Assembly: GCA_001275005.1 (NCBI GenBank)
Contig: JWZX01002124.1
Coordinates: 1 to 32,609, forward strand
Length of the DNA stretch: 32,609 nucleotides
DNA from: Chrysochromulina tobinii
Taxonomy: Eukaryota
Direction: 5' to 3'
The notes beneath the pieces are model-generated. The model made no database searches. It had not been told where the DNA came from and saw nothing but the letters and a program-made list of their open reading frames with translations. Within the stretch, counting starts at the first letter, position 1. Each line of letters opens with the position of its first letter. A program made the translations under genes and the position numbers. Positions 1-32,609 of this stretch are shown here, piece after piece.

Positions 1-524
1 GCGGCATGGCTGAGGAGCTGTGCCATCTGCCCGACGAGCTGTTACCCAAGGGGCTGCGCGCGCGCGCTTCCTTGTGGCACCAGCTCCTCCTGCTGAGCAG
101 TCTGCCTCTGAATGGGCCTGCAAGGCGCGAGCATTGGCTGATGGCGAAGGCCTGGCGCGAACGTCTTCCGCGGCCAGCGCAGCCAGCGGGGAGCGCACGG
201 CACCGCCACCCTGTCGCACGGCAAAAAAGGGCGACCCAGGGCCCGAGAGAGGCGCTGAACGAGGGGAGCCATGATCGGGCTCCCCATTTTCACGCGACGA
301 CCCTCCCTCTCCCAGCCCCTTGTGTGACCACGTGTCGCGCTCACGGTCGCCCATCGCCCAAGTTCGGGATCGGGACTGATCGGGGAGCCGGACCGGACCA
401 GTCGGACGCGCCGCCGCGGTGAGGAGATCAGGAGTGCGGCGGCCGGGCGCTTCGAACGGAGAGTGGAGCGATACGCATAAGCGTATTAGAAAGTCGGTGT
501 ACTCCAGCGGGCGCGGCCACAGAC

Positions 525-1982
525 ATGAGCGAGCCCAAAACAGCCATCTCCATCGTCAGCCCCAAAGAGGCACCCACGCGCGAGAAGCCCAAGGAAAAGC
601 AAATGAGCCCCGAAGCTGACTTGGCCGCCGACAGCCCAACCCTACGCGTTGCCATCATCGGTGCAGGCCCGGCCGGCCTCACGCTTGCCATTGCGCTCGC
701 GCGCCGCGCCGCCGCCGGCGCCGCGGTGCGCGCGACCGTGTTCGAGCGCGCCGACGACCACCGCGGGGCCGCAACATATAACCCGGACCGTTCGTACACG
801 ATCGACATCACGGGCCACGGCGCCCGCGCGGCCCACTATGTCGGCGCGGCCGGCCGCTTCGATGCGTCCCTCATACCGTTCCTCGGCCTCCGCATCCCCT
901 CTCTCTACATGGAGGAGCGCGCCCCGCAGCCCGGCTGGACGGGCTCGCGCGGCGACATCTGCCGCGCGCTGCAGGCCGAGCTCGAGGCCGCAGCCGGCGA
1001 CGCCGTCACCGTGTGCTTCGGCACAGACGCCGCCGTCGTCAGCGCAGCCGACGGGCTCGTCGAGCTGCGCAGCGCCGCCGCCGCCGGCGGCGATGCGGCG
1101 CGGTGCGAGGCGTTTGACCTCGTCGTCGGCTGCGACGGCGCCGGCAGCGCCGTGCGGCGCGTGCTGCAGGCGCAGCAGCCGGGCTTCACCGTCGAGTCGA
1201 GCGAGCTCGCGAACCACTCGACAATGCTCGCGCTTGACTTGGCGGGCTCAAAGGACGCGCCCCGGCTCGACAAGTCCTGGCTCTACGTGCTGAGCCCCCC
1301 CAAGATCATGATGGTGGCGGGCGCCATCTGCGGGCCCGGTGGCCGCGACGACCCGCTCTGGTTTTGTCAGATCGGGCGCGCCGGCAAGCACTCGTTCGCG
1401 TCGCCGGAAGAGGCGCGCCGCCTGCTCGTGAGCGCGTACCCGGCCGTTGAGAAGCTTTCGAGCGCGGCGGCCATCGAGGCCTTTTCGCGGCGCGAGGCCA
1501 TGCCGACGGGCCGCGCGAAAGCCTGCAGCGCGCTGCACGGCGGGCGCGTCGCGCTGCTCGGCGACGCTGGCGCGCCATTCCCGCCGGTCGGCCAGGGCGT
1601 GAACGCGGCCATGGAGGCCGCAACTGTGCTCGACGCGTGCCTCGGCGAGCAGCTTGAGGCGCTCCGCGCCGGAGCGCCCAAGGGCGGGGCTGCCGCGTTC
1701 GTCGAGGCCGCGCTCGCCGCCTACACTTCACGCTGGGCGCCCGAGGCCGCAGCGGTGCGCGCGATCGCGCACGGCCTTGATCTTGATTCGAGCCTTGCCG
1801 TCGTTGTGAAGCAGTGGCTCTACAACCACCTGGGCGTCAGCGCGCTCACAAACGCGAAGGACGCCCGGCTCTCGTATGCGCAGGCGCTCGCCGTCGAGCG
1901 CCGCGCGGACGCGGCCTTCGTTGCCCTGGCCGTGGCGGCCGTGGTGGCGGCGGTCGCCCTCGGTGTAGCGCGTTTCTCCTAG
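525..1982 (+). CDS. FAD-dependent monooxygenase (kynurenine 3-monooxygenase-like, group A flavoprotein) with C-terminal membrane anchor
   Basis: 485-aa ORF. It has the Rossmann motif VAIIGAGPAG, the DG motif DLVVGCDGAGS and the GD motif LLGDAGAPFPPVGQGVNAAME, and ends in the hydrophobic tail AAFVALAVAAVVAAVALGVARFS. The start could be 525 or 603. Confidence 0.85.
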   Translation: MSEPKTAISIVSPKEAPTREKPKEKQMSPEADLAADSPTLRVAIIGAGPAGLTLAIALARRAAAGAAVRATVFERADDHRGAATYNPDRSYTIDITGHGARAAHYVGAAGRFDASLIPFLGLRIPSLYMEERAPQPGWTGSRGDICRALQAELEAAAGDAVTVCFGTDAAVVSAADGLVELRSAAAAGGDAARCEAFDLVVGCDGAGSAVRRVLQAQQPGFTVESSELANHSTMLALDLAGSKDAPRLDKSWLYVLSPPKIMMVAGAICGPGGRDDPLWFCQIGRAGKHSFASPEEARRLLVSAYPAVEKLSSAAAIEAFSRREAMPTGRAKACSALHGGRVALLGDAGAPFPPVGQGVNAAMEAATVLDACLGEQLEALRAGAPKGGAAAFVEAALAAYTSRWAPEAAAVRAIAHGLDLDSSLAVVVKQWLYNHLGVSALTNAKDARLSYAQALAVERRADAAFVALAVAAVVAAVALGVARFS

Positions 1983-2200
1983 GCCTTGCCTTTTTATTAC
2001 CTTTTTAGGGCGAGCCTGCGTCGCTAGTTCGGTAGTTGCGGGCGTTGCCGCATGCCGGGCATTCAGCTAGTGAGCGGAATCGCAATTGGTGAATCGACAC
2101 GAAATCACACTACACACATCCGAGAAATTGATTTTTCTTAGAATTTTCTTTCAGGTGAAACAACGATCCCACATCTAACACACCCCAGGATACATTCATT

Positions 2201-2836
2201 TTAAGTTGTCCTGTGCGCTAGCTCAGACAACATATCCTGGTCGCTTTCAAATGGATGCAACGCGGCAACCACGTCGTTCAGGATGACGCATGCGGCGAGC
2301 GCGTGCGAGCTGCGTGCTCCCCTGCGTGGCGAACCGACGGCGATGCGCGTGCTAAAGCTCTCGTCCCACATGAGCACGGGCACGGCCGTGCCACTAGAAG
2401 CCCACGCGGCTCGAAGCTTTGTCACCTGTTGCCCGACGGCGGTGCACTCCGCGCTCCACGAGCCATCTGCATTGTACGGCATGCCAACGACGGCGGCAGC
2501 GAGCTGCTGCTCGACGAGCACGTGCGCGAGGGCTTCGGCCAATGAATCGAAGCGCGTTGTTCTGCCACCAAAGAAGCGCTCGCGCTGCAGTGACCAGTCC
2601 CACGAGGCAGATGGATTGGCCAGACTTGCTGCAAGTCTGCGCGCAGCTGCAAAGCCACGGCGGCAAGGCACGCGCTCCACAAGGCCGTAGGGTTGCACGC
2701 CCTGGAACCGATTCACGCGCACGGCGAGGCCAAAGTAGGTCACGCCCGGGTCGATGGCGAGCAGCCGGCGGCCGGCGAGCGGCGCGAGCGTGCGTTCGGC
2801 ACACACCATCTTCGGAATTTCCCGCTGTGAACACAT
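2201..2836 (-). CDS. YqgF/RuvX-family RNase H-fold nuclease (pre-16S rRNA maturation / resolvase-like)
   Basis: Motifs in the YqgF order: LLAIDPGVTYFGLAV, VVGMPYNADGS, VLMWDESFST, ALAACVIL. ATG at 2836 or 2809. Confidence 0.85.
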   Translation of the reverse strand: MCSQREIPKMVCAERTLAPLAGRRLLAIDPGVTYFGLAVRVNRFQGVQPYGLVERVPCRRGFAAARRLAASLANPSASWDWSLQRERFFGGRTTRFDSLAEALAHVLVEQQLAAAVVGMPYNADGSWSAECTAVGQQVTKLRAAWASSGTAVPVLMWDESFSTRIAVGSPRRGARSSHALAACVILNDVVAALHPFESDQDMLSELAHRTT

Positions 2837-2932
2837 CGCGAGCGTCAGCGTTCCGGGTACTTCAAAAAGTTGAATCTGGGGTTTCGTGAACTCGATGCTT
2901 CCTCTCTTGACAAGTTCCGCACATCTGTCTCT

Positions 2933-3988
2933 ATGGACGACGGCAACGTGAAGGAGTTCCTAGCCTTCCGCGGCCAGCTGGAAGGCATCAATTGGGAACA
3001 GCCTCCAGAAAAGGGGCGGCGCGCGGAAGTACTCAGCGGCGGGCAATCCTCGCGCGCGCCGTGCTTGCGCGAGGAGGGGCAAGAATTTAGCTGGGAGGAC
3101 ATTGACGAGGGCCCGGCCGAGTCGGACGACTCATGGGCGGCCTTCCATGGGCCGGAGGGCTACGTGCCCGATGGTAAGATCCTCGCTGCAGGCGGCAAGA
3201 AACTCACCAAGGAGCAGAAGCAGAAGATGATGGACGCCGAGCAGCTCGCAGAGGCGCGAGAGAACATCCGCAAGCGTGGCTGGACAGAAGGCGAGGTGAA
3301 GTGGCGCTCGTGGCTCGCGCGGCGCGGGCACGACGTGCAGGTCAACGACTGGAACCTGTACCAGTATATCGACGGCGATTGCATCCCGCCCTCGCGCGAC
3401 CCGTTCTGGATCAACGCGAATGAGGTGCCTCTGCCCGACTACGAGGCTGGCAATGATGTGCCAAACGAGGTGGGACCGATGGAGGTGACCAACATCCTGG
3501 GCGAGCGCATCGAGCCCAAGTGGAAGCCGCCGCGAGTCGTAATGCTCGGTGCGCTCTGGGCGGACGTCAACGTCGCAAAGCTCGCCGAGCAGGGCCTCGG
3601 GCGCGTGACCGATCGCTATTACTGGCGGCAAACGACGGGAATGGTCTTTGTCGAAGTCAAGGTGCCCGAGGGCACGTCAGCGCGCGAGCTGACGGTGACG
3701 ATCGCGCCCCAGCGGCTGACGATCCGGCGTGGCACCGCCGGGCCGCCCCTCTTCGACGAGGAGCTCTACATGAGAATCTACGTGGGCTCGAACGTGGACG
3801 TCGAATCCTCCGTCTGGGAGTTGCAGGACAAGCGCGTCATCATCTTCCACCTGGTCAAGTGGCACAGGCTCGCCGCGGGCAACGTGCGCGACACTTCGCG
3901 CACATGGTGGCGACAGTGCTTCACGCACGAGGAGCCATTTACGCATGAGAACCCGCACGGTGAGTATTACAACCAAAAGGACAAGTGA
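2933..3988 (+). CDS. CS-domain (NudC/p23-like) co-chaperone-type protein
   Basis: The C-terminal YYWRQTTGMVFVEVKVPEGTSARELTVTI...LFDEELYMRI...ESSVWELQD...FHLVK...WWRQCF matches the NudC CS-domain pattern. First in-frame ATG is 2933. The N-terminal half is unassigned. Confidence 0.75.
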   Translation: MDDGNVKEFLAFRGQLEGINWEQPPEKGRRAEVLSGGQSSRAPCLREEGQEFSWEDIDEGPAESDDSWAAFHGPEGYVPDGKILAAGGKKLTKEQKQKMMDAEQLAEARENIRKRGWTEGEVKWRSWLARRGHDVQVNDWNLYQYIDGDCIPPSRDPFWINANEVPLPDYEAGNDVPNEVGPMEVTNILGERIEPKWKPPRVVMLGALWADVNVAKLAEQGLGRVTDRYYWRQTTGMVFVEVKVPEGTSARELTVTIAPQRLTIRRGTAGPPLFDEELYMRIYVGSNVDVESSVWELQDKRVIIFHLVKWHRLAAGNVRDTSRTWWRQCFTHEEPFTHENPHGEYYNQKDK

Positions 3989-4422
3989 GAGACGAAGTTG
4001 ATCGGATACCTTGTCAAGTGAGGTCTGGGTGCGGAACCCGCGCGAGAGCCGGGGCGCGGGAGCCCAGGGCCACGAAGCGGGCGAGTGCACGCGGCAGCCT
4101 GCACCACCACAATGCGGGCACGAACCAACTAGAACCCTCAGCCAACATCGGTACATCCGTGAAATACGCGTCCAAACTCTCGGTTACTCTCCCGGCGATA
4201 CGGGAAAGCAGACGTATCAGAATTCATATTCCCCGCTCTCTCCAGTCTCCACGGCAAAATCACACAACGCGCGCGGGCTGCGTCTCACTCACTAGCTCAC
4301 AACGGTAAACGCAAATAAACGCAAAGATCTCACGCCTGAGCGCTGTGCTGACGCGGCTGTGTACAGTTGCTCCAAACCGAACCTCATCGCATCCGAACAA
4401 CGCCCGAGCAGTCGGCGGCTTA

Positions 4423-5433
4423 TCAGACCTTCTGCTTCTTCGCTGCGGACCCATCGGAGGGGTCACGGTAGCGCGCAATGACGACAGCGTGATCGCGCTC
4501 GTACGGCTCGAGTGTCAGCTGCTCGAGCGGCTTGAACTGCTCGGCTTTGAGTTTAACCACCTCCTGGGCAAAGACGTGCTCAGCGGGCGCGGTCGAGTCG
4601 ATGCAGTTCGCCTTGACGGAGATGACGCAGTGTCCCTCATTCTTGAGGAAGAGGTGCGCGTTGAGCGCCACGATGCGCGCCTGGTCGGGCTGGGCCACGT
4701 CGGCGAAGACGCAGTCGACCATGCCGACGAGCATGCGGTACTTGTGTGGGTGGCGAGCGTCCTCGATGATGGGGATAATGTTGGTGCGCTTCTTTGCCAC
4801 GTTGATCAGGTCGCGGCCTGAACGGTGCGAGAACTCGACGGCGTACACGCAGCCCGTCTCGCCCACCAGATCCGACACGTGCGAGACCGATGTGCCCGAC
4901 GCAGCGCCCAAGTAAAGAACCTTCGAGCCCGGTCCCATGTGGATGCTGTCGACGCCGCCAAGGATGGCCGCCGCGATCTTGGAACGGAAGGGATTCCAAA
5001 CGCGGTACTCGACCTTTTTCTTCGCGTCGCCCTCGCCCTCCTCCACGGTTATCCGCTTCTCGCCGTACACGGCGTCTCCCGGCACCATCGAACGCGTCAC
5101 TAGCACGTCCTCCTTGCCGCGGGCCACAAACACCCCCGCATGCCGGTGGGGCTCGATGATGACCTTGGCGCCGCCCTTCGCGCCGCCCTTGCCCTTGCCC
5201 TTGCCCTTGCCCTTGCCGCCCTTGCCCTTGCCGCCCCCTTTTCCCTTGCCGCCCTTGCCGTCGCCTTTGCCGCCCTTTCCCTTGCCACCATCGCCTTTGC
5301 CGCCCTTTCCCTTGCCGCCGTCGCCCTTACCCTTGCCCGGGCTGCCGGCGCCGCGAAGGTGGAGAGCAAGGTGCAAGCCGGCGCGAACCGACTCGTCCGC
5401 CGCCGCAGCCATCCTGAACGAGGTGGCCACCAT
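4423..5433 (-). CDS. FBL: Fibrillarin (rRNA 2'-O-methyltransferase, box C/D snoRNP)
   Basis: Highly conserved core: [78 protein letters not shown]. Gly-rich N-terminus. In-frame ATGs at 5433 and 5412; the exact start is uncertain. Confidence 0.97.
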
Positions 5434-5731
5434 TGGGATCGCTCCCCAGTCACGGCAAAAAGATGGAGTGCGTCGCACAGGCGACGTGCCCGACGATCCA
5501 ACTTGTAAACGTCAGTTTTTTTCTCCTCGCACCACACATGGAGGCCCCAATCTTGTTGGAAATGCATAACCAAATAAATCCATGGGGCCCTAGACTGAAC
5601 AGATGGCGCGTCTCCCCCTGTTCCCACGCCTTCCCAATCGTATACCCGGTAGTTCGAGCCATGCGACAACAACACGGAACACGCTCAAAACTGTCCACGG
5701 TATCTCGCAAACCTGGGTGTGGTCTCTGCAT

Positions 5732-6856
5732 CTACATCCTGATCCTCGGCGTGTCCACGCGAGACTCGGTCGCCCCGGGCGTCGACATAGGCGTCCACGG
5801 CGTGCCGACCCTGATCGTCACGCCGCCCTCCACGATCGGTGTGGAAGGCGTGCCGAGCAGACTCTGTGCTTCGGCCGCGGTGCTGGGTGTGCCCGACTTT
5901 TGGGCGAGGCGTGCTTCGATGAGCGCACGCGCGCGCTCGCGCCGCCGCTCAGCGACCTCCGGGTCGCTCGTGGTCACCGAAGCTGGGGCTGGCATGGAGG
6001 GCTGGCGCAGTAGATCGGGCAGCGATGGCGGCGGTAGCACGGGCTGTTGGGGAGCGCCGGCGGCGAGGGCGGCCCAGCCTTGGGGCGGGAAGCAGCCGCA
6101 CATGCTGACCAGCACAAAACTCGCCTCACCCACCGCCCGTAGCGGCGGCTCCAGCGGGGGCGGGAAGAGGCTGGCGAAGGCGAACTCGCTCGAGGGATCT
6201 CCGGCCATGCCAGCCGCGCGCGGTTGGTAGTAGCGCAGGTAGACCCAGGCGGCGAGGATGCCATTCCACGCAAAGAGCAGCTCGTCGGGCGGGCCCGAGT
6301 GCGTGCCCAGGAGTAGCACGGCCGACCACACGAGTACGAGGCTCGGCGCGTGGCGCATGGCGTGCACTGCGAGCTGGCCGGCGGCAGGACCATTGCCGCC
6401 CATCACCACTGGCAGCGCGAAGGCGGCATCCACGTGCACGTGCTGCTTGAGCGCCACAGCCAGGCCGCCCATCACGCCCGTCAGCCCACCGAGGCGCGAA
6501 AAGAGAAAGTGCTCCTCACGAAAGAGGATGTACATCAAGATCATGCCCGCCCACGTGAGGCACCCCTGCACCCCGTTGGTTAGGACGACAAAGCGCAGCA
6601 GCTCACGCCCGCCCCAGGTTGGCCGTAGGAGCACTCCGCACGCGAGCAGCGCCGCTGAGCCTAGCAGCAGGTTGAGGAACGAGTCCTCAAAGTAGCCGGC
6701 GGTGATCACCTGCCACGGGCGCGTGGTCGTATGGCCGGGCACGAGGAAAACGACGGTCTGCAGATCGGGCGCGAGACGAAGCAGAAGCGCCGCCACGACC
6801 ACGCCGCCGACCAGGCCGAGCGCCTCTGGCGGCGCATGGAAGTCCTTCCCTTCCAT
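5732..6856 (-). CDS. TMEM115: TMEM115 / DUF1751 rhomboid-like Golgi membrane protein
   Basis: Several hydrophobic helices plus PWQVITAGYFE, WGGRELLRF, WVYLRYYQ, GDPSSEFAFASLFP and the C-terminal ERRRERARALIEARL, typical of TMEM115. Confidence 0.85.
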   Translation of the reverse strand: MEGKDFHAPPEALGLVGGVVVAALLLRLAPDLQTVVFLVPGHTTTRPWQVITAGYFEDSFLNLLLGSAALLACGVLLRPTWGGRELLRFVVLTNGVQGCLTWAGMILMYILFREEHFLFSRLGGLTGVMGGLAVALKQHVHVDAAFALPVVMGGNGPAAGQLAVHAMRHAPSLVLVWSAVLLLGTHSGPPDELLFAWNGILAAWVYLRYYQPRAAGMAGDPSSEFAFASLFPPPLEPPLRAVGEASFVLVSMCGCFPPQGWAALAAGAPQQPVLPPPSLPDLLRQPSMPAPASVTTSDPEVAERRRERARALIEARLAQKSGTPSTAAEAQSLLGTPSTPIVEGGVTIRVGTPWTPMSTPGATESRVDTPRIRM

Positions 6857-7044
6857 ACACCCGACGTTTCGTTTGCGACTTTTCAGCGGTGTAACTTTTC
6901 AGCGGTGGACGACTGTTCATGGTTTGACGGAGCGACCACGTGTTGAATTGGGTATTCAACGTTTGCTGCACAAAATCATACTATTGTAAAGCGGACATGC
7001 TCGGAACTCCCGAGAGCGCGAGTGAAACTTTGCTCGTCGACGCT

Positions 7045-8652
7045 ATGCAGATGCAAGTGACTGTCCCCCCTGGCGCAACAGCAGGGCAGCAGGTTCAGGT
7101 TCAAACACCCTCAGGCCCGATGCTCGTGCAAGTGCCTCCTGGCGCGATGCCGGGAACCTTGTTCACGGTCACGATCCCGCAGCAGCAGCAGCAGCCCGTG
7201 ATGGCGCAGCCCATGATGCAGGCCCCACAGCCACAGTACGGGATGCCGCCCCAGCAGCAACAAGCCGTTGGCTACATGCCGCAGCCCGTGATGGCGCAGC
7301 CCGTGATGGCGCAGCCCATCACCCCCGCCCCACCGCAACCACCCCAGTATGGGAGCCCCGCCCCACAGCAACAAGCACAGTATGGGGCGATGCCTCCGCT
7401 GAAGCAGCCCTCCGGCATGGCGGCGCCGTTGCTCGCTCCCGTTCCGATGGGGATGAACGAGCCTCTCCATGTGCCGATGGGACGGCCGGTCTCTGAGCTG
7501 ATGCCGCAGGTGGCCCCGGTCTCCTCGCTCACCGACAGCTACTCGAACTTCCAGTACACGGCCGAAAGCTCGAGCGAGGCGGGCAAGACTCACGCAGCGA
7601 CGTGGGACGCCAAGAGCGGCATCACAGATGCGGCGAGCTTCTCAGCGCCTGTGCCGATGGGTCAGCCTGTCTTCTACTCGGACGAGCAGATGGCGCTGCT
7701 CAACCAGCAGCCCCCTCCGCCCGAGATCTTTTACTACGGCTTGAAGAGCGGCGTGCGACCCGATGTCGCGCAGCCCCTACCGACGGTGACAGGTGCGGCC
7801 ATCGCGACCGACGCACACGTGGCCATGGCACGCCCGGTCTTGACGACGGCGAGCGGCGTGCCCGTCGTCGTCGCCTCCAGCGCGGGCCTCTCGGGGGCGC
7901 GCACCGCCTTCGATGGCATGCAGGGCATCAAGAGCTGCGACGAGCGCCTCCAGACCTCTGTGGACGAGCTGCTTCTCTTCTTCAACACGCACAACAGCCG
8001 GCCGCTGGTGGGGTGCGCGGTCGAGGGATGGCACCATGAGACGCGCCATAGGCGCGTGCGCGTCGAGGACGGCGACGGCAAGCACCACTACAAGACCGAG
8101 ACGTACGTTGAGAAAGTCACCGACTTTCAGTACAAAATCGACCTGACGTCCTTTGTGTACCCATTCGGTTATATTGTGTCCGTCGATGAGAACAAGCTCT
8201 CCGTGCCGCAGCTCTGCCAAAAGTTCGTGGACGACAAGAACCTGCTCAAGAGCCTCCAGATGAAGAAGGAGGTGCACTTCGACTTCAAGCAGCTGCATGC
8301 GATGGTGTACGGCTACATACGATCGCTCGGGTGGCGGCGAGGGCTCACCGTCTCCTTCCCACAGGCCAACAACTCGGTGCGAGTCTACAATGAGAACATG
8401 CTCTCCGAAATGTGGGAGAACTGCTGCTGCAACTGCCTGATGCACGTGACCATCGTGCCGTGCATCCTCATGCGCCTGTACCGCGGCGACTGCCCGTGCC
8501 AGACGGGCCACGCCGAGAGCGACATCCGCAGCTACTTTCGCATCAACTACGCCCCCATACAGGTCTTCGCAGCGATCCAAAACCAGCTCTGGTGCCCGGG
8601 CTTCTCGGGTATGGCCCTGGCCATGGAGATCTTGCGCAATGTCTTCTGGTGA
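7045..8652 (+). CDS. Hypothetical protein: N-terminal VPPG beta module, Pro/Gln/Met-rich linker, globular C-terminal domain with Cys-rich hydrophobic segment
   Basis: Long ORF with GC-rich third codon positions. N-terminus MQVTVPPGATAGQQVQVQTPSGPMLVQVPPGAMPG, repeated PVMAQ motifs, C-terminal GWHHET...VTDFQYKIDLT...WENCCCNCLM. Alternative ATG at 6997. Confidence 0.75.
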   Translation: MQMQVTVPPGATAGQQVQVQTPSGPMLVQVPPGAMPGTLFTVTIPQQQQQPVMAQPMMQAPQPQYGMPPQQQQAVGYMPQPVMAQPVMAQPITPAPPQPPQYGSPAPQQQAQYGAMPPLKQPSGMAAPLLAPVPMGMNEPLHVPMGRPVSELMPQVAPVSSLTDSYSNFQYTAESSSEAGKTHAATWDAKSGITDAASFSAPVPMGQPVFYSDEQMALLNQQPPPPEIFYYGLKSGVRPDVAQPLPTVTGAAIATDAHVAMARPVLTTASGVPVVVASSAGLSGARTAFDGMQGIKSCDERLQTSVDELLLFFNTHNSRPLVGCAVEGWHHETRHRRVRVEDGDGKHHYKTETYVEKVTDFQYKIDLTSFVYPFGYIVSVDENKLSVPQLCQKFVDDKNLLKSLQMKKEVHFDFKQLHAMVYGYIRSLGWRRGLTVSFPQANNSVRVYNENMLSEMWENCCCNCLMHVTIVPCILMRLYRGDCPCQTGHAESDIRSYFRINYAPIQVFAAIQNQLWCPGFSGMALAMEILRNVFW

Positions 8653-9583
8653 GGCCCGCGGCCGCAAGGCGTGGATGGCAGGCCGTGGAGAACCTGAGGG
8701 CCCGGCCAGCACCACGGAGTTGGGAGGGCTCTCAATCACAAAGGCAACGGGCAGCTGTGGTACGCGCCAGCTACTCCAGCTCCGTTCAGTGTGGCTACTG
8801 GTGCGTGCGTGCGAGCAATTCGTCACAATTCATCATATCATACATGTATTCATCTCTCATGCGCGACGAGCAACCGGTCGAACGTGGAACGTGGCACGGC
8901 AGCCGCTTTGAGTCAGGTTCGAGGTCCGAAGACCGAATGTACAGCTGCACGAGCCTGCAGTTTACTACTGCGGCCGAGTGACGCTGACCGGACGGCGATG
9001 GGACGGGTTGCGGCTCGCGGGCATCCACAAACGTCAAACCACAGGGATTGCAGGGAGCGATCAGCGGCGTGACGTGACTTCGTGTGTATGCGGGGGTGCC
9101 GCACGCTTGGACGCATAGATCGTACCGTACGACCGTGTTCCGAAATATCGAACGTCATGAGGTTCAGTGTTAAGGCCAAGAGGCGTGCTGTGGTCGCGTA
9201 CTTTTTTCGGTTACGCTTGGATCAGTCCCATCCGATCGCTCCGTCCTGGTCCTCGAGGACGCACCGCCCACTCGCACATGATCTCACGATCGGAAAAATG
9301 TAGCACGCGGTCCCCCGGCGCGGCGCCGGCCGCGGAAATAGGACCTGCTGCCGGTGCCGGTGCAGCGAGACACAGCATTCAAGCTACTAGAGAACAGCCG
9401 GAAAGATACTACGCAGATCCCTCGCCGCCGATTCGCATGCACGCGTCGTTTTAAGCTCTCTAGCTCGGCAAGAGCTCACGCTCCCCGACACGGTATCGCC
9501 GCATGCGCAGGCAGTTGTGATGCTACGTCGAGGACGCACGTGCAGCGGCATGCTCCGTAGCGGCACGCTCAGTAGCGGCACAC

Positions 9584-10773
9584 TCAGTAGTAGTCCTCAT
9601 CGCTGTCCTCGGCCTGCACGGGCAGGTGCGGGGTGACGGCGGCGTTGACCTGGTCAAGCAGCTCGAGCAGTTGGTCCAGCAGCTCCCCGAGTTGGGTGCG
9701 AGCCTGCACGAAGACTTTGCGCATCGGTGTGACCGTGGTGCGCACCTTCTCGATCGACTGCACGGCCTTCTGTGCCGCGACGGAGCGCACGGCTTTCATG
9801 CGCTGCTCGATGCAGCCAGAGGACATTCCCCGGAGCAGCGCCATCCCGAGCACGAGGAGCTCGGCCACGTTATCGAGGAGCTGCGCGTCGAGGGCATGGA
9901 GCGAGTGCGGCAGCCCCATCTCGTTGATCCGAGACATGATCAGTCGCGAGGTCGGCTCGTCGAAGAGTTCCGAATGGTAGCGCATGTCCTCATCCAGTCG
10001 CTTGAGCACGCGCGTCAGCACGTCCTCGCGAGTGCCCTCGATGCCGCTCGTGAGCAATAGCTGGCCGGAGCTCACACGCACCACGAGCTGCGTCGACCAC
10101 GCGTCGACGTTGTACATGAGCTCCATGCGTTTCTGGGCTGCCTCGGCTATGTCGAGCTCCTCGTCGGAAAAGAGAAGCGTGCTCTCGGCGCCCTTCTTCT
10201 TCTCCTCAATGTACAGCCGGTCGGCCCAGTCCTCGGAGCCGCCGAGGGAGAGGCCCACCTGATGAGGGAGGCAATCATCATGCACTCAGCGGAGAGGCAA
10301 TCCGCATGCAATCATAGGCATTCCTCGGAGCCGCCGAGGGAGAGGGCCCCCTGATGAGGGAGGCAATCATCATGCACTCGGGCGATTTGTATGCAACCAC
10401 CTGCGACAGGTACTCGGACACTTCGGTGAAGAGGCGCCGCAGGGCCCCTTCGTCCTCCAACGGCTCGAACGCAACGCGCCGCAGCGCCGCGACTACCTCG
10501 TCGCGTCGCTCCTTGAGAGCGAGGTTCTGGCGCTTGCGAAAGGCGGCCTCGAGCCCCTTTTGCACCTGTTTGGGGTGGCGGTTTCGGTCAGGTTTGGGGT
10601 GGCAGTTTGGGAAAGGTTTGGGTCAGGTTCGGGGTGGCGTGTGACCTGTTTGGGGTGGCGCGTCTTCTTGACCACCTCAGGCCGGTAGCCTTGTACGTAC
10701 AGCGGGCCACCACCACTGCCACCTCTCTTCTCCTTTGGCACCGTCGGCGGCTCCTCGGCCGCTGCTGCCGCGC

Positions 10774-10813
<40 letters not shown>

Positions 10814-11944
10814 TACAGCCTTGGGCGGTGCGAGTGGCGGCGGTGCGAGCGGCGGCGGCGCCAGGGGCGGCGGTGCCATCGGCGGTGGCGCGAAGGCGGT
10901 GGGTGGCGGCTGCGTCGGCGGTGCCGCGGGCGGCGGTGGCGGCGGCGCGTAGGGCGGCGTCCGCGGCTGAAACGCTGCTGGCGAAGGATTCGACATCATG
11001 CTTCGGCTGAATGCCTGAGCGAACACTTCGGCGAACGCGCCCATGATCATCTCGCCTGGCACCGTACCGGGCGTGCCTGGCGTGCTCATCTTGGCTCCCC
11101 CGCCGCTCTTGGCTGGCGTCTGAGAATCGCCTGCGCCGCCTTCGGCATCGTCGGCGTCGAGCAGCTCGAGGTGCAGCGCGAGCTTCTCGCCGTGCTCGTT
11201 GCGCATGAACTCGAAGTCGGCGTCACATGTGAGCGTGATGAGGTCATCAGGGCATTGAGGGTCAGGACACAGCAGCCGCGCTCGCTTCTCTCGCACCTCA
11301 AACTTGGCCTTGGCGAGATCGAGGACCTCCTCGAAGCTCGCGCAGCGCGGCACTAGCAGCATGCGGCGGTCTTTGCCGAGCGTACAGCGCAGCCGACGGG
11401 ACCCCGCGGGCGAGCGTGGCGAAGTCGGTTCATGCGAGAGGCGATGGGCTTGCGCATCCGCCGGAGCGCCGGTACCCTGCATCTCCTCCTCCGGCTTCTC
11501 CTCATCGCCATCACCATCGTCGCCATCGGCGGTGAATTCGCCGTACTCGCCGCGGCCGCGGCCTCCGCCGGCGTCGCCGCCCGGCGTCGCGAACGCCGTC
11601 GCGGCTCGATCCGCGAGGACGACTCGGCCCAGAGCCGACTTCAGCTGCGACGCCTGGCGAGGCTGCGTGGAGCTGCCAGCGGCGGCTCCGGAGAGCTGGC
11701 TATCGAGTGAGTGGGCACGATGCGCACGTGTAGCCTCCTCGATCCGCCTCCGCTCCGCCTCCTGCTCCGCCGCCGCTCGCGCACGCAGTCGCTCGCGGTG
11801 CCAGCGCTCAGCAGCTTCCATGAGATCAGCTGGAGGCAGAGGTTTGGGTGGCGGCTGCCAGGTATCGTGAAGCGAGCGCCACCGCCGCGCGTACTCGAGG
11901 ATGAGCTCCTGCTCGGCCGCTGACCGCTGGGCGGGCCGAGGCAT
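9584..11944 (-). CDS. PB1-domain, proline-rich protein with helical C-terminus. Three exons: 11944-10646, 10565-10401, 10258-9584 (about 712 aa)
   Basis: Three ORFs join in frame through two phase-0 GT-AG introns (RHPKQ|VQKGL and EYLSQ|VGLSL). PB1-like segment LRCTLGKDRRMLLVP...SFEEVLDLAKAKF...DDLITLTCDADF. Polyproline tract. Confidence 0.8.
10259..10400 (-). other. Spliceosomal intron (142 nt), repeat-family type, with internal duplication of its 3' end plus the exon start
   Basis: cag|GTggttgc...gagtgcatgatgattgcctccctcatcAG|gtg. Removal restores the frame. 58-nt direct repeat at 10230-10287 and 10322-10379 (2 mismatches). Confidence 0.85.
10566..10645 (-). other. Spliceosomal intron (80 nt) bounded by a 17-nt direct repeat
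   Basis: cag|GTcacac...ccccaaacAG|gtg. Removal restores the frame. acctgtttggggtggcg occurs at both 10564-10580 and 10644-10660. Confidence 0.8.
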
Positions 11945-12150
11945 CTTGAGAGTGCCGTCGTCGACGGAATCGTTTCGGAGATGACCTTAAACTCATGAAT
12001 ATGACCGCTGTTGTGAGTACTGCGACCTTTTCCCCGACTGACTCGAGCGGACGTACATGTCTTTCTAGTGCTTGTATGAATATGCCGCAATCTGGGTTGC
12101 GCCCCCGCTTCAAAGTGCTCGGTTCAACTCACACACGATTTTCGGAATCA

Positions 12151-15072
12151 ATGGCCGACGACGAAGGCATCCTTGAAGCTGGGGGCCCGGCGTCCACGCC
12201 GTCGAGGGCATCGAACAAAAAGGCGAAGCGCGCGGGCTCACCGCGTGGTCGTGGGACGACCCCAGGATCGGCCAAGCGATCGAGCAAGAAGCGGCTCTCG
12301 CCTGTGCAGCTGCCGCCGTCCGCACGCTTGCAGCCGGCGCCGCGATTGCCGGCATCGATGCAGTGCTACGACCTGGGCGGGCCATCCACCTCCGCCTCGA
12401 TCCGCACCAGCGATGATCCGGCGAACGTTTTCGCGACGCTGCCGCCCTCGCTGCAGGCGGCGCTCGAGCAGCTCGATGCGGCGCTGTCGAACATGCCCCC
12501 CGAGGAGGCGGCGGTGCACATGCGCCGGTGCGTCGCCTCGGGGCTGTGGGACCCAAGCGCAGGCTTCGGCGGCGACTCCGAATCACCCACGGGCGACAGC
12601 GACGAAGTGGGCTTTAGCGCGTCGTCGCCTGGGCGACTGAGCCTGCAAGGCGAGAATGAATCGGCGGCCGACTCAGACGCCATCCAGAGCGAGACTGACA
12701 GCAGCCGCGCCGAAGGGGAGAGCGGGCCCTCCGCCGCGCCGCCCGCCTTCTTTTCGACGCGCCCGCTCGTGGTGCGCGAGGGGTGGGAGCTCGACAGCGC
12801 CATGTGCTCTGAGCGCATCACGCCCGACACGACGGTGGTGGTGCTTCAGACTAAGGACCTGCCGGACGGCACGCGGCGCGCGCGCGTGGCCAAGGAAGGG
12901 AGCCTGGTGCCGCAGGGGTGGGTCTCGTGGGTGACCGCGAATGGCTCGATCGGGCTGGTGCCCAAGCAAGGCTCCGTCCATCTCAACCTCCCCCCTCCAG
13001 AAAAGGTGGAGGGATGGAGCGCCGCCTCGGGCGCCGATGACGCCTCGTCGAGCGCTCCCGACAGCGCGTCCGCCCGCCTCGGACGCAACACATACGTGCC
13101 CGGGCGCGTGACGCGCGCCCCGTCGCCCCGCGGTGGTCGGACCCAGCTGCCGGACCCACGCCGGGCTCCACCCCCACCCCCCGTGGGCGCGGGCGGACGA
13201 AGTGCTCCTCTCGCGGCGCTCAGCGGTGCGCTGGTCGCCCGGCGCGGCGCTCTCGGCGCGTCGTTCGGGGCTCCGAGCGCGCCGGGGGGGAGCCGCTTCG
13301 GGCGCAGCGGCAGCAGCTTCATGGGCGCGTCCGGCGCCCCGATGGAGGCGCCCATCGGCGCGCCTGTCGGCTTGCCCACAGACCTGCCGTACGATGCGGA
13401 ACGCCTCCTCTCGCGCTTCGGCCAAAAGGGCGTCAAGGAGTTCGCGGTGCCGCTGGGCGAGGGGTGGATGCAGCGTGCGGGGCGCGGCAAGTGGACCATG
13501 GTAGAGGAGGCCAAGGCGAACAAGGACGGCGATGGGCCCGTGATGCAGATCGAGAACCCGGAGCCGAGCTTCTACCTGCTCACCTACGACCAGAATCCGA
13601 ACGCCCACGTAACCAAAGGCAGCGCCTATCAAATCGAGGCCAACGTGCGCTGCCTGCCCGGCACAACCATCAAGGAGCAGCCCTACCTCGCGATCGTGCT
13701 CAACTGGCAGCGCGGCCGGTCCACAGTTACGGCGCCGTGCTTCACAGCCCTGGTGCTCACCGCGGCGTCGTGGCGCATAGACCAGTACTATGAGGGGCAG
13801 CAGACGACGCTGGCGGAGGTTCACGACGCGACACTCAAGGCGAACAATGGGATGGGCACGGGCTGGCAGCGTGTGCTCGTCGAGGTCAGGGGCGACCGCG
13901 TCACCGTCGAGGTGAACAAGAAGAAGGTCTTCGGCTCCTTTGTGATCTCGCCGCCCCCAGATGCGAATCTCGCCGCCTCGCGCGTGGTGCGCGCGAGCGC
14001 GCTCACAGGGCCGGTGGGCATCGCTACGTTCCGCTCGCGCGCGCAGATCAAGAAGTTTGAGCTCGCGCCGCTCGAGGGCGCCGAGGGCGAGGGAGGCTCG
14101 GCCGCGGACGGGCGCTATGAAGGCAAGCCGCCGTATGGGCAGGTGATGGGGGGTGATCCGAAACTCGTCGATGCGATCGAGGGCGAGATGCTCGAGCAGA
14201 GCCCAAATGTCGCGTGGGACTCCATCGGCGGCCTCGCCGACGCCAAGCGGCTGCTCAACGAGGCGGTCGTGCTGCCGCTGCTCATCCCCGACTACTTTGC
14301 GAAGGCGTCGTGCCGCGCGCCGTGGAAGGGCGTTCTGCTCTTCGGGCCGCCGGGCACGGGCAAGACGCTGCTCGCGCGCGCGGTCGCCTCGCTCGGCAAG
14401 ACGGCCTTCTTCAACATCTCCGCCTCGTCCCTCAGCTCTTACCACTACGGCGAGTCGGAGAAGCTGGCACGCACGCTCTTCGACATCGCGCGCTACTATT
14501 CGCCCTCGATCGTCTTCTTTGACGAGGTCGACGCGCTCGTCTCGACGCGCGGCGCCCAGGGCGAGCACGAGGCGAGCCGGCGGCTCAAATCGGAGCTGCT
14601 CACTCAAATGGACGGCATCTCGACGCGCGGGACGAGCGAGGGGCAAGTGATGGTGCTCGCCACCTCGAACAAGCCGTGGGACCTCGACGAGGCGATGCGT
14701 CGACGGCTCGAGCGGCGCATCTACGTGCCCTTGCCTTCGGAGCAGAGTCGCAAGGAGATGCTTGCCATCCACCTGCGCGGTGTCAAGCTAGGCCCCGATG
14801 TGGACCTGGTCGCGCTCGCCAACATCCTGGGCGGGTACTCGGGCGCGGACCTGCAACTCGTGTGTCGCGATGCGTCAATGGCGCCGATGCGCCGCGCCGT
14901 CGAGGGCAAATCTCCGATGGAGATCGTCGAGATGCAGGCGAGGGGAGAGCTCGAGGGGGCGGTGAGCATGGCAGACTTCGCCAAGGCTATGCAGACGACG
15001 CAGCCATCCTCCTCGGACAAGGAGCACGAGGAGTATGCCGCGTGGAACAACTTGTACGGGTGCAAGTCATAG
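12151..15072 (+). CDS. Katanin p60-like (meiotic-clade) AAA+ ATPase with long N-terminal extension
   Basis: PNVAWDSIGGL, PWKGVLLFGPPGTGKTLLARAVA (Walker A), IVFFDEVD (Walker B), EHEASRRLKSELLTQMDG, VLATSNKPWDLDEAMRRRLERRIYVPLP, GYSGADL. Start taken at ATG 12151 (MADDEG); the upstream in-frame ATGs lie in AT-richer sequence. Confidence 0.92.
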   Translation: MADDEGILEAGGPASTPSRASNKKAKRAGSPRGRGTTPGSAKRSSKKRLSPVQLPPSARLQPAPRLPASMQCYDLGGPSTSASIRTSDDPANVFATLPPSLQAALEQLDAALSNMPPEEAAVHMRRCVASGLWDPSAGFGGDSESPTGDSDEVGFSASSPGRLSLQGENESAADSDAIQSETDSSRAEGESGPSAAPPAFFSTRPLVVREGWELDSAMCSERITPDTTVVVLQTKDLPDGTRRARVAKEGSLVPQGWVSWVTANGSIGLVPKQGSVHLNLPPPEKVEGWSAASGADDASSSAPDSASARLGRNTYVPGRVTRAPSPRGGRTQLPDPRRAPPPPPVGAGGRSAPLAALSGALVARRGALGASFGAPSAPGGSRFGRSGSSFMGASGAPMEAPIGAPVGLPTDLPYDAERLLSRFGQKGVKEFAVPLGEGWMQRAGRGKWTMVEEAKANKDGDGPVMQIENPEPSFYLLTYDQNPNAHVTKGSAYQIEANVRCLPGTTIKEQPYLAIVLNWQRGRSTVTAPCFTALVLTAASWRIDQYYEGQQTTLAEVHDATLKANNGMGTGWQRVLVEVRGDRVTVEVNKKKVFGSFVISPPPDANLAASRVVRASALTGPVGIATFRSRAQIKKFELAPLEGAEGEGGSAADGRYEGKPPYGQVMGGDPKLVDAIEGEMLEQSPNVAWDSIGGLADAKRLLNEAVVLPLLIPDYFAKASCRAPWKGVLLFGPPGTGKTLLARAVASLGKTAFFNISASSLSSYHYGESEKLARTLFDIARYYSPSIVFFDEVDALVSTRGAQGEHEASRRLKSELLTQMDGISTRGTSEGQVMVLATSNKPWDLDEAMRRRLERRIYVPLPSEQSRKEMLAIHLRGVKLGPDVDLVALANILGGYSGADLQLVCRDASMAPMRRAVEGKSPMEIVEMQARGELEGAVSMADFAKAMQTTQPSSSDKEHEEYAAWNNLYGCKS

Positions 15073-15583
15073 GATGCTGTAGGACTTACAATCGCGCCAT
15101 GATTCGACGGCGGTGGCTGAGCAGCAGAGCTGGCGCTCGCACGGCCAGCTCGCTCGCCCTGTCCTCGCCCGCAGCATCTTTTTCAGCAGAGACGATGATG
15201 ATAATAGGAGATCGCAGTCACGAGTGTTCGGTTTTATGGAATGCGTGAGACCGGGGCGAGAAAGAGGCCGCCTGCGGCCTGGCGAGCGTTCGCCGTTCGG
15301 CACGTGGAAGACGCGAGACTCTGAGCTTTTGTTCGATACGAAACTTCGTTGAAATACGCCACGTCCGAAATTACATGATCGGCGCGTGGGTGTCAACGGT
15401 CTCGACGACGCGGTCCGGAGACCGGACGGGGCGACGTGAACTCGTGGGAGCGCGCGCGGACCGCGCGCCACGCGGTCCAAGGGCGCAGGCGTTCACGGGT
15501 CGCCGCTCACTCGATCCACCTGAGCGCTTTTTGCCTTTATGATTCGCCGTGCTTCGCTTCGGCGGTCATGAGATTGCACGAGA

Positions 15584-16531
15584 TTATTCCTCCTCATCTG
15601 CGGACGAGTCGCTGCTGACCATGCCGCCGCGGCCGAGCAGCCGGCCTTCCTCATAGCGCGCCTCCGGCCCCTGGACCTGCCTGCTAGGCCAGTGTATGCC
15701 ATCGCCGTCCGGCCCACCGCCGTAGACGGGTAGGAACCACAGGCGGGAGTCGGTGCCGAAGACCTGCTGCCAGTTGCGCCGCTCGCCCACGTCAAACATG
15801 GGTGACGGCCCTTCGATGGTCGTCTCGTTGAGCATCGCCATGCGTATGTGAAAGGGCGCGAAACACGAGAGCATGAGCGCGAGCGCGAGGTCGACGAAGG
15901 CAGCCATCGTGCCGAACATGTAGCGCTGAGTGCCCCACTGGCGCTCGAGAGAGCGTGCAAAGGCGCGGTCTTGGTAGATGCGTAACAGGAGCGGTCCGTT
16001 CGTGATGAGCACCCACAGCGTCGCGCTCAGCGTGTAGATCAGAAACAGGATGAAGAACTTCCGATTGTAGAACCCTACGGTGTTGACGACCCATGGGCAG
16101 AAGTGATCCATGTTGAGCACGACACGGCGCGTGACGCTGCAAAAGTGCGAGCGCAGTGGCCGGTACATGTTTGATCTGCGGCACAGTGCGAACTCGGACG
16201 CGAGCCGCTCGTCGCTCGCGACGCGTTGGTGCCACTCGAGTGGCGTCGTACCAGGATCGGTGAAGACGCACATGACGTAAGAGCAGAGGAGCAGTGCGAC
16301 GAGCACGTGGAAGACGACGACGCACGCCATGCCCAGCACGCCCTCATGAGGAAGCCACAATACATACGGCGCGTAGTTGACGGCGACAATGCCGAACACG
16401 AGGACGAACATCGGACTCACACAGACGCGAAAGACATTGCAAGGTGCGCAGCGGCATGGCTGAGGTGGCTCCGGCTCTGCGTCTGCTGGCAACCAGCTGT
16501 CGCGCCAATGGCCCGGTTCTCGTCGCGGCAT
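15584..16531 (-). CDS. DHHC-family protein S-acyltransferase (DHFC variant)
   Basis: Four hydrophobic helices, TDPG motif, RPLRSHFCSVTRRVVLNMDHFCPWVVNTVGFYNRKFFILF, NETTIE (TTxE), FDVGERRNWQQVFG...WFLP. Confidence 0.93.
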   Translation of the reverse strand: MPRREPGHWRDSWLPADAEPEPPQPCRCAPCNVFRVCVSPMFVLVFGIVAVNYAPYVLWLPHEGVLGMACVVVFHVLVALLLCSYVMCVFTDPGTTPLEWHQRVASDERLASEFALCRRSNMYRPLRSHFCSVTRRVVLNMDHFCPWVVNTVGFYNRKFFILFLIYTLSATLWVLITNGPLLLRIYQDRAFARSLERQWGTQRYMFGTMAAFVDLALALMLSCFAPFHIRMAMLNETTIEGPSPMFDVGERRNWQQVFGTDSRLWFLPVYGGGPDGDGIHWPSRQVQGPEARYEEGRLLGRGGMVSSDSSADEEE

Positions 16532-17132
16532 GCGCGTTCCTTCTTTTCACAGCCCGTGTTTTTTACTGAACACCCAAAACACCGGACCGGCGTACATACG
16601 TGTGCAGTTACAACTAGCTTACACGGGCGTCGCATTTACTTTACCTTTTCAAAACATGGTAGACGTCTACAATCCAGCTTTCGGTCAAGGATATCTTGAC
16701 TTCAGGCTCAAGCTCGTTATGGATCCCGGCCATGCAGTCGAGAGAGCGGGCGGATAAGTGAGCTAGACAGTTGCTTTTGTCATTTGTGACTAGTGTGTCA
16801 TCGTAGTAGTCGGTACATACATGTACATGTACTCATGTAGTCATGTACGTTGCGTCGCAGTCAATAGTGTGTGAGTGGCATCAATTTCAGGGCCTAAATG
16901 TAGTGATTTACAGTCAATATCGCCAAAATTTTCGCGCCTGCGGCGGGCAGAACTCCCGCGCGCATTGCGCGCGGGGCAACTTGATTACCACCCCTCTATA
17001 GAGCTCCCCTGTCACCTCCCAAGAGGCCGTCGACTACCCGGGTGCAGTCGTCGGAGATGGTGAGACACAAGTACATGTACGGAAGCCGGGAAGGAGCACG
17101 AACGGGAAGGAGACCAGGAGGAGACACGCCTG

Positions 17133-17156
17133 ACTGAACTGAACTGAACTGAACTG
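17133..17156 (+). repeat. Pentanucleotide microsatellite (ACTGA)n upstream of the EF-hand gene
   Basis: actgaactgaactgaactgaactg read directly. Confidence 0.8.
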
Positions 17157-17204
17157 TAGTCAAGTCTATACATTTCCGGTCGCTTGACTTGACCGTTTCA
17201 AAAC

Positions 17205-19061
17205 ATGTCAGACGCGACGTCCCTTCCTCCGCTGCCGCTGGCGCCTGCGGATCCTGACAGCGTCAAGGAGGCCACTGTGTCCTCGGCCACCGCCCAAGCG
17301 CAGGCTCAGCGCCCATCGGCGGTCGAACAGGCATACCGCAACACGATCGCGCCTCCGGGACGAACACGCACAGTTGCGAGGCCGAGCAAGCAGGGCGGCA
17401 GCGCGGCGGTGGGGACGGCAGAGCCCAGCGCGAGCGCTATCGCAGCATCCAAAGCTACCGATGGTATGTTAGCGGCATCCAAAGCTACCGATGGTATGTG
17501 CGACCCAGCGGTGGCGACGGCGACCGCGACGCGGCATCGACAGCCTTCCGCCTCGCCGTCTGCGTCCGCCCTCAGCAGCGCTGGCGATGTATCGTCCGCC
17601 CTGAAGGCGGCCGTCATGGTCGAGGCGGATGCGCGCGAGCACCTGCGCAAGATGCGCGCAAAGGTGCAGCGCGAGCTTGCGCGTGCCACGTCGATGGCGG
17701 CGCTCGAGGATCTGCGCGAGCGCAAGCGGCAGGAGGGGGTGAACACTCGAGCTGATTTCGAACGACAGGTCGGTCGCGACGTGACGCGCAAGATCGCCGA
17801 GGACCTGGCACAGGGCAAGGTGGAGCCTGCGACGGAAGAGGAGTTGCGCCGTCTCTCAGAACAGTTCAACCGGAGGCTGAAGGATCTGTACCCTGACGCC
17901 GAGGTGACGCCCAACTTCTTCACGCTGTTCAAGCACATCGACGTGGATGGCTCGCGCCGCGTCTCGTTTAGAGAGCTGACGATGCTCATCCGGGTCGAGC
18001 TGCGCCTGTCCAAGGTGATTGCCACTGTAGCCACTGATTGCCACTGATTGCGCTCGTCCGAGGCGGCGCTTCCACTCTCGAAGCTGCATGCGCATCTCTG
18101 AGTGCATGCTGATTGCTTCCTTCATCAGGCGACGCTCCCGCTCTCGAAGCTGCACGCACTCTGGGCGAAGCTTGATGAGAACGGGAGTGGGTTCGTGGAC
18201 GCAGGCGAGCTGGGGCGCTTCATGCGGCTAGGGCTGCCCGAGGCGAGCGCCGGCAGCCGCACGCGCACCCTGCTCGAGAAGCGTGCGGGGCGGAAGGCGC
18301 TGCTCGCGGAGCTCGCGGACCGCTCAGGCGAGGCTCTGACCCGCAAACTTCAAAAGGAGCACGTCCCGCCGGCGACCAAAGCCGAGCTCCTCCAGATGTC
18401 AGCGCTCTTCAATGCACAGATGGCGGCGCTTCAAACACGCGATGCGGGCGGGAACAGCTTCTATCGGCTGTTCAAGTACATGGACATGGACGACTCGGGA
18501 CGTGTCTCGTTCAAGGAGTTCAAGTTGATGATCCGCGATGAGCTCGAGGTGAGCTCCGCCGAGCTGCCGCACGTAAAGCTGCTCGGGCTGTGGAGGGCGC
18601 TCGATCACGACGAGAGCGGGTACATCTGTGCAGGCGAGTTCGGCCGCTTCATGAACCTCAAGGGCCGTGCCAGAGCCGAGGCCGCCAGCCCATACGCCAC
18701 CAACAATGCGACGAAGCGAGAGGCGAAGAATAATGAGATCAGGCGATTGGAGAAGGAGTGGCAGCTGCAGGCGGCACGGCGGGCAGAGGCGACTGCCGCG
18801 GCGCTCGCCTCTGAAGCACACCGGCTCGAGAGCGCTCTTTTCGCCGCCGCCGCTGCCAAGACGCCCGCCGTTAAGAGCCGAGGTCCCCACGACGATGCGC
18901 CGCTCACGCTGCCGCAGATCTCGCCCAACGGCTCGCGCACGCAGACGTTCACCAACGGCCTGTCGCCGTCGTCGGCGAGCACGGGTGCGCTCGAGACCAA
19001 TGCCGCGCTCCACAAGCTCGCTCGCTCGACGCTTGCCCACGGCCACGGCCGAGGGCGGTGA
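17205..19061 (+). CDS. EF-hand repeat protein (two modules, each with an EF-hand pair). Exons 17205-18014 and 18129-19061 (about 580 aa)
   Basis: Loops DVDGSRRVSFRE, DENGSGFVDAGE, DMDDSGRVSFKE, DHDESGYICAGE. After splicing (LRLSK|ATLPLSKL), module 1 aligns without a gap to module 2 (ELEVSSAELPHVKLLGLW). Confidence 0.88.
18015..18128 (+). other. Spliceosomal intron (114 nt), repeat-family type, containing a copy of the spliced exon junction
   Basis: aag|GTgattgccactg...ctgagtgcatgctgattgcttccttcatcAG|gcg. Contains an in-frame TGA. Removal gives the correct EF-module spacing. Confidence 0.88.
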
Positions 19062-19201
19062 GGAACAGGCTCGCGAGACGCTTGCCCACGGCCGAAGGCG
19101 GTGGAGGACGCAGCGAAGAGCGACTATTGTACTACGCATATCTGAAAAATGAAGAATGTCTTTTTTCATTCACAGCCGATTCACACGACCAGCCACACCC
19201 G

Positions 19202-22200
19202 ATGTGGACCGCCGACAGCGGGCTGCTGCGCGCGCTGCAAGGGCTTGGCGTCGAGAAGGAGCTCACCTGGGTGGATCGTACCATCGCGCGGCAGCGCAAG
19301 CTGCAGCACCCGGTCGAGCAGCGCAAGCTGCCGCCGCCAACGGCGCCGGCACGCGCACCGCCATGGGCGCCAGCACCAATACCACTCACGCCGACCACCT
19401 TTTCTGGTGCCCTCGACCGGCTTGAGCGCGTGCTCGGCGTCACGACAGACGTGCAGTCGACACCGTGCGTGCGGCCGTCGGTCGCGAAGGAGCCAGCGAC
19501 AACGCCGCACGACTTTTTGGATATGTCCATGCTACGGCCGCACCAGGTGCAGCTGCCGCTGAGCACAGAGCCGAGCCCGCCGAGCACATCGCCCACCATC
19601 CATCCGATGCGCGGCTCGAGACGCAGCTCCATTCCAGCCTCGGCCGAAGTGCCACGCAACCGCGCCCGCCCGTTCGGCAGCAGTGTCACCTTCAGCAGCT
19701 CGCCGCCGCAGCTCTTTGATACGGTCGACGCTGACAGTGACTCTGACAAAGACAATGACGTCGACAATGACGTCGTCGATACTGACGCCATCGATACCGG
19801 CGGTGGCTTCGATTCGGACCGCATCTCAGCAATGCCGTCCTTTGGGATGGCACGAAGCGACGCGGCCGTTGGCTTGAGTGGCGGCGAGGACGGCAGTGGC
19901 GGTGGCAGCTGTCGGCCGATGCATGAGCGTTCACGACGACCTCTACCGTCGCCCGCGCTGCCTTTGTGGACACCCTCGCAGCCGCCTTCGTCGGCGCCCT
20001 CGCCCCACCTGCGCGGGATCGCCGAGCGTACGGGATGGGGCGCATTGCCGGGCGCCGAACGCACACAGCGGACTCTCCTCTCCCAACTCGTCTCTCCCGC
20101 GCCGCCGCTGCCGAGCCAGCCAAACGCAACTCGGCGTCGAAACTGGGCGCCCAACCCGGCGCCCAGCCCGGCGCCCGACACGGCGCCCGACACGGCGCCC
20201 GACACGGCGCGAAACCCGACGGCCTTCGACCCTCGTAACGGCTTTCGTAACGGCTCGTCATCGAGCGCAGCTGCTGCGACGGGCGGTCTGGCTGCCACCA
20301 ACGCTGCCGAAGCCACTGCCCTCGCGACCGCCACACCCGCGCCGCGTCGTTCTCAGTGTGCCACCCCGCCCCCAACGCCCGCACCCGTAGCCGCGCTGTA
20401 CCGGGCTCTCCTCGACCGACGAGAAGCCGCCAACTGCAACGCCACCACCACCGACGCCACCGCCAATGCTGCCGCCACTGCCGCCGCCAGCACCAACGCC
20501 AGCACCGGCGCCAGCACCGGCGCCAATCGCTTTGATGAGTGGGCTGCGCGCGCAGCCTCGGTGTCTGGAGACTTGCGCGGCGGCGGCGGGGGGGGGGCAG
20601 CGCACTTGAGAGCGCACTCAGGTGGCGGCGGGGAGGGGGCAGCGCACTTGAGAGCGTACTCGGCTCCATCGATGAGGACCCCGTGCGCTCGCGCGCTCGA
20701 CAGCATCGACGCATCGACCGCCACAGAGGCCGCCACAGAGGCCGCCACGGAGGCCGAAGCGCCGGCAACCGAAGGGACCGGCAGCTGCTCTACCAAGGTG
20801 TCGGTAGAAGGGGCCGTGAGCACGACCGAGGGTTTGGGCGCGGATCGCGAGGCGCGACTGCGCGAGCGTGAGGCGGCTCTGGAGCGCTTGAATGCGCAGC
20901 TGGCACTCGACTTTGAGTATGTGCTAGGCGAGCTTGACGCGCGGCTCGATGCGAAAAAGGCGCAGCTGCGCGACGAGCACGCGGAGCTTCAACGGCTTCA
21001 GACTAAGCTTGACGTGCGCGAGAGGCAGCTGCAAGGGCGCGAGCAGACGGTTCGAGTTCTCTTGGACGGCGGTGGGCATGAGATGACGCCCGCGACGGCG
21101 GCAGCGCGCCATCGGTTCGAGAAGGCGAAGCGCGAGCTCGCCTCCTTACCCGCATCGCCCACGGCAGCGCTCCTTGGCACAGCGAGTGAGGTCGATGCGA
21201 ACGCACTCGCAGCTGATGGGGCAGCGCCAGCAGGGGCGGCAGCAGCGGGCTCGTTCGAGGCCGTGCTCGCCTTACTTGAGCAGGTCGCCACTCACCTTAG
21301 CAGCACAGCGATGGACGGCGTGGGTGCCGGCAGTGTGGCGGCAGTGGCGCCTCCTTTGGCCGCATACGACTCCGCGTCGTCGATAGCCTCGTCCACGCTC
21401 CCTGTGCATGCCATCGGAGACCGAGGGCGCCGTATCGAGCACATGCCGAGGTCCCCAGGCCGGCGAACCGGAGACAGCGCTCTCGGCGCTCTCGGTGCCC
21501 ACCACGGCGCTCACGGCGCTCACGGCGTCCTCGGTGGTGGCCTGGGCGGCGGCGGCGGCCTGGGCGGCGGCGCGATGGGTGGCAAGGAAGGCAATGCGGC
21601 GGTGCATGCGACGATTGACCTGCAACTTGTGCAGCAAGAAAGTGTCACCTCGAAGATGTACACGCTCGCCTCCTACTTACGGCTGCTGCACGCGGGGTGG
21701 GGCGGCGCTACGGGCGCCGCCTCGGGCGCCGTCCCTACCGTGGCGGCGCCCGGGGCAGCGCCCTCGGCGGTCGTCGGTGATCGCGCGGAAGCGACAGCTC
21801 ATCTGAGCGCCGTCACGAGCGCTCGCTGCGGCGCTGTTGTGGGCGAGGCTGGCGGTGGCGCTGTTGTGGGACCGTCTTTGTGCCCACCTCCACTTGTGCC
21901 TCCGCCGCTACCTGTGGCAGGGGCAGCAGCGGCGGGGGCAGCAGCGCCGCACGCGCCGCCGCCGCCACCGCCACCGCCACCGCCACCGCTACAGCCACTA
22001 CTGCCGGGGGCAGCGCCGCCGCTCGCGCCACCGCCTCTGCCCACAGCGCTGGTGCCTCCGCCGCCTCCGCCGCCTCTGACGGGTGTGCCACCACCGCCGC
22101 CGCCGCCGCCGATGCCTGGTGCGCAGCCCGGTGCGTCGACCGGTGTGCCACCCCCTCCTCTCCCCGGTCTGCCCGGTGCGCCGCCCGGTATGCCGCCTGC

Positions 22201-23722
22201 CGCCGTGTCGAGCGGCCCACAGCGGCCACCGCTCCGGCCGGTACACTGGATGCAGCTCCCGCCGGCCAAGCTTGCAGGATCGGTGTGGGCCACGTTGGAT
22301 GTGAACGCTGTGCACGTCGATGAGGAAGCTACACGAACGCTCTTCGCGGCGCGTGTGCCGCCCTCGAAGCGCCCTTCCACAGGGGCCGCCCGCCACGCAG
22401 CCTCCTGCGACAGCATCGCAGACACTTCTGAGGCTGCTGGCCTCGGAGGCAGCAGCGGTGGCGGCGGGGGCGAGGGGGGACGTACGAGCAGCTTCGCGGG
22501 CGGCGCCGCACAGCGCGGGACGACGCCCACGCTGCACGTGCTGAGCTTGCCGCGCGCGAACAACGTCGGCATCTTCCTACGCAAGAGTTTGACTTGGAAG
22601 GGCGTCTCGATGGTACGCCGCGCGGGCGACCCGCAGATCGGCGGCAGCAGCAGCAGCAGCGGCGGCGGAGGCGGCGGCGGCGGCGGCGGCAACGGCAGCG
22701 GCGGTGGCGGCGGTGTGCCTGAGCTATGCGCGGCCATCGTTCGATTGGATCTGATGCTGGCCGAGCCGGAGATGCTCGATGCGGTCCTCTCGAACCTACC
22801 CCCCGAAAGCGAGGCGGAGCAGCTACGTGCACTCTCATTGCCCCCGGAGCAGCTCACGCCGCCCGAGCGATTCTGCTTTGAGATGGCGCGCCTGCCGCGC
22901 CTGCGCCCGCGCCTGCACGCGCTGCGCCAGCGCCAGAGCCTGCCGGAAAAGCTCGGACGTGCCACGACGGCGCTCGGCGCGGTCGCCGAAGCCGCGAGGG
23001 CTCTTATGGAGAGCAGTCTCTTTCGACGACTGCTCGCTTCCATCCTGCGCCACGGCAACGTGCTCAACGAGAACACGGCGCGGGCTGGGGCGCGTGGCGT
23101 GCGCCTCGACGGGCTCGAAAAGGCTCGCGCTGTCAAGTCCGCGGAAGGCCAGACGTCTCTGCTGGAGTACGCGTGCGCGGCCGCGAGGGTCCCCCTTGAG
23201 CAGCTGCAGGTCGAGTTGAGCACCGTGCGGCTGGCGATTCAGATGCCGTTGCCCGAGGTGCTGCGGTTCGTCAAGGAGGTTGAGGACAGCGTGGATGCTG
23301 TCAGCCAGGAGCTCGCACTCTGTCCAATCGCCGACCTTGAGGCCGACGTCGCCGCCGGCGCGCAGCAGTCGCTCGAGGCGCCCGAGACGGCGCCGATCGG
23401 GACCGACGGTATCGCCGCCGCCACCCAGGAGGCGGCGGCGGCAGCGGCGGCTAAGGTGGCGGGAGCGGTCGCCGCGCGGCGCGGCGAGAGCCCTGACGAG
23501 CAACAGCTGGCCTTGCGCTTTCGTTGGGTAATGGAGCCTTTCCTGGCCGAGATGCGATCTGGGTTGGTGGAGCTCACGACTCGGCGCGCCGAGACGAGCG
23601 CGCTGCTGCGCAAGCTTGCGGTGTGGTTGGGGGAGGACCCCGCACAGGCGAACCCAGACGCAATGCTCACCGCGTGCGCCGAGCTTGTGGACACGGGCGA
23701 CCGCGATGGCCTTTCGACCTGA
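19202..23722 (+). CDS. Formin (FH1 polyproline + FH2) with long low-complexity/coiled-coil N-terminus; may extend to 23819 via a frameshift
   Basis: Polyproline runs at about 21880-22200. FH2 motifs LRPVHWMQLP...GSVW, RANNVGIFL, PERFCFEMARLPRLRPRL, ILRHGNVLN...ARGVRLDGLEKARAVKS...SLLEY, WLGED. First ATG 19202. Confidence 0.9.
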   Translation: MWTADSGLLRALQGLGVEKELTWVDRTIARQRKLQHPVEQRKLPPPTAPARAPPWAPAPIPLTPTTFSGALDRLERVLGVTTDVQSTPCVRPSVAKEPATTPHDFLDMSMLRPHQVQLPLSTEPSPPSTSPTIHPMRGSRRSSIPASAEVPRNRARPFGSSVTFSSSPPQLFDTVDADSDSDKDNDVDNDVVDTDAIDTGGGFDSDRISAMPSFGMARSDAAVGLSGGEDGSGGGSCRPMHERSRRPLPSPALPLWTPSQPPSSAPSPHLRGIAERTGWGALPGAERTQRTLLSQLVSPAPPLPSQPNATRRRNWAPNPAPSPAPDTAPDTAPDTARNPTAFDPRNGFRNGSSSSAAAATGGLAATNAAEATALATATPAPRRSQCATPPPTPAPVAALYRALLDRREAANCNATTTDATANAAATAAASTNASTGASTGANRFDEWAARAASVSGDLRGGGGGGAAHLRAHSGGGGEGAAHLRAYSAPSMRTPCARALDSIDASTATEAATEAATEAEAPATEGTGSCSTKVSVEGAVSTTEGLGADREARLREREAALERLNAQLALDFEYVLGELDARLDAKKAQLRDEHAELQRLQTKLDVRERQLQGREQTVRVLLDGGGHEMTPATAAARHRFEKAKRELASLPASPTAALLGTASEVDANALAADGAAPAGAAAAGSFEAVLALLEQVATHLSSTAMDGVGAGSVAAVAPPLAAYDSASSIASSTLPVHAIGDRGRRIEHMPRSPGRRTGDSALGALGAHHGAHGAHGVLGGGLGGGGGLGGGAMGGKEGNAAVHATIDLQLVQQESVTSKMYTLASYLRLLHAGWGGATGAASGAVPTVAAPGAAPSAVVGDRAEATAHLSAVTSARCGAVVGEAGGGAVVGPSLCPPPLVPPPLPVAGAAAAGAAAPHAPPPPPPPPPPPLQPLLPGAAPPLAPPPLPTALVPPPPPPPLTGVPPPPPPPPMPGAQPGASTGVPPPPLPGLPGAPPGMPPAAVSSGPQRPPLRPVHWMQLPPAKLAGSVWATLDVNAVHVDEEATRTLFAARVPPSKRPSTGAARHAASCDSIADTSEAAGLGGSSGGGGGEGGRTSSFAGGAAQRGTTPTLHVLSLPRANNVGIFLRKSLTWKGVSMVRRAGDPQIGGSSSSSGGGGGGGGGGNGSGGGGGVPELCAAIVRLDLMLAEPEMLDAVLSNLPPESEAEQLRALSLPPEQLTPPERFCFEMARLPRLRPRLHALRQRQSLPEKLGRATTALGAVAEAARALMESSLFRRLLASILRHGNVLNENTARAGARGVRLDGLEKARAVKSAEGQTSLLEYACAAARVPLEQLQVELSTVRLAIQMPLPEVLRFVKEVEDSVDAVSQELALCPIADLEADVAAGAQQSLEAPETAPIGTDGIAAATQEAAAAAAAKVAGAVAARRGESPDEQQLALRFRWVMEPFLAEMRSGLVELTTRRAETSALLRKLAVWLGEDPAQANPDAMLTACAELVDTGDRDGLST

Positions 23723-24196
23723 TCCCGTCGCGGGTCCGGAGAGTGCTCGTGCAGAGAGTGCTCGTCAGGAGGTAGCGGAACCTGCAGAGGTCGACGAGCA
23801 TGCGGATGAATATTTCTGAGCACGCCACCGTGCGGCAGTGTTGCGCAGGCCGCTCGCGGCACCGGAGCGACCGTCAAGGTGCGTCTAGCCGCGCGCGTGG
23901 GGTCTAGTACAACTGAACTGTGTAGTTGTGTAGAACTATAGCGCACTGCCTCAATTGAGTTTAGCCGAATGCCCGAATCAACAGATGCTCTAGTATGCCT
24001 GCCATGCGGTGATGGCGGCGTCATTTTCTCTGGACGAATCGCGCCATGGCGAGCGTCCGCGGCGGACGTTCTTTTTAACTGATAACTGATAACTAATCAG
24101 TTATAAACGTCCGAGAATAATAACGTCCTTGGATATTTTGAGACCTCGTCGCACTCGGCAGCCGGGCGTCAAAGCTTCGTGCGATCGCCACGCGAG

Positions 24197-25913
24197 ATGA
24201 AGGCCGTCTCCTCGCCCGCGGGCAAGCCCGACGCCCGCGATTGCACAGGCCTGTGCAGCTCGAACTTTCTGGAAGGCCTGGCCGAAATCATGGGCTGTGG
24301 AGCTGTACGCAAGCATCCTAAGCGGGCTGCTGTGGACCCGGCCTGCAGCCAGGCGCATGATACAGATAGCGGCAAGGCGATCGCAGAAGAGGGGAATCGC
24401 TTGGGAGCGCCGCATCAGATCCATCTGGAGACGCGCTCTCTCGAGCCAAGCAGCTCCGTGCGCGTGCAGAGGATGTCCTCCACGTCCGCCGCCACCGATT
24501 TCGACAGCGCAAGTTCTCCTGCTCGCCGCACCAGCTCGCGCCCTAAGCGAGAGCATACTCACAAACTTGGGGGTGATGGGAGTGACAAGGGCTACGGCAG
24601 CAGCGGCGACGAGGTCGAGCTGGGCGAGAAGCGCCGCCGCTTCGTTTGGACCGCTGAATTGCACCAGCGCTTTGAAGAAGCGGTGCGCCAGCTCGGCTTG
24701 GCATCCGCAAAGCCGCAGGCCATCTGGCAGCTTATGGACTGTGGTTCAGAGAGCGACGCTCCCACGCGCAAAAACGTCAAGTCGCACTGGCAAAAGTACC
24801 GGGTCGCCCATGGTTGCCCCACGGTGCACGCGACCTCCGCGAACTCCCTCCCTGGCCCCCACCTTGCCCCCTGTTTTGCGGGACGAGTAGTACTCCTTCC
24901 TCTCAACTCTCCCTCCCATGCGGCCATCTGACGCGCAGGATATGCCGGAGGAGCAGCCGGCCGAAAAGCTGTTCGAGACGCAGGGCATCTCTACAGCTTT
25001 CGCCCAAATCGACGACGCCGAGCCCCCCCGTGTTCCCGTCACTTCCGAGCTCGCCTCCTGTATTCGCGCTGCAGCCAAGCCGCCCCCACCACCTATGGGG
25101 GACACGGCGACCATCGCAAGTTCAATCCTGAGCCAGCAGTATCAGGCGACGCTCGCGCAGCTTCCGACGCATGTGAAGGTGGATGAGCATCTAGACAGGC
25201 AGAGGGTACACCAGGCCAGACTGGCGGGGATACTTGCAGGCAAGTCGAACGCAACCTTGAGCCCCATCATGAGCAAGGAGCAGGTCACACGCCTCGCCCA
25301 CCATGTGACGATCCGGCGCAACTTGCTGCAGCACATGTGCCGGATGCTGCACGCGCAGGAACTGGACGCCGCGCAGTACGATGCCAAGGCCTCCTTGCTC
25401 TTCGCAGCGGACGAAATGGTCGACTCGCCAAAGATGGGCGAGGATCTCATGAGTACTTCATACACGACCACCTCGCCCTTCTTATACCGTTCGACGAGCT
25501 CCGCCACCTCGGCCACCTCATACCCCTCGACGAGCTCGACGCCGCCACCCGAGGCAGAGTCAATCGTGATGACGGACGAGACTAAGTTGATGCGCATGTC
25601 AGAGGCCGAGGCGGCGAGACAGCGGGCCCTGGCAGAAGCTTTGGCAGCTCTTCCAGTGCTGCCAGCGCCCGCGTCACATGATCAATTCAATGTCCAATTT
25701 TTCGGCGACATCCATTCGTTCGATGAGCTGACACCGGGCGACGTGACCAGCTCCGCCGCCAAAGTCATTCTCCAAGAACTCGAGGAGCTCGGGATCGAAG
25801 CGCTCGCGATCGAGGAGCTCGGGGTCGAGGAGGCAGCTTGGGATCCGTCAATCAGCACGGGATTGAGTAGCTCAGGGATCCAGATCCAGGAGCCCTTTGG
25901 CATCCTGACATGA
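24197..25913 (+). CDS. GARP/G2-like (SHAQKYF-class) MYB transcription factor, two exons (intron about 24803-24938)
   Basis: KRRRFVWTAELHQRFEEAVRQLGLASAKPQAIWQLM...TRKNVKSHWQKYR. A phase-0 GT at 24803 (or 24824), a pyrimidine-rich tract, a ctgac branch-like motif and CAG at 24938 join the ORF in frame to the 24918-25913 ORF. Confidence 0.82.
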
Positions 25914-27093
25914 AGATGTGTTAAAATAGTCAACAAGACAAACAGAGACACGCGACACGCACCGCACAGCAGATACAACCACACCACTCGCCAGTCCGCG
26001 CCCGCGGACGGTCCCGTCGCCGTCCCCGGGACCCTCGCGCCTCGGCCGCTCGGGCGGTCCGAGTGTGCAACGGACCCAGGCCCGTCCGCGGTGACGAGCA
26101 CGAGTCCCTGAGGGGCCTGAGCGGTTCATGGCGATGGCGCAACCTTCTAGAAACGTCGACTTGGCTACATGTATTGATGTATACATGTCGCCATTAGTTA
26201 ACGTGTTTACCAACAAAGTGACAACAAAGTGGACTCTTCTAGTGGACTCCGAATTTGCTATTATCCATTAATTTAGGCATTATGATTATCGTGGGGCCGA
26301 GCAATAACGTATTCAAGTATCTAACGTAAGAATACTCTCGACTAGAACGATTGCCAATACTGAATACAAGTAGGCATTAAGACTAGAACATTAAGGCATC
26401 AGAGATGCATCAGTGGAGACGTCTGGAAGATCGGCAGACACCAGGCAGCGCAGGGCCCGGCTTCCCGGCCTGCCGTCGATACACATGATGTACTTATCTT
26501 CATTGGCCGGCAAGACGGCGGGTTCATCGAGAAAGTCTCGAAGAAAGTCAAAGTGGAATATGGCCTAGTCGATGGCTTCGGGCTAGGCAGCGGTTAATTA
26601 AGGGGCCAAACGGCCATTTACATGCAACCATGACGAAATGCCGTCCGGAAAATAGAGCCATACGGCTTCGAGTATAACGAGTTCCGCGCACCAACGTGCC
26701 GCGCTGTGACTGCTGTGCCCTGTGCGGGCTGTGGGTATTTTAGCGGTAACGCGAGATCGGAGATGACGGGGTGGCTGCTGTTCAGGGCTCGACGAAATGA
26801 CCCGCATCAACGCCAGGCAACGCCCGAGGCCCCAGCAGTACGCACCGTACGAGTTGTACACCCACACGACACACTGCGACCCACGAGCCGACGAGGCACC
26901 GCACGAGCGCACGTCGGACGTCCGCACAGGCGGCGGGGTCCCGCGGTCCCCGGCCATATTTGGCTGGGTAGCTTGTTATAGTAAGTTATATTTACGAATC
27001 TCTCTCGCTAACACGCAGGGAGCAGCGGGACGATGCACGGCACAAACCTGTAGCCATACGATAGGCCAAGAAGTACGAAACACAAGCAGGCCG

Positions 27094-30000
27094 CTACACA
27101 CCGTAGCCATCGTCGTCATCGGCAGCAGCTGCAGCTATTAACGAGCTCGCCGAAGCTTGCGGCGGCGCCGATGTGCGTTTGACAAAGCCCTGAGCCTGCA
27201 ATGCTTCCTTGAACTGGTCGTTATTCATAGCTGCCGGCACTCCAAGCGCACCGCGCAACTTCGCCACCAGCGCGTCCGTCAGCGGGTCGCCCGCAGATAC
27301 TGACACGCCCAACTGCTCGCTCACCTCGGGAGCCGACTCGGCCGTAAACACATAGGAGGCGGGCGCGGATTTCGCGGCGGCGGGTGCGGGTTTTGCGGCG
27401 GGTGCAGGTGCGGGCTTTGGGGCGGGTGCGGGTTTTGCGACGGGTGCGGGTTTTGTGGCCGTAGGTGCCGAAGTGCGTTCGACAAAGCCCTGAGATTGCA
27501 GTGCTTCCTTGAACTGCTCGTCGGCCATCTCGTCCTCCACTCCGAGCGCATCGCGCAAAGCGTCCAGCAGCGCGTCCGTCAGCGGGTCGCCCGCAGATAC
27601 TGACACGCCCAACTGCTCGCTCACCTCGGGAGCCGACTCGGCCGTAAACACATAGGAGGCGGGCGCGGATTTCGCGGCGGCGGGTGCGGGTTTTGCGGCG
27701 GGTGCAGGTGCGGGCTTTGGGGCGGGTGCGGGTTTTACGACGGGTGCGGGTTTTGTGGCCGTAGGTGCCGAAGTGCGTTCGACAAAGCCCTGAGCCTGCA
27801 ATGCTTCCTTGAACTGCTCGTTATTCATAGCTGCCGGCACTCCTAGCGCACCGCGCAACTTCGCCACCAGCGCGTCCGTCAGCGGGTCGCCCGCAGATAC
27901 TGACACGCCCAACTGCTCGCTCACCTCGGGAGCCGACTCGGCGGTGAAGACGTAGGCGACGGTCTCATCCTTGTCGGCGCCGATCATCGCTGCAAGCAGC
28001 GCATCCGGTGAAGCAGGCGGTTGCGGCGGCGCGGCTGCCGCCTTCGCCTTCGCCACCTCCGCCTCCTTTGCCTTCGCGCCGGCTCGAGCGGCAGCAACAC
28101 GTGCGTGCGCAGCCTTAGCCTCGGCCGCCGCCTTTTCCTTAGCCTCGGTCGCCGCCTTCTCCTTGGCCTCGGCCGCCGCCTTCTCCTTAGCCTCTTTCTC
28201 GGTCGCTGCCTTGGCTGCCGCCTGCGCCGCCGCTTCTTTCTCGGCAACCGCCTTCTTGGTCGCTGCCTTGGCTGCCGCCTGCGCCGCCGCTTCTTTCTCG
28301 GCAACCGCCTTCTCGGCCGCCACCCTCTCGGCCGCCGCTTTCTCGGCCGCCGCTTTCTCGGCCGCCGCTTTCTCGGCCGCCGCTTTCTCGGCCGCCACCC
28401 TCTCGGCCGCCGCCTTCTCGGCCGCTGCCTTCACGGCCGCTGCCTTGGCCGCCGCCTCTCGGCCACCGCCTTCTCGGCCGCTACCTTCTCAGCCGCCGCC
28501 TTCTCGGCCGCCGCCTTCTCGGCCGCCGCCTTCTCAGCCTCTGCCTCAGCCGCTGCCCTAGCGGCCGCCGCCTCGGCCATAGCTGCCGCCTTCTCAGCTG
28601 CTGCCGCATCGGCCAACGCCATCTCGACCGCCGCCTTCTCGACCGCTACCTTCTCGGCCGCCGCCTTCTCGGCCGCCGCCTTCTCGGCCGCCGCCTTCTC
28701 AGCCTCTGCCTCAGCCGCTGCCCTAGCGGCCGCCGCCACGGCCATAGCTGCCGCCTTCTCAGCTGCTGCCGCATCAGCCAACGCCTCCTCGACCGTCGCC
28801 TTCTCGGCCGCTACCTTCTCAGCCGCCGCCTTTTCGGCCGCAGCCTTCTCGGCCGCAGCCTTCTCGGCCGCCGCAGCCTCAGCCGCCGCTGTCTCGGCCG
28901 CCGCCATGTCGGCCGCCGCTACCGCCACTTCGGCCGCCGCCTTCCCAGCCTTGGCATTCTCTGCCCTGGCATACTCGGTGCCCGCCTCTTTCTCGGCTTT
29001 CCCCTTCTTCTCCTCCTGGCCCTTCTCGTCGGTATTTGCCTTCTCTTTCCCCTTCTCGTCGGCCTTGGCCGAGTCGCCTCGTGCAGTCGTCGCGTTCGCC
29101 TTACCCTTGTCATCCCCCTCCACCTTCGTCTCCGCATTCGCCTCCACCGCCGCCCCAGCCTCCACCTTCGGCTTGGCCTCGCGCGCCGCCGCTGCCTCCG
29201 CCTCCGCGGCTGCGCTTGCCTCCGCAGCTTCTGCTGCAGCTCGCGCCTCCGCTGCCGCCGCCTCCACTGTCGCCGCCTCTATTGCTGCCGCCTCAGCTGG
29301 CGTTGCCTCAGCTGCAACACGCGCTTCCTCGGCGCGCGAGTCGACCTCCTTCGAGACCTTCTTCGAAACCTCCTTGAGGCGGATGTGCTCTGCCTCCGCA
29401 GCCTTCGATGCCTCCGCAGCCTTCGCAACCACCGCTTTCGCATGCGCCGCCGCCGCAGCCGCCTCTGCTGCCGCCGCCTCTGCTGCCGCAGCCTCTGCTG
29501 CCGCCGCCTCTGCTGCCGGGGTTTCTGCCTCCTGCTTCGTCTTTTGATCTTCCAGCGCTTTCGTCGTTTCCGGCCTTGCAAATTCTGTACGTGCCTGTGC
29601 GCCCGTGTCCTGTTCAAGTTGTGCTGTCATCTTCTGCTTGAAGGCGAGGACGGCAGCCGTAGTTGCGACGCTAAGCGACAGCTTACCACCGTTCCCGAAG
29701 AGACTGCTAGCACCGGGTTCGCCATCTGGCTCCGTTGTTCCTGCGAGTTCCGGAAACACGTTCATCAAATTGGCCAGTGCTGCTTTAGCGTAATGCACCA
29801 CAAGGTTTTCCTCGTGCGCAACGAGTTGCTCCAGATGTGGCAGGCCACCTGACTGAACCAGAACTTGGCCCCAACTAGGTTCCTTTGAGAGATTGAGGCA
29901 GAGGCCAGCAGCGTATGTAACCACCATAGTATCTGCTGCAGTTAGGCACTGCACGATCTCCTCGCCTACATCGCACGTCAACAGCTGCTGCTTGGTCGCT

Positions 30001-31355
30001 GCGCTGAAGAGGTCCAGCGCATCGGAGCATATGTTGGCGAGGCAGTACAGGGCCCATGCAACAAGCTCGTCGGACTCGTTTGTCAGCAGGCGTGACAACT
30101 GTATGACTGTTCCTTGCTCTCGCAACGTTTGGCCGAAGGCAGTGCCTTCTTCTTGTGAGCACTGGTCGAGGATCTCGGCTAGATCGAGCACGTCATCTAA
30201 TTCAAGCACGGGGTACTCGCGAGCAATTGGCAAGACCGACGTCAGACCAGCTTTTGCTGTCAGAGTATCATAGATCATGGGTGGTGTCGCACGGAACGGA
30301 GACAGCGTGGGATTCCTTGGCAAAGATGATGAGCCGCCCATCAGCTGATCGGGTAGCGGCATGCGAGACGCCGCCTGAGGGTTGCCATCTAGCGACGCGA
30401 CTAGTGCTGTAGCCGCCGCCGCGGCCGCCTGCTGGTTGCCGTTCAGCAACGCGGCTAGCGTGGCACGAGCGGCGGTGGCGGCGATGGCCATCGTCGGTGA
30501 CATGGGCCCCGTCGGTAATGTTGTTTCGGCCTGAATTGAAGGTGGAGCGGCATTCATCGGCGACGTAGGTTCTCCAGCAATCATCGGCAACGTAAGTTGT
30601 CCAGCCACCATCGGAAAAGATGCCGAACCACCCATCATCGGGTCGGGCAGAGGCATACGGGTCGGAGGAAGCGTGCTATTCGTCGGTGACGAAGCAAGCG
30701 TGGCATTCATGGAAAAAGATGATTCGCCGCCCATGGGCTGACAAGGTAGTGGCATACGGGACGCAGGTCGCTTGAAATTAATCGGAGACATTGGTAGCAT
30801 GGCATTAATTGGCAAAGGTTCTGAGCCGCCCAGCAGCTGAGCGCCGAGTGATAACTGCGCCTCGAGAATTTGGCGCCTCGTAAATTTGGGCCCCGACTCA
30901 TCAGCTGGTTGTTTACTTGCCGTGATCGTTGTGACACTGCCAAGGTTCGATGCCGACTCGCTGCTCGAACCGGCGCCCGGCATGCTACGAGCGCTAGCGA
31001 TAGAAGCGATAGCAGCGATAGACCCGGCCTTTTTGCCAGGACTTGCGGCGGATGATTTCTTCCCGCCGCCATCAAGTGTGCGAAATGCCTGCACAACCTG
31101 CGTAGCATCCAACTTGCGCGGTGTCGCGGGTCTGCTGGTGCCGATTGCGGCCGCAGCGCGGTCCCATAAGGTATTCCTCTTCGGTGCTGTCGCAGCCTTT
31201 TCGTGGGCCTTTTCTGGGCTGCCATGTGAAGCTTGTCTCGCACGTTCAGCGGCTATCCGTTCAGCGGCTATAGCAAGCCGCTGTCGTTTCTCAACTTGCG
31301 CTATGTAAGCAAGCCCTGGACCCGGTGGAGAGCGCGGTGGAGGCGACTTTGGCAT
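27094..31355 (-). CDS. Large protein (about 1420 aa): Pro/Met-rich N-terminus, armadillo-like repeats, Ala/Glu/Lys helical repeats, three C-terminal repeated domains; single-base frameshift near 28457
   Basis: ORFs 28431-31355 and 27094-28434 both carry EKAAA repeats and join if one base is restored (gcctctc vs the repeat unit gccttctc). ARM-like helices [29 protein letters not shown]. Confidence 0.72.
27167..27956. repeat. 300-bp coding tandem repeat, about 2.6 copies
   Basis: Lines starting 27181/27481/27781 and 27301/27601/27901 are near-identical at an exact 300-bp period. Confidence 0.95.
28120..28900. repeat. 15-bp-based coding minisatellite (EKAAA)n with larger duplicated blocks
   Basis: Repeated ttctcggccgccgcc/t units; duplicated blocks encoding [15 protein letters not shown] and [14 protein letters not shown]. 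Confidence 0.9.
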
Positions 31356-31626
31356 CGGCAGAAGTGCGTCGAGGCACTGGCTGCGCGCGGAACGAACGAT
31401 CTGAGTGGATAGATCACGCTTCTGGGTAGGGAGTTCAACAACAATTACCGGCGCCGGTAAACCTCAAGTTTGCGAGACGCGCGCGCTAATAGCCCGGCCC
31501 CAAACCATTTAATTGTTTACATGTAGCGTAAACTCCCCTTCACACGGTATCAAGACATGTACTGTTCTCTGACTGTGATTCAGTTTCCTAGGGATTGCTC
31601 GGGGTAAAACCCCACAGCACGACAAA

Positions 31627-32025
31627 ATGGCGGAAGAGAGGCCGAATGGGACTGCTTCGGCAATTGTTTGCGTGGCGAACGGAGTTTTTCTTGGGCTATG
31701 CGGAGTCTACGGAGCAGCCTTGCACGAGTTCGCGCCCAAAGCTATGCATTCTGCATATGCCGGAGGTGCCGGTGGTGCGGCGCTGATTGTGTGTGCGGCC
31801 ATGGCTGCCGCTCCGTCGAAGAAGCTGTACATGGTCGGTGTGCACGTCGCACTGCTGCTGCAGCTCATTTTCATCGTGGTCTTTGCGGTTCAAGCTTACA
31901 AATCGTATGGTGTTCCCGAGAAGCAGGATCGCTTCCCGCTCTTCGTCTCAATGGGTGTGGGCACCCTTGTGGCCTTGGGCGCGATGCTCAAGCTGAAGCC
32001 GAAGAAGAAGAAGGAGAAAGCGTGA
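31627..32025 (+). CDS. Small four-helix membrane protein (possibly TMEM14-like) with basic C-terminus
   Basis: 132 aa, aaaATGG start context, four hydrophobic Gly/Ala-rich segments, tail KPKKKKEKA. Confidence 0.75.
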   Translation: MAEERPNGTASAIVCVANGVFLGLCGVYGAALHEFAPKAMHSAYAGGAGGAALIVCAAMAAAPSKKLYMVGVHVALLLQLIFIVVFAVQAYKSYGVPEKQDRFPLFVSMGVGTLVALGAMLKLKPKKKKEKA

Positions 32026-32609
32026 TTAGGCACGCAAAGGGGCCCTACGAATCATGCGTTCGCAATGGAGACGGATTGAGACCGGGCGATGAGGTGTGCA
32101 AGGATGTGTGTCTCGGTCTGACGGTCTCGCGAGGTTGGTCCTCAGCAGCTCAGCATCGCAGGGCTAGCGGTCGGAGAGCGAGTCGCCGAGTCCCGAGCAA
32201 TTGGTCCCGAGTGAGCGACAGACCACAGACGCAAACCTCGGCTCGATAGTTACGCGAACCCTTGTGAACGGCTCGGCTCGCTCGATCCTATAACTCTCCC
32301 GCACAGCCCCCCCAGCCAGAGACATGATTTAGTAACCCTGTTTCGAAACGCAATCAAGAATCTGCCTGATTTGAACGCACGGCCATCGGCTCCTACCGGT
32401 ACAGGCTCCCCAGGTAAAAAGACACCGGGGGGAGCCGGGACACACACTTTTTACCGTTACTCTATTGCGCCTCTCACTTTTGCGATCGGCGCCCGGCGTC
32501 CTTTTGCGCATTTGCGTCGCGCGCCATGGATCCCTCCCTGCGCGAAGCGCGCCGCGCGCCCTCGGCGGAGTACACTGCGCTCCAGGCGTTTCGAGCGCGG
32601 CGTCAGCAG

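Follow-up and report, generated by a model that had tools for sequence, protein, structure and literature searches.

Two introns in the window (the whole 32,609-nucleotide stretch, contig JWZX01002124.1 of the freshwater haptophyte alga Chrysochromulina tobinii) belong to a large intron family, which arises by insertion with target duplications that are long and vary in length, rather than from a fixed element. In many of these introns, a duplicate of the gene's own next-exon start is joined to a copy of another intron's 3′ end, and we propose, at roughly even confidence, that they form as reverse transcripts of excised intron RNA made at a staggered DNA break. It is likely that introns already present give rise to new ones, and that they do so without acting as ordinary transposons. 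A more tentative proposal is that the ordinary spliceosomal introns of this alga are themselves mobile, with excised RNA of at least two unrelated acceptor types copied 3′ end first into staggered breaks. The origin of spliceosomal introns is an old question, and mass intron gains have been attributed to transposons with defined ends; to our knowledge, intron-to-intron copying has had little direct support.

The two introns lie in an EF-hand gene and in a PB1-domain gene on the opposite strand:

17205..18014, plus strand: EF-hand gene, exon upstream of the intron (weak EF-hand_1 match at aa 241-262, E 0.0069, below cut-off)
18015..18128, plus strand: predicted EF-hand gene intron, 114 nt, phase 0, GT..AG (sequence, junction alignment)
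18016..18051, plus strand: repeat filler TGATTGCCAC, 3.7 copies (repeat analysis)
18049..18062, plus strand: decayed copy (11/14) of the upstream exon's last 14 nt (sequence comparison)
18063..18091, plus strand: copy (25/29) of the downstream exon's first 29 nt, with a GC start (sequence comparison)
18098..18128, plus strand: acceptor cassette with candidate branch point CTGAT (by consensus only), pyrimidine tract, and CAG
18129..19061, plus strand: EF-hand gene, downstream exon (EF-hand_6, E 8.8e-15)
10646..11944, minus strand: PB1-domain gene, first long exon (PB1, E 0.0002, below cut-off)
10566..10645, minus strand: 80-nt intron of another type, with CCCAAAC/CTGAC units (skipped in RNA run X13)
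10401..10565, minus strand: PB1-domain gene, middle exon, 165 nt (sequence, homolog alignment)
10259..10400, minus strand: PB1-domain gene intron, 142 nt, phase 0, two cassette units (RNA X13, X14, X16)
10351..10381, minus strand: internal cassette copy, whose AG, if used, would give a frameshift and a stop (sequence)
10322..10350, minus strand: copy (27/29) of the downstream exon's first 29 nt (sequence comparison)
10259..10289, minus strand: terminal acceptor cassette of the PB1-gene intron (sequence comparison)
9584..10258, minus strand: PB1-domain gene, last exon (homolog alignment)

At the PB1-gene intron (10400-10259, minus strand; CAG|GTGGTTGC..CAG|GT), exactly 142 nt are skipped by RNA contigs X13, X14, and X16, in all three RNA runs. 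Three homologs (59-70% identical) are continuous over both junctions of this gene, although they are possibly transcript-derived and hence no test of intron position; homolog P0296 carries PF00564. The last 15 nt of the neighboring 80-nt intron are identical to the last 15 nt of its upstream exon. The EF-hand gene intron (AAG|GTGATTGC..CAG|GC) is predicted, with indirect support: when it is removed, the junction aligns without gaps to the same protein's second EF-hand pair, and its retention is predicted to introduce an in-frame stop. Its junction is absent among the RNA joints listed; an X13 RNA contig aligns from 18128, and 95 further letters fall outside that piece.

The sequence-only reading of this DNA had reported that both introns are in phase 0 and that their last 31 nt (18098-18128, plus strand, and 10289-10259, minus strand) are 28/31 identical, and we confirm both observations. 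A third cassette copy inside the PB1-gene intron (10381-10351, minus strand) matches the other two at 27/31 and 30/31 positions, and a partial, overlapping match (21-22/31) starts at 10315 on the same strand; elsewhere in the window, the best match to the 31-mer is at most 19/31. As that reading had also noted, the two introns have no terminal inverted repeats, with nothing beyond a 5-nt CTGAT/ATCAG pair. An Rfam search of the window and searches of viral and prokaryotic collections gave no matches, and a structured or hairpin element was rejected, the folding of both introns resembling that of shuffles (z −0.10 and −0.06). Both introns carry a copy of the 29-nt start of their own downstream exon (25/29 for EF-hand, 27/29 for PB1), a key feature that the sequence-only reading had overlooked. 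We infer that the GC-start copy at 18063..18091 (plus strand) is the target duplication and supplied the original donor, and the decayed upstream-exon copy at 18049..18062 (plus strand) would represent a second, nested event. For the alike 5′ ends, GTGATTGC and GTGGTTGC, the best reading is that G|GT(G) of the target became joined to repeat filler.

Beyond the window, the motif forms the acceptor end of introns in a large family with 99 distinct sites, in keeping with the multicopy family in unrelated genes that the sequence-only reading had predicted: its hosts include IleRS, asparaginase, trigger factor, ARM, NHL, and C2 genes, and similar introns are present in at least four non-paralogous genes, as introner surveys require. 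There are 178 exact pattern matches to the cassette, in 125 loci, and read depth is 7083 for the cassette versus ∼45. The copies lie at acceptor ends, almost always in sense, with a CAG ending at 87/99 sites and a sense downstream frame at 80/93. A clearly antisense position is seen at just 2/99 sites and a clearly intergenic one at none, which may be more skew than selection alone gives. CAG and then target sequence come directly after 150/178 pattern matches, without the poly(A) or simple-repeat tail of a retroelement, and 39/99 sites have at least two tandem units. The same geometry recurs, in 14 of 25 cases, with a second cassette that is unrelated to the first. The phase-0 excess does not reflect a property of an element, a candidate that we rejected: counts for phases 0:1:2 of 52:17:11 match the 47:21:12 expected from G|GT availability in coding DNA (p=0.51). 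The sequence-only reading had proposed looking for a long autonomous element containing the motif; none of the 99 sites (∼240 kb covered) resembled the end of a long free-standing element.

The sequence-only reading had described a family built from a TGATTGC(C) repeat, and in that wording, as a single element, it is not supported. The shared sequence is 3′-anchored and extends mostly 30-55 nt, within a range of 30-90 nt; the 5′ ends are locus-specific copies of the target exon, whereas the shared part derives from other introns and in some cases brings along fragments of their exons. Similarity to both intron boundaries, which surveys demand, is seen only between the introns at L065 and L099 (68/70 end to end).

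The start of the next exon is copied upstream of the motif, over 14-42 nt, at 46/99 sites, compared with 1/489 shuffled pairs and 5/99 shifted controls; this range differs from a fixed, short target duplication of 3-8 nt. The remaining 53/99 sites have an anchored duplicate score below the cut-off of 12, to which duplications shorter than ∼12 nt are invisible, yet these also occur. Among 9 tabulated RNA-supported introns at L073, 2 have a donor that coincides with the first base of an exon duplicate, 9 or 16 nt long. A GT or GC start is present in 31/46 duplicates and supplies the donor in simple introns, which are 66-99 nt long and contain only the duplicate and the cassette. When the duplicate and the cassette are removed together, the reading frame stays open in 26/32 cases, and Pfam positions are joined exactly in IleRS (253|254) and in a tRNA-binding domain (25|26|27), the only 2 of 24 exon pairs with one family spanning the junction. 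Silent-looking changes in the EF-hand copy had suggested that exon copies come from a diverged allele, but this is not supported; mismatches fall at codon positions 1/2/3 as 13/12/20, with 25 non-synonymous and 20 synonymous.

The right part of the introns matches other introns backwards from the terminal AG over a variable length, as in the donor-recipient pairs L063/L053 (62/66), L093/L024 (57/57), L080/L074 (72/73), and L036/L121 (85/90). The L065 intron is a copy of an entire intron at L099 from GT to AG, without a long duplication and with an upstream flank partly like the donor's. A fragment of the donor gene's exon is sometimes carried within the copied part; intron matches to exons of other loci with scores of at least 17 number four, all adjoining a cassette (control, 2/8487). 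Sites 458 and 3326 at L006 share an intron, but because they seem to belong to internal paralogous domains, they were not counted as a donor pair. Donors are not mainly neighbors (mean scores 24.1 in cis and 25.2 in trans), and an origin mainly within the same gene is not supported on the mean, with a weak trend in the tail, high-scoring pairs being slightly commoner in cis (5/85 versus 116/4766, p=0.06).

Microhomology at the 5′ junction averages 1.85 nt versus 0.60 (maximum 1.12 in 500 shuffles) and is at least 3 nt in 10/33 cases against 1.0, values that derive from the 33/46 scorable cases and may be biased by duplicate-end calling. A looser test (3.9 versus 1.1, 19/30) was set aside, because related copies descending from a single intron inflate it. 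On visual inspection, the 23 offset cases show no clear foreign bases separating AG from the duplicate, and where a copy is dispensable for splicing it ends 0-3 nt before AG. At L073, an antisense insertion lies within an open reading frame with a 25-nt duplicate and a 57-nt unit present four times; no joint across this array is among the RNA joints listed. The family shows a fixed 3′ end, variable 5′ truncation, variable duplication, and 5′-junction microhomology, all of them features of non-LTR retrotransposed sequences. There is neither a fixed 5′ end nor the terminal inverted repeats of a MITE introner, and the whole-intron, duplication-free, sense-only pattern of reverse splicing fits L065 alone.

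Length varies between assemblies at 19/99 sites, some of it in flanks or other introns. The claim that the family is active is thus upheld as regards gain and loss of units, but no allele lacking a whole intron was seen among the 48 sites present in more than one locus, many of which are probably from one strain. Polymorphic units at L018/L104 and L073/L057 are locally templated; the unit in L018/L022 that is missing from L104 copies exon sequence 25 nt downstream.

A plausible route for reverse transcription of excised intron RNA begins with one strand nicked just before the stretch to be duplicated, which would prime copying from the template's 3′ end. Synthesis would halt at a variable point, the new strand would pair with the other, staggered end through 1-8 nt of microhomology, and fill-in would then duplicate the target. 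Sense insertions with a GT- or GC-start duplicate would be kept by selection, because splicing restores the mRNA exactly, and each new intron could in turn become a template. Later, the duplicates could undergo unequal exchange and so yield tandem arrays as well as nested forms like the two introns in the window. The least certain step is that the template would be excised intron RNA, with a non-LTR-type reverse transcriptase acting in trans as the candidate enzyme; neither a reverse transcriptase nor any other enzyme was identified in the sequence covered. Variable duplication, 5′ truncation, and 5′ microhomology are marks of target-primed reverse transcription, and the lack of foreign bases after AG, with copies ending at AG, fits a template that ends there, as excised intron RNA does. 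Because the copies extend across the candidate branch point, debranching of the RNA or read-through would be required.

A DNA template, which would give the same product, is the main rival and in our estimation less likely. While a break is repaired or replication restarts, a nascent strand would jump at (A)G|GT to the 3′ end of another intron, copy 30-90 nt, and return by microhomology 14-42 nt behind its exit, through polymerase-theta-like end joining or microhomology-mediated break-induced replication. No transposon enzyme is needed, and the 5′-junction microhomology agrees with such switching, and so does the 3′ junction, where 1-3 nt match AG in 22 of the 29 GT/GC-start cases that no other cassette precedes; 7 of 31 GT/GC-start cases nonetheless have no 3′-junction match, and the donors are mostly not neighbors. 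The locally templated polymorphic units also point to DNA, the L018/L022 unit needing local DNA template switching, and L065, without a long duplicate and with a donor-like flank, suits homology-guided DNA copying. However, DNA donors do not end at AG, and yet donor exon bases beyond it were seen in none of the copies, even inside introns or in antisense, where selection is weak (∼10 cases).

We regard as improbable a nonautonomous SINE-like retroelement (an introner) with its own master copy and the cassette as its 3′ end. Non-LTR introners exist, and the fixed, highly conserved 3′ end, with its many exact matches and high read depth, is what such an element would give, but upstream of ∼31 nt nothing is common except repeat units, the best matches are pair-specific and include host exon fragments, the unrelated second cassette has the same geometry, and none of the 99 sites (∼240 kb) resembled the end of a long free-standing element. 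It is very improbable that the introns are old, with 3′ ends homogenized by gene conversion and exon copies arising by local tandem duplication, the old 5′ part later being lost. Simple introns composed of duplicate and cassette alone, and the L073 antisense insertion into an open reading frame where no acceptor existed, argue against this, even though tandem arrays of acceptor plus exon start are common and vary between assemblies, both window introns are nested in this manner, and every allele seen retains an intron.

If spliceosomal introns of this alga are mobile units, intron gain could proceed as a chain from intron to intron with no dedicated element, and would be filtered out by introner surveys; because the 5′ half is locus-specific, pipelines that look for end-to-end similarity likely miss this class, and the copied-intron route may be undercounted in other genomes. 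Each intron records its target, as the exon duplicate, and sometimes its donor, as a foreign exon fragment, so that donor-to-recipient order is readable from one genome and RNA and DNA routes are separable. The duplicates would also let recombination remove introns precisely, as a prediction, and they account for the tandem arrays.

Target-primed reverse transcription of nonautonomous RNAs by non-LTR retrotransposons likewise yields a fixed 3′ end with variable truncation and duplication. The introns described here differ in having no poly(A) or simple tail and no master element at the 99 sites (∼240 kb), longer duplications, and a strong gene and sense-strand bias. About 5% of classified cases in introner surveys are non-LTR. 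The literature searched, mostly outside subscription journals, held no description of an exon duplicate joined to a copied intron tail. The introner-like elements of Symbiodinium and Polarella glacialis (classes 4/5 and 6/8/10; bioRxiv 10.1101/2020.10.14.339549), in the accessible parts of that report, similarly carry the acceptor and take the donor from the first bases of the target duplication, with recruited exon bases setting a phase bias and both orientations in some classes. They differ in a fixed 3-8 nt duplication and in each class being a defined element, with inverted repeats in Symbiodinium, in contrast to the variable 14-42 nt duplications, ragged 5′ ends, lack of inverted repeats, and host-intron source in this alga. 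An introner family from a Chrysochromulina sp. MAG (bioRxiv 10.1101/2022.06.06.494994) shares the haptophyte host and lack of terminal inverted repeats, but the example in the available text has a 4-bp duplication and the opposite geometry. In the portions available of another survey (PMC12130899), Emiliania huxleyi fam24 (five copies, "10bp terminal direct repeats") and the non-LTR Pavlovales fam1 both co-opt the 5′ site and carry the 3′ site, and judging from their listing rows, these may be small examples of the same process; the survey requires similarity to intron boundaries, 5′ with 5′ and 3′ with 3′, and its accessible listing has no families for C. tobinii. Models of intron transposition, tandem duplication, and double-strand-break repair, as outlined in the available sections of PMC3296678, similarly have an existing intron as source, a duplicated exon segment that gives a splice site, or direct repeats that flank filler DNA. 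Reverse splicing there predicts whole introns without duplication, and tandem duplication predicts no foreign sequence; unlike any of these models singly, the introns described here combine a duplicate and foreign sequence in one product, with traceable donors.

The 31-nt 3' ends of the EF-hand and PB1 introns, which lie in unrelated genes, are identical at 28 of 31 positions, and both introns are phase 0 in an AG|G context, as the sequence-only reading had noted. These two introns aside, the best match to the 31-mer in the window is no better than 19/31. The shared end (the cassette, with a candidate branch point, pyrimidine tract, and CAG) is present twice in the PB1 intron:

18015-18128, plus strand: EF-hand intron, 114 nt, phase 0
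10400-10259, minus strand: PB1 intron, 142 nt, phase 0
10381-10351, minus strand (PB1 gene): third cassette copy, inside the PB1 intron

Precisely 142 nt are skipped at the PB1 intron in all three RNA runs, a neighboring 80-nt intron is skipped in one of the three, and three homologs of the PB1 protein run unbroken across both junctions. The EF-hand joint is absent among the RNA joints listed; retention of this intron introduces an in-frame stop, and the spliced junction aligns without gaps to the second EF-hand pair of the same protein. The 80-nt intron (10566-10645, minus strand) is built of CCCAAAC/CTGAC units and its final 15 nt repeat the end of the upstream exon, a reverse geometry; in metagenome loci L019 and L052 its aligned 3' part has 11 additional nt. 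What the sequence-only reading overlooked is that each intron also repeats the opening 29 nt of its own downstream exon (25/29 matches for EF-hand, 27/29 for PB1). In our reading both introns are composite: the EF-hand intron began as a GC-donor insertion and was lengthened by a second event duplicating the exon end, and the PB1 intron consists of two units.

The cassette introns form a real, multicopy family extending well beyond the window. A 26-nt pattern lacking the final CAG, run on about half of the metagenome collection, recovered 126 stretches, with none in the viral and prokaryotic collections; among 178 matches in 125 stored loci, CAG follows in 150 and CAGGT in 113. Under relaxed criteria, 357 hits fell into 202 clusters, reduced to 99 sites after removing short-flank cases and merging duplicates; 87 end in CAG, followed by GT in 70 and GC in 9. 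A codon model, for which genes of the window served as training set (correct strand in 166/186 training pieces), places the downstream frame on the same strand at 80 of 93 callable sites, the value expected if nearly all sites are sense. A phase-0 excess is evident (52:17:11) and does not fit bare GT availability (p=0.002), but it matches G|GT availability (p=0.51). The PB1 cassette copies have a DNA depth of 7083, compared with ~45, which suggests roughly 700-1500 close copies, although depth is not itself a copy number. Some 5-6 kb loci (L013, L018, L025, L006, and L028) contain four to six sites, compared with two per 32.6 kb in the window, and L006:458 and L006:3326 are near-identical introns of one gene, at matching positions in what resembles a pair of paralogous internal domains.

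At 46 of the 99 sites there is a copy anchored to the start of the exon, compared with 1 of 489 pairs after shuffling and 5 of 99 shifted controls. These duplicates are 14-42 nt long, shorter ones falling under the score cutoff, and 31 of the 46 start with GT or GC. In 26 of 32 GT/GC-start cases the frame stays open once copy and cassette are taken out; the remaining six are nested within longer introns or have a short upstream exon, and some open cases are nested too. Pfam searches of 24 exon pairs found one family bridging the junction in two (IleRS and a tRNA-binding domain), with profile positions joining exactly in both, and solved IleRS structures concur. Among nine tabulated RNA-supported introns of locus L073, the donor is the first base of the exon duplicate in two, and five others contain internal exon copies. 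Mismatches between copy and exon (13, 12, and 20 at codon positions 1, 2, and 3) are consistent with decay after duplication.

The rest of the inserted sequence derives from other introns. AG-anchored matches between unrelated loci are variable in length and pair-specific (62/66, 57/57, 72/73, 63/64, and 85/90 nt), and where the copied segment is exon in one partner the direction of copying can be read: the asparaginase intron of L053 contains 28 nt of an L063 exon, and a piece of an L099 exon is present in L065, L094, and L035. Such matches to exons of other loci at a score of at least 17 number only four in 8722 comparisons, all adjoining a cassette (control, 2/8487). The L065 intron is a 68/70 copy of an entire L099 intron, GT to AG, which itself holds exon sequence from ~130 nt upstream in its gene. 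Microhomology between duplicate end and copied part averages 1.85 nt, compared with 0.60 in 500 shuffles (33/46 scorable). By eye, no clear foreign bases follow the AG in 23 offset cases, and copies not required for splicing stop 0-3 nt before AG. Two insertions are antisense, each with a 25-nt duplicate: one directly follows an apparent donor in L025, and the other (L073:3454-3706) comprises a 57-nt unit four times over in the open frame of a plus-strand gene. The latter array has no stop in the host frame, and its translation may yield a 19-residue repeat.

The insertions show duplication of the target, truncated copying from other introns anchored at the 3' end, microhomology at the 5' junction, and two orientations. 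A plausible route would begin with a staggered break in target DNA, with priming at the site destined to be the acceptor junction, then annealing through microhomology and fill-in; selection would retain sense events whose duplicate starts with GT or GC. That the template is excised intron RNA, copied by a reverse transcriptase acting in trans, has about an even chance of being correct, and is favored by copies ending at AG. Those same ends count against template switching on DNA, a less probable but serious alternative. Several points favor it over the RNA route: no enzyme for the latter was found in the sequences available, copying runs across the candidate branch point, the L065 copy has no long duplicate, some units are templated locally, and the sites strongly favor genes and the sense orientation. 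A SINE-like master element fits less well than either template reading and is unlikely, and old introns undergoing conversion, which likewise fit less well, are more improbable still.

Length differs between assemblies at 19 of 99 sites, chiefly by gain or loss of a cassette plus exon-start unit or of filler repeats (a few differ in flanks or adjacent introns). No allele lacking the whole intron occurs at the 48 sites represented more than once, a weak test because presence of the motif was the criterion for selecting loci and many of them probably come from one strain. Relative to L099, L117 contains an additional unit of 77 nt resembling the exon-derived unit of L086, with a related piece in L031; misassembly may account for it. 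An acceptor cassette of a second type, with the end CCCCACAG and no relation to the first, has an exon-start duplicate of the same geometry in 14 of 25 cases (up to ~49 nt); it was not found in the window. Its sites include:

L028:3944, L051:1677, L065, L066, L069, and others: second acceptor cassette

The window itself is poor in introns, and the majority of long frames are uninterrupted. The region occurs in runs from freshwater and mixed-culture samples; the best named match of the DHHC protein is Prymnesium parvum (60%), and the best named matches of fibrillarin include Emiliania huxleyi. We take the source to be a haptophyte, probably of the Prymnesiales and perhaps of the genus Chrysochromulina. 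Between 525 and 25913, frames called by eye include an FAD monooxygenase, a YqgF-like nuclease, a katanin-like AAA ATPase, a formin, and a GARP/Myb-like factor, and homologs confirm fibrillarin and the DHHC palmitoyltransferase. The intergenic stretch at ~16600-17200, with an ACTGA microsatellite at 17133-17156, is another high-copy repeat (DNA depth 2000-4200, compared with ~50, and RNA depth in run X13). Positions 27164-28063 and 28030-29530 hold a coding repeat of 300 nt in 2.6 copies and long minus-strand 15-nt repeats rich in alanine, lysine, and glutamate; the frames predicted at 28431-31355 and 27094-27987 may belong to a single gene interrupted by a frame break.

In the accessible parts of a review (PMC11282704), a list of intron-gain models (PMC3296678), and the C. 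tobin genome paper (PMC4580454), this architecture is not described; we found no account of it in the open-access literature, although supplements may contain such families, and the rows listed in one supplement (PMC9860276) are MAG assemblies only. The cassette introns fail as a defined element, having neither both ends shared, terminal inverted repeats, nor a fixed short duplication; the Introner-like interpretation survives in that they behave as introners whose donor comes from the target. According to the accessible text, the donor in dinoflagellate introner classes is supplied by a duplication of fixed length, 3-8 nt (10.1101/2020.10.14.339549), compared with 14-42 nt here, and a Chrysochromulina sp. 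example with a 4-bp duplication has the opposite geometry (10.1101/2022.06.06.494994). A 2025 survey, which in the portion available demanded similarity at both intron boundaries, reports no families for C. tobinii, but does report one in E. huxleyi, with five copies and 10-bp direct repeats (PMC12130899), whose geometry is the same as that of the cassette introns.

Follow-up and report, generated by a model that had tools for sequence, protein, structure and literature searches.

We find that the 114-nt intron at positions 18015-18128 of the window (the whole 32,609-nt Chrysochromulina tobinii contig analysed here) contains a diverged copy of its own exon-exon junction, and we consider it probable, at roughly two chances in three, that this copy is the by-product of two successive duplicate-and-insert events, of the kind that we infer to have created most introns of the two families described below. 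The junction copy taken alone would then be a side effect, and less surprising than the original prediction held.

The host gene encodes an EF-hand repeat protein of about 580 aa on the plus strand. The coding part of its first exon (17205-18014, with an inferred start codon) is supported by the open frame, by Pfam EF-hand matches and by conspecific fragments, and that of its second exon (18129-19061, 310 aa with EF-hand pairs) by Pfam, by an RNA contig and by homologue alignment. This RNA contig, from run X13, covers 18128-18985 of exon 2 and departs from the window at 18985 with 95 unrelated letters, so that either the contig is chimeric or the strain is arranged differently 3′ of this point. 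At 17266-17272 of exon 1 the window allele is devoid of about 11 codons that other strains carry; they are found in the X14 contig and in the proteins P0002-P0009 and P0012. The intron is in phase 0, with GT-AG ends and two in-frame stops, and the two exons abut without a gap in the alignment to seven of seven homologues; the full protein thus requires that the intron be spliced, and the homologues would place the splice exactly at 18014/18129. The RNA confirmation proposed in the original prediction yielded no such joint in the contigs of the four runs X13, X14, X15 and X17, where exon 1 is so thinly covered that the missing joint weighs neither way; the splice position is taken from the homologues. 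Every conspecific exon-1 fragment retrieved ends inside the intron, P0001-P0009 stopping at its stop codon.

The intron can be read as a succession of four blocks. The first, 18015-18048, carries the outer GT donor and a 10-nt tandem repeat of the TGATTGCCAC type, of which two alleles exist among strains; it is likely the cassette of a second event, without an acceptor. The second, 18049-18062, copies the end of the upstream exon (18001-18014) with 11 of 14 positions identical. The third, 18063-18092, copies the start of the downstream exon (25/30 identical) and is likely the target duplication of a first event, its GC start being then the first donor; a GC-AG intron of this same build is bridged by an RNA contig at locus L075. 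The last block, 18093-18128, is a family cassette made of branch-point-like CTGAT repeats and a fixed acceptor end, and it is common to hundreds of introns. The repeat block at the 5′ side and the family-conserved 3′ end had both been described beforehand, and so had the junction copy itself, which withstands the controls: 18051-18092 aligns without gaps to the last 12 nt of exon 1 followed by the first 30 nt of exon 2, with 34 of 42 positions identical, whereas the same junction 42-mer reaches at best 25/42 (mean 19.8) in the 250 nt that precede 232 other family acceptors.

On recheck we obtained the same counts of seven differing codons, four of them synonymous. The argument drawn from the synonymous codons carries no weight, since four third-position differences in eight are the usual share (about 45% of mismatches fall at third positions in ordinary downstream copies). 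All eight differences between copy and exon are transitions, compared with 46 of 90 in other copies (p about 0.005, post hoc); methylation-linked decay would be a guess at the cause. An origin of the copy in the second EF-hand repeat of the protein was rejected, as this repeat is 72% alike over 90 nt and its peptide differs there.

We surveyed the family in metagenome contigs scanned for its 3′ motif, which gave 128 loci and 830 kb, with long flanks for the first 80 stretches only. Choosing loci by this motif biases the type of cassette but not the exon copies; the motif was not found in viral contigs. A weight matrix recognised 579 acceptors, and none in reversed sequence, from which 234 non-redundant terminal ones were retained. 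The start of the intron's own downstream exon is copied in 142 of these 234 introns, against 9 of 699 after permutation, and the excess of self-copies anticipated for the family is therefore real. An earlier, stricter set gave own copies in 117 of 192 introns, while exon sequence from further downstream was copied in 3.4% of 409; a repeat-like hexamer in exon 2 had excluded the 18015-18128 intron from this set, and the filter was relaxed to reach 234. GT begins 171 of the 234 exons that follow family introns (background 4.4%).

In the commonest build, the upstream exon is followed by a copy of the next exon start, by a cassette of 10-11-nt CTGAT repeats with the fixed acceptor, and by the next exon. 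The 66 simple cases have duplications of 10-63 nt (median 25; exon copies shorter than 10 nt are below the detection threshold), a median cassette of 54.5 nt and a median intron of 81 nt, the lengths of duplication and cassette being inversely related (rho -0.53). The copy begins with GT or GC in 53 of the 66, and the donor is preceded by G in 49 and by AG in only 25 (background 30% and 8%). Microhomology at the join between copy and cassette, measurable in 38 of the 66, averages 3.5 nt instead of 1.7 (p=5e-6). The likeness between introns is confined to their 3′ part, the 5′ ends being site-specific exon copies. A second cassette family, with an unrelated 3′ end, behaves similarly: its own downstream copy is present in 60 of 80 introns (5/399 in the control), with duplications of 10-50 nt. 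We found it through a family-free geometry scan, which was swamped by coding repeats (172-316 hits in the controls). Together, the 234 and 80 acceptors of these two families in 830 kb amount to many introns that are alike at non-homologous positions.

Several known signatures can be set against this build. The duplications do not have the fixed short length of TIR or MITE-type elements, and no terminal inverted repeats were evident on reading the family introns, in which the 5′ join varies between copies. The original prediction reasoned that a short target duplication cannot produce a junction copy, which is true, but the duplications here are long. A tandem genomic duplication of the AGGT type does not fit either, as the acceptor lies in an imported cassette and AG precedes the donor in only 25 of the 66 simple cases. 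On the other hand, a direct repeat of adjacent exon flanks the insert above background, as in Daphnia, and the combination of a fixed 3′ end, a variable 5′ start with microhomology and a variable duplication is SINE-like. RNA contigs bridge three simple introns, two of them at L075 (X16) and the other in a relative of greater divergence (X18), although in such contigs spliced RNA and an intron-less allele look the same; one of the bridged L075 introns has a GC donor and a duplication of 58 nt. For the junction-copy introns, no bridging RNA contig was found.

Some introns depart from the simple form. Stacked acceptor arrays occur in 30 of the 234 family introns, with a number of units that varies between strains (L038 versus L109). 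L002 (10025-10289) and L028 (10025-10421) hold arrays of seven acceptor-plus-exon-start units. L043 has, on its minus strand (acceptor at 5990 when read as the reverse complement), a tandem of one family-1 and one family-2 cassette at a single site, with the same exon start after each of them. At 7046-7132 (+) of L075, a cassette, with its duplication of 24 nt, runs antisense to the last part of the neighbouring minus-strand frame, introduces a stop two codons in, and may sit in the 3′ UTR of the plus-strand gene. At about 7640-7770 (+) of L055, telomere-like repeats adjoin the upstream exon copy of a family intron, a hint of break repair.

The junction-copy anatomy is not restricted to the present locus. 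It is found in at least 15 of the 234 family-1 introns, or about 24 when gapped and short cases are counted. These classes were curated by eye from 27 automatic calls, of which 11 were rejected and one weak case was omitted (null rate 7.8%); an automatic count of 93 upstream copies double-counts neighbours and was not used. Two successive insertions give the same anatomy as the single event of the original prediction, in which the junction, or its mRNA, was copied while both ends were added. The first event would have separated the two exons by a 66-nt intron, made of 30 nt copied from the start of exon 2, with a GC donor, and of the 36-nt cassette. In the second, the 14 nt at the end of exon 1 would have been duplicated across this donor, with the repeat block between the two copies; the intron would thereby have acquired a GT donor and a length of 114 nt, with the old junction buried inside. 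This second duplication would be harmless, because it is spliced out.

The alternative, a single event with two template switches in which break repair copied the junction without its intron (the template being an mRNA, spliced cDNA or an allele lacking the intron) either into an existing intron or during the creation of the intron, produces the observed order in one step, but we hold it to be unlikely. It does not predict hybrids, and we found seven introns (taken from 12 candidates, the other five being of different builds or false) where family-1 repeats precede the junction copy and a family-2 cassette follows it. Nor does it predict that the upstream half should be the younger one, as it is over 22 junction introns, with mismatches at 27 of 492 positions (5.5%) compared with 52 of 554 (9.4%) in the downstream half (p=0.019). 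The corresponding sign test is weak (15/22, p=0.067), the downstream half being less diverged in the seven remaining introns, which one event accommodates. In several junction introns, furthermore, the intron start repeats the inner copy for 9-36 nt, an outcome expected from a duplication across the donor and not from one event. Donor-straddling duplications also occur on introns without an own-exon copy; judged by eye, they extend into such a copy in 24 clear cases out of 42, with six more ambiguous, for a base rate of 61%. Junction copies are thus no commoner than two independent events would make them, and no special process is needed. Finally, a diverged coding allele used as template should leave a strong third-position excess; the observed one is slight (6.2% versus 3.6% and 4.0%, p=0.14, 36 introns).

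At the present locus itself, the upstream copy differs at 3 of 14 positions and the downstream copy at 4 of 29, so that the upstream one is not younger, and about equal divergence is what a single event would leave. The intron start and the inner copy share 1 nt only. The order of the two events thus rests here on the pattern of the family. A spliced-mRNA template is not needed to account for the junction copy.

Where do the cassettes come from? Cassette similarity is higher between same-strand neighbours less than 1.5 kb apart (0.070, 172 pairs) than between loci (0.033, permutation p=0.0005), a comparison made after the removal of pattern-matching introns. This excess declines with distance, fading by 4 kb; opposite-strand neighbours, with no more than 10 and 19 pairs to compare, showed none. 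In L009 (acceptors 7454 and 10322) and in L021 (acceptors 3863 and 4319), a same-strand intron recurs 2.9 kb and 0.46 kb away, respectively, together with the exon copy of the other site, and is joined via a few shared bases. The exon copy carried along gives the direction of copying. As the longest shared tails are local and have the neighbour's exon copy aboard, introns, and not a master element, appear to be the templates.

The mechanism that we prefer is a microhomology-mediated template switch from a break to the 3′ end of an intron already present. The strand synthesised at the break would leave the target and, through a microhomology of 2-6 nt, pair with the 3′ part of such an intron, often nearby and on the same strand, which would be copied through to its acceptor. 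Synthesis would then rejoin the target 10-63 nt upstream of the point of departure, creating the duplication that supplies the donor. Selection would keep those events in which the duplicate starts at a usable donor and the resulting length is compatible with splicing. The anatomy, its frequency, the microhomology, the local similarity and the hybrids are observed; the event order at this locus, gain over loss and break repair are our interpretation. An RNA template, either an excised intron or a pre-mRNA, would suit the fixed 3′ end and the locality on the same strand; DNA would also do as template, because G|GT is present in both source and target where synthesis rejoins. In its most general form the proposal would be that ordinary spliceosomal introns multiply with no help from a transposon: synthesis at a break in the intron's own gene would be templated by the free 3′ end of the excised intron (or by the pre-mRNA), and an overshoot of 10-60 nt of exon would become the new donor; we advance this only tentatively and regard it as possible but doubtful. 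If it were true, any intron 3′ end would be a possible source, the birthplace of each intron would be recorded, and passenger sequences would show the direction of copying.

Target-primed reverse transcription is known to give a fixed 3′ end, 5′ truncation with microhomology and a variable duplication, and all of these are observed here. The unit could then be a retroelement that is not autonomous and depends on a LINE- or Penelope-type enzyme for its movement, with junction copies still resulting from two hits. Many cassettes are indeed alike over 40-50 nt at unrelated loci. However, the behaviour is common to two unrelated cassette families and to nine or more repeat units, the tails shared over the greatest length are found between neighbours and bring the neighbour's exon copy with them, and the cassettes have no poly(A) tail, so that we consider this explanation rather improbable. 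No reverse transcriptase was found in a crude, weak screen of the long frames of the 830 kb for YADD-type motifs, and no long master element is shared among 27,261 cassette pairs.

Our reading of template switching onto existing introns supposes that introns are gained. The gene at L075 has 12 introns of the duplication-plus-cassette build, and its 13 exons tile, in order, the 623-aa single frame of P0074, the last ten with 73-98% identity. The P0074 cluster includes the Chrysochromulina tobinii protein KOO23524.1, and a member of the same length, called as one frame on contigs of up to 38.9 kb, may be read as an intron-less genomic orthologue of the L075 gene. Proteins of C. tobinii and C. 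parva also cluster with the orthologue of a gene of the organism other than the EF-hand one, which marks it as a freshwater haptophyte near Chrysochromulina. At the 18014/18129 site, the homologues P0013 and P0017 are unbroken, yet they read through introns elsewhere. The single-frame orthologue and these unbroken homologues make gain likely, and loss in the relatives correspondingly less so, judging from sequence comparison; they agree with the original prediction that the copy stems from an intron-less locus, the 18015-18128 intron looking like a lineage-specific gain. The comparison of presence and absence among relatives, also suggested there, gave these unbroken homologues but no polymorphism among the 30 introns seen in a second, non-identical context, and since all the exon-1 fragments end in the intron as well, no event has been caught fresh.

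Conversely, old introns could have been remodelled in place with no gain at all, through a tandem duplication of acceptor plus exon start followed by precise loss of the first intron, or through an aborted cDNA-mediated intron loss in which exon sequence replaces the 5′ part. The strain-variable tandem acceptor arrays would be expected under this explanation, and the enriched G|GT context, G or AG before the donor, fits old intron positions too. The more distant paralogue L063/L069 shares two intron positions with L075. At these positions the exon start is far more alike than the rest, and so, at one of them, is the cassette (by eye), as may be seen after transfer between paralogues. The paralogue is devoid of most L075 positions, the close orthologue has one open frame over all 12 of them, and no G precedes the donor in 17 of the 66 simple cases; we find remodelling very unlikely.

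An assembly artefact or chance similarity, to be considered in a repetitive region known only from short-read contigs, can be dismissed as having next to no probability, as one 151-nt contig of RNA run X14 spans 17976-18126 unspliced (one difference) and so covers the exon end plus the copy, the two differ at eight sites, L101 from a different assembly is 100% identical over 625 nt, and the match far exceeds the controls; all sampled words of the region are also present in 12 DNA runs, which may be the assembly's own source.

Elsewhere in the window, a second family intron of 142 nt lies on the minus strand (10259-10400); it has two acceptor cassettes with a copy of about 31 nt of the downstream exon start between them, and an allele or an intron of the same build occurs in L056. 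At about 10566-10675 (-), a repeat-built stretch with a C-rich AAACAG tail occurring twice, and a start loosely like the next exon, is a probable intron of a third type. The upstream intergenic region 16667-17042 is 88% identical to L015 248-596 and is probably a dispersed repeat. Further on, 27167-27956 holds 2.6 copies of a 300-nt tandem repeat, and the minus strand of 28100-29520 a long 15-nt coding repeat of the alanine/glutamate/lysine type.

The origin of new spliceosomal introns is a problem of long standing, and no source is visible for most of the young ones. In the present case, each intron retains a datable copy of its insertion site, and some retain a copy of the source site; source, direction, order and relative age are thus legible in a single genome. 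For gene callers and read mappers, exon copies inside introns and stacked acceptors will also be misleading in these algae.

The closest counterparts are the introners of Symbiodinium and Polarella glacialis (classes 4/5 and 6/8/10), described as carrying the acceptor and taking their donor from a target duplication of 4 or 8 nt (bioRxiv 10.1101/2020.10.14.339549, PMC9860276, PMC11282704), the Symbiodinium elements being marked by inverted repeats (bioRxiv 10.1101/2020.10.14.339549, PMC9860276). They resemble the present introns in being repeated at new positions, with an imported acceptor, a target-derived donor and tolerance of GC donors. Unlike in these descriptions, the duplication here is variable (10-63 nt), microhomology marks the 5′ join, the 5′ end of the cassette is not fixed and the template is often a neighbouring intron. 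An introner described from a marine Chrysochromulina MAG has a 4-bp duplication, carries its 5′ site and co-opts the 3′ one (PMC9860276); it is a haptophyte precedent for repeated introns, but with splice-site roles reversed.

The neointrons of Daphnia pulex are attributed to the repair of staggered double-strand breaks, with exon-shared repeats of 4-12 bp, inserts that are AT-rich and mostly of unknown source, and later breaks that add secondary, also side-by-side insertions (PMC4202315). The repeat of adjacent exon flanking the insert is common to both systems, and their secondary insertions follow our two-step logic; here, however, the inserts can be recognised as 3′ ends of introns and the donor comes from the duplication. 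Tandem duplication, at the genomic level, of an AGGT-bearing exon segment, described along with intron transfer between paralogues (PMC3443670), also leaves copies of flanking exon in the intron and a donor derived from exon sequence. As reported there, plain AGGT duplication gives a downstream then an upstream copy with no foreign cassette, whereas here the upstream copy comes first and the acceptor is imported; the paralogue transfer of the same report could account for the two intron positions that L075 and L063 have in common.

In the R-loop reverse-splicing model for the introner elements of Micromonas, the whole intron is inserted cleanly, without duplication (PMC4540971). It shares with the RNA-template form of our proposal a route favouring nearby sense-strand insertion, but such seamless insertion models, as presented in PMC4540971 and PMC8469720, differ from the present introns by the lack of a duplication. 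Replitron-1 of Chlamydomonas likewise has target duplications of variable length and takes along passenger sequence of the parent copy; this 3.6-kb/910-bp element has terminal direct repeats together with a HUH transposase, and it is not described there as intron-forming (PMC10288648).

Introner screens that ask for similarity reaching both intron ends (PMC12130899) would not retain the present introns, with their site-specific 5′ ends, so that the route may be undercounted. We found no description of such introns in the accessible literature, subscription papers aside, and the supplementary introner lists of PMC9860276 and PMC12130899 may include similar haptophyte families; the route of intron gain is unusual and probably still undescribed. 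To the known systems our analysis adds a probable two-step origin of junction copies, a second cassette family and local copying.
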